Source of the DNA: Pristiophorus japonicus
Lineage: Eukaryota
Assembly: GCF_044704955.1 (NCBI RefSeq)
Contig: NC_091984.1
Coordinates: 206,460,001-206,524,000 of the forward strand
DNA: 64,000 nt
Reading direction: 5' to 3'
Made by a program: the position numbers and the translations under genes. Below are positions 1 through 64,000 of this stretch, one piece after another. Each line of letters begins with the position of its first letter. The stretch's first letter is position 1. The notes under the pieces are model-generated. The model worked only from the letters and a program-made list of their open reading frames with translations. It searched no databases and was not told the DNA's origin.

Positions 1-195
1 TATGAATATTTACCCATCAAAGTACTTGTCCTTTGGATGAGCTTTATTTATATACAAAATCATGCTGTTAGGAGGGTGGAGTTGGTGAGGGCAGGGGGTG
101 ATAATTCAATAACTTTTGTCAGCAACAAGCTACATGCCATTGAACAGCTTTGAAGGGGTGAGTAAAACACATCTTGTTCTCTACACTACAGGTAC

Positions 196-382
196 CTGTG
201 TTTGTGGGTTTGAGGGAGTGCCCCCACCAGCCGGTCTCACTTTTGTGGTCTTACTCAGGGCCTTCTTCTGCTGTAAAGCGATTTTATATTTAGATTCAGC
301 ATTCCGATATTCTTTATCGTGAAAGAGAGAATCTGCATGGTAGACAAGTAGCTGATACTTCTGCACTGGGGAGAATAATTCT
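196..382 (-). CDS. ANAPC7: Anaphase-promoting complex subunit 7, coding exon 2 (gene continues left of the window)
   Basis: Translates ELFSPVQKYQLLVYHADSLFHDKEYRNAESKYKIALQQKKALSKTTKVRP...PQTQ, matching the vertebrate APC7 N-terminus. Acceptor tcttag, donor CAG/gtacct. 187 nt, phase compatible with exon 1. Confidence 0.96.
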
Positions 383-1089
383 CTAAGAGCAAAGAACAAA
401 CAAAGCAGAATTAGTGCATCTGTGAAACAACTTGCAATCTTTATTTGATTGATATTTTGAGCCTTATTTTTGCATGAAGATCACAACTACTTACATCACA
501 TACATTTTCTAAGATAATCTTATTTTAACCATAAACCTGTTCATTTTCCTTTAGAATTTAACCAAATTTAGAATTGTACACATTCCTTCCAAATACTTCC
601 CCACTTTCCATCTAATCTCCACTAATGCACACAGTTGGAGGAAGTCCAAGGAGCAGGTTCCCCAGAAAATGTAGAATTTTGACGAAATACCTGTAGTGCA
701 TTCTGACTTGTTTCCCCAATCAATAGATTTGATAGGTTTCTATGGCAACAAGGTAGAGCAAGGCAGTGAATGCCAATCAAGTTACAAAAGTAGAACAGTG
801 TAGTGCTGTTTTAATGGGGGTTTTAACTATCTGTTTATTAACTGGTCCGATAATGGGCAGGCAAGTTCAGAGGGAGACAAGACTGAATTATTTGTTGATT
901 GTCAATTATTGCTTCCCTATTCAATATATTTGGGAGAGTACTAGAGAACATTTATTAGAGTATTAGATTTAGTACTTAACAGTAATCCTGAGACGATATC
1001 CATCTGGGCAACAGTGCGTATTGTATTGATAGATTTCAGTTAAATTAATGCTGCTGATAACTTAGTGCTGTATCCAAGTGCTAAATTTT

Positions 1090-1500
1090 CACTTATGAAG
1101 TTGCATTTTATAGTGCCTTTCATATCCATGTGTTCCAACGCACTTCACAGTCAATTAATGACTTTTGACATGTAGTCACTGCAGTTATGTAGGCAAATGG
1201 AGCAGCCAATTTGTATACAGTGCAAAGACCCACAAACAACAAAGAGAGAATGATCAGAATTTCTGCTTTAGTGATGTTGATTGGGAGATAAATATTGGTA
1301 AGGACACCAAGATATCCCCTTGCTGTTTCTTCAAAAAAGTGTTACGGGGTCTTATGCCCACCCGAATAGGCAGCCTTGATTTAACATCTCATCTAATAGA
1401 TACACTTCTGATAATGTTACACTCCCTCAGTACTTCATGAAATTTCAGCATAAATTGATGTGCTCAAGTCCTAGAGTGGGGTTTGAACCCAAAATCTTCA
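1090..1500 (-). mobile_element. DeuSINE (SacSINE1-like tRNA-headed SINE with L2-type tail), decayed
   Basis: Reverse complement resembles the better-preserved copies at 21688 and 17913 (gggtttgaaccc B-box region, cacaaacaac body, tail). Boundaries approximate. Confidence 0.7.
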
Positions 1501-2744
1501 GATTCATTGAAGTTACATTGGAGTATGGTGTTAATGCGAAAATTACTACCCTATAGAAGACAAATTTAATTTATTTTATATATACTGTTAGACAAGCAGG
1601 TTTCATAGTATAGTGAAGTCTAAATGGCTAAATAGAGAGGTTGGTAGGGAAAGTAATCTAAAAATTTATTTCAAATCTTAATAAAAGGTAAAATTGTCTA
1701 GAGAGGAAGGACAGTTATTGAAAAAGGGAGAATAACTGAAGTTGAAGTTGCATTTATTGCTAGTTGTCCCAAGTGTATTTTCAATCATGGAGTGCGGACT
1801 AGAGTCAAGTGTAGGCCAGACTGGGTAGGAGTGGCAGGTTCCTTTCTCTGAAAGACATTTGTGAACCAGCTTTAATGGTAATTTTACTGCCGCTAGCCCA
1901 CAAATGACCAGATTTACTGACTTCAATTTCCCAACTTGCCATGATGAGATTTGAATTCATAACCTCTATATTGTGAATTTAGTATGATACCATCATATTT
2001 ATGTATTAGGAAAGATAAAGGATATTAGAAAAAAAGAGATACTGGACAATTATTTGTGAGGCTTTGCTGTGCACAAATTGCCTGTTGCATTTGCCCATAA
2101 ATAAAACTGAGTGCACTTCAAAAGTAATCCATTGATTGGAAAGCACTTTGAGACATCCTATATAATAAAGTTACATTAAATGCAAGTACCTGCTACATTT
2201 CTGTTAGAAGTCAGAAAACAATTAAAGGCGGCATTGGTGCTTTGAGGGATTTATCAGGATGGGTTAAATATGAAGATTAAAAATATGCCGAGAGTTAAAT
2301 AAATTAGAGAGCTTGTATCAGTTTTCACTTCTCAATAAATGCCACAATGCCAGTAGGATGGGTGTGCAGCTAAAAACTGCTTCAATAAAAAGTGCAGAAA
2401 TGGTCTCAGCTCAGATTAATGAACTTAAAGCAGTTACTGCTGCTAGACCCCCAAAATGCTTACAGCAAGCAAAGGATTGTGCATTTTAGCCACTGGCTTA
2501 TGCATTCAATTGGTCATTGCGGTTCAGGCTGGTTCAATGGATTGGAGGGAGGCTCAGGTGATCCCATTACTTATGGGGATGAAATCTGACCTTGGAAACT
2601 ATAAGTTTGTGATTGTGGTGTTAATTGCAGGGAAGCTGTTGTAAAACATGATATGGAATTTTATTTATGGGAAGTTTGGCCATTATTAGGGATTTCTCAC
2701 CATGGCATCAGAACACATAGGTCCTACTTCACTAACCTGATTGT

Positions 2745-4195
2745 GTTCTTTCAGGTGGTGACCAGAATGGTGGATGATGGCAGTCCTGTGGATAATGTAT
2801 ATCTTGATTTCCAAAAAGTGCTCCGATAAAGTACCACATAGACAGCTATTGGAAAGAATTAGATCATATGGGATGATAGGACATATGCTATGCTAGGACA
2901 TATACTATGCTAGATAGGTAACTAATTGAAATTTTGTAAGCAGAGGGCTATTAAGTAATAGAACCGAATGGCTCGTGATCAAGAGTGGAGTTATACAAAG
3001 CACTGTGCTGGGACCATTGCGATTTAGATGAGGTCATTAATGGAACTAATCCTAAATTTGCTGATATGATGTTAGTAATTTAGACCAAATCAAAAGGTTG
3101 CAGTCTGATTTGGACTAGCTCCAGTGTTGGACCCATGTGTAGCAAATGTCCTTTAATATGGACAAATGCAGGGTCATGCATTTGGGGTTGGGAAACTAAA
3201 GGCATGTTTAAACCATGCAAGTGTATCTGCTAAAGGTAACAGATCAAGAAAGGGGCCTGGAGGCAATAGCTGAACACTCATTAAAAGGTTCACAAACAAA
3301 ATATTTGAGGTAGCTATAGGGAAAACAAATAGTATTTTAAGTTGTATTGCTAGAACCATCGAGTATAAATTAAGGAGTACTATATTTAGGGTATAGAAGG
3401 CTTTGGTAAATCCATTCTCGGCATAGAATCCAGTTTTGATTCCCGCATGTGGTGAAAGTTAGAGGATCTGTAGGGGAGTGCAACCAAAATGATATTTTTC
3501 TCTAGTTTCCTACATTACAAAAGTGACTACATTTCAAAAGTACTTCATTGGCTGTAAAGCGCTTTGAGACGTTCAGTGGTCGTGAAAGGCGCTATATAAA
3601 GCAAGTCTTTCTTTAGAGTTCTTAGGTTATGAGGACAGGTTCCAAGAGATAGAGCTGTTTGCTTTGGGGAACACAGACTTAGAGCAGTTTATGATTGAGG
3701 TTTGAAAAAATGAAAGGAATGGACTCAGTCATGATGAATGAGTTATTTGAGATTGATAAGCATAGGAGCAATAGAGGCGTGCATATAAAATCCACAGGCA
3801 GAGAGTAGGTTAAAGTGCCAGGAAAAACTTTTTTCCCCCCCGCAATCATCGCCTTCTGGAACAGATTACTGAAACATGTGAGGGGTATAGATTCACTCGA
3901 ATGCTTTAAAAAGAAACTTGACAACTTCTCAGGAGAAAAGGACATGTATAGTTTTGGCCTTAAGTTGTTATTTGCAATTATGGGTTACCACGGTCTCCTG
4001 GACCTTTATTTGATTACCTTAGAATCAGAGAGGAATTTCCCTGACTTCTTCCTGAATTTTCTGCAGGATTTTTGCAACTCTTAGCGGATTGCATGATTAG
4101 GGGATGAGCCAATGATGTATGTGGTTGCATCTTTGGATGACATAGGCTTGATGGACCTGATGGTCTTTTCTCACTCCTCTTTTTATATGTATGAA
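2745..4195 (+). mobile_element. Decayed CR1-type LINE 3' part (RT to tail), interrupted by a SINE tail at about 3505-3612
   Basis: Degenerate VD.VYLDFQK, GVIQSTVLGP and KFAD motifs. CR1-like end gatggacctgatggtcttttc...tatgtatg. Confidence 0.7.
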
Positions 4196-5082
4196 AAATA
4201 AGTGACATTTAAGTTCATCCATATTGAGCATACCAGCCTGACCATCACTTCTCTACCTGAACAATTACTTTCTTCCCTTTCACAATGGTACCCCATTTCC
4301 TCTAATCCTCCACCTCCCAAGTTCACAAAGGTATGCTCGCTCCCTGATCTCACTGCCGGTCCCAACTGCAGCTCCCACCTGACGCTGCTGCTTCATTGCA
4401 GGAGCTGATTCTGCTGTGGACAGGAATTTCTGATCTATTGCAAAACCAGGAATTCCCATTTAGTCCCCACAAGACAGAATACACTGATAAAGAAAACCAG
4501 CATCAGGTAAAAGCTGCAGGAAGCAGCAAAAACAGCATCAGAAATAAAGCAACAATGATCCATTCCCATCCACATCCCTTGGGGCACCAAATCAACTGTG
4601 GCAGCACAAATTGTGCCACAATAGCCGATTTCCCATCTCAGCATGTGTCAAGTAGGATGATTTTCAGAACTTAATGAATAAATCTGGAGAAAAAAATTGA
4701 CAATAGCGATCAATGTGAATTTTTCAGGTAAAACTTACACTTTGTATAACACCATATCACATCTCTCAGAACTTCTTAAAAAGTGCTTTGTATACAATGA
4801 CAAAGAGTTGCACTGGTCTCTTCTCTTTACAGATGAGTATTGATCAATCTGTTTGTTTCAGAATTCTAATATTTGCAGTTTTTTTTCCCCACATACAATG
4901 AAATACATTGAAGTGCAGTAACTATCATGCAAATGCAGTAGCCAGTTTGCAGAAATCAAGACCCCACAAACAGCAATGAGATAAATGTTTAGTTTTTGGG
5001 TGCTGCTGGTTGAGGAAGGCATGTTGGCCAGGACACCAGAACTTCTTGTGTTCTTTGAACAAAATCACAGGATTTTTAACAT

Positions 5083-5923
5083 CTCCATGACTTGATGTCT
5101 TTATTTTATTTTCCTCTCCCTGCCCCACATAAAGCACCTTGGAATGTTTTCCATGTTAAAAAGGTACTTTCTTAATGCAGGTGGGACCCTAGGTTTAACA
5201 CTTTATCTGAAGGATAATCCCTCCAATAATGTACCCCTCCATCAGGCGGCCTGGGAGCAGCGTGGCAGCATACCACTACAGGGTACAGCGCGAGCAGGAG
5301 GGCAACGGCTATGAAGAGGGTGACTGGATTGGACATCACCATAACCCAGGTTGGTGATTGGAGCGTGGGCAGGTACAGCAGGAGCGGCGAGGTCAAGGCG
5401 AAGGAGCGGTGAGAGATTGCAGAGCGATGTGATCAGGGCCCAGGAGAGGCATGAGTTCAGGGCTCTTAAGAGGTGAGGGCGCAGGGGCAGCACGGGTCAG
5501 CCCACACTGCGATATGTGTGCGCACTAGGTCCGTGCAACAGAGCTGGTCTCCAGTCGTCTTGGTTAATCCTTGCCACTGGACCAAGACCTAGCTCTGTCA
5601 AGCCTGTGTGGTGACTGGTGTGCAACGGCCACCACACGTCAAAAAAATCCACGCACAGGCATCTTCCACCCTTCAATATGCAGTTCGGGACCTGGAATAT
5701 TAGGTCCTTCATTGAAACACCTGTGAACTCATTGAACTCATCCCCTTTTGGCGTGGAAGCAAGTCATCCTCGATGTGAGGGACTGCCCAAGAAGAACGCC
5801 ATCAGTGTTAAAGTGTCAACAAACTTGCATTAAGAAAGTACCTTTAACATAGAAAACATTCCAAGGTGCTTTACATGGGGCAGGGAGAGGCAAATCAAAT
5901 AAAGAGAGATCAAGTTATGGAGA
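5083..5923. repeat. Local inverted duplication, about 100-bp arms (5083-5180 and 5825-5923) of an L2/SINE-tail-like sequence
   Basis: The reverse complement of 5083-5180 aligns to 5825-5923 (gcattaagaaagtacc...aaaacattccaaggtgcttta...ggggcagggagagg...catggaga). Confidence 0.85.
5246..5798 (+). mobile_element. Non-autonomous bipartite RTE derivative (RTE 5' region joined to RTE 3' tail)
   Basis: Contains the RTE ORF-start-like MQFGTWNIRS followed shortly by the RTE tail gtggaagcaagtcatcctcga..gagggactgcc. 7-bp TSD CCATCAG at 5239-5245 and 5799-5805. Confidence 0.75.
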
Positions 5924-6704
5924 GAGTTAAAAAAAGGTGACTTAAAGGTTGGCCAAAAAAAGTGAACAGGCACACATGTCTAGAGAGGGAATTCTAGAGA
6001 GGGAATGCCAGAGTGAGGCCAAGGCAGCTGAAAGCTCTGCCACCAATGGTGAAGCAAAGCAAGGGTAGGCTGCAGAAAAGGGCAGAATCAGAGGCAGTTG
6101 TAGAGATAGGCAGGCAAAGCCAGGGAGAGATTTGAAGACAGCAAGTTTAAATTCAAGCAGCAAGTTTAAATTCATTGTGCTGGGGACAAGGAGCCAATCG
6201 ATACAGCCTAGATTACATGTTCAAGTCTTGGAGGCCATTTCAGCCATTGCGAGCTTCACATCAAAGCTATCTAGTTCAATTTTCTGGTCTTTCCTCAAAC
6301 TTTCAATATTTATAGCATCACAGAAACATGAACCCATTCTAATTCAGAGGTGACAATAGTATATCCATAGTCCTGAACACTTAAATACAATCAAAGAATT
6401 GTATTGTGACATCCCCAATTCACAGCTCAGGCAGTGATACTGGCAATTCTTGTAAACCTGAACCGCGTTCATCTTCCCAAGAGGGAACTAGTTAAACAAT
6501 AACTATAACACACTTATATTTAACCCGAATACCCGAATAGTGTTAGTGTGGGAGCAAAGTGGGGGGGGTCACATTTTTTAAAAAAACAGGTTGCACTTTA
6601 AAACCAGACCGTCTTAGTACTGATGGGAATCTCGGATACACAGAAGCAATCGGAACCCAAACATGTCATTCACGAGGCAAGAAACCTCGCCAGCAGCCAC
6701 TTAC

Positions 6705-6805
6705 GGGTTGTTGTCGCTCATGGTCAGTAACAAGCTGCTGAGTAGCCTCACGTTGGAGTACAGGCCAGCGGCCACCATATCCCGGACGTGATCGATAACG
6801 TTCAT
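6705..6805 (-). CDS. ANAPC7: Anaphase-promoting complex subunit 7, coding exon 1
   Basis: ATG at 6805: MNVIDHVRDMVAAGLYSNVRLLSSLLLTMSDNNP, then donor CC/gtaagt. 101 nt. Confidence 0.96.
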
Positions 6806-6935
6806 CTTCTGCTGCCAGCGAAGTTCTCGGTGTGAACCCGACACCAAACTAGCACATCAAAAATGGCGCTGCGGGCCTCCGCATCCGGAGCTGCCCGATT
6901 ACTGCCTGAAGAATAATAATAACCGCCCGTCCTGG
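6806..6935 (-). promoter_or_regulatory. ANAPC7 5'UTR / CpG-rich promoter region
   Basis: Local CpG enrichment directly upstream of the start codon, with a YY1-like aaaatggcg near 6861. Confidence 0.55.
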
Positions 6936-6999
6936 TTTATGTACTGTAAATATATAATTTAACTCAGATTGCTTGTAACTTCGTTGAAAGGGAAAATAA

Positions 7000-7385
7000 A
7001 TCATAATGTACAAAGTTTTTAGTAATATATAATTAATATAATTAACTATATAATGTATTAAATTTTAGTAATATATAATTAACTATATAATGTACTAAAT
7101 TGTAGTAATATAATTAATGATCATTTACTACATTTTAATAATATAATTAATAATTAACTATATAATGTACAAAATTTTAGTAAAATATAATTAATCATTC
7201 ATGATATAATGTACTAACTTTTAGTAATATAATTAAAATATTAACTATATAATGTATTAAATTGAGTAAAATGTAATTAATGTAATGAACCATATAATGT
7301 ACTATATTTTAGTAATATATAAAGTTAACATAATGAACTATATAATGTACTAAATTTTAGTAAAATATAATATAACGAACTATAG
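7000..7385. repeat. AT-rich degenerate minisatellite (about 35-40 bp unit aactatataatgtactaaattttagtaatatataatt)
   Basis: The unit repeats visibly and contains the palindrome TACTAAA-T-TTTAGTA. The same array continues at 12825-13265, 17763-17910 and 18279-18640. Confidence 0.9.
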
Positions 7386-8768
7386 GAGGGGCAGTACTGA
7401 AGACACTGCACTGTCCATCTTTCGGATGAGACGTTAAAACGAGGCCCCGTTTGCCCTCTCAGGTGGACGTAAAAGATCCCATTGTCATGTATTCTGCAAT
7501 CATTGTGACCCATGTATAAGCTGACCTAAGTTGGACACCTTGAGAACATTGACCACAAGGGGGTGAACTTGTGGGAGACACTCCTAACCTGGACCTTCAG
7601 GTATAAAAGGAGAAACTCCACCCACCTTCATCACTTGAGGTCCACTTGAGGACCAATAAAGGTAACTGGTCACAGAGTGACCTTCTATCAAGTATGGGCC
7701 TCGTGTGCATTTATACTGTATAGTAAAGACATATCATTGGCGACGAGAAACTGGGATTTAAACCACGCGAACATAGCCGCTAGCAGCACAGAAGAGAGGT
7801 ACTGTGTTGGTGATGATTGGGACGACTTTATTGAGAGACTACAGCAAAGTTTTGTCACTAAGGAATGGTAGGGACAGGATTCGGCAGACAAACGCAGGGC
7901 TCATCTCCTGACAGTTTGTGGATCCAGAACGTACTCACTGATGAAGGACCTTCTAGTGCAAGAGAAGCCAGCGGACAAGACGTTCGAAGAGCTCCGTAAG
8001 TTGATCGGGGAACACCTTAAACCAGCGAGCAGCATGCACATGGCGAGAAACCGGTTTTACACGCACCGGCGGAGAGAAGGGCAAAGTGTTCCTGACTTCG
8101 TGGCAGATCTCCTGTGACTGGCAAGCCTATGTAAGTTCACAGATGCATGCAGAATGGAGATGCTGCGAGACTTTTTTATTGAGGGCATCGGGCACGCTGG
8201 GGTTTTCAGGAAACTGATTGAGACCAAAGACTTGACCTTGGAAGCGCCGGCTCTGATAGCCCAGTCATTTATCTCAGGGGAGGAAGAGACCAGAATGATG
8301 TATGACAAAAATCTTGACTCAAATGCGGCAAACGACCAGGGAGTCAACATTGTTAATGCGGCACACAGTTCTCTAGGCAGACAAGGGCAATCTGACATGC
8401 CCCAGCATGTAGTTGAACCCAAAGAGGGAATTCAACAGAGACAATGGCTAGCTGAACGGCGATTCATGCCATCGCAATGGACAATGCGGCCAGTAATGGG
8501 GCCATCAACACCTGTTAATGGTGCACTTAAGGACAGTTACAGAGATAGTCAGAGATAATCGACTGGTAATGGACCTTTTGTTTCCAACAACGTGGCCTCC
8601 AGCTCATGCTGGAGGTGTGGAGACAAACACCCAACCAGAGCTTGCAGGTATCGCAATATACCTGCAGAAACTGTAACGTCAGCGGTCACTTGGTGCGTAT
8701 GTGCAGGAAACCTGCAGCCAGGTTAATGTACGAGGAGGACGGGTCCGATGTAAGCCCTACGAGGCCAA

Positions 8769-11700
8769 ATGAATACTGGGGGAAATTGCTGGAAGCTGAA
8801 GTTCAGCGAGTTCATGTGGAGTACATATACAGTACCACCGATAATGATGAAAGTGCTCCTCAATCGCATCCCAGTATTAATGGAGCTAGACATCGGGGCC
8901 AGCCAGTCCCTGATGGGTATCAAACAGTTTGAAAGGTTGTGGGTGTCCAAGGCGAGGAGGCCAAAATTATTGCCAATTGACGCACAGCTACGGACATATA
9001 CAAAGGAGATCATTCCAGTGCTAGGCAGCGCCACGGTAGTCGTGACCCACAAAGATTTGGAGAACAGATTGCCACTCTGGATTGTCCCGGGGGACGGTCC
9101 CGCACTACTGCGGAGGAGTTGGCTTGCTGTCATGAACTGGAAATGGGGCGATGTCAATGCAATTTCTTCTGTGAAGCGAGTATCAAGCTCACAGGTCCTG
9201 GACAAATTTGACTCATTATTTCAACCTGGCATCGGCACTTTCATGGGGGCCAAGGTAGTGATTCACATAAACCCGGACGCCAGGCCAGTACACCACAAGG
9301 CCAGAGCGGTGCCGTACGTGATGCGGGAAAAGATAGAATGCAAATTGGACCGCCTGCTGAGGGAAGGTATCATCTCGCCAGTTGAATTCAGTGACTGGGC
9401 GAGCCCGATCGTGCGCTCGCGGCGGATGGGTCGGTCAGGATATGTGGGGATTACAAGGCTACCATCAATCGGGTGTCACTCCAAGACCAGTACCCGCTAC
9501 CGAAAGCGGAAGATCTCTTTGCAACGCTATCCAGTGGCAAACTTTTTTTCAAAATTGGACCTGACCTCAGCTTTCATGACCCAGGAACAGGCGAGTGAGT
9601 CGAAGAAGCTGACCACCATCACGACACACAAGGGGTTGTTTGAGTATAACAGATGTCCGTTCGGGATTCGTTCGGCCACCGCGATCTTTCAGCGAAATAT
9701 GGAAAGCCTCCTCAAGTCGATTCCAAGGACGGTGGTTTTTCAAGACGACATCCTCATCACGGGTCGCGATACTGAAGAACACCTCCACAACCTGGAGGAG
9801 GTGCTAAGCAGACTGGACCGGGTAGGGCTGCGACTGAAAAAGGCGAAGTGCGTCTTCTTAGCTCCAGAGGTAGAATTCATGGGGAGGAGGGTAGCAGCAG
9901 ACGGGATCAGACCCACTGCGTCCAAAATGGAAGCGATCCAGAGAGCACCCAGACCCCGTAACACGACGGAGCTGCGTTCGTTCCTGGGGCTCCTGAACTA
10001 TTTTGGTAACTTTCTTCCCAAATTGAGAATGCTGTTAGAGCCGCTACACGTGCTCCTACGAAAAGGTCGCGATTGGGTCTGGTGGGACAGCCAGGAAAGG
10101 GTTTTTGATGGAGCATAATAAGTTGCGTGCTCTAACAAACTGTTAACGTTATACGACCCATGTAAGAAATTTGTTCTAACGTGCGATGCGTCGTCCTATG
10201 GGGTCGGGTGTGTGTTGCAGCATGTGAATGCCAATGGTCAGTTACAGTCGGTAGCTTATGTTAGATCTCTTAATTTCCAATGAAATACGGACTCTGATGG
10301 TAGTTTTAACTTTTTAATCTTGGCAGAGAGCAACAAACTGCTGGCTGATTGCCAGTTTCTTTGTCTTACTGAGACACATGGTCAAAATGGCTGTATTTTA
10401 TACCTGGATCAATTTACAGAAAAGAACTCGCCTTTTTTGACCTTATTGGCTCAATTGAAAGTCTTTTAACGTTTTATTGGCTCGCTACCCAAGGTCCGAA
10501 AATGTCAAGTTGATTGATGAGTTAATGCAACATGCCGAACTCCATGTAGCAGCCTTGACTTGGGGGTCTGTGAATTTTCACAGTCTGTCTAAATGAGCCT
10601 GTTTGAATACTCTATCACTTATGCCGCCAGAAGTCTGTCCCAGGCAGAAAGGGGCTACGAGATGATAGAAAAGGAAGCGCTAGCATGTGTATATGCAGTA
10701 AAAAAAATGCACCAGTACCTGTTTGGCAGGAAATTTGAGCTGGAGACAGATCACAAACCCCTATCGTCCCTTTTGGCCGACATAAATGCGAATGCATCGG
10801 CCCGCATACAGAGGTGGGCACTTACGTTAGCCGCCTATGACTACACAATTCGGCACAGACCGGGCACTGAAAACTGCGCCGATGCTCTCAGCAAGCTCCC
10901 AATAGCCAGCACTGAGGGGGCAACTGAGCATGACGATGAGATGGTCATGGCTGTTGAAGCTTTCGAAAGCGAAGGCTCACCTGTGACAGCCCATCAGATT
11001 AAAGTCTGGACAAATAAAGACCCGTTACTGTCTTTAGTTAAGAAATGTGTCCTGAATGGAATTTAAACCGTTTCATAGGCAACAAGGATGAACTCTAGAT
11101 TCAGGACGATTGGCTACTGTGGGGAAACTGAGTAGTCATGCCCCAGAGGGGCAGAGAAGTATTTATCAGAGAACTTCACAATGAGCACACGGGCATTGTC
11201 ATGATGAAGGCAATTGCCAGGTCACACATTTGGTGGCCAGGGATAGATGCAGACCTGGAACTTTGTGTTCGCAGGTGTAACACGTGTGTTCAGCTGGGCA
11301 ACGCACCCAGGGAAGCCCCCCTTAGCCCCTGGTCCTGGCCCGCCAAGCCATGATCACGCATCCATGTGGAATACGCAGGTCGTTTCATGGGAAAAATGTT
11401 TTTGGTTATAGTAGATGCCTACTCCAAATGGATTGAGTGTGCCATTTTAAATTCAAGCACATCCTCTGCCACGGCAGAAAGTCTACGGGCAATGTTCGCT
11501 GCCCATGGTCTACCAGATGTCTTGGTCAGCGACACTGGCCCGTGCTTCACAAGCACTGAATTCCAGGACTTCATGGCAGGCAATGGAATCAACCATGTCA
11601 GAACGGCACCATTCAAGCCGGCCTCAAACGGCCAGGTGGAACGAGCAGTGCAGATAATCAAACAGGGGATGCTCAGAATCCAAGGGGGTTCCCTAAAAAG

Positions 11701-11890
11701 CCGCTTATCACGCCACCTGTTGGCCAATAAATCCCGACCACGCTCGCTCACAGGGGTTCCACCCGCAGAGCTGCTAATGAAAGGGACGCTCAAAACCAGG
11801 TTATTCCTTATACACCCTACTATGAAAGAAATTGTTGAGAGCAGGTGTCAGTTACAATGTGACTACCATGACAGGAATGTGAGGGCGTGA
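8769..11890 (+). pseudogene. Disrupted pol (PR-RT-RH-IN) of Gypsy element 1
   Basis: ORFs 8769-10118, 10593-11066, 11138-11353 and 11366-11890 give consecutive pol domains. Interrupted by the 10259-10617 insertion. Confidence 0.9.
10259..10617 (-). mobile_element. Solo LTR (ERV-like, 4-bp TSD) inserted antisense into the RNaseH region of element 1
   Basis: TGTTAGA...TCTATCA termini and TSD CTTA (10255-10258 / 10618-10621) splitting the VAYASRSLS codons. The minus strand has two CCAAT boxes (10445, 10476), TATAAAA (10396-10402) and ATTAAA (10313-10318) in LTR order. Confidence 0.85.
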
Positions 11891-12824
11891 TGTATTGATG
11901 TCAATTACCCTGTTTTTGTCCTTAATTATGCTGCAGGGCCCAAATAGCTTGCAGGCACTGTGATTGCCAAAGAGGGGAATAGGATTTTGGTAGTTAAACT
12001 TACCAATGGACAAATCTGCCGCAAACACGTGGATCAAACTAAAAGGAGGTTCAGCAACCCCATAGAAGAAGCAGAGGAAGAACACAACGTAGAGTTTACT
12101 CCACCACAGGTGACCGAACACCGGAACAAAGTGGAGGAGAGCCCAGTCACTGTGGGCAGTCCAAACAGGCCTGAGGCACCGCAAACAGCAGACACTCAGG
12201 CCAGTGCCCAACAACTGGAGCCCCAACTCAGGCACTCTACAAGGGAGCGTAAACCGCCAAAGAAACTTAACCTGTGATCCCAATAAGACTTTGGGGGGGG
12301 GGGAAGTGATGTCATGTATTCAACTATCATTGTAACCCATGTATAAGCCGACCTAAGTTGTACACCTTGAGAACATTGACCACAAGGGGGTGAACTTGTG
12401 GGAGACACTCCTAACCTGGACTTTCAGGTATAAAGGGGGAAACTCCACCCACCTTCATCACTTGAGGTCCAGGTAATAAAGGTAACTGGTCACAGAGTGA
12501 CCTTCTCTCAAGTATGGGACTCGTGTGCATTTATACTATATAGTAAGGACATATCACCCATGGCACTATTTCGAAGAAGAGCAGGGAGGTTATCCCCAGT
12601 GTCCTGGGGCCAATATTTATTCCTCAATCAACATAACAAAAAATCAAATTATCTGGTCATTATCACATTGCTGTTTGTGGGAGCTTGCAATGCACAAGTT
12701 GGCTGCCACGTTTCCCACATTACAACAATGACTACACTCCAAAAGTACTTCATTGGCTGTAAAGCACTTGGAGACGTCCGGTGGTCGTGAAAGGTGCTAT
12801 ATAAATGCAAGTCTTTTTTTCTTA

Positions 12825-13265
12825 TATACTGTACTAAATTTTTATAAATAATTAATATAGTAACATATATATTAATTTTAGTCAAATATAATATAATGAA
12901 CTATATAATGTACTAAGTTTGAGTAAAATATAATTAATGCACCATATAATGTAAATTTTAGTAATATAATTAATATAATAAACTATATAATTTACTAAAT
13001 TTTAGTAATATGTAATTTACTATATAATATACTAAATTTTAGAAATATATAACGAATATAATTAACTATATAATGTACTACATTTTAGTCATATAGAATG
13101 TACAAAATTTTGTAATATATAATTAGCTATAATGTACTTCATTTTAGTAATATAATTAATGATATAATTAATTAACTATATAATGTACTAAATTTTAATA
13201 AAATATAATTAATGATATAATGTACTAAATTTTAGTAATATAATTAAAATATTAACTATATAATG
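12825..13265. repeat. AT-rich minisatellite, continuation
   Basis: Same unit as 7000-7385. Confidence 0.9.
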
Positions 13266-16200
13266 TGTTATGTATGCAACACCTTGTAACTAGCATTCTA
13301 CCCCCACCAGAGGGTGCATCTGTTGGAGTCCCAAGGGATCCCAGCATCCCTTGAGATCACTGCATATAAGTAGGTCTCCCATGCTGTGCCAGCACTCTGG
13401 AGTCAGAATAAAGAGACTAAGGTCACACTTACTCAAGTCTACAGTACTCAGTCATATTGCTTTATTCGAGACATAACAACTGGTGATGAGTAATAACCTT
13501 CACGCGAAAATGCAGAGAACTGTTGGTATCCTGGAGAAATTATCAGAAGGTGACGATTGGGAAGCCTTTGTGGAGCGACTCGACTAATACTTCGTGGCCA
13601 ACGAGCTTCAAGGGAATGAAAACGCTGCCAAACGAAGGGCGATCCTCCTCACTGTCTGCGGGGCAACAACCTATGGCCTCATGAAGAATCTTCTTGCTCC
13701 GGTGAAACCAACAACCAAATTGTATGAAGAACTGTGTACGCTGGTCCGGGAGCACCTAAATCCGAAGGAGAGCGATCTGATGGCAAGGTATCGATTTTAC
13801 ACATGTCAACGGTCTGAAGGCCAAGAAATGGCGAGCTACGTCGCCTTGCAGGACATTGCGAATTCGATGGATTCCTGGAACAAATACTAAGAGACTTTTT
13901 TGTGCTTGGCATTGGCCATGAGGTTATCCTTCGCAAACTATTGACTGTTGAAACACCGAACCTGAGCAAAGCCATAACGATAGCCCAGGCATTTATGTCC
14001 ACCAGCAATAACACCAAACAAATTTTGCAGCATAAAGATGCATTGGCAAGTACTGTACCACAAAGTAACGTCATTTTCAGGCAGGAATGCATATGGCAGA
14101 ATGTACACGCCTACAGCTGCACGACCTCAGATGACTCAGAGTCTGCCATTAAGTGTGAATGCGAGGCAATTAAGACCTTGTTGGCACTGCGGAGGTGATC
14201 ATCAAGCCCATCAATGCTGCTTCAAACACTATGCGTGCAAAGGCTGTGGAACAATGGAACACCTCCAGCGAATGTGCAGACGAGCTGCAAACACTGAAAA
14301 CCAACACGTTGCAGAGGAAGATCAATCCATGGTGGATCAAACTGAACTAGAGACTCGAACCGAGGAGGCAGAAGTATCCGGGGTACATACCTTCACCACG
14401 AAATCTCCACCAATCATGTTAAAAGTTGAACTGAACGGAATTCCAGTATCCATGGAATTGGACATGGGTGCGAATCAGTCTATCATGAGCAAGAAGGCCT
14501 TCAAGAGGCTGTGGTGCAACAAGGCACACAGGCCCAAGCTGAGCCCTATTCATACCAAGCTGAGAACTTACACTAAAGAGCTGATCCCTGGCAGTGCAGC
14601 AGTAAAACTCTCCTATGAAGGAGCGGAACTACCACTATGGATTGTACCAGGAGATGGTCCCACACTGTTTGGCAGAAGCTTGCCGGAAAAAATCGCTGGA
14701 ATTGGGACGACATCCGAACGCATTCGTCCATCGACAATGTCTCATGTGCCCAGGTTTTGAGCAAGTTCCCGTTATTGTTTGAGCCAGGCATTGGAAATTT
14801 CTCTGGGGCGAAGATACAGATCTACTTGGTTCCGGTACACGACCCATCCACCACAAGGCATGTGCGGTGCCATACATGATGCGAGAGAAAGTGGAGATCG
14901 AGCTGGACAGGCTGCAAAGAGAGAGCATCATCGTGCCGGTTGAGTTCAACGAGTGGGCCAGTCCGATTGTTCCGGTTCTCAAGGGCGATGGCACGGTCAG
15001 AATTTTTGGGGACTATAAAATAACGATTAACCATTTTTCGCTGCAGGACCAGTACCCGATACCCAAGGCAGAAAACCTATTTGCGACGCTGGCAGGAGGG
15101 AAGATGTTCATCAAGTTGGACCTGACCTCGGCCTACATGACGTAGGAGCTGGCGAAATCTTCGAAAGGCCTCACCTGCATCAACATGCACAAAGGTCTGT
15201 TCATCTACAATAGATGCCCGTTTGGGATTTGATCGGCCACGGCTACTTTTCAAAGGAAAATGGAGAGTCTGCTAAAGGCGGTTCCGTGCACTGTGGTTTT
15301 CCAGGACGACATATTGGTCACAGGTCGGGACACCATCGAACACTTGCAGAACCTGGAAGAGGTTCTAAGTCAGCTAGATCATGTGGGACTCAGATTGAAA
15401 CTCTCGAAGTGTGTTTTCCTGGCACCAGAGGTCGAGTTCTTAGGGAGAAAAATCACGGCAGACAGTATCAGACCCACCGACGCCAAGACGGAGGCCATCA
15501 AGAATGCGCCGAGACCACAGAACATGACGGAGCTGCGGTTGTTCCTGGGACTCAATTATTTCGGTAATTTCCTACCCAGGTTAAGCACCTTGCTAGAACC
15601 TCTACATGTGTTGCTATGCAAGGGAGTTGACTGGGTATGGGGGAAATCACAAGGGACTGCTTTTGAGAAAGCCAGAAATCTGTTATGTTCCAACAAACTG
15701 CTTGTTCTGTATGACCCATGTAAACGTTTAGTGCTAGCTTGCGATGCGTCTTCGTACGGGGTCGGGTATGTGTTACAACAAGCAAACGAATCGGGAACAT
15801 TGCAACAGGTCGCTTATGCGTCCAGGAGTTTGTCCAAGGCCGAAAGGGCGTACATCATGATTGAAAAAGAAGCTCTGGCATGCGTTTACGGGGTGAAAAA
15901 AATGCACCAGTATCTGTTTGGGCTTAAGTTCAAGTTAGAAACTGACCATAAGCCGCTCATATCGCTAATCTCAGAGAGCAAAAGTATTAATACCAATGCC
16001 TCTGTTCGCATCCGAAGATGGGTGCTCACGCTGTCTGCATATAACTATGTAATTTGCCACAGGCCAGGCACAGAGAACTGCGCTGATGCTCTCAGTCAGC
16101 TACCTTTGCCCATCACCGGGCTGTAAATGGCACAGCCTGCAGACTTGCTCTTGGTGATGGATGCATTTGAAAACGAAAAGTGACCCGTTACGGCCCTCCA

Positions 16201-17762
16201 GATCAGGACCTGGACCAGCCAGGATCCTTCACTGCCCCTTGTAAAAAACTGTGTTCTCCATGGGAGCTGGTCCAGCATCCCAGTGGAGATGCATGAAGAA
16301 ATCAAACTGTTCCAGTGGCGCAAAGACGAAATGTCCATACAGGCGGACTGTCTTTTGTGGGGTAATCACATGGTTTTGCCTAAGAAAGGCAGGGAAACGT
16401 TCATACGCGACCTACACAGTACCCACCCAGGCATAATAATGAAGAAAGCTATAGCCAGATTCCATGTGTGGTGGCCCGGCATCGATTCAGATTTGGAGTC
16501 TTGCGTGCGCCAATGCAACACTTGCTCTCAACTGAGCAATGTACCCAGGGGGGCACCACTAAGTTTGTGGTCATGACCCTCCAAACCGTGGTCTAGAATC
16601 AATGTTGACTTCGCTGGCCCGTTTCTAGGCAAAATGTTTTTGGTTGTTGTGGATGCTTATTCAAAATGGATTGCGTGTGTAATAATGTCTGTAAGCACAT
16701 CCACTGCCACCATCGAAAGCCTACGAGCCATGTTTGCCACGCACGGCCTGCCTGATGTCCTTGTCAGCGACAATGGGCCGTGCTTCACCAGCGCTGATTT
16801 CAAGGAATTCATGACCCGCAATGGGATCAAGCACGTCACATCTGCCCCGTTCAAGCCCGCATCTAACAGCCAGGCAGAATGGGCAGTCCAAACCATCAAG
16901 CAAAGCTTGAAACGCATGTCGGAAGGCTCTCTGCAGACCCGCCTGCCCTGAGTCCTGCTCAGACACCGCACAAGACCCCACTCGCTCAACGGGGTTTCCC
17001 TTGCCGAACTGGTCATGAAAAGGGCACTCAAAACAAGGCTCTCTCTAGTCCACCCTGATCTCCGTGATCATGTCGAGGGCAGGCGGCATCAACAAAGCAT
17101 GTACCATGATTGCACAAATTTGTCACGCGATAGTGAAGTCAATGACCCTGTATTTGTACTCAACTATGGACATGGTCGCAAATGGCTTGCTGGCGCTGTC
17201 ATAGCCAAAGAAGGGAGTAGGGTCTTTGAGGTCAAACTTGCAAATGGACTAACTTGCAGAAAGCATTTGGACCAAACCAAACTGCGATTCAGACAGCCAC
17301 GAGCAACCTGAAGAGGACACCACCAACTTCGACCCTCCGATACACACACAATTGGCAACCGACATCACGGTTGACCACGAAGCTGAACCCATCATCCCCA
17401 GTACCCAACAAGACCAGCTGCGCAGCAGTCTAGCGCAGGCCCAACCAACTCACCTGCACCTGTGTTTGTTCCGAGACGATCGACTAGGGAGCAGAAAGCT
17501 CCAGATCGTCTCACCCTGTAAATAAGTGTACTATTAACTTTGGGGGCGGGTGTTATGTATGCAACACCTTGTAACCAGCATTCTTCCGCCACCAGAGGGC
17601 GCATATGCAGTGCTCCCAAGAGATCCCAGCATCCCTTGGGAGCACTGCAGAAAAGCAGGCCTCCCATGTTGTGCCAGCACTCTGGAGTCAGAATAAAAAG
17701 ACTAAGGTCACACTTACTCAAGTCTACAGTACTAGTCAAATTGCTTTATTCGAGACATAACA
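13266..17762 (+). mobile_element. Full-length, decayed Ty3/Gypsy (Mag-like) LTR retrotransposon, element 2
   Basis: LTRs 13266-13478 and 17551-17762 (TGTTATGT...ACATAACA), 5-bp TSD TAATG, PBS TGGTGATGAG, PPT tgggggcggg. Carries gag CCHC, protease LDMGA, RT FQDD, RNaseH and integrase fragments with stops. Confidence 0.97.
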
Positions 17763-17912
17763 TAATGTATTACATTTAGTAAAATAGAATATAATGTACT
17801 AAATTTTAGTAATATATAATTGATATAATATACATTGTAGTAATATATAATTAACATAATGAACTATATAATGTACTAAATTTTAGTAAAATATAATATA
17901 ATGAACTATTGA

Positions 17913-18278
17913 AGGGGCAGTACTGAGGGAGCACTGCACTGTCGGAGGTACCGTCTTTTGGATGAGACGGTAAACCAAAGCCCCGTCATCTTTCTCAGGT
18001 GAACGTAAAAGATCCCATGGCACTATTTCGAAGAAGAGCAGGGGAGTTATCCCCGGTGTCCTGGGGCCAAGATTTATCCCTCAATCAACATAACAATGAG
18101 CAGATAATCAGTTTTTTTAATCATATTGCTGTTTGTGGGAACTTGCTGTGCGCAAGTAGGCTGCCGCGTTACCCACATTACAGCAGTGACTACACTCCAA
18201 AAATAGTTCATTGGTTGTAAAGCGCTTTTGAGACGTCTGGTGGTTGTGAAAGGTGCTATATAAATGCAAGTCTTTCTT
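17913..18278 (+). mobile_element. 5'-truncated DeuSINE within the AT-rich array
   Basis: Deu-like body (gtcttttggatgagacggtaaacc...aaagatcccatggcac) and L2-like tail ggtgctatataaatgcaagtctttc. Confidence 0.9.
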
Positions 18279-18640
18279 ATATAATATACTAAAGTTTAAA
18301 ATATAGTAACTATATCATATACTCATTTTTAGTAAAATATAATATGAACTATATAATGTACTAAATTTTAGTAATATATAATGAACTATATAATGTACTC
18401 AATTTTAGAAATATATAGTTAATATAATTAACCATATAATGTACTAAATTGTTAGTAATATATAATTAAAATATTAACTATATAAGGTACTACATTTTAA
18501 TGATATATAATGAACTATATATCAACTACATATTATATAATGTACTACATTTTAGTAATATATAAATAATATAATGAACTACATTTTAGTAATATATAAT
18601 TAACTATATAATGTATTAAATTTTTAATAATATACTTAAT
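18279..18640. repeat. AT-rich minisatellite, last segment (another short segment at 17763-17910)
   Basis: Same unit as 7000-7385. Confidence 0.9.
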
Positions 18641-18649
18641 AATTAAAAA

Positions 18650-18932
18650 GTACAGCTTCGTTTGTTTGCGGGTTACAAGATTGGAAATGGCCGTTGAAGT
18701 GAAGCGGCGGGCGCACCGCGGGCAGCCCTGCTGTTGCTAGGCTGAAGGCGCATGTGCGGCTTAGATGCCGGGCACAGAGGAGGCGAGCAGGCCGCAGCCT
18801 CAGCCTGAATGTGGGGGTAGCGAGGGCCTGCAGGACTCGGAGCGGATACTTTTGACTATCTATCTCACTCACTTGCTTTACATTTATTACTTGTTTTTCA
18901 TATTTTACTTGTACTGAATTTCGATCCCGGTC
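18650..18932 (+). promoter_or_regulatory. CpG-rich promoter / 5'UTR of the UBE2G1-like gene
   Basis: Abrupt switch from the AT array to GC/CpG-rich sequence (gcggcgggcgcaccgcggg) upstream of the ATG at 18933. Confidence 0.65.
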
Positions 18933-18975
18933 ATGACAGACCAGTCGGCTCTGCTGCTCAGGAAACAGCTGGCAG
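18933..18975 (+). CDS. UBE2G1: Ubiquitin-conjugating enzyme E2 G1-like (ube2g1b-type paralogue), exon 1
   Basis: MTDQSALLLRKQLA(E), donor G/gtacgc. Confidence 0.92.
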
Positions 18976-20504
18976 GTACGCGCCGCCCTTTTGGGGGGAT
19001 CTCACCAAAGTTTGCTGCGGATGTGAGCAGCTCAGAGGTTGTTGCTGCTGAGCCTCGACCCACGTTCAGCCCCCATTCCTTCTGTCTGTAGTTTTATTTC
19101 GGCCATCGGTGACTGTTGATGTTGATTTTTTTTTTAAACATTTTAAACCTTGTTTATCTTATGTCATCGGTTGTTTGACTTTTTAAGTCATTGTTTCGTA
19201 ACTTTTTTTTCGCTGAGATTTCTCTTCCCTGCCCCCCTCTCTTCCCAGCTCTGCATTATCATTGTGACAGACTGACTGTGTCTGCCTTTTAAAATATGTA
19301 CAGTACGGGAGCCACAAAAACATTGGCAGTTTTTAACGAATGTAACTGGCGTCAAAGTTATTCTATAACGTAGCGATGTTGTCAGTCTGAAGTGATTGTA
19401 AAAGAGAAAAATAATTGTATATATGGCGCTTCATAATCGCGAACTGTGACTGGATTTTTTAATGTTATTTTTAACCAGAGAGCAGATTTTTATTTGTTTC
19501 CACTGTGCACGGTACAGCCGAATAGCTGAATTTAATAAATTTCCTTTTGGTGTTTTTACACCGTATTGTCAGAAGTATTGGCGTAAAATATAGTCGTCCT
19601 CTTGCAGTGAGATTTGATGGTAAGCATTTGGCCGGCATTAAAATGCTGCAATATACGCCAAGGCATGTTTTCTTTCCATTCCTACTATTACCATGAACTG
19701 CAGTGGGGAATATGTTGGAATGGTAAGTAGGAGAGGAAAAGTCATAGCATTTATTTAACATTTTAAATTAATAACAAATTATGTACTATGCACTGTTCAT
19801 CCAGCAGAGCACATGGTTTGTAATCCTTATCAGATTATTTTACATTTGTCTCATAACTAAAGCAAGGATGAGGTTGCAATCCGATTAAATAATTTAATTA
19901 TAAATTTAAAGTTGATCCTAGGAGAGACATTTTATCCTAGATGATATTTGGTACTTTTCTTTCTCATTTAGCCAAGTAAGATTGTTATTAACCTGTATTC
20001 TTCTAGCTAAACAGGTAACATTCTGTTCTCAGCCAGATGTTAGGAAGAGCAGCATATAAATTATTTTCTTTCCATCTCTGGCAAGGGGAAAAAAGTTATG
20101 GTAAAACAAATGCATTCAAATAGTTTATACGGCTGTAAAATAGCATGTGTTGTTAAAAACAGTAATAAACTGGTCTCTTTGACATGCAAATAATAATTGT
20201 ACCTGCTGTGAATTTGTAAAAATATTCTGTGATTCGTCACTTTTTTTCTGTTCAGGGAGAATATTCTTGAAGGGGTGTGCTATCAATTTAAAGCACACCC
20301 CGTTCTCCTAATCAAACAATTGTTTAGAACTTCTCATACACAAGAGGAGACATTTTTGAAATATGAACAAACTCTGTTGGAGGCTTGCAATGTTGTGCCT
20401 CCTAACCAAAAACTTGCAGTCTTATCTTTAGCCAGATCTCATTATGCCAAATGAGGATCAGTCTCCTTCCCACTCTAATCCAATAAAAAGTTTGATACAG
20501 CCAA

Positions 20505-20815
20505 TCATAGAATCATAGAATATTACAGCACAGAAGGAGGCCATTCGGCCCATCGAGTCTGCGCTGGCTCTGTCGAAGAGCAATCCAGTTAGTCCCAATC
20601 CCCCGGCTCTTTCTCCATATCCCTGCAATTTTTGTCTCCTTCAAGTACTTACCAATTCCTTTTTGAAGGCTACTATTGAATCTGCATCCACCACCCTATC
20701 AGGCGGTGCCTTCCAAACCCTAACCATTCGCTATGATTTTCCTCAGGTCACCCCTGGTTCTTTTGCCAACTACCTTAATCTGTGTCCTCTGGAGTCAGCA
20801 ACCCTTCAGCCATTG
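20505..20815 (-). mobile_element. CR1-type LINE 3' end fragment
   Basis: (catagaat)n tail and gaaggaggccattcggcccatcgag, the reverse complement of a CR1 3'UTR. Confidence 0.75.
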
Positions 20816-21029
20816 GAAACGGTGAAGGCTAAAAAAAAAGGGCAAAACCGGCTTGGGCCCTTCCCCATACAGGAAAAATGCACCTGTGGGCGTCAGGCTC
20901 AGACTCGGCTGTGTGACGTCGCTCCTCCCCAAGTCAAATAGCTCCTAACACTCGCTGGCTGGGCTCATGTGAAGGATGGAAGTCTAGGTCAAGAGGTGCT
21001 CCTGTTTATCAAAGGGGCATTTAGCGCCC

Positions 21030-21497
21030 TCAATCAGGCCAACATCCCCAGCATCGAAGCACTGACCACACTCGACCAGCTCCACTGGGCGGGCCGCATT
21101 GTTCACATGCCTGACACAAGACTCCCACAGCAAATGCTCGACTTGTAACTCCTGCACGGCCAAAGATGGGCAGAGGACACCCTGAAAGCTTCCTTGATAA
21201 AATGCAACATCCCCATCGACACCTGGGGGTCCCTGGCCAAAGACCACCCTAAGTGGAGGAAGTGCATCCAGGAGGGTGCTGAGCACCTCGAGTCTCGTCG
21301 CCGAGAGCATGCAGAAAACAAGCGCAGGCAGCGGAAGGAGCGTGCGGCAAACTAGACTCCCCACCCACCCTTTCCTTCAACGACTGTCTGTCCCACCTGT
21401 GACAGAGACTGTAATTCCTGGATTGGACTCTTCCGAACTCACTTTTAGAGTGGAAGCAAGTCTTCCTCGATTGCGAGGGACTGCCTATGATGATGAT
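21030..21497 (+). mobile_element. RTE/BovB-like LINE 3' fragment
   Basis: QANIPSIEALTTLDQLHWAGRIVHMPDTRLP-like C-terminus and tail gtggaagcaagtcttcctcga..gagggactgcc(tga)n. Confidence 0.85.
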
Positions 21498-21687
21498 TTG
21501 GAGAAAGAGAGGGTGGTGGAAATTGCAGGGGGGGGGGGGGGAAGATCCTGAGCTGGTGAACATTTTTCTGTTTCAGGTGAATTACATACAAAATTGACAG
21601 GTAGGAAAAGACCAGCTGATCGATCGAGCCTGCTCCACACCATGGTGGCCACAGCATCGTGACTAAACACTGTTCCCCTCTCCCTTG

Positions 21688-21950
21688 TGTCAGCCGTGGC
21701 TCAGTGTGTAGTACACTCGCCTCTTGAGTCAGAAGGTTGTGGGTTCAAGTCCCCACTCGAGGGACTCGAGCACAAAAATCTAGGGAGCACTGCACTGTCG
21801 GAGGTGCCGTCTTTCGGATGAAACGTCAAACCATCTGCTCGCTCAGGTGGACGTAAAAGATTCCATGGTGTTATTTCGAAGAAGAGCAGGGGAGTTATCC
21901 CCGCTGTCCTGGGCCAGTATTTATCCCCAATCAATATAACAAAAAGATTA
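21688..21950 (+). mobile_element. DeuSINE with tRNA-derived head
   Basis: A box gtggctcagtgtgtag, B box gggttcaagtccc, then the Deu body. Confidence 0.85.
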
Positions 21951-22153
21951 TAGAAACATAGAAAGTAAGTGCCAATACTAAAACCCATCAACATAGTAAG
22001 AGTTGAGGAAAGACCCACTTGATATGTATTTTCACTCTGGCTCAATGACCCATGTACTGGACTATTGTATCTTTTATACAAGATCATGGTTTTGGGATTA
22101 ATGTGTAACTGTCTATCACGCTATTTCATTTTTGTGCTTTTTTTTTCCTCAAG

Positions 22154-22256
22154 AACTAAATAAGAATCCAGTGGATGGATTTTCTGCTGGACTAATAGAT
22201 GATGATGATATATACAGATGGGAAGTTGTCATTATTGGCCCGCCAGATACTCTTTT
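22154..22256 (+). CDS. UBE2G1: UBE2G1-like exon 2
   Basis: (E)LNKNPVDGFSAGLIDDDDIYRWEVVIIGPPDTL(F). Acceptor tcaag, donor gtaagt. 103 nt. Confidence 0.95.
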
Positions 22257-22391
22257 GTAAGTACATAACACTAAAAGTTATCAGTGCTAATAGAAACTGC
22301 CTGTTAACCACCTACCGGTATGTTTTATTTTCAGGATAGTGACAGGAGAATAGGTGAGGATAATGTGTGAAATGCAAAAGTTGTCCTAAAT

Positions 22392-22563
22392 CATCATCAT
22401 CGTAGGCGGTCCCTCGAACGAGATGACTTGCTTCCACATAGGTTCACAAATGTTTCAATGAAGGACCCGATGTTCCAGTCCTGAACTCCAATTGAAGGGG
22501 TGAAAAATGCCTGTGCGTGGATTTTTTAAAACGTGTGGTGACCGTTGCACATCAGCCACCGCA
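22392..22563 (-). mobile_element. Second, shorter copy of the bipartite RTE derivative
   Basis: Reverse complement matches 5620-5790, including the internal junction. 8-bp TSD TCCTAAAT at 22384-22391 and 22564-22571. Confidence 0.8.
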
Positions 22564-23194
22564 TCCTAAATATAACAATGTATTTCATACTTTTTTTGCT
22601 AAAAGTTTGGCTAACTCCTGGTTATAAACATTGCTCTGCTAAGGGAGTATCAGGAGCTTGACACTAAAAGCAGGACTATGAGGATGGTAATCTATGGATT
22701 ACTACCTGAGTCATGTGCTAATTGGCATAGGGATAAACTGATCAGGAAAGTAAATGCATGCTGAGAAAGCAGTGTGGGAAGGGCGGGTTCCATTTCATGG
22801 GATACAGACATCAGTTCTGGGACAGGAAGGAGCTGCACCACTGGGATGGGCTGCACCTGAAGCGGGCTGCGACCAAGACTTAGTGAAAAGGGTAACTAGG
22901 ACTGTAGAAAGGACTTTAACCAAGGGATGGGAGGATCCCAGTGGAAATAATAGTAACCTAACGATAAGAGCAAAGGTCAGAGCACAACAAGTGATAAAGA
23001 TAACATAAATACTCCTGGGAAAAGAAAAAGTTATAGGAAGTATAACAAAATACCGGTTAAATATAAACCAAGAGTGATGAGAATAAGAACATATTAAATT
23101 GACAGCATTGCAATGTACAGCACAACAGTAACAAAAAGTATGATGAGTAAAAACATGAGAAATACACTATCGAGGCCTATTGGCAGGATGGGGA

Positions 23195-24600
23195 CAGTTA
23201 CCCAAATCAGAGTTTTGTACACAAATGCAGATAGCATAAGACACAAAACAAATGAGTTAGAAGCACAAATTCAGCTTAAAGGGTGTAATGTTGTATCCAT
23301 TATAGAAACCTGGCTATAAACTGGGCATGACTGGGAGCTAAATATTCCAGGCTATAGGATTTTTAGAAAGGACACGGAATTTGGGAAAGGAGGAGCAGTA
23401 ACCATCTTGATAAAAAGACACAATTACAGCAGTCGAAAGAAAGGATTAAAGGGTAATCGTGCAGTGGAAACATTGAGTAGAACTAAGGAACAGCAAAGGA
23501 TGCAAGGCCGGAAGAGAATTGTCCAGAGATCTCCTGACTAATGATGTAGTGGGAGGATGTATAAATATGGAGATCAGGGCAGCACGTAGCAGAAACAATG
23601 TGGTTATAATAGATTTTAATCGCAGCCTCGGACTAAATTTTACTAAAATATGACAGAATTTGACCAGGATCCCGTTTTCCGCGGGGAATCCACATGGAAC
23701 ACTGATTTTTCCTGCCGGGTGGATTACAAAAAATTTGTTGATTAATTTTCCGCCGATCTTAATGAAATAATTATAGCGTTTTTTTCGGTGGTAATCTAGT
23801 GGTGGCGGTTTTTCACCAAATTCCAGCCCAATGTCTTTTAGAACCGACAAGGGAACCCCCTTACTATATTCAGTGATCAGTAACAAACCAAAATTAGTTG
23901 ACAATCTGATGGCAAAGGAACATCTTGTGAATAGTGACCATAATATGATTATATTTATTATTAGGTTTGAGAGGGAGAATCATAAACCAAGGTTGAAAAT
24001 TGAAGTAAGGCAACGATCAAAGGGATGAGAAATAAATTGACTGCAGTAAACTGGGCTGAACTGTTAATGGGTAAACCTACAGACAAACACTGGGAAGCAT
24101 TCAAAGTATTTGTTACAATACAAAACTAGTACATACTCCTAATAGGCAAAAGCTCCACTTGTACAGTTAACCAACCACGGTAAACAAATGAGGTAAAAGT
24201 ATCAAGCTAAAAGAAAATGCTCACACATATGTAAGGAAAATAGATCTACAGCGTAGTGGGAGAGCTATAAAAAGCAACAAAGCAATACAAAAAAGTAATC
24301 AGGTGTAAAAATGGAATGTGAAAAAACTTGCAAAGGATTTTAAAGTTTATATAAACTTATTGAGAGTGGTAAAGAGGGATGTGGGCCCATTAAAGAGAGG
24401 TGCAGGTGAGACTAATCGACAATAAGGAACTGGCAAACTTGTTAAATTAATAAGAGGACAGTGTGCCAGCAGTATAAGGGAATCTAAAAATAAGTTGAGA
24501 GGAACTTGCAGGATTTAATATAAATTTTAACACTGGTAATCTAGAAAATAATGGGACTTAAGATAGGCAAATCTCCAAGATTTCAACGTCCATTTTTAAG
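23195..24600 (+). mobile_element. Decayed CR1 ORF2 endonuclease region, interrupted by a small MITE-like insert at about 23629-23829
   Basis: VLYTNADSIRHK, IIETWL, LNIPGYRIFRKD and SDHNMI motifs of the APE endonuclease. Confidence 0.75.
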
Positions 24601-25350
24601 GATATAGTTTAGGACATTCAGATATTAGCTGGCACCTTGGATCAAACTCTAAGTACAGGAACAGGTTTTGGCACATATAATGTCTTTAACTATGTTGATA
24701 GATTTCCTGTGTCGCACTGTTCTCAACCCTGCAAACTACCTGTGTACCTATAAATAATTGATAACCAGGCATGAATTACAAGGCTATAATACTTAATCAA
24801 GGGGTTCAAGTGATTGTGTAACCCATTCGCAAAGCTTTGATATTTTATTAAAATCATCTAATTTAACTCATTTCTTGGGTATCTGTTGTTATGTAATATA
24901 TAGCCGTGTGGAATTACTTGGTGAAAAGGTTGTGCGAAGGATTTTGTTGTTGTTGAACATGACAGTTTTTCTTGCTGTTTTCAGGGACATTCTGTATTTA
25001 GTGCCTTATCAATGTATTTTAAAGGTCACCATAGTTCCTTGTAATATCCATACTGCAAGATCACTGGAAAATTAATGCACTCATTTACAAGGACATTGTT
25101 CACATATAAAAGCCACATTTTCCAAGTTCTTATTTGGTGAGGCAGATTATTATGATCTGGTACCGAACCTTGACAATGGAATGTTTTTAGTATCTGAAAA
25201 GCTATTAGGAAAATGTTAGTCTCCTGTGCTCTTGGTCAATCATGTTAGAGTTAAGTTTTTACAACTTTAGTCACAATAACTTGCATATTACTGGTTAGAA
25301 GGGAAATAATTGTCATTCACCACAATTAATTAATTTCTTTTTTCCCCAAG

Positions 25351-25448
25351 TGAGGGTGGATTCTTCAAAGCTCATCTGACTTTTCCTAATGATTACCCTT
25401 TGCGGCCTCCAAAGATGAATTTCATCACAGAAATCTGGCATCCAAATG
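25351..25448 (+). CDS. UBE2G1: UBE2G1-like exon 3
   Basis: EGGFFKAHLTFPNDYPLRPPKMNFITEIWHPN. Acceptor cccaag, donor G/gtaag. 98 nt. Confidence 0.95.
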
Positions 25449-26269
25449 GTAAGAATTGTATATGTGGTATCAATTTATTAAATCATGATTAGATTATCAG
25501 CTATAAAATATTTTTTTTGTGGGGAGGGGGAGGGGAGAGGAGGGGAGAGTGGTGGCATAGTGTAAGCTGCAGTCTTTTTTATAGCCTCGATCATTGATGT
25601 AGATTTTCCCAAAGTACGTACTTATGAGAGAACATTTACCAGATGGGTTAGGCCCTCATAAGCTTTTCTTCCAACTCTCATCTGCTACTCTGGGCCACAA
25701 AGTGGCAAAACTCTCCAGCAAGGGTATCTGATTTCAATTGTCAGTTAAGGTTTGGAATGTGAAGTGTAGGACTTGCTGTTTATTTTAGGGGAGGTTTTAT
25801 GTATATGACACATTTCATTTAGCTATCAAAAAAATCTGCAGTGCAGATATAAACTCTGATTTTAGAATAATACCCCTGATACCTGTGAACTGATATATTG
25901 TAGGAAAGTTTCTGAAGATGCATTTTACAATAGCCAGTAGCTTCTCATAAGCTTACATGCACTACTGGAAGTAGCATAATGCACAGAGCATATGCAGTCT
26001 CTCCTAGTTGATGGTTTTATTAGGGATGGAGCTATTCACACTAGAGAATGCTCTGATTGGCTCTCCATGGTCACATGACCTGATTGCTGATTAGTCCCCC
26101 TTGGAGCATAAGCCACACCCAGAAGTTTCTCTGGAACTGCCCAGCCCAAGTTTTGAGTGACTTTGCAAAGTGTAATTCGAGCCATTCTGACTTCAGAGAG
26201 GATAGAGCTCCCCAACCCCACAGAAGTCCCTGACACCCCCAGCCCAAGTTCCTGACTCCCACCAGCCTA

Positions 26270-27075
26270 ATTTCATCCCCCCTCCCCCGGCCTCTCTCTC
26301 TTTCCCCCCCCCCCCCTCCCCTGGTCTCTCTCTTCTTCCCCTCCCCTCCCCTCCCCCGGTCTCTCTCTCTTCCCCGGCCTCACTCTCTTTTCCCCCCCCC
26401 CCTCCCCCGGCCTCTCTCTCTTTTCCTCCCCCGGCCTCTCGCTCTTTTCCCCCCCCCCCTCCCCCGGCCTCTCTTTTTCCCCCCCCTCCCCCCTCCCCGG
26501 CCCTCTCTCTCTTCCCCCCCCCCCCCCACTCCCCGGCCTCTCTCTTTTTCCCCCCCCCCTCCCCCGGCCCCTCTCTCTTTCCTTTCCCCGGCCTCTCTCT
26601 CTTTCCTCCCCCGGTGTCTCTCTCTCTCTACCCCCCCCATCTCTCTCTCTCTCCCCCCCATCTCTCTCTCTNNNNNNNNNNNNNNNNNNNNNNNNNNNNN
26701 NNNNNNNNNNNNNNNNNNNNNNNNNNNNNNNNNNNNNNNNNNNNNNNNNNNNNNNNNNNNNNNNNNNNNNNNNNNNNNNNNNNNNNNNNNNNNNNNNNNN
26801 NNNNNNNNNNNNNNNNNNNNNNNNNNNNNNNNNNNNNNNNNNNNNNNNNNNNNNNNNNNNNNNNNNNNNNNCCTTCTTTCCCTCCCCCCCCCCCTCCCTT
26901 CTTTCCCTCCCCCCCCCCCTCCCTTCTTCCCCTCCCCCCCCCTCCCTTCTTCCCCCCCCCCCTCCCTCCCCCCCCTCCCTCCCCCCCCCTCCCTCCCCCC
27001 CTCCCTCCTTCTCCCTCCTCCCCCCCCCGCTTCCTCCCCCCCCCCCCCCCGCTTCCTCTTCCCCCCCCTCCCTTG
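26270..27075. repeat. C/T-rich low-complexity tandem repeat (about 26-bp cctcccccggcctctctctctttt unit) flanking the assembly gap
   Basis: Visible pyrimidine-only tandem units on both sides of the Ns. Confidence 0.9.
26672..26871. other. Assembly gap (200 N, true size unknown)
   Basis: Run of exactly 200 N. Confidence 0.99.
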
Positions 27076-27529
27076 CTGTGAGGAATCAATCATCTCTATA
27101 TGTCTCTTCATTGTACATCAAGATTTCATTACGATTATAAAGAGGTTCTGCTGAATCCAATAAGATGTTTAAAATAAGATTAAAGTTAGAATATTGAAAA
27201 CATTTTGGTGATGTTCTGATTTAAAACATTACCTGGCCTTTATAAGCAACAAATATTGTAGAATCCTTACCCCTTTGGCTAACACAATGAAAATATCAAT
27301 GAAAAACAACTGAGTTCAGCAGTGTAGAGCATACCTTCTTTTGTTATGAATTTCAATTGGCTTAACTACAACAGATTTTATAAAAATTGAAAGCTGCTGT
27401 AGACTAAGCAAGCTTTAAAGATCAAAATTATGTGGGATGAATGATCAAACAAATACTTACAAATGAATAACTGAGTAGAATATTTCGGAGTGTCTTAATA
27501 CAAAGAGATGTGAACTATATACAGTAGAC

Positions 27530-28070
27530 CCCTCAAAACGCTGGAGAAGAACCACCAGCACTGCCTCCGCAAGATCCTGCAAATCTATGGGCAGGATAGA
27601 CACACCATCGACAGTGTACTCACTCAGGCCAACATTCCCAGCATCGAAGCATTGACCACGCCCGATCAGCTCCGTTGGGCGGGCCACATCGTCCACAAGC
27701 CCGACAAGAGACTCCCAAAGCTAACGCTCTACGCGGAGCTTTGACACAGCAAGTGAGCCCCAGGTGGGCAGAGGAAACACTTCAAGCCTCCTTGATAAAG
27801 TGCAACATCCTGGAAATCCCTGGCCCATGACCGCCCAAAATGGAAGAGCATCCAAGAGGACGCTGAGCACCTCAAGTCCCATTGCCGAGAACAAGCAGAA
27901 ACCAAGCTTAGACAGTGGAAGGAGCGTGCGTCAACCAGGCTCCCCACCCACCCACCCTTTCCCTCAACCACCGTCTGCCCAACCTGTAACAGAAACTGTA
28001 GGTCCTGCATTGGACTCCTTAATCACCTGAGAACTCACTTTTAGAGTGGACTCCGAGTGACTGCCCAATA
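27530..28070 (+). mobile_element. RTE/BovB-like LINE 3' fragment
   Basis: Similar to 21030-21497 (caggccaacattcccagcatcgaagcattgaccac...gaactcacttttagagtgga). Confidence 0.85.
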
Positions 28071-30134
28071 ACACAAAGGAGCTTTGAAAGTATAAATCTA
28101 TCACTATACTCACTGATCTGTACCTGGCTCATTAATTTTAATCCTGTAAAATGATTATGACATAAGATCATCATTCTTCCTGTGCCATTAAGGCAAATAA
28201 GGTATTAAGTCTTGTGTTATGTAGAATTTCTCTTGGTCGACATCTAGCCCTTTTTCCCTCGTGGCTTCAATTTTCATGTCTTCTTCGGAATACTTGTCAG
28301 GTATTCACAAAATGTGACCGATATAGTCCATCTTCTCCTGCGGACTGATGTTTAGTGGTGATGATATCTGTTCCCTGAAGTACACATTCATTTGTCACAT
28401 AGTCAAGGGCATCCAGACTGGAAGCTGTTGAGTTTCTTTTCGATGAATATATGGGACATATTGTAGACGATTGATACTTGGCAAGTGAGTTAACTTATTA
28501 TGCAGTCTTCCTCAAACAGAAAAATGCTCTTTTCTGGATATTTTTGAGCAATAATGTTGACATTGCTATTGGTGAAACTAATTAGCAAACTAAGTAATTG
28601 AAATGATCACAACCTATTGAGCAGTTTTGTTTGTAAATGCATTTCAGGTCTGTTTAAATAGATAAAAGTAAACAACTGGATAGGTCAGTATGGATTAAAG
28701 ATGTACGTGTAGGTCATGTGAAAGAAGATTCAGTAGCTAAAGTGATGAAGGGGTTTTCTTTCTTGTTTTTTAATTTAATTTCCTCTGCTTTTAATACTTG
28801 GTTCTCCAAAGACTTAATTGAGATTGGTAATTTACCATATTGGAAAAGGAAGAGTCTGCATCCTGCTATATTTGGCACATTGACCGAGTACACATCTTAA
28901 TATATTTTAAAAAGACTATACAAGCTGTTAAGTTCGTGAAATAATATTAGTTGTTATAAGCCAGAAAAGGATTGGTGAACTTTTTGAAGTATAACAACTT
29001 TGTTTACTAATTTGAAATATCTCTTTAGTTTTAGGGGCAACTGAAAAGAGAACTTTGCCTTTACCTGTTCTTGCTGCTCTCTGGCCATAGCATCGATGTT
29101 ACCAGCCTGCAGCTAAGAATGCTATGCTGATAAGCTTGGATACATAAGAATCCCTCTCCGAGATGCTCATTGATAAGAACTGTTCAAAGAAATGTGGCCC
29201 TCTGTGATAGCAAAAAAAAAAATTTAAATAACTTAAGTTTCATCTCAGTTATTCTCGCATCCCGTCATGAATTATGTTTATTTATTTGAAAGCAAATCAG
29301 ACTGCTGATGAAATTGTCGTGTTAAACAAGGCTTACCTTTGTATCTTTTAAGATTGCTGCTGCGTCTGCCTCAAGCAAATATAATCCATATACATTGGGA
29401 ATAGTTTGTGACAAACTAGTTCACTGAATCATTTACAGTTATGTAGCATTTAAATCTACCTTCATTTGAAATATGTTTCATTTAACAATTTTACAGAAAA
29501 ATAATTCAGGTACAGTAAAGGTGTTCAAGGCACAGGGAAAAGTGATCGGTTGAAATATCCTCTGATTTCCCTTTAAAGCCAGTTTTGGTGCTGTAGCAAT
29601 TTCAGGAAATACAAAGACAGTTCTGCTTATTGCATTGGCCATCCATTTGGAAATTGTATGATTCAATGCAAAACTTATTTTTGAATAACTGTAAATTTAG
29701 AATATATTATAAGGAGCAGCTAAGAGGTTGGGGTGTTATTAGCTGTTTTTCTTCTTGCTAGAGAGTATGAAGATTGTAAAAGTATTCAGCTTTAACTTTT
29801 TTTTATAAATTATTTCTACATTTGATCTGAGCCTAATAAACCAAATTTATTATAGAACCTGGTTGGTTGTGTAACTAATGGTTCTGTCTGTCAGTCATAA
29901 AGTTACTCTGATGTAATATGACAGACAGACCAAATGCCATATGTAGTTATATAAACTACATAATGAAGTTCTAAATTAAGTATATTTTTCTCCTAAAATT
30001 CATTCAAACTAATTTTGGTCTCAGTTGAAAATCTGAACCCTTCAAAACAGACTCTTATTTTCTTTCAGAAACTTGACCTAAAAATGATCTACTTATTTCT
30101 TTAAAAACTAAAATATTGGCTAGAGCAACAATGT

Positions 30135-30565
30135 GTCAGCTTGGTAACACTCCCCTCTGCAGCAGAAGGTTGTGGATTCAAGTCCTATTCCTGGACTTCA
30201 ACACAGATAATCGAGGCTACCATTTCAGTGCACTACTAAGATAATGCTATATTGCCGAAGGGACTGTCCTTTAGATATAACGTTAAACTGAGAATCCCTT
30301 TACCTATTTCACTAGTTCAGCTGGATATTCAAGACTCCATGACATTATTTGAAGAAGAGCATTCTGATGGTCTAGCCAACATTCCTCTGCAATAGATTGA
30401 TCAGCTATTCATCTTATTGCCGTTTGAGATTTTGCTTATGCAAAATAGACTGCCATATTTGCCTTCATAATAGTAACCATACTTCAAAGCAATTTGTTGT
30501 ATGTGAAGTGCTTGGGGACATTTGAGACATGACGAGGCACTATATCAAAACAAGCTCATTCTTTC
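30135..30565 (+). mobile_element. Old, decayed DeuSINE
   Basis: cagaaggttgtggattcaagtcc head remnant, with the body and tail recognisable. Confidence 0.65.
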
Positions 30566-31084
30566 TTTGCCCTCTTGGGCACTGACCATTTTTGACTCTT
30601 GCTTATTATCTTCTGACTTCAGACAGAACTCCCATAGCTCCTCCATTAATACTTACTTTACCCTTGACAACTCTTCAGGTAAGGTATTGTGTACTACTGT
30701 TCTAGCGCATCTCATGTTTCTTGACCGGATATTTTTCTGTTGTAGAATTTTTTTGTCTTTCAATTTTGTTGATACTATGATCAGTACAACTTGTCACTCT
30801 TGTTTGTTCTAATATGCAAGATTCCACTACTTTGCTATATAGCTTTGCAGAACCATTAATAATGAATCATTAATAATAAACCATGGCAGGAGACTTTAGA
30901 ATGTGAACTAGCAGCTAGAATCTTTGGGACAAGATGAACTCGAGAAAGAACAAGTTGCTTAAAAAGCAGCTGAATTTAGAAATCCAACAGAACAAAGTGC
31001 TGGAATTACACTGCACGTCCACCATGCATCTGAAAAGACAGAAGACTAATTCACCATTTCCAAAGAATTGTTTCTATAGTTTAC

Positions 31085-32400
31085 AATGCAGAACAGGGCC
31101 ATTCAGCCCATCATATAAGTAGTGGATCTTTGCTGGAGCAATGCAAAACTAATGTGTTCTACTATAGCTCTGTATCTTCCTGTTTCAAATATCCAATTTT
31201 CCTTTAAATTGGAACAGTCTCTGCCTTAAACACTGTGACAAAGCAGTCCATGCTAGAACAGCCCACTGCGTAAAGAAATTTCTAATCTCTGTGATAATTT
31301 ATGACCCCATGTTCTGATCCCCAAGCAGAGGAAACAGCTTTCCCATATTCAGTCAATCAAAACCCTTCAGTGGAATCGGTCCCAGTATCTCAAGTCTCTC
31401 CTCATAACTACTTTCCCATCACTGACATCATCCTGGTGAATCTACATTGTATATGCTCTATGGCTTTAATATCTTTTCTATAATAGGGCACCCTAAACTG
31501 CACACAGTATGAACTGTGGCATAACCAATATTTTGCACAGATTTATAATCTTTCCTCTTGTACGCTACCATAAAATCCAAAATGCTGTTGGCCTATTTCA
31601 TGGCTATATCTACCCAGACTCCCACTTTCAGATCATCAAATTGAAACCCTAGGTTTCTCTGCTCATCTTTCCACTGAATGAGAACTCTTATGCCTAGTTT
31701 TACTCCTCAAAATGTGTTGCATCACACTTATCCACAATATATTGCATCTGGCATATCGGTCATTCTGAAGTCTTTTATAGTCCACCTGTTTGCCAATCCC
31801 TCTTTGTCTCTTTCACAAATTTTGAGATTGTGTTTCCTCTGCCCAAGTCTGAAACATCCATATATACTAGAGCAAATGTGTATCAAATTGATCCCTAGAA
31901 TCCAAGCAACACTCCTTTAACCTGTTTCCTGTCCATTCCATGCCGTTACATTTTCTGTTGTACTATGTCTGAATTTTTTCAACAAGCCTCTTCTCAGATA
32001 CCTGAAAATCCATATACACTGCATTTCCTTTATCCAGTCATCTCTTCCAAAAAAAAACACAAATTGGTCAAACATGACTTACTTTACCAAATCCATGCCA
32101 TTGGTCCTTTATTAATTCATGCATTTCTAAATGCTCCCTAATTTGATCTTGAATTATGGATTAAGAGTTTTCCCACAACTGACATTAGATGGTCTATAGT
32201 TATTTGGTTTATCCTTCTTGAACAAACATTGGCTACTCTTCAGTCCCATGGCACAACTTGCATATGAGGCCAGGGCCCAGTGCCTCTTTCACCTTGAATT
32301 TTGCTCATTTTTCTTTACAGCAAATTCCTTTCATACAGTTTGTAACAATTGTTCCATCTCCTTCTCTATATACCTACATTCTCATGTCTATCACCATTTG
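31085..32400 (-). mobile_element. Highly decayed CR1-type LINE fragment
   Basis: ggccattcagcccat tail remnant, plus ccctaaactgcacacagta and aaatccatgcc RT remnants. Confidence 0.55.
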
Positions 32401-34572
32401 TAAAAACCTAATGCAAAATATTTAATATTTATCTCCTCCATATCTTTATTCTACACACTTACACTCCTTCCTTCATCCCTGAGCCTTTCCAGGTGGAGAC
32501 TTCTTTCAAAACCAGAAAAAAGAGCCCCCTTAAATGAACTGACCAAACCATTGGGGAAGGGTAACACGGGTAAGAGTTAAGATGTATTAAAGAGTACTAC
32601 TGTTAATTAGAAGTGCCTCAGGATATGAAAAAATGAATAAGATGGCTTCAAAGTAGAATGGGTAAATTATTATAGTTTTGTGTATACAAAACATGAGTAC
32701 TGGTATCACCAGGCAAACTAAACCATCACAGATCAGAAAGACTAGACAACTTCTTAAAAAGCACTTGCCAAACTAGTGATGGCTTCATTCATCTCTTGGC
32801 AGCCAGCTTTTAAAAGAAAATACAGAAACATGCAGGAAAGTGTTTGTCCCACTGGAAACAACTCAGATTATACTGGGAAATTGAGAATTTCAGATACAAA
32901 ACCAGGTCATACCAATCTGAGACATAGTAAATTGGATCACCAACTATTTCAGCAAACTCTTGTGCGTCCCCTCCTTCTCCCCACAGTGTCTTTAGCCACC
33001 TAGATCCTGCTGTCTGAAATTCCCTCCACCTCCCTCAAGATCCTCCTTAAAGCCCACCTCTGACCAAGCTTTGGGTCACTTCTCCTTTTGACTTGGTGTC
33101 TGTTTTCCTTGCACCGAATGAAGCATCTTGGGACATTGTCAAAAGTACTACATAAATGCAAGATGTTCATTTTAATCCTTTCCAAGTAGAAGGAACGATA
33201 TATTTTCTGACCTCCTGGCTGGTTACGCTTACTGTGTTCCTCTAATCGAGGGTATACTTAATTCTTAAGTCTTAAAGTAAAAATTACAAGACCAGCACCA
33301 TTTTCTATTTTTTTTTTAAAAAGAACATTTACATGTAGCAAACCTATTGCCAATTATCAAGTGTAAGTGACTATTACTCTGACACTCATGTACATGTAAC
33401 CTTATGAAATTTACTCACCTGGATAATGAGGAATAAAGCTTTTGTTGCAATGACTGCTGTACATGTAAACATTTACTGTGCAAAACTCTTCAGTATACAC
33501 AAGTGTGCTTTTATTCTGTTGGGTAGCTTCTTTCCAACTTAAAGTGTGGGTCCCTAAGAATGGTTTAATATATATTAAAGATAGCTGCTATATCCTACAC
33601 ATGAAAACACACAGTTCATCCGAGCCATACACAGCAAATCAGAGCTGAGAGAACTAGAGCTGAACCAAATATGGATTCAGCAAATGTAATTTCTGGGACT
33701 GAGCACTCTGATATGTAGCTAAACATAACATCTTCAACATACTGGATTCTTACAACTTTTCTGGTTAACTGATCAATAAAGTCTTACAAAACTGCCAATA
33801 TTCTATAGTATACAACTTTTTTTAATGTATTACTGCTGCACAGCAGTTATGACTTATAAATATTGTATTCAATTCTTTATACCACTAGTTAAATCTGGGA
33901 TTTGGATAGTTCTTAATTTTAATACTTCAAAATATAAATAGGTTTGTTTGAACATTACAGAAGTCTGTCAGCAACTGCCATTTAACGAATGACTTCAATC
34001 AGGCCTATTTGATTTCCAATATTTTTATTTGTTCTTTTTCATAAAGAAAAGAATTGAGATCAATTTTGCTAAAATACATAATGCTGGCTAAATCCCCGTT
34101 AAAGCCTTGGTAATCAACAATGTTTCAATTAACTATTTTGGTTCCATACAGCTTAGAAAAGTGTGTTAAATAGCAGAAAAATTATCTTGTTATATAAACA
34201 ACTACCTACATATGGTAGCATTCAGATACCAGTTACAGGAGAGAAATACCAACACTTTGTTAATACTATGGTTGTGCGAGCAGCATCAGACGATTATGTA
34301 CCTATATCTGACCCATAACATGCAATGTGATAAGAGTAGTTGCTGGAAGTCAGGGAGGGTCCAGCTTTGAAATATCATGAACAGTAGGCTTACTTTGTGT
34401 AACTTCTGTACTGAACACCGCTTCGGCACCAAATATTGCAAACGTATTTATGAGCACCAGCCATTAAACAATTGCATAAGTAGAAGCTTTCAAGTAAATG
34501 ATACTGCACCAAGCATTGTTAATTTTCTTAAATTTTTTTTTTTTTAAAAACACTCTTCAGAATGACTGTACT

Positions 34573-34578
34573 TTTATT
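34573..34578 (-). terminator. Candidate ARPC3 polyadenylation signal AATAAA
   Basis: tttatt on plus, about 125 nt after the stop codon. Further candidates lie downstream. Confidence 0.45.
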
Positions 34579-34699
34579 ATATTCAAACCCAGTATAAAAT
34601 CATACGAAACAAGGCAAAAACTTTGTACATCTTGCTGCACGACATGTCAATGATGTTTCTCGTTTGTTGCACATATCATATGTAATATTTGAGATGATA

Positions 34700-34762
34700 T
34701 TAATGCCCTGGTGCTGAAAGGCTCTTGTTCATGAACTGCTTCTTTATAAAGCACGTCCACCA
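34700..34762 (-). CDS. ARPC3: Actin-related protein 2/3 complex subunit 3, exon 7 (last)
   Basis: WWTCFIKKQFMNKSLSAPGH* with acceptor ttctag. Confidence 0.97.
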   Translation of the reverse strand, partial: WWTCFIKKQFMNKSLSAPGH

Positions 34763-35356
34763 CTAGAAAGACAAAAACAATAGATTATGAAGAATCTCTG
34801 ATGTGCCGTTCTGTCTAGTTTAAATTGTAGCACCTGCAACCATGAACAATATATTTTCAGAATGGCTTGAGGGGGGAGGGGGGGGGGGAATGCATCTAAT
34901 GAATATTTTTCCCCCCCATTACAAGCCCCTTTTTTAAGTAATTATGTATAAAACATAAAGCACCTATGTTTGAACATGTTGCAAGACAGTAACAATGGGA
35001 CTGGGTGACAATCGGTTAACACTCTGCCCTTTAACCCAAGTGCATATCCAGCTAATAATTATAAAATCAAAGTGCATCATTTGTAAGGGCACTACTTGAA
35101 ATAAAATACTTTTAGAAGGTCTCAACACATTTCCTGCACATGCATGTCCACAGCATGAAAAGAACATTTTTTTTAAAACCCACAAGACAGCAGGAAATAG
35201 AAAAGTTCACACTGGTACAGTAGCTGTTGCTCTACAGCAAGTCCCATTGATAATGGCAGAGTAGAAAGCACTTTACCCTCCAGCTTATTCCCAAAAATGG
35301 TACATCATGATCAGTACAAAAATATACCAAAAAAAAAGTCTCTCAAATAAGTAAGA

Positions 35357-36603
35357 TGCTTCTCACAAAGATTAAAACAGTAAAATAACATTCACAAAAA
35401 AATATAATCGCAGGTGCTGGTTTAAAAAAAAAAAGGACTGGATGGAATCCTATTGGGAAAGGGATACAGGACTGAGTTCCAGAGGAAAACTGATGGGAGG
35501 TTTGTAAGAGTAGGCTAGATGAACCAATCGTTTTCTCGTGCCTAGACAAAATGTTTCTGAATGGTATATTGAAGGTGTCAAACTCTCCAAAAATAATTTG
35601 AGAGACAGAAATAGGACACTTAAAAAAAATCTCAACAGTTCATAATCATCCTATACTTGGTAATATTCTGATAAAGCAATATAAAGACAAATTATTTGCC
35701 CCAAAATTCCCCATGGTTCTTTTAAACCACTTCACTGCATTAACACTTTTGACCGACATAACCACTTTCAGAAAGAACAGCTTTCAGCTTAGTTTGAGTA
35801 CTGCATGTATTCAGGAAACAGATGTCTCCTGTTAAAAATAAGCCATCAAATCACCAGAGAAATCATTTACCATATCACCACACACAGTAACTCTGCACAA
35901 AAATTCAAAGCAAATCGACAAATGCCTTTCAAGAAAAAGCTGAAAACTGAAGTAAATTTAAAGATTAGTGAATAAGTAACTCAATTTAATAAACTGCTTC
36001 TGAGAGGACAAGTGGAGCTATATCATGGACAGTTTTTGGTAATTACTTTTCTATGGTTAAGTTTTATACATTATTCATGGAGGCATACTTGAAAACAAGT
36101 AGATGCTTATAAACTAGCTTGAATGAGAAGCACAGCAGTATTACTGGATGATACGATCTAGTCTAAAACCATCTTGCCCTATTATATTGCTTTCCACCAC
36201 CAGTGGGCATCACAGGACGTGATTTGTCTCAACAATAATGAGACTGAAATCACTATACACTACTCGTATGCATTTTTAGTTGATTGGACCACCTGTTTTG
36301 TTTTAGTGGCGCCCTCATCCCAGGAGAGGATGCAGAGATATTTGCCTCGGTGGCATTGGACCAGTCCAATGTCACTCCATTGGCCCAAATAAAACAGCCC
36401 TGTATTATATTAACAGTAATGTCCAGGCAGGAGAAAATGATTGCTCATAGCCTCCTACAAATCTCCCATCAGTTTTCTTCTGGAACTCAGTCCTGTATCT
36501 CTTTCCCCAATAGGATTTCATCCAGTCCTTTTTTAAAACCATCACCCATGTGTAAACTTTGTGTGAACGTTAATTTACTGTTTTAAGATTTTTGTGAGAA
36601 GCA
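35357..36603. repeat. Inverted repeat pair in ARPC3 intron 6 (arms 35357-35548 and 36420-36603)
   Basis: The arms are reverse complements. The ORF track shows the same HQFSSGTQSCI peptide on opposite strands. Confidence 0.88.
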
Positions 36604-36648
36604 ACTTTAAACCACAGTCCTATTATAGTCACGACTACAACGTCTTAC

Positions 36649-36743
36649 CTTGCTGGGTTTATCAGTCTGTTGATCAAACACCTTTTCACAAAGTCTCAGT
36701 CCAGTCTCTTGCCTGATCTGCTGCAAATAACCCCTCATCATCT
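36649..36743 (-). CDS. ARPC3: ARPC3 exon 6
   Basis: (E)[31 protein letters not shown]. 95 nt, ag/gt boundaries. Confidence 0.97.
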
Positions 36744-37384
36744 CTGAAAAGGTAGCCAGAATTTATAGGATCATGAACAACTGATTCTCAGGACATACAT
36801 TATAAAATTGTATCCTGCTACCAAATCTCAATTTGCAATTTGATAATTAGACATCTCACCATCATTCAAGACAAAACAATTAAAATTCATAAATCTTCCA
36901 AAGTTAGAAGCAAAGGATTTGTTTTAGAAGGAAGACTTGCATTTATATAGAGCCTTTTCGTGACCACCGGACATCTCAAAGCGCTTTGCAGCTAATAAAG
37001 TACTTTTGGAGGTTAGTCACTGTTGTAATGTGGGAAACGCAGCAGCCAATTTGCGCACAGCAAGCTCCCACAAACAGCAAAATTACGTTACATGTAAAGA
37101 GGACATACATTCAATTCACAAAATAAATATTCAGAATTATATTCTGCACAAAAATAGTGGCTTTGCATACTGGACTACAAACATCACACCATGAAATGGA
37201 AGGACACAGGTTTAAGTTTCCACCAAAACACTGAGCTCCCAATCTCAGTCATACAGCTGCACAGTGATAGTGGACAGAGAAATGTCCTCAAAGAACTGAG
37301 AAAAATTACAGCAGAAGTTGTTACAAACCCCACTCCTACATCCCACTGGCCATTTTCAAAGCATCTCTGGCAGAATGTTTTGAG

Positions 37385-38625
37385 GATGTTTCCAGTAGAG
37401 TGGACAAGAGAGAACCAGTTGATGTGGTATATTTGGACTTTCAGAAGGCTTTCGACAAGGTCCCACACAAAAGAGATTAATGTGCAAAGTTAAAGCACAT
37501 GGGATTGGGGGTAGTGTGCTGACATGGATTGAGAACTGGTTGTCAGACAGGAAGCAAAGAGTAGGAGTAAATGGGTACTTTTCAGAATGGCAGGCAGTGA
37601 CTAGTGGGGTACCGCAAGGTTCTGTGCTGGGGCCCCAGCTGTTTACACTGTATATTAATGATTTAGATGAGGGGATTAAATGTAGTATCTCCAAATTTGC
37701 AGATGACACTAAGTTGGGTGGCAGTGTGAGCTGCGAGGAGGATGCTATGAGGCTGCAGAGTGATTTGGATAGGTTAGGTGAGTGGGCAAATGCATGGCAG
37801 ATGAAGTATAATCTGGATAAATGTGAGGTTATCCACTTTGGTGGTAAAAACAGAGACAGACTATTATCTGAATGGTGACAGATTAGGAAAAGGGGAGGTG
37901 CAACGAGACCTGGGTGTCATGGTACATCAGTCATTGAAGGTTGGCATGCAGGTACAGCAGGCGGTTAAGAAAGCAAATGGCATGTTGGCCTTCATTGCGA
38001 GGGGATTTGAGTACAGGGGCAGGGAGGTGTTGCTACAGTTGTACAGGGCCTTGGCGAGGCCACACCTGGAGTATTGTGTACAGTTTTGGTCTCCTAACTT
38101 GAGGAAGGACATTCTTGCTATTGAGGGAGTGCAGCGAAGGTTCACCAGACTGATTCCCGGGATGGCGGGACTGACATATCAATAAAGACTGGATCAACTG
38201 GGCTTGTATTCACTGGAGTTCAGAAGAATGAGAGGGGATCTCATAGAAACGTTTAAAATTCTGACGGGTTTAGACAGGTTAGATGCAGGAAGAATGTTCC
38301 CAATGTTGGGGAAGTCCAGAACCAAGGGTCACAGTCTAAGGATAAGGGGTAAGCCATTTAGGACCGAGATGAGGAGAAACTTCTTCACCCAGAGTGGTGA
38401 ACCTGTGGAATTCTCTACCACAGAAAGTTGTTGAGGCCAATTCTCTAAATATATTCAAAAAGGAGTTAAATGTAGTCCCTATGACTAGGAGGATCAAGGG
38501 GTACGGCGAGAAAGCAGGAATGGGGTACTGAAGTTGCATGTTCAGCCATGAACTCATTGAATGGCGGTGCAGGCTAGAAGGGCTGAATGGCCTACTCCTG
38601 CACCTATTTTCTATGTTTCTATGTA
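37385..38625 (+). mobile_element. Relatively young CR1 LINE 3' fragment (RT to tail)
   Basis: GVPQGSVLGPQLF, KFADDTKLGG and RPHLEYCVQFWSP motifs. Tail ttctatgtttctatgt. Confidence 0.93.
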
Positions 38626-38976
38626 GAAGCATGGAAGCAGATTGGGCACCTTTTCCTCAATCAGAGATAGTGCACAACATGAAGTGACCAATGTGAAGAG
38701 CAGCAAGAGAAATTGAAGAAGGAATCACCCCCTCAAACAAAAACCACAATTTTAATTCAATGTCTTAAATATTTTGGAATTATAAATGTAGAACTAAACT
38801 TTAATTAGCATAAAATGCTACTTGTGACAGAGGCATAATATATTCATTCTGCAACTTTTGTTTAAAAAAAAATCTCAAGTAGCTAAAATACTCTGACTAA
38901 ACACATTACATACCAATTTCCTGTCCTTCAAAAAAAATACAACTTATATAAATTTAAGAATGCTGCTTCCTCATAC

Positions 38977-39103
38977 CATCTTCCTGCTTGTGTCCAGGTT
39001 TCGCATACATAGCGTTGAGGGGAAATCCTGGCTCTCCAGGAATGGGAAAGTTAGTTATCCCCAAGGTATACATTTCCTTCTCTCCTTGATTTTTGGAGTT
39101 GCA
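38977..39103 (-). CDS. ARPC3: ARPC3 exon 5
   Basis: [42 protein letters not shown]. 127 nt. Confidence 0.97.
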
Positions 39104-39109
39104 CTATGT

Positions 39110-39530
39110 AAGAAAAGAAAAAAAAATGGATTTATATAAGCGCCTTTCACAACCACCGGATGTCCTAAAGTACTTTACAGACAATGAAGTACTTTTGAAG
39201 TGTAGTCACTGTTGTAATGTAGGAAACGCAGCAGATAATTTGCACACAGCAAGTTCCCACAAACAGCAATGTGATAATGACCAGATAATGTGTTTTAGTG
39301 ATGTCGATTGAGGGATAAATATTGGATAGGACACCAGGGATAACTTCCGTGCTCTACCTCGAAATAGACAAACGGGGCCTCGGTTTAACGTCTCATCTGA
39401 AAAACGCTCCTCCAACTGGGCAGCACTGGAGTGTCAGCCTCTGTTTTGGTGCTCAAGTCTCTGGAGTGGGACTTGAACCCACAATCTTCTGATTCAGAGG
39501 CGAGAGTGCTACTCACTGAACCACAGCTGA
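39110..39530 (-). mobile_element. DeuSINE whose 3' tail abuts the ARPC3 exon 5 acceptor
   Basis: tRNA head at about 39460-39530 (gggacttgaaccc, ctgaaccacagctgac), body, and tail ending ...cttatataaatccatttttttttctttcttacatag. Confidence 0.88.
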
Positions 39531-39933
39531 CAAAAAATGATCACTCAGATCCTAAAATAATCCAGAAGCATGTAAGGGATGAAATACACCATACTACTTT
39601 ACGAAACATAGAAAACTGTTCAGTAACTTCACAACTCAGAGAGAGATACAGCAGTAGCAGTCTAAATAGCAATGAGTTCCTGGATTTCTTCTATTGTCCT
39701 ACTACATTTGTAACAGCTTTTTGAGCGAATCCCTACTGTAACAGAAACATTCTAACCACCACTCTGCCTGACTGAAATCACTTCTTGACTAACTATGAAG
39801 CATTACTCAGATCACACACAGGATGGAATTATCTCATGTGGCACTACAGAAGCCTGGAGCTAGACTGCCTGCCAACCCTCACAGCTGACAAGAGCAGAGC
39901 AATAAAAGTTAGTGTATCAGCATTTCCCCTTAC

Positions 39934-40002
39934 CTTTTGTAATTTTTTGAGGCATTCAGTGATGTAGAGGGTGATATAAATCAAGGTTCTGTCAGCTTCA
40001 TT
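39934..40002 (-). CDS. ARPC3: ARPC3 exon 4
   Basis: [23 protein letters not shown]. 69 nt. Confidence 0.97.
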
Positions 40003-40964
40003 CTGCAAATAAAAACACGTTAGTTGAACATTCTAGAGTGCAGCATTAAAATGTAGGAACATAGGAACAGGAGTAAGCCCTTCAGCCCCTCGAGCCTGTT
40101 CCACCATTCAATTAGACCATGGCTGATCTGTTCCTTCTTCCGTAATCCTTAATGCCCTTGTCTAACACAAATCTATCAATCGCAGTTTTAAAATCATTTT
40201 ACTGGCCTTGCCTCAACAGCTTTTTTGGAGAGGGGAAAGTGAGTAGGGCACAGTATTGCAGGCAAAACTTACTTTTAAAATTATTCCCATTAAAACATAA
40301 GCGGCGGCATCTCATCATACCTGTTAAAGAGGAAGTCCCAAGTAACTGTACTCATTTTAATATGAAAGTGTTTAAGATTAAGCAAAGTAATGTCTGCTAG
40401 CCAGATCCCCAAGGAGACTTATCAGCACTCAAAGTGTAAACAAAATCGAAGAAGATTTTTTGTAAGTTTTTAAAAAAGAATAATTGAGGGAGACTCCCTC
40501 TAAGGAATGTATAACAGATTACTAGCTTCACCGTATTATGGTTTTATATCCCTATACTTAATAGGCTTGTTAATGTGTTTCTTTTTGAAAAGTATTTTTC
40601 CCCCTTTTTCTCAATCCCTACACACTAGAGGGCAGGCAGAGAATCTGCTCCAAGTGTTGCATCAATGCAACTCATGGATCAGTTAACAGGATGTGCACAT
40701 GAATGATGCATGATGACTATCCTTCTGATCTTCCTGCTCCTTAGGACATCCAGTTGGCTCCTCCCTATAGTGGTACGGCTGATATCAGGAATTCACTGAA
40801 AAGCAGCAGATGCAAATCCATATCCCACTATTTTATGCCAAAGTAATCTCACTGATATACTTTCTGCAGTGCATTATTCCCTTCAATGCGTATCAGATAT
40901 GACAGTCTCCATTTTTTTTAATAAATTCTTCAAAATATGACAAAATCATAGACCAAAAACTTAC

Positions 40965-41041
40965 CTTTATTTCATAGTTTTTGAAGAAAACATTTGCCTT
41001 AAAATAGTAGATTGCTTCATCAATTACATCAGTGTCTTTGG
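40965..41041 (-). CDS. ARPC3: ARPC3 exon 3
   Basis: (T)[25 protein letters not shown]. 77 nt. Confidence 0.97.
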
Positions 41042-42333
41042 CTGGAAGAAAAAATTATTGGTACTTCAATAATCAAATCGCATACTTAAATCCTTAAAAC
41101 ACATGACATTTCCTATTCTGTCCTCCCCAATCAGGAGATACACTTGACTAGTCAAGTAAGACATTCCAATAGTCAATGAACTCTCTTCTGCAGGCAACCT
41201 GGTCTAAACGAGAAAAGCTTGTCCTCTTAGAGAATGCTCAGGGTGAACAGATCACACAAAACTAGGATTCGTAGTCTGGTCTCCGTAGTTGAATTGCCTC
41301 TAAGCAAACTGATATTTTCTTAACTGCTGCAAACTACACAATTTTAGCACATATTATATTTGACTAAGAATGTGAAGTGACAGTCTCTACATAGGTTGAT
41401 AGACCACCAGGTGACTTGTGAGTGATACAAGACTAGAACCTCCTCAAGCTCATTTCATTCTCTAAACATGATCACAACTAATAAACTCACCTTCCGAGTG
41501 AAGCTTGAAAGTATAATTTACTAATAATTGCATTTTCCCTAACCACCCTCTCCATTCTCTCAAACTCTCTCTACCCAGGAGGAAGGTAGGTCAGCATCTA
41601 CTGCCAGGCCTCTGCTAATATCACTTGTAAATAGCTACTAGGTCTGAGTCACAAAAGGTGACTTGCCTTATAGTATTACAAATGTTTTACCTCAGCATCT
41701 CTCCAGGGAACTCAACCGAGATTCACTATTGTAAGTACAAATTAAATTTGCATTCAACAACTCCAATGGAGTGTTGTCCAATACATTTGCCACTGGCCAC
41801 ACCTGGCTAATTAGGAATCCAGATGTGGCTAACTGCATTTCTGATTAATAACAAATGAGTAATAGACACTGTCGTTGGGCATGGGATCTCAATACCCATA
41901 TTGACACAGTGTATGAATCTGTACTTTAACCTTTTTATGCATTTGTTGGTAAAATGGCAAAAAGAAAAGCAGTGTATGCAAGTGTTTGTTGATTGTTGGG
42001 AGTCCTTTATTACCTTGGCTGCTCAATGATGGTAGACAGTGAATAAGTAAATAAATGTGAAGTACATTTCTTTCTATTGTGTGTAAGGGGTTTTATGCAT
42101 GTGGCTAAAACTGTGTCACTGCAGCCACTCCTGTGGCTAGTCAGTAATTTCTATCGTGGCAACACTGCTCTAGTGCAACATGTCAATTTATAAACTATTG
42201 CACATCACTTAGCTCCCTAGCACCAAGATTCTCTTGAAAAATCATTAACTACAGTTTTTAATTGAAAAACTAACATTTAAATGGATAAAAGCATTATATA
42301 TATTATTTATAAAAAATACATCTCAAAACTTAC

Positions 42334-42433
42334 TTTCTTTGGCAGCTGGTCCTTTAAATTGGGTCCTAAGTGGCAATAATGCCATGTTTCCAATTAGTTT
42401 TACATCAGTGTCCATGAGGGTTGAATGATAAGC
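42334..42433 (-). CDS. ARPC3: ARPC3 exon 2
   Basis: [33 protein letters not shown]. 100 nt. Confidence 0.97.
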
Positions 42434-42594
42434 CTAAGGGAGAGAAATAAAACAATCAGAAATACTCTCCCTTTCCATCATTCACTTCAACTTGAATGCT
42501 CATGTTAAAAACATTTCCAAATTAGACTTTGCGATTTTTTTCTTTGTGACTGGGTAAGGTCAGCACTTTCAGACTGCATCTTCTAGTAAAATGA

Positions 42595-44590
42595 ATAAGA
42601 ACGTAAGAAATGGAGCAGGAGTAGGCCACTTGAGCCTGCTCCGCCATTCAATGAGACCACGGCTGATCTTCTCCCTCAACTCCGCTTTCCTGCATTGTCC
42701 CCATATCCCTTGATATCCAAAAATCTATCGGTCTCAGTTTTAAAAATACTCAAAGACTGAGCCACCACAGCCTTCTGGGGTAGAGAATTCTAAAGATTCA
42801 TCATCCTCTTGAGTGAAGAAGTTTCTCCTCATCTCAGTCCTAAATGGCCGACCCCTTATTCTGAGATTGTGACCCCTGATTCCAGACTCCCCAGCCAGGG
42901 GAAACATCCTCCCTGCATCTACCCTGTAAGAATTTTGTATGTTCCAATTAGATCACATCTCATTCTTCTAAACTCTATGGAGAATAGGCATAGTTTACTT
43001 AATCTCTCCTCATAGGACAATACCCCCCATCCCAGGAATCAGTCGGATGAACCTTTGTTGCACTCCCTCTATGGCAAGTATATCCTTGCTTAAGGTATGG
43101 AGACCAAAACTGTACACAATACTCCAGGTGCGGTCTCACCAGGGCCCTATATAATTGCAATAAGATGTCTTTACTCTTATACTCAAATCTTCTTGGAATA
43201 AAGGCCAACATACCATTTGCTTTCTTAATTGCTTGCTGTACTTTCAGTGATTCTTGTATAAGGACACCCAGGGTCCTCTGAACAACAACATTTCCCAATC
43301 TCTCACCATTTAAAAAATGCTCTACTTTTCTATTTTTCCTGCCGAAGTGGATAACTTCACATTTCTCCCCATTATATTCCATTTGCCATGTTTTTGCCCA
43401 CTCACTTAGCCTGTCTATATCCCCTTGAAGCCTCTTTGCATCCTGCTCGCAACTTACATTCCCACCTAGCTTTGTATCATGGGCAAACTTGGATATATTA
43501 CATTTGGTCCCCTCATCCAAATCATTGACATAGAATGTGAATAGGTGGGGCCCAAGCACCGATCCTTGCAGCACCCCACTAGTTATAGCCTGTCAACCCA
43601 AAAATGACCCTCTTTATTCCCACACTCCGTTTTTTGTCCATTAATCAATTCTCAATCCATGCTAGTATATTACTCCCAATCCCAGGAGCCCTAATTTTGT
43701 TTAATAACCTCTTGTGTGGTACCTTATCGAATGCATTCTTAAAATCCAAATACACCACATCCACTGGTCCCCCCTTATCTATTCTACTAGTTACAACCTC
43801 AAAAAACCTCAGATTTATTAAACACGATTTCCCTTTCATAAATCCGTGTTGGCTCTGCCCAATCCCATTATTATTTTCTAAGTGCCCTGTTACCACATCC
43901 TTAATAATAGATTCGAGCAAATTCCCTATGACTGATGTCAGGCTAACTGCTCTGTAGTTCCCCATATTCTTTCTCCCTCCTTTCTTAAATAGCGGGGTTA
44001 CATTAGCTACCTTCCAATCTGCGGGAACCATTCTAGAATCTATGGAATTTTGGAAGATGACAATCAATGCATCCACCATCTCTATAGCCACCTCTTTCAA
44101 AATCCTAGGTTGTAGGCCATCAGGTCCAGGGGATTTATCAGCTTTCAGCCCATTAATTTCTCCAGTACTATTTTTCTTACTGATAATTTCTTTCAGTTCC
44201 TTATTCTCATGAGACCCTTGGTTCTCCGCTATTTCCAGGATGTTTTTTGTGTCTTTTTCCATGAAGATAGACACAAAGTATTTGTATAATTTCTCTACCA
44301 TTTTCTTGTTCCCCGTTATAATTTCTCCTGTCTCAGCCTGTAAGAGACCCACATTTACTTTCACTAATCTTTTCCTTTTTACATACCTACAGAAGCTTTT
44401 ACTGTCTGTTTTTTATGTTTCTCGCTAGTTTACTCATTCTATTTTCCCTTTTATCAATTTCTTGGTCCTCCTTTGCTAAATTCTAAAATCCCCCCCAATC
44501 CTTAGGCTTACTGCTCTTTTTGGCAACATTATAAGCCTCTTCCTTTGATCTACCACTATCTTTAACTTCTCGTTAGTCACAGTTGGACTA
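42595..44590 (-). mobile_element. CR1 LINE 3' fragment (about 2 kb) in ARPC3 intron 1
   Basis: ORFs 43645-44364 and 42999-43574: KSPGPDG, WKVANVTPLFKKG, VYLDFKNAFDKVPH, RPHLEYCVQFWSP. Confidence 0.93.
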
Positions 44591-44894
44591 GAATGTAGGC
44601 TGCCCAATGAATGTCAACCATTAGATTACATTACAGAGCTCAAATCATTCATTTCAGAGCGCTAAACACGATATTTTCCCTACAAATAAAGTTTTTGGGA
44701 CATAAAAAACAAAAATAACTTTTTTTAACCTTGCTTAGGCCTTATTGGCCTACTTCCTGATCTCTCACATTCCATTTCATCATTTCTTTTACACTGCACT
44801 GCCACGAATTAACATCAATTCAGTGCGAGTTAAAAACACTCCGACATACAAACGTTTTAAAAAAAATATATATATATTTGTTAGGCAAACTTAC

Positions 44895-44900
44895 CGGCAT
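44895..44900 (-). CDS. ARPC3: ARPC3 exon 1 coding part (MP)
   Basis: aaaATGCCG/gtaagt in CpG-rich context. Joins exon 2 to give MPAYHS. Confidence 0.9.
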
Positions 44901-45237
44901 TTTAGAAACTGCAACGGAGCAAGCTCTGGAGATAAACGGAGTCTGCGCCTGTCAGTGTCAGCGCTTCCGCCTGTCCCACCCTGTCGGGAGCGAGTACGGC
45001 GAACGCCACTCTCACGTGACACAAGAGGTCAGGATACGCTGTGGCTGCGCAGTAAAGGTTTTCTTATGCTGTTAGGCTGCGCCATCGCGTTTAAGCATCA
45101 CGTGTGAAGATATCGCTTTTACTGCATATAAAGTGCAGCAATACAACTCATCACAGCACCCCTGAGCTTAGGAGGGAAGGTTTCGCCGGACCTGTGCTGG
45201 AATATTGTAGGAGGATAAGATTGTGTTTAGCTGAGGT
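44901..45237 (-). promoter_or_regulatory. ARPC3 5'UTR / core promoter with E-boxes
   Basis: CpG-rich, with TCACGTGA at 45012-45019 and CACGTG at 45099-45104. Confidence 0.6.
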
Positions 45238-46578
45238 CATCATGATCATCATAGGCAGTCCCTCAAAATCGAGGAACATTGGTGACAAGAACACGGATGA
45301 GCTTCACTCAACCATGGCTACTCTGGGCTCGTTAAAGGATTTTACGGTGGGCAATGATTGGGAGGCCTTTAGGGAAAGGCTCAAGTACTACTTTACAACA
45401 AATGACCTGATTTTGTGGTGGGGGGGTGGGGGGGGGACATGGACGCACTGAGAGAAAAGCGTACGGCGATATTGCTTTCCAGTTGTGATGAGGTTTACTG
45501 TCTTGTCAGGGATTTGCTGGCACCCGCGAGCGCCAGGGACAAGTCCTATGAGGAGCTGATTGAAACTGAAGGCGAGCATCCTCATGGCCAGGCACAAATT
45601 CTACCATCACTGCAGATCTGAGGGCCAGGATGTCACCAAATATGCTGCGGACCTCAGGAGACTCGCGGTGCCGTGTGATTTTGGCACACACCTTGATGAG
45701 GCGTTGCGAGACGTTTTTGTTCTGGGGATTGGCCATGAGGGTCTCCTTCACAAGCTGCTATCCACTGAACCCACAGTCACTCTGAAGCAAGCCATCACCA
45801 TCAGCCGGGCATTTATGACCTCGACTTGCAGCACCAAGCAGATGATCCACACAGTCTTGAACCCGGCAGGCACTGTCCACAGGACAGCGCCTGCCACGGA
45901 CAAAACTGCAGAACGTGGCTCTGCCCAGGGCAGAGAGCACGGACCTCGGGGTCCTGGAACTCAGAGTCCGCCAAGGGAGGCTAATCGAGTAGCACCATGC
46001 AGGCGCTGCGGAGGAAGCCATGGGGCTCACCGGTCAGGTTTGCGGAGTATACGTGCAATGCCTGCCACACAAAAGGCCACCTTCAGCGTATGTGCAAAAG
46101 AAACCTGACTCACTGTGTGGCTGAGGAGATGGTAAAAGATCCCAGCGAGGAGCAGGCAGAAGAAGATGAGGCCTTTGGACTGTATACGTGTACCGACGAT
46201 TCGGCCCCAGTGATTATGGAAGTCAAGATTAACGGAGTCCCAGTGAGTATGGAAGTGGACACGGGGTCGAGTCAGTCGTTGATGAGTCAGGAAACTTTTG
46301 ATAAATTGTGGGTCAACCCAGCTGCACGACCCAAGCTGGTGCCGGTCACGGCGAAGCTGCGTACCTACACCAGGGAACTGATACCTGTTCTTGGCAGAGC
46401 GGATGTGCAGGTATCTCACGGGGGTGAGACGCACGGTTTACCTTTGTGGATCATTGCAGGCGATGGGCCGACGCTACTCGGCAGGAGTTGGATGGGGAAG
46501 GTCCGTGGGAGCTGGGAAGACTTCATTCCTCCACAGACCGCTGTCCCCCGGGTTCCCAAAGAGCAGTGCCGACCGAGC

Positions 46579-47030
46579 TGGAGGAGAAAGAAGCAGTTCA
46601 TCGGCAGTCTCAATCCCCACACAGATGAGCAGACCCGGGAGAGCAGTTTTATAAGTACGGGCCGATCGCTGAGGTGCGAGCCGGCGGGGCGCTGCAGGCG
46701 ATGAACGGGAAATCCACCGATGGCCGGCAAGTCCGGGGGGCCCACTCGAAGAAAAAGTCGGACGGCGGTCGCGGCTGCGGTGGTGGCGGCTACGGCGGCT
46801 GCAGGAGAGGCAGAAATTACGGGGACAACGACAGGAGCAGAGGCTACAACGGCAGCGGAGGCTACGGCGGCGGCCGATGTGACTCGGGAGAGCACGATTA
46901 CTCGGGCGGGTACAAGAGCCAGAGCGGCGGATACGGCAGCAATTACGGAGGCCGCTCTCACAGGGACTATGACTGATCAATTCCAAAGAACCACTTCTGC
47001 CGGAGTCAAGATCAAATTGTTCTTGGCTGT
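46579..47030 (+). pseudogene. Captured processed copy of a CIRBP/RBM3-family cold-inducible RNA-binding protein mRNA
   Basis: KQFIGSLNPHTDEQTR[-1 shift]EQFYKYGPIAEV..ALQAMNGKSTDGRQVR..RGG/YGG tail..GGRSHRDYD* versus recalled RBM3/CIRBP KLFVGGLNFNTDEQ..FSKYGQISEV..AMNGKSVDGRQIRVD..GGNYRDNYDN. 3'UTR motif TCAAGATC...TGGCTGT at 47006-47030. Confidence 0.87.
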
Positions 47031-47930
47031 TTTTCTTCTTTTCTTTCTTCTTATTCCTTCTATTCCTTCTTTAAACTCCATCCACAACTGCACGAAGAGA
47101 GCAAAACGTCACGCCAGCGAGCTTAAGATGGTGGCGAGCCTCGTGGCAGCAGAGCCCTGCAGAGAAAGGCAAGCAGAGCAACTAAAATGGTGGCGCCCAG
47201 TGGAAGCCTCTTGGAAAACACAAAATGGCGTCTTAAAAGGGAAATGTACCCGGGAGTCTTAAAAGGGTCTTACCAAAAGAGACTTTTGTAAGGCAAGAGG
47301 GAATCTAAATGAGCAATGTGATTGTAGGATGACGGATTTATGATGAGTTAATGTTTTAATGCTGAATGGTTACTGTGTTGAAAATAATGGATAGGAATTA
47401 CGAAAAGAGTTAATACCACGAGGTACAAGTAAAAGGATAATGGATCCGTGACTAATGCGATTTTCGATTTATGTGCTTCATGCTATGGTTCAGCGGCTGC
47501 AGGTGAGCCGCTAAGGCGACTACTTTCTGAGAACAGAGGCAACGCACTAGTTGCGATACCTTGTCTCAGCGCAGCCCATTACCTCGGGCAAAAAGGGGCA
47601 GTATACCACCACCGTACCTCACCCAGAGGAGCTGGGATTAAATAACTGTTCACTGTACCTGCAACCTTTTGACATAACATCTGTACCACATATATGTACC
47701 ATACAAATGTACTGTCTATGTATACCTGCTTTCTGTTGGAGGTTATGCTCGTGTACTTCATCCCCCATGTAAGGACTGCAAACACCACGTGCTTGCACCG
47801 GATCGCAAGCATAATCTCCACATGGGAGAGAAGAGGGAAGTGGATGGTCATGGACTCACACTCACAAATTGACCAGGACGAACAAGGCCGAGGTTACCGG
47901 CAATGGCTTTTGGAACTGGGGGGAGTGAAA

Positions 47931-48143
47931 TGTTATGTATTGTCCAGGTACATTAAATGTATAAGTACAATGGTGTGCCACAGAGGGCGCTGTGGTGGGA
48001 GACCTGGAAAGTACCTGCAAGACAGAGTATAAAAGGCTGCCCACCACACCCGAGAGGCACTCTAGAGTTGAACAATAAAGGACTAAGGTCACAGCAGTTT
48101 CTACAACACCAGAGTCAGTAATTTGAGTGCTACATACATTACA
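47931..48143 (+). mobile_element. 3' LTR of Gypsy element 3
   Basis: TGTTATGT...ACATTACA termini, TATAAAA, AATAAA and gactaaggtcaca shared with the element 2 LTR. Preceded by the PPT. Confidence 0.88.
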
Positions 48144-49966
48144 ATAAGAACATAAGAAATAGAAGCAGGAGTAGGCCATTACAGCTCCTCGAGCCTGCTC
48201 CGCCATTCAATAAGATCATGGCTGATCTGATCATGGACTCGGGTCCACTTCCCACCTGCTCCCCATAACCCCTTATCGTTTAAGAAACACTCTATTTCTG
48301 TCTTAAATGTATTCAATGTCCCAGCTTCCACAGCTCTCTGAGGCAGCGAATTCCACAGATTTACAACCCTCAGAGAAGAAATTTCTCCTCATCTCGATTT
48401 TAAATGGGTGGTCCCTTATTCTAAGATCATGCCCTCTAGTTCTAGTCTCCCCCATCAGTGGAAACATCTCTGTATCCACCTTGTCAAGCCCCCTCATAAT
48501 CTTATATGTTTTGATAAGATCACCTCTCATTGTTCTGAATTCCAATGAGTAGAGGCCCAACCTACTCAACCTTTCCTCATAAGTCAACCCCTTCATCCCC
48601 GGAATTAACCTAGTGAACCTTCTCTAAACTGCCTCCAAAGCAAGTATATCCTTTCATAAATATGGAAACCAAAACTGCACGCAATATTCCAGGTGTGGCC
48701 TCACCAATACTTTATATAGCTGTAGCAAAACTTCCCTGCTTTTATACGCCATCCCCTTTGCAATAAAGGCCAAGATACCATTGGCCTTCCTGATCATTTG
48801 TACCTGCATACTATCCTTTTGTGTTTCATGCACAAGTACCCCCACAAGTGCTGCTGTACTGCGGCACTTTGCAATCTTTCTCCATTTAAATAATAACTTG
48901 CTCTTTGATTTTTTCTGCCAAAGTGCATGACCTCATACTTTCCAACATTATACTCCATCTGCCAAATTTTTGTCCATTCACTTAGCCTTATGTCCTTTTG
49001 CAAATTTTTTGTGTCCTCACACATTGCTTTTCCTCCCATCTTTGTATCGTCAGCAAACTTGGCTACGTTACACTCAATCCCTTCTTCCAAGTCGTTAATA
49101 TAGATTGTAAATAGTTGGGGTCCCAGCACTGATCCCTGTGGCACTCCACTAGTTACTGGTTGCGAACCAGAGAATTAACCATTTATCCCGACTCTCTGTT
49201 CTCTGTTAATTAGCCAATCCTCTATCCATGCTAATATATTACCCCCAATCTCATGAACTTTTATCTTGTGCAGTAACCTTTTATGTGGCACCTTGTCAAA
49301 TGCCTTCTGGAAGTCCAAATACACCACATCCACTGGTTCCCCTTTATCCACCCGGTTCATCACATCCTCAAAGAACTCCAGCAAATTTGTCAAACAAGAC
49401 TTCCCCATCATAAATTCATGCTGACTCTGCCTGACCAAATTTTGCTTTTCCAAATGTCCTGCTACTGCTTCTTTAATAATGGACTCCAAAATGTTCCCAA
49501 CCACAGATGTTAACTGGTCTATAGTTTCCTGCTTTTTGTCTTGCCTCCTTTTTTAAATACGGGCGTTACATTTGCAGTTTTCCAATCTGCTGGGACCTCC
49601 CCAGAATCCAGGGAATTTTGGTAAATTACAACCAATGCATCCACAATTCCTGCTGTTACTTCTCTTAAGACCCTAGGATGCAAGCCATCAGGTCCAGGGG
49701 ATTTATCTGCCTTTAGTCCCATTATCTTACTGAGTACCACCTCCTTAGTGAATGTGATTGTGTTAAGTTCCTCCCCCCTCCTATAGCCCCTTGACTATCC
49801 ACTGTCGGAATATTGTTAGTGTCCTCTACCGTAAAGACTGATACAAAATATTTATTCAGAGTTTCTGCCATCTCCATGTTCCCCATTACTAATGCCCCGG
49901 TCTCGTCATCTGAGGGACCAACATTTACTTTAGCCACTCTTTTCCTTTTTATATACCTACAGAAAC
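48144..49966 (-). mobile_element. CR1 LINE 3' fragment inserted at the end of the LTR
   Basis: ORFs 48303-49937 on minus carry CR1 RT motifs. Tail (ataagaac)n. Confidence 0.92.
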
Positions 49967-51377
49967 TATATAGGAATACTTGCTTCCACTCTAAATGTGA
50001 GTTCTCAGGTGACTGTACAGTCCAATATGGGAATTACAATCTCCGTCACAGGTGGGACAAACAGTTGTTGAAGGAAAGGGTGGCTGGGTGGGGAGTGGTT
50101 TGCCACATGCTCCTTCCGCTTGTTTTCTGCATGCTCTTGGTGATGAGACTCGAGGTGCTCATAGCCCTCCCGGATGCTCTTCCTCTACTTAGGGCAACAG
50201 AAGCAATGCCGCAGAAAAATCAACGCCTGGCACTCAAAGACCCAGTTAAGAGAGCCCTATACAGCCAGCGCCTCACTGCCAAGCCTCGATTACCCCAACG
50301 ATTGTTCTGCCCTCCATGCCACCATAACTAGCGCCTGCGAAGAGACGCTCGGTCACTCAACCAGGAAATACCAGGACTGGTTTGACGAGAATGACCAGGA
50401 GATCCAGGAGCTAATAAACCGCAAGCGCAGGGCATTCTGAACTTAAACCAGCAACCCAATTTGGGAGTAGCAAAGCAGCTCTACAGACGGCTGAAGGCCG
50501 AGGACCAACAAAAAACCCGCAAACTAAAGAATAGATGGTGGGTGGAGAACGCACAGGAGATTCAACAGCTGGCCGACAGCCATGACGTGAGAGGATTCTT
50601 CACTGCAGTTAAGCCCACCTATGGCTCAAGCACCCAAGGCCCCACCCCACTACTCATCAAGAACACCGAGGCAGTCAGGGCCCGCTAGAAGGAGCACTTC
50701 GAAGATCTTAACCGAGACTGTCTTTGACACAAATGTCCTCGACTCCATCCCGCAGCATGTTACCCGCCACCATCTCAGCAAAACCCCAGCCCTTCATGAG
50801 GTAGAAAAGGCCATCCGTGAACTCAAGAACAAGGCATCAGAAGCAGATGGAATCCCCGCTGATGCACTAAAGTATGATGGAGAAGCACTATTGGCATGAA
50901 TGCATGACCTCATCTCTCTTATCTGGAAGGAGGGGAGCATTCCGGGTGATCTCAGAGATGCCATAATCGTGACCATCTTTAAAAAAGGGGATGGGTCCAA
51001 CTGCGACAATTACAGAGGAATCTCCCTGCTGTCTGCCACTGGGAAAGTCATTGCTAGAATCCTCCTCAACCATCTTCTCCCTGTAGCTGAAGAGCTCTTC
51101 CCTGAGTCACAATGCGAATTCCGTCCTCTAAGGGATGCAACGGACATGATCTTAGCTGAAGTGCCGCCATGTTAAATAACCTGCCGCCGCTTCTCCGTGC
51201 GTGCCAACCTAAAAAAAATAGCTAAAGCTGATCAACGGTTTCATAAATAATGGCAGACCGCACAAAGCTCACAACTCCATTACAATACTGAATAAAAGCC
51301 GAATACAGGTGAAAGCAAGCACTTACGCTGAAAATCCATTGAGACGCAGGTTTGTAATTTGAGATATATCAAGTAAA

Positions 51378-51730
51378 AATAAAAGACTTGCACTTAAATA
51401 GCATCTCAGGACGCCCTAAAGTGCTTTACAGCCAATGAAGTACTTTTTGAAGTGTAATCACTGTTGTAATGTGGGAAACGCAGCAGCCAATTTGCGCATA
51501 GCAAGCTCCCACAAATAACAATGTGATAATGGCCAGATAATGTGTTTTAGTGATGTTGATTGAGGGATAAATATTGGCCAGGTCACTGGGGAGAACTCCC
51601 TTGCTCTCCTTCAAAATAGTTCTATGGGATCTATTACATCCACCTGAGGGAGCAACTCAGTTTAACGTCACATCCAAAAGACAACACCTCAGAGTGCAGC
51701 GTTCCTCAGCACTGCAATGGAGCATCAGCT
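51378..51730 (-). mobile_element. DeuSINE
   Basis: aaagacttgcac..gctttacagccaatgaagtactttttgaagtg tail and body. Confidence 0.85.
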
Positions 51731-51819
51731 TGTCTTCCCCACCTCGCCCCAGGACGCAGTTCCCCACCATTAAAAAATCTAGATTTTTGATATTTTTTTA
51801 TGCATTTTCCAGTATTTCG

Positions 51820-53065
51820 GAACATAGGAATGGCTAGATGAAAAAGACTAAGGTCCATCTAGTTCGCCTACTAGTCGCATGATACAATGGACTTGTTGAC
51901 TAACCAATCTCTATCAATTAGTCTACAACAGTCCCAGTCATGAGGCGAGGAAAAACCCCAGTGCTAGAAAGCTTTGGAAACCATAGGTCCAAAGTCACCT
52001 GTTCCTTCCAGGCATGCTACACTTATCATGTCTCAAATTACTCATATACTGTATTCCAAAACATGATTTTCTGAAAGAAATTATCTAATTTGCATTTGAA
52101 TAAATCAACACTATCTGCTTCCGCCGTCTCCTTAGGGAGCCTATTCCATAGATTGACCACTTGTCACTGAAATATTATCTCTGCAGATTTGTTTTGAATT
52201 TACCCCCTTCAAACAGGCCGTGTTCTCTGGTTCTACTGTTCCGGGCAAGTTGAAAGAGCTCATCGTGGTCTACATTATTCGTCCCTTTAGAAACCATAAA
52301 CAGCAATCATATCACCTCTCAATTTTCTCTTTTCTAGTGAGAACATGCCAAATTTACATTGTCATAATCCAATCCTTCTATTATTCTGGTTGCCCTCCTC
52401 TATTCTTTCAATAGCTGCAATATTCTTTTTGCACTGTGGCGACCAGAATTGTACGCAGTATTCCAAGTACAGTCATGCCAATGAATTACAAAGTGGGAGC
52501 ATGAGCTCACTATTTCGGCTCAATATTGACCTTGTACAACATCCCAACATCTGATTTACTTCACTGAGTCCCATTGAGCATTGTTACAATTTATTGTCAA
52601 TCAGGACCCCCAGATCTTTTTCATACACATTGTTTTCTTTCCATTTAAGGAATATTCTTCCTGGATTTTACATCCCCATGTGAAGCACTTTGCATTTCTC
52701 TACATTGAATTTCATCTGCCATTTGTCTGCCCAATTCCAAAGAATATTCAAATCCTCCTGTCTCTTATCCCATTCAGCGTTGCAGTCTACCGCCTCCATT
52801 AGTTTTCTATCATCTGAAAATTTAGTCACGGTGCTTGTGACACTAGCTCCAGGTCATTTATGAAGATATTAAACAAAAGAGGTCGCAAAACAGTCTCCTA
52901 TGGGTCCCCACTGGTAACATTCTCCCTTTCCAGATCAAATAAGTTACCTGGCTCTACCTTGGTAAAAACTGAGGCAAAAAAATGTAGCACTTTTGCAGCC
53001 TTTGTAGCATCAGTCATCATACCATCATCCAATCCCACTTTCAGTGGCCCCACTGTACCCCTTGT
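51820..53065 (-). mobile_element. Decayed CR1-type LINE fragment(s)
   Basis: gaacataggaa tail, plus ccagaattgtacgcagtattccaagt and atcatctgaaaattt (KFSDD) remnants. Confidence 0.65.
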
Positions 53066-53744
53066 TTTTCTTTTTCACTCTTAACACAAGAGGGGTCCAG
53101 TTGTGTTGATTTGTGTCAGCAAATTTTAAAAGACTGGCCAAGCCCCCAAAATACAGACTGTGAACATGACAATTGGCATGTATGCTTCTAGAAAAATGGA
53201 CACTTGTACTGGAAGGCTGCTGGCATCCATGGAATTATACCCAGGCATGTAGCTGACTGCATTGTGGGTTCTCACCTTTTCTGTGTGCGTAACATTTTAA
53301 TGCTGTTATACTATAGATTAGGAATTGGAGGGGGGAGGGTGGGAGGGATATCCTCTCAACATAAATATGTCAGCTTGAATAAAACAGAATATGCCAATAT
53401 TTATCTACCTTGTCATTTTGACCCACATGAACGTGCCACGACATTTTCTCCATCCACACTGGTATGGGGGAAAATATGTACAGCCTACTACAAATTGGGG
53501 AAATTGCTCATCATTAGAGTCTTGGGATTATGGAATCAGGCATCAATCAATGCTATCAGATATTCTCAATTAATTAATACCAGTAAAAGAGATTGCAGAA
53601 GTGTCTCAGGTTTGATGTTGAGTTTATCCTCCTCTTGGGAGGGCAGCAGCTCATGACTGTGGCTCCAGGACACCACCCAGTAAGGGTGGAGCTAACGATT
53701 TAAGGTTTGTGCACACATTAGCTGATCTGCTGTTTGTTCCCATC

Positions 53745-53944
53745 TGTTGCGTATGTAACCCTTGGCAGCCCTTATCACACCAGCACCAGAGGGCCTACCT
53801 GTTGGGAGTCCCAAGGGATCCCAGCACTGTATATAAGCAGGCCTCCTTCGCTGTACCTGACTCTGGAGTTCAATTAAAGGAGCTAAGGTCACACTTACTC
53901 ATTGCATACAGTACTCAGTTTCATCCTTTATTATGAGCATAATA
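53745..53944 (+). mobile_element. Solo LTR related to the LTRs of Gypsy element 2
   Basis: Shares ggagtcccaagggatcccagca and ctaaggtcacacttactca. Flanked by CCCATC on both sides (53739-53744, 53945-53950). Confidence 0.88.
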
Positions 53945-56900
53945 CCCATCCTCCTGGGTAGCCATGTTATTGTACAAGGACTTATTTAATCCTAAAATTG
54001 TGATTAAGTACATTTTTAAAAAGTCAGGATTTAATATTAAATTTTTTATATCTATAAATTGTAACAAATACAATATAATGTTCCAAATAATTGACATCTT
54101 AAATCAAGAATTCATTTGGATCTCAAAACAAATTTAAAACAAGTATTGTTAACTGATGTATATTTTTGTCACTTAACTACAAAAATTAATGTTCCTATTT
54201 TGAATTATCTTAGAAGAGAATGGAGAATATTTTGATAAATATTGCAAATGTAACCTTAATTTTTAAATAACAAGATTTTATACTACTTTTTGTTGAATGC
54301 CTCCTTTTTGGGAACTTGTTATTCCAGTCACTTTTCACCTAACACTTATTTCTGTCTGATACTTTCCTAATTTTATTCACCTTTTCTCCAAGCCTGGATA
54401 GTGTTGCAGTCAAAGCTGTCCTTCTGGATTGTGAGTTGTAGATGTGTATCAATAATAGTCTCTTTGGAAAGTTGAATAAAACTATGAATTGAATACAGTG
54501 TATCACATCATTTTGAGCTATTAGCCAAGACAGTTATGGTCCTCTCAACCACCCAGACATATTCCAAGTTGCATGTCTCCACAGAAATTGCTTCAGAGCA
54601 CTTGGCAGAAGTAGTGCTTACTCAGAAATACATCATTTTCAAATGAGTTTAAGGTAGGCCTCATTTATTGCAAGGTAACTACTCAGATCAGGTAGGTTTG
54701 TTTTGAGAGGCAGGAGGGAAAGGGCATAATCACGAGCATGCCATCTGTTAACATTCAACTGTCAGTCAACCTCCTTCCCTGGTTCACGACGACACGTTTT
54801 GAATAAGCACAAGACACTTGATGGGATTATACGGACTTTGTTGATATCTAGTATAGGTGATCGGCCCAACTAGAGAGAGGCTTTTGGTTTCTAGTTCTAT
54901 CTTTAGAGCCCTCTGAAGAACTGTTGAAAACCACGCTCCTTTATTTATCATCTTTTGCCTACAACAAAGATACATTTCATACATAAGACTGCATGACGTA
55001 TCTGTTCCTGATATCCTCTGAAAACAGTCGGTTATTTACTTCAAGACTTCCTGACTTAACTGTTCTCGAATCATTTGAAGATTTGTCTTTATTAACCATT
55101 ATCTTTCTATATATAGCTAATGGATCCCTCTACCTGTGTTTATTATACTAGCCACCACAGTTATACTTTAGTCACCCATGGTTGGCGTCATTACTGTCAT
55201 TTATTTCCTTGCACACGCATTTCTCGTATATAACACTCATACTAAAAGCAGAAGACAAGCCATGCTTTCTTCTCATGGCACTTCAAAGCCATCCTGTTTA
55301 TATTGGAAAGCCTGTTGTTCCAAGATACAAGTTGTTTGATTATTAATCCATAACTCTCTATGATGTCCAACACCATTTTGTTGCAATCAATTCCAGAGTC
55401 TGAATTACAGCAAACTAGTTCCTAGAGATTAAAGCTTCCTGGTTTACAGAAACCTAGATGCTAAGAAATTTCATTCCAGATTATGGCTATTTAAATGACA
55501 GATTTACACTTAAAAAAAAAAAAGATTGTAATACTTTGACAAATGGTACCCAAGTGCAGTAGGTGTAATAGCCAGAAATCTAAAGCACTAGATTTGCATG
55601 CCAGCAAGATTTGAGATATAAAGATTTGCATTTTGACAAAAAGGCAATTTCTAAAAAACCTTCTTGTACTTCCTCTTTCTACCCTACTCTCAGTCCCCAT
55701 TTCTCTATTTCCCAGAATGTCTCTCACATCTATGCTCCCTGATCAAGAAAGCATTTTCAATTAATTGCACTCTCTTGTCAACCCAGGAGTCACACCTGCG
55801 CAAAGTGCAAAGAAAACTTTTCCAGAACAATTTTACACAATCCAGCTAGGATTGAAAGTCACAACTCTGCAGGTGCCCATTTTAGTCAAGACTGGGATTT
55901 GAGACTCTCATTATTTAGAGTAGTTACTAGTATATAAACACTGCAAAACTTCCAATTGAAAAACGTGCTTCAGCAGGTACCAAAATATGAAATGTATCCC
56001 ACATTTTTACAGTTGAAACAGAAACTATCTCTCCCCAGAGTAAGGTGCTGCGTGGTGCTAATACTACATTCATGACCTGTTGTATGGAACCAAAGCTTTT
56101 CTTTCCACACAGCACATATGAAAAATGTGTTCAAACTTTGTCTGAACTGTGAATGAAGCTATGAACATGGGAACAGGCCAATCAACCCCTGGAGCCTTTT
56201 CCGCCATTCAATTAGATCGTGTACCTTAACTCCATTTACTCACCTTTGAACCATATCCCTTGATAGCCTATTAAAGGCCTGGGCTTAGACTAGTTTCTAA
56301 GTTAGAACTTGAATTTATATAAATATTTGCAGTTATTTCAACTTTCTATAAACATTTAGTTACAACCTTCATATGGTTAGATTTATTTCAACTTATTTTT
56401 AGTTTTTGCTGTGGGTGCTTAGTATGTGGCTTATGGAATATGACCCAGATCCTATTGGTCTCCACTAACCACGTGACAAATACCACATAGTTGCAAAGAC
56501 ATAAGTAGAAAGCATTTTGGAACAGACAAAAATATGAGATTTATTAAAATAAAAATCATTGCTATATACTGTACAACTCTTAACATGTACCATTTTGCAG
56601 ACTGTCAGAAATAACTTACTCTAACATTCTGAAGGGGAGCACATACTCAAAAGCAAAGTCATGCAAAAAAACTGAGGGGAAAAATGAAAAACATCCTCCA
56701 CAACAGTTTCAAGCAACAATCTTTGAAAAGGTACTGGCCTATAAAAGTATTGTCAGTCATCATTCTCTCTAAACACCAATGAGGTGTTGGTATCTTAAGT
56801 GGAGCAGGATCACTCAGCAAGTGGAGTTGTATGTTGGTAACTTATCTGCATGTAATTACCTAGCAAGCTGAAACAATAGTAATTTTCATTAGATGTATAA

Positions 56901-57102
56901 AATCAGTTTTCAAATGATAACTGAAGTATTTGAGATCTTCTCCACACAACATGGCGTAAATAACTTGAGCTCTGAAACAAGGTTCCTAAATTGTCTGGTA
57001 TTAGGAAACTTTGGAAGGCACGGTGCTAATGGATCCAAGTAGAATGCTTCATATGCATCAAATGGGCAACTTGGTTCAAATACTCGGCCATATCCAGGAA
57101 CT

Positions 57103-57171
57103 TCAGTTAGCTGTTGCACCTTGGAAAAACTGATCACTTGTGTTAGGGGCATCAATATCTTCGTCTTGCTC
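57103..57171 (-). CDS. GPN3: GPN-loop GTPase 3, last coding exon
   Basis: Acceptor tttttacag. EQDEDIDAPNTSDQFFQGATAN*, an acidic tail of similar length to the human C-terminus. Confidence 0.8.
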   Translation of the reverse strand, partial: EQDEDIDAPNTSDQFFQGATAN

Positions 57172-57921
57172 CTGTAAAAAAGGGCCCATTATTAAATGTA
57201 ATTATGCAAGCAATTTCTGAAAGCCTCAGCTATTTCAATGCATACTTTTGTAACTGAACAATGTACAGTTTTAAAACATACTATTACACAGCAAAGTCAC
57301 TCAATTTATTATCACCAAGATGTATTTTGATTAGTTCATTGCAATTTGTTTAGTTCAGAAGATAATCCAAGGTAAACAAAGCAAAAACACAGCAGGAATA
57401 CATTAAAGAAGGCTGCTCATTTATTGGACTGCACATCCTCACACATGTTCACAGTGCAGCATTATCCACTGGAATGAATCGTTTGCTCCTCCTTCTCTCC
57501 TGAAGAGTGACTCACCCTGAACTTCCACAGGAGTCAAGAACCCTCCGGTATTTAATCCAAGTACGCATTCTTTATGTGACCCTACACAGTGCGTGTGTGC
57601 AGGCTATTCAACTGTGTGAGGCATCACAACCAACCCTGGTCCTATCATTACCCAACATAAACACTTGGCTTGAAAGTTACTACAACTGATTTCTATCTGT
57701 TGAACTTGTTTTAACACCTTTAGTTCTTGACCATTCTTGTTGAATAAGGAATAAAAGATAAAGTCATGCTTAAATCAGTTCAAATATGTCACCTACTAAC
57801 CCATCATGGAATGTCTATGGCTCAGAGAGAGTCCTAACCACTAGGCTGAAGGAGATTGGGTGGTGGGGGGAGAACAGAATCACTGGAGAAATCCTACACA
57901 AAGAAGCTATATATCACTCAC

Positions 57922-58050
57922 CTTTGGTTCTTTGACTTCAAAGTCCTCTCCATACTGAATGGAAAAGTCAATGTGCTGCAAGACAATGGTAACACATTCT
58001 TCATCTGAGCGATCAAATGGCAAAAAACGAACCATGCTGTAGTCATCAAC
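57922..58050 (-). CDS. GPN3: GPN3 penultimate exon
   Basis: [43 protein letters not shown]. 129 nt, ag/gtgagt. Confidence 0.96.
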
Positions 58051-58668
58051 CTAAACAGGCAAATGTTTAATAAACATTACCAATTCATCCTAACAGCATC
58101 ATCCTGATGTAGCCTTTAAAATTCTAGATCCCATGATTTTTCACAATAGAATTTCAGCCAACATTTAAAAATAAATTATATTATTCAAAACACACACACA
58201 CAAAAATGGAATGTCACTAGAAAAAAACTCGGGTACCTTTGTATTGCTTTAAAAATACATTTTTGATAAGGCTCAGTTTAAAATCAGACCTGGATTGTCA
58301 TAGTATTGCTGTCTTTGGTTGTATCCAGTATCTAGAATTTCCTGAAAACGTGCACCGAAGTAATAGCACATCTACTGTAAGGGGGAAATTTTCATTTCCG
58401 AGTCTTCCTAACTAACTGGACTAAATGAAATAAGTATTATTAGTTATAGTCTTAAGTTTGTATTGTTTTTATTATGTAACTGATACTTAATGCACAATTA
58501 TGCTTTTAAAACTAGTATAGTATGCCCTGTGCAAAAGAGGTTAGATTTTAAACTGGTGTTGGGCCTTGCTTGGCCAAATTAAACATACAGTCAGCAGCCT
58601 TCCAGGCACACAAACAGCAGACAACTAGCCTGGGAAGCAAAGTCATGTGTGGCTGCCACCGTGTGGAA

Positions 58669-59278
58669 TGTTATGATATCTTCAGTAAATTAAAACCATA
58701 GGCCAGCAGCAAGGATGCCATGTCTTGTGTTGCCATAACTACCCCAGATATGCGTCTTGATGGTCAAAAACAAATGATGACAGGGTGTCATGAGACAAGG
58801 ACTTGACAGGGGCTGGCGGGATCATTAGGTACGTGGCATCCCTGTAATTGGACGGGGGGTGGGGCGTGGTTTCAGGTTTAAGTCAATGATTGGGTTAACT
58901 GATCCCCATAGGTTTTGCTGGGAAGAAGTAGTATAAGAAGGGGTCTCTCAAACACTTGGGTTCTAAAGGCATTCAGCAAGAAGCTTTGGAACATTCACCA
59001 GATGGGCCAAGTGGGTTTCGGGTTGGCGGAGGACCCACACGCGTCACACCGGGCAGATGACCAGGCCTAGAAGCCAGATCTGACAAGAGTTGACCCATGG
59101 GGGTCACGTCTTCTACCCAGGGCCTAACAGGTAATATAAACCTGAACTGTGCCTTTTTTAAAACTATTGCTCTGATGCTGTACTGTATCGAGTCTCACTG
59201 TCACCAATATCGGATCAGTCGAATCTTTCGGAACTTAGCAGTGAAAGGGTTAATTGGCACAGTCCCAGAAGCTCAACA
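58669..59278 (+). mobile_element. Possible solo LTR (about 610 bp)
   Basis: TGTTA...CAACA termini, GC box, CCAAT-like attgg and TATAAG. No matching TSD found. Confidence 0.4.
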
Positions 59279-59284
59279 CTACGC

Positions 59285-59456
59285 CAATGTTCCCTCCAAG
59301 CTGCGCGGATGTGTGGTCACGCAGTTCTCTCCCAGTCCCACACTGCCCGGGACCAGCTTTTTTGACGTTTAATTTCACGCATGCACGAAACTGTGAAGGG
59401 ACCACGCAGCTCCTTAAAGAGGCCGCACACTCAAAAACAAATCGGGGGGAACATTG
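59285..59456. mobile_element. MITE with hAT-like terminal inverted repeats
   Basis: CAATGTTCCC ... GGGAACATTG termini. TSD not clearly preserved. Confidence 0.65.
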
Positions 59457-60015
59457 GTCTATGGCGTATGCCATTACTAAGGCTCAAATTTTCTTGGAAA
59501 TAATCACGTGGGTGTCTCAAACCATTACATGCACCACTCAAAAATTTCCTGGGACCCTCTATGCGCCACTTCGCTGTGACCCTCACCAAAACAGTGAGAA
59601 TTCCAGTTCTATAGCTCCCCCCTCTATAAAATAATCAATGGTGATGTTCAATTTACTGCAATAATGCTGCTCTGATCGGTGTCACTGATCCTAAATCTGT
59701 GTTCTCTGGTTACCGTCTACCAGTGGAAACAGTTTCTCTTTACTTACTCTTTCAAAACCCATTATCATTTTGAACACCGCAATTAAATCTCCTCTTAACC
59801 TTTTCTGCTAATACTATTCTTCGTGCCCTGTAACATTTCACTATTGCTGAACAGATTCACTTATTTGTGCAAAGACAGGTTCATTCTACGTTCCTTAAGT
59901 AATGACTGAATACAGGAATTGTTTGAGAGAAACTAATTCAAACCGACCATTTTGATAGTTTCAAATGAAGTTATTTAGAATTTGGCTTCTTTTGGTTCCA
60001 GTACAAACTACTTAC

Positions 60016-60112
60016 CAATCCACAAATTGCTTTTGTTAGTTTTTTGAATTTCTTGCTTTTCCAAATGTCAGTTGAATCCTGCATCAATGAATACATATCG
60101 GGGTCTAAATAC
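60016..60112 (-). CDS. GPN3: GPN3 internal exon (earlier exons lie right of the window)
   Basis: [32 protein letters not shown]. 97 nt, ag/gtaagt. Confidence 0.95.
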
Positions 60113-60424
60113 CTTTAATGAAAGAAATCAGGATGGAAGTATTATTGATATAAATGCCCAAGAACTGTGTCAAAATAATTTCTAAAAATAATATATGAAA
60201 ACTTTGATATAAAACTGTTTTGCAAAGTGAATCTTCAAATGATAGTTCCTTTATTGTCCTGAGAACTCAGTATAGTAAAGTGAACATAATTTAATAGAAA
60301 AAAATACATGAAACAAATGTTGCATTGCACCTCTTGGCATTTTACCTCCTGAAATGAGCCCCGCTTACTTCCAGTTGCCTTGTAGTGTTATCATGCATTG
60401 AAAATCCCATAGGAAGAGAGAGTA

Positions 60425-61260
60425 AATGATCAAAGTCAGAAGGTTGTGAGTTTAAGTCTCACTCCAAAGACTTAAGCACAAAATCCAGGTTGACTCTCCA
60501 GTGCAGTACAGGTTGAGCGTCCGAAATCCGTAAACCTTGGGACTGAGGCCGTTCCGGATATTTCTGGATTTTGGAATGGCTTTGCCTGGGTCAAAGTAGG
60601 TGGGGCCTGGCAGCCGAGATAAGGGGGAGAGGTAGGAGAAGGGGGGGAACCTGGGCCAGGGGGAGAAGGGGGGGAGCAGGGGCCGGGGGGAGAAGGGGGG
60701 GGGGCCGGGGCCGGGCGAGGTTGGGCCGCCGAGGGCCGGGGCGAGCAAGGTCGAGGCGGGCGAAGTCAGGCCACAGAGGCCGGAGCGAGGTCGGGCCGCC
60801 GAGGTGGGGGGAGTCCGATCTCGGAACATTTTCTGGTTTCCAGATGACCCCACCATGGATCGGCCCGGTGTCCGGATTCCGGGACATTCCGAATTTTGGC
60901 ACTCCGGATTTCGGACGCTTAACCTGTACTGAGGAAGTGCTGCACTGTCGGAGGTGCCATCTTTCAGATGAGACGTTACACAGAGGACCCATCTGCAGTC
61001 TCAGGTGGACGTAAAAGATTTCATGACACTATGCTGAAGAAGAACAAGGGAGTTCTCCCCAGTGGCCTGGCAAAGGTTTATCCCTCAACCAACATTACTT
61101 CGAAAAAAATATTTGGTCATTATCATATTGCTGTTTGTGGGCCAATTATTCTGCCACAGTTCCTACATTACAACAGTGACTACACTTCAAAAGTACTTCA
61201 TTAGCTGCAAAATGCTTTGGGACATCCTGAAGTTGTAAAAGGCATTGTATAAATTTATTT
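60425..61260 (+). mobile_element. DeuSINE split by a Tigger-like MITE
   Basis: ccagtgcagTA | TActgaggaagtgctgcactgtcgg is contiguous in other copies. Confidence 0.85.
60509..60926. mobile_element. Tc1/mariner (pogo/Tigger-like) MITE with a G-rich core
   Basis: 22-bp TIR CAGGTTGAGCGTCCGAAATCCG / CGGATTTCGGACGCTTAACCTG (1 mismatch) and TA target duplication. Confidence 0.92.
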
Positions 61261-61324
61261 CCTTCTTAAAAGGGTACCTTAACAAGCAAAGAATGTCCAC
61301 CAACATGCAAACAAGTACAAATAT

Positions 61325-62287
61325 CATTATCATCATAGGCAGTCCCTTGGAATCGAGGAAGACTTGCTTCCACTCTTAACATGAGTTCTTAGGTGGCTGT
61401 ACAGTCCAATACGAGAACCACAGTCTCTGTCACAGGTGGGACAGACAGTCATTGAGGGAAAGGGTGGGTGGGACCGGTTTACCGCACGCTCTTTCCGCTC
61501 CCTGCACTTGATTTCTGCATGCTCTCAGCGACGAGACACGAGGTGCTCAGCGCCCTCCCGGATGCACTTCCTCCACTTAGGGTGGTCTTTGGCCAGGGAC
61601 TCCCAGGTGTCAGTGGGGATGTTGCACTTTATCAGGGAGGCTTTGAGGGTGTCCTTGTAACGTTTCCGCTGCCCACCTTTGGCTCGTTTGCCGTGAAGGA
61701 GTTCCGAGTAGAGCACTTACTTTGGGAATCTCGTGTCTGGCATGCGAACTATGTGGCCTGCCCAGCAGTGCTGATCAAGTGTGGTCAGTGTTTCAATGCT
61801 GGGGATGTTGGCCTGATTGAGGACGCTAATGTTGGTGCATCTGTCCTCCCAGTGATCGTGAACATCTTTAAAAAAGGGGACAAGTCCGACTGCGGCAACT
61901 ACAGAGGAATCTCCCTGCAATCAGCCACTGGGAAAATCGTCGCTAGAGGCCTCCTCAACCGTCTTCTCCCTGTGGCCAAGGAGCTCCTCTCGGAGTCACA
62001 GTGCAGATTTCGTCCCCTACGGGGCACAACGGACATGATTTTTACAGCGCGACAGCTGCAGGAAAAATGCAGGAAACAGCACCAGCCCTTCTTCGACCTT
62101 ACAAAGGCCTTTGACACTGTCAACCACGAGGGTCTATGGAGCGTTCTCCTCCATTTCGGATGCCCCCAAAAGGCCGTGATCCTTACCAACGGATCCATCA
62201 CAGACCCAATCCACGACGGGACCGGGGTCAAACAGGGCTACGTCATCGCCCCAACCCTCTTCTCAATCTTCCTTGCTGCCATGCTCC
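61325..62287 (-). mobile_element. 5'-inverted RTE insertion
   Basis: Tail and C-terminus on minus 61325-61855, RT segment on plus 61850-62287. 8-bp TSD ACAAATAT at 61317-61324 and 62288-62295. Confidence 0.88.
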
Positions 62288-62939
62288 ACAAATATAAACC
62301 TTCGCTGTTAGACAAAGCTGTAACCCCCCCTGCTCGTACATTTCACCACAAATAAGGGTAAAATCATCTACATGGCATTTGTCCGACAGCACGAGTGGTG
62401 TTTGAAAAATACCAAGCAGTTGGACCCTCTTCCTGCAGCCAAACACACAGATCCATACTGTACACTCTACACAAGGGGAAGTTGAGAACACCATAACAAA
62501 TATGGAACACCATACCGAAAGCAACCACTCTCCTAGGAAAGGTAGGGTAGTGACTGAGCATCTGTCTAGCCACCACCCCTCCCTACATGGCAACTGCCAA
62601 CAAAATACCTTCATCCTGAACTGTGTAACATCACTGTAGCAGTATGTAGAACAATGCAAAAAAAGTCATGATAGCAATGCATGTTCTTGCATGTCAAGGT
62701 GAAGAAAAGACTACTTGGACTCCTTAGTCTAGAGCACAGCTAAATTTTGAACACTTCTAATGTCAATCTCCACTATCTTGCATGGCAGATTATTTCAAAC
62801 ATCACTTTTGAGTAAAGAAGTCTTTCTTAATATATGTTCCAAATTTATTTTTCACGAATTTTAATTTATACCCTCTAGTTCTACTAGCCTGACTCACTTT
62901 GAAGTAATATTCTGGGTTTACCTTACATCCGTTAATATA

Positions 62940-63530
62940 GGGTTAGAAGTTCGCCAGCCTGTCAATATTTGTTTTTTAACGTCATTTTTGTGAAAAAATA
63001 AGAATAAAAATTTCGCCATTTTTTAACGAGGTAAATTTGACCAAAAAATGCACCTGTCGATAAAAATCAGCATTGCTGGAGGATTCGTGTTGGAAACCGC
63101 TGTCCTCGCTAACTTTACCGCGAAGCCGATATCGCCAAAAATACAGGGGAGAAAACAAAAACATTTTTCAAAATAAATTAAAAAATCAGAAAACATTAAC
63201 AATACCCTTAAGTAATCAATCGCTGAAAAATATATATTTTTTAAACTTCAACTTACCCTTTTTGTAGGTCTTCCTACTTATCGACGTTTCTGAGACTGCA
63301 AAGCATGCTTTTTTCATGTGTTGTTTTTTCACCCGAGTACCGGTTCGCCCAATGGCCAAATTTAGGCAGTCCTATTTTTTACATATGGCGATACGCTTTT
63401 TGGCGATATTTCGAAACCACCATTCTTAACCTTTGGGGATTTTTGTTAGGGTTCTTTTAATGACAAAAAAACTTTTAACGTGGAAAAAAATCGCGTTAAA
63501 ATGTGCATCAGGCTGGCTAATTTCTAGCCC
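62940..63530. mobile_element. PIF/Harbinger-like MITE inserted in a decayed CR1 fragment (about 62690-63850, minus)
   Basis: TIR GGGTTAGAAGTTCGCCAGCCTG / CAGGCTGGCTAATTTCTAGCCC. Flanks ATA / TTA. Confidence 0.7.
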
Positions 63531-63869
63531 TTAATACCTTGATGAATTTTCCCTACCTTAACCACATTCTCACTATAGAGTTTTGACTTTATCCAATCCT
63601 TTCACATAGGTTATCTCCTTTACACGTGCGGTTATTCTTGTTGCTGTTCTCGGCAGTTTTTGGACAGTGACCAGAACTGAATACAGTGGTTCATCCTTGG
63701 TTTCACCAGTACATTCTGAAGCATCAGCAAACCTTTGTAGATTTGTACTTTACTGTTCCAACTATTTATCTAATTCTATTTCCTTAATTGCTTTACCACA
63801 TTAACTAGACAATGAAAGAGACTAGGTCATTTTTAAAGTCTCCCTGCACTAATGCTATTCCAATTATGT

Positions 63870-64000
63870 TTCAGCTTTGGCTCATTAGTAGCTCACTCAC
63901 CTCTGAATCAGAAGATTGAGGGCCTGGGACTTGAGCACATAATCTAGGCTGACCCTTCATTGCGGAAGTGCTGTACCGTCGGATGTGCTGTCATTCCAAT
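63870..64000 (+). mobile_element. DeuSINE 5' part (runs off the window)
   Basis: tggctcattagtagc...ctctgaatcagaag...gggacttgagcacataatctaggctgac. Confidence 0.8.

Follow-up and report, generated by a model that had tools for sequence, protein, structure and literature searches.

The 64,000-nt stretch of NC_091984.1 from Pristiophorus japonicus analyzed here (the window) contains one decayed member of a shark LTR retrotransposon family without pol. The family has the layout LTR–PBS–gag–PR–cargo–PPT–LTR over about 3.1 kb, and the slot after the protease (PR) is a serial cargo site in which multiple host RNAs were captured over time. We consider it likely that the family is of the Ty3/Gypsy type, works with borrowed reverse transcriptase (RT) and integrase (IN), and acquired and amplified host-RNA cargo in series. 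The initial annotation had centered on a CIRBP/RBM3 fusion to Gag-PR and its possible cold control. These proved the weaker part of that account, and the interest lies in the series of cargoes and in the apparent one-turn capture of a circular RNA (circRNA).

The features of the window copy are listed in Table 1. The PBS, gag and protease named in the initial annotation were recovered; the PBS may be of the tRNA-Ser(GCU) type, and the family may belong to the Mag clade. The frame 45985-46704 is free of stops; it takes in the second zinc knuckle and PR and continues into KKQFIGSLNPHTDEQTRE. Owing to a frameshift further upstream in gag, the first knuckle sits in another frame. A domain search of the window copy detected neither RT nor RNase H nor IN ahead of the PPT and 3′ LTR, in agreement with the annotation, and the 5′ LTR is absent from this copy. 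With respect to Ty3/Gypsy elements, a gag with CCHC knuckles and a PR are present, and there is no pol whose order could be read. A neighboring element carries a PR that is 65% identical to that of the window copy, followed by a Ty3-like RT (E 1.6e-9). In addition, Atlas Retrotrans_gag clusters appeared at 0.92 for the gag region, which was regarded as a lead only. The absent 5′ LTR and the upstream gag frameshift had been overlooked at first, as had the fact that CIRBP is only one of several cargoes.

Table 1. Features of the window copy, with positions counted in the 64,000-nt window.
Feature	Position	Strand	Evidence
Last 3 nt of the lost 5′ LTR, then PBS (PBS-like site from 45279)	45276..45292	+	LTR end joined to PBS in sister copies
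gag, ATG at 45314, two CCHC-type knuckles, frameshifted in the window copy	45314..46215	+	zf-CCHC_2 E 0.003, below cutoff
Aspartyl protease (DTG at 46258) and its C-terminal end	46219..46560	+	Pfam Asp_protease_2, E 1.7e-7
Remnant of the older GC-rich subfamily E cargo	46561..46590	+	Same stretch within the E cargo of L164, L165 and L178
CIRBP-like cargo, codon 6 to stop (46976) plus ~40 nt of 3′UTR; chimera of two host paralogues	46591..47016	+	Host-gene alignment
Antisense ADAD1 exon remnant, from the subfamily C circRNA cargo	47016..47117 (approx.)	+	Alignment to host exon G000:C28:21192891-21192998
Conserved 3′ internal module, common to all cargo subfamilies, no pol domain found	47118..47917	+	
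Polypurine tract (PPT)	47918..47930	+	
3′ LTR, TG...CA, about 215 bp	47931..48143	+	Matches both ends of sister copies

Copies of the family were then collected from the 5.9-Gb host genome. Out of 1318 first-look candidates, the search with the CIRBP segment yielded 40 scored matches; neither figure is a copy number. The module PR–CIRBP–3′ was common to 29/29 other loci fetched from this search, as was gag, and the same held for 10/10 further loci. A 26-nt pattern across the PR/CIRBP junction had 157 matches (at most 1 mismatch) compared with 0 for the reversed control. Since this pattern retrieves only 43/55 of the examined copies of the window type (subfamily A), ~200 copies represent a floor. 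Sister copies have paired TG...CA LTRs, a PBS and a PPT, and measure 2.7-3.4 kb. Among the 45 loci having both ends, the LTR pairs were 90-98% identical (median 95.4%), and an exact 5-6 bp TSD was present in 36, with one pair of loci being the same place. Furthermore, an exact LTR/PBS pattern, which is blind to the cargo, was used to pick 45 elements, and no pol was found beside the family PR in the 34 loci newly fetched from these. The RT at locus L084 was rejected as the family pol; it belongs to another Gypsy element nested there. No autonomous helper sharing the termini was found, the relatives seen being only ~71% identical in gag/PR DNA. With paired LTRs, PBS and PPT, integrase-type TSDs and no RT, RNase H or IN, the element is a non-autonomous LTR retrotransposon, probably of the Gypsy type, and the view that a family of this kind had carried CIRBP through retrotransposition was supported.

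The cargo after PR was typed at 145 loci, some of which are second fetches of one place, and five subfamilies were distinguished. Subfamily E carries ~500 nt of GC-rich cargo, and D carries GC-rich cargo together with a piece of NDUFA8. Both D and E are without CIRBP and without pol, so the replacement of pol by CIRBP, as the initial annotation had it, is not supported. Subfamily B contains a trimmed E cargo followed by the 5′UTR and codons 1-45 of CIRBP paralogue 2, and C is B with an antisense ADAD1 insert. In A, PR is joined to CIRBP codon 6 and an ADAD1 remnant is kept. The 45 elements picked by the LTR/PBS pattern comprised 23 A, 12 C, 3 B-like, 1 D, 1 E and 5 truncated or rearranged copies, and the pattern, being derived from A copies, may favor A in this sample. 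The NDUFA8 cargo was recognized by a PDB match (E 2e-17), and its exon 2 is joined to exon 3 across an 11-kb intron in 4/4 aligned D copies. No host source of the GC-rich D and E cargo was found among the top genome matches fetched, which were family copies; L183 matches part of the D cargo only. Host RNA-derived sequence lies between the LTRs, with no poly(A), as in LTR-mediated retrocopies.

The expected identity of the CIRBP-like cargo was borne out by its best PDB matches (CIRBP, E 0.004-0.007; RBM3, E 0.03), by its best named homologues, which are shark 'CIRBP-B-like' proteins, and by alignment to the host CIRBP gene, in which 383/441 aligned nt are identical. The donors belong to a cluster of at least five CIRBP-like host genes at C7:219.41-219.77 Mb, and the C7 gene is 100% identical to a protein labelled Pristiophorus japonicus. 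Their coding regions are single exons, and the captured transcript can therefore not be called 'spliced', as it had been; intron loss is not demonstrable for the CIRBP cargo. The B cargo starts ~31 nt below a TATA-like box of CIRBP paralogue 2 in 9/9 copies shown. The A cargo is chimeric: at nt 19, 24 and 25 it has the alleles of paralogue 2, and from nt 58 on those of paralogue 1.

The window copy has lost one base relative to host CIRBP at 46636/46637, so the 1-nt deletion reported near 46640 is real; the loss is private to this copy and is not a family trait. The initial annotation had missed a 69-nt deletion at 46679/46680. It takes out the middle of the RRM including RNP1, and the same deletion was found in 47/55 A copies, the whole RRM being retained in one A locus. 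The tail ends in RDYD before the stop at 46976, as annotated. Among later A lineages, some carry an extra 57-nt insert, others a further deletion in the RRM or a tail frameshift of 23 nt; the frameshifted form was amplified as a subfamily of 17 copies. The 57-nt insert matched 7SL on the minus strand in Rfam (8.2 bits, E 1.8, short stretch), a weak match, and Rfam on five loci with the insert gave 0 matches at E≤0.1. The insert is a candidate antisense 7SL piece, regarded as a lead. Of the 3′UTR motif noted earlier, TCAAGATC is indeed CIRBP 3′UTR sequence, and the neighboring TGGCTGT is antisense ADAD1. Given the short 3′UTR stretch captured, regulation by cold or stress through the CIRBP 3′UTR is not upheld. 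In three of four sequencing runs of unrecorded kind, contigs matched the window copy with 0-1 differences and were far deeper over the CIRBP part. One run of a second organism covered gag, PR and LTR with little CIRBP cover, as a small share of the run. Neither observation was counted as evidence.

The antisense ADAD1 cargo of subfamily C (89% to P0019 as a protein match) has the exon order B (3′ part), C, A, B (5′ part). In the host, these exons measure 174, 156 and 66 nt, have AG/GT flanks and extend over 44 kb of C28; a protein search, in a stricter first look, placed them at one host locus only. Exon C was back-spliced to exon A at the AG/GT boundaries in 23/24 subfamily C loci (21/22 distinct), and these loci thus have the non-colinear back-splice at true splice sites by which circRNA-derived pseudogenes are recognized. 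The copies covered 395/396 nt of the circle in 13/16 alignments with 93-96% identity, and the remaining three were internally deleted. In the stretch from exon C to the next exon, no second copy of exon A or B was found. Intron loss was seen for both the NDUFA8 and the ADAD1 cargo. The sister cargo is spliced and back-spliced, which indicates that capture at this slot took place at the RNA level, as had been proposed. The window copy keeps only a colinear ADAD1 remnant, with no back-splice junction.

The junctions of the insert were compared with the element. A 9-nt stretch of the element, already present in 8/9 B copies without ADAD1, has a single match in the antisense circle, located at the break (chance about 0.0015). 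The ADAD1 insert stops one base before this site, 4 extra bases follow, and the element resumes 5 nt back, which amounts to a 5-nt duplication and extra bases with zero loss of element sequence. Microsimilarity at the other junctions consisted of long homology at the paralogue crossover and 1-2 nt elsewhere. The 9-nt entry match points to RT priming on the circRNA, which would then have been copied for one turn. ADAD1 expression is testis-restricted in mammals, and the ADAD1 cargo points to activity of the family in the germ line.

A gag-PR tree was built from 112 copies with full gag-PR, with duplicates left out, and was midpoint-rooted. In this tree A nests with C, and 9/11 B-typed copies group with D/E. 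The tree is star-like with short internal branches, so the probable order E → B → C → A is proposed mainly on the basis of junction structure. In the proposed course of events, the family would make its own Gag and protease and borrow RT and integrase from a putative helper. The slot after PR would accept any sequence, so that RT errors on host RNAs co-packaged in germ-line particles could build up and be amplified. The E and D forms with GC-rich cargo would have come first, D also with the spliced NDUFA8 piece, and B would then have acquired the 5′ end of CIRBP paralogue 2, from the predicted TSS to codon 45. In C, the nascent plus strand would have annealed to an ADAD1 circRNA over 9 nt, gone round it once and re-entered the element 5 nt back, which would yield the antisense insert. 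In A, RT may have crossed by homology from the 3′UTR of CIRBP paralogue 1 into the resident paralogue-2 piece, after which a microhomology deletion would have fused PR to CIRBP codon 6 in frame. Later A lineages would have deleted RNP1, gained the probable antisense 7SL piece and frameshifted the tail. Taken as a whole, the family may be a fossil record of RNA present in germ-line Gypsy particles, in which the plus strand of an LTR element primed on a circRNA through a few complementary bases, copied exactly one turn until it met its own primer and returned, the antisense insert being amplified afterwards. We give this reading about an even chance.

To compare constraint on the two parts of the fusion, variants shared by at least five copies were set against singletons, with C>T and G>A changes excluded. 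In gag-PR, the synonymous/nonsynonymous counts were 159/540 for singletons and 39/54 for shared variants (p 2e-4), and within A they were 112/309 and 15/7, respectively (p 9e-5). In the CIRBP cargo the counts were 35/129 and 5/19 (p 1.0; 55 copies, only 24 shared variants). These results indicated purifying selection on gag-PR, with no such depletion in CIRBP, and therefore that Gag-PR mattered to the replicating lineages and the CIRBP residues did not. The net-divergence ratios of gag-PR were 0.28-0.50 and overlapped the within-subfamily baseline of 0.50-0.61, which is CpG-biased; net divergence separates neither gag-PR nor CIRBP from this baseline. Moreover, the near-fixed codons of the CIRBP cargo comprised 13 amino-acid-changing and 9 synonymous differences from the host. 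We read the CIRBP extension as a passenger. With RNP1 deleted, the shared variants neutral and a 17-copy subfamily frameshifted in the tail, there is no intact CIRBP/RRM domain under purifying selection, and the functional Gag-PR-RRM/RGG fusion envisaged in the initial annotation is not supported.

An alternative for the antisense inserts alone (circADAD1 and the 7SL-like piece) is that they entered a genomic master copy outside the LTR particle, through target-primed reverse transcription of the LINE type or through templated repair of a break, and that the LTR element only amplified them. LINE-type priming leaves a similar footprint, and this alternative was therefore kept as the main rival for the circle step: the 5-nt duplication flanks the ADAD1 insert, one end carries the 4 extra bases while the other shows microhomology, no element sequence is lost, and LINE-like repeats are plentiful around the family loci. 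The Drosophila cases described in the main text of Tan et al. (2016; PMC5131818) are, moreover, all replacements, whereas ADAD1 came in as an insertion. Yet two separate antisense landings would be needed in a ~500-nt slot of still-active masters within a 5.9-Gb genome. The copy also ends one base before the site of its priming, which is where a strand running into its primer hybrid should stop. Among the non-tRNA RNAs that retroviruses package, 7SL is the main one, and it was patched into a recombinant, according to the review PMC4997597. We regard LINE-type insertion as possible and less probable than plus-strand priming in the particle. The CIRBP pieces, for their part, might have been taken at the DNA level, with the intronless C7 cluster as partner in ectopic recombination or gene conversion, because intronless donors leave no splice junction that would prove an RNA step for CIRBP. 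This appears very unlikely, since the paralogue-2 piece has its start at the predicted TSS and lacks promoter sequence, neighboring cargo in the same slot is spliced, and the 10-kb stretches surrounding the five donor CIRBP genes revealed no family element. A single processed pseudogene that landed in a dead element was ruled out by the 157 junction matches, by the lack of poly(A) and by TSDs that flank the LTRs, and nothing was found in its support.

It could also be that the Gag-PR-CIRBP fusion, or its open low-complexity tail, aided subfamily A in RNA binding, particle assembly or RNA stability, with selection on the frame and not on the residues. The joint of gag-PR with CIRBP, which the initial annotation had read as in frame, is so at the family level, PR being in frame with CIRBP in 44/53 copies; no stop occurs from PR to the CIRBP stop in 6/51. 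The frame survives all four large events that affect the N-terminal half of the CIRBP part, namely the 5′ fusion, the 69-nt deletion, the 57-nt insert and the second deletion (1/81 if independent), and the one shared frameshift lies near the end of the tail. Multiples of three make up 9/12 shared indels compared with 27/63 private indels, an excess for which triplet-repeat slippage would explain many in-frame cases. A is also the largest class in the LTR/PBS-picked sample (23/45), whose pattern was read from A copies. Selection on the tail has to be set against the loss of RNP1, the neutral shared variants, the near-fixed codons and the 23-nt frameshift subfamily. Furthermore, B, D and E spread although they lack the fusion, and only 10/19 of C are in frame. 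We consider it improbable that the tail was selected, and hold to the passenger reading of the CIRBP extension.

Host-RNA capture by LTR elements is already known (Dong et al., 2016; Tan et al., 2016), and what sets the shark family apart is the serial cargo series and the apparent one-turn circRNA capture. Tan et al. described LTR-mediated retrocopies, or pseudo-LTR retrotransposons, in which host RNA pieces between LTRs replace internal ORFs (PMC5131818), with microsimilarity at the switch points, in-frame fusions and secondary retroposition, and with multi-gene chimeras such as the mouse 'Super' retrocopy of four genes plus an Alu. The shark family shares with them the host RNA pieces within LTRs, the in-frame fusions, the multi-gene chimeras and the secondary retroposition, and perhaps the microsimilarity at switch points. 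Their copies are reported at one to a few loci, whereas each cargo state was amplified here, with at least 40 matches each for A, C, D and E; the shark captures are also serial with surviving intermediates, and in two cases the cargo is an antisense insertion accompanied by a short duplication. Nowhere does the main text of that paper use the term 'circular'. Dong et al. (2016; PMC4897178) reported circRNA-derived pseudogenes with a non-colinear back-splice in genomic copies, no poly(A) and LTR association, including 33 high-confidence mouse circRFWD2 copies. In the text of that paper the mechanism 'remains mysterious', and only LTR enrichment in the flanks is shown. The shark circle differs from these in that it lies inside a complete LTR element, in antisense, as one turn minus one base, with entry at a 9-nt match to the carrier.

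The maize element Bs1, as cited in PMC5131818, is an LTR element with pieces of three host genes, partly in frame, which occurs in 1-5 copies and is described as a functional hybrid gene; the shark family, in contrast, has hundreds of copies and no residue-level constraint on its CIRBP cargo. The plant TR-GAG elements likewise have two LTRs and gag without pol and are mobilized in trans, as outlined in PMC8704663. The shark family differs from them in that it also keeps the protease and the cargo slot, and it is vertebrate and Gypsy-related. Host-RNA packaging and patch repair by retroviruses have been reviewed (PMC4997597). No report of the shark family or of full-turn circRNA capture was found in the literature searched; the supplements of Tan et al. 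(2016) and Dong et al. (2016) and subscription papers may hold closer cases.

In UniRef, 'RNA-binding protein 3-like' is the name given to at least three copies of the element (P0001-P0003), so the cold-shock gene counts in Pristiophorus japonicus may be inflated. The family allows host-RNA capture by a vertebrate LTR element to be followed in nature one step at a time, with the intermediates still in the genome, and within one pol-less element it tells selection on Gag-PR apart from the neutrality of the cargo. It also bears on how circRNAs get retrotransposed, a question left open by Dong et al. (2016), and makes this question testable by genome search. If true, plus-strand priming would supply a mechanism for circRNA retroposition, and it predicts that more one-turn antisense circles lie inside the internal regions of LTR elements.

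The family also varied in its cargo. Among the A-type lineages, which carry the CIRBP tail as the window copy does, those at L185-L198 had a Gly/Arg/Tyr tail that was expanded in tandem, and the 57-nt insert was present in at least 40 near-identical copies. In the A-type copy at L089, the CIRBP tail was replaced by about 350 nt of unrelated sequence (oriented 1890-2244), possibly another capture. A second, more distant gag-PR element was found (see table), and no RT was seen downstream of its PR, which suggests that more pol-less families exist in the Pristiophorus japonicus genome.

One truncated NDUFA8-carrying copy was contained in a unit of more than 8 kb, which showed 95-98% identity across four loci (L159-L162; C20:79.7-80.7 Mb and unplaced contigs). 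About 30 matches of equal score were found, suggesting a large segmental array. The three-exon ADAD1 circle was 396 nt long with one stop-free frame, and its 66-nt exon was absent from protein P0019 and present in the Heterodontus protein P0020. As for host CIRBP, at least five CIRBP-like genes of three types formed a tandem cluster at C7:219.41-219.77 Mb (L064-L068). Their coding regions were single-exon, and orthologue-like proteins were present in other sharks and rays. These genes are possibly old retrogenes.

Features of the window and of related host loci
Feature	Position	Strand	Remarks
Second gag-PR element	L069:5939-7580		~70% DNA identity
Source of ADAD1 three-exon circle	G000:C28:21177705-21221680		loci L148, L149, L152
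Exon-like frames	window 184-480, 6704-6856	minus	
Repeats flanking window copy	window 45238-45278, 48144-49990		
ARPC3	window 44860-45110, 38957-42433	minus	start codon 44900; Pfam P21-Arc matches

The exon-like frames resemble what we take to be ANAPC7, and a Pfam search of them returned no matching domain. A minus-strand LINE, presumably of CR1 type, carried the window copy in its 3' tail and was itself nested in another repeat that we assume to be Penelope-like. The 5' LTR of the window copy seems to have been lost through a short-homology deletion. Four ARPC3 exons gave the P21-Arc matches, and the copy lay upstream of the first coding exon at a distance of about 380 bp, head to head with the CpG-rich ARPC3 promoter region. 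Lacking a 5' LTR, the window copy could be transcribed from the ARPC3 promoter.
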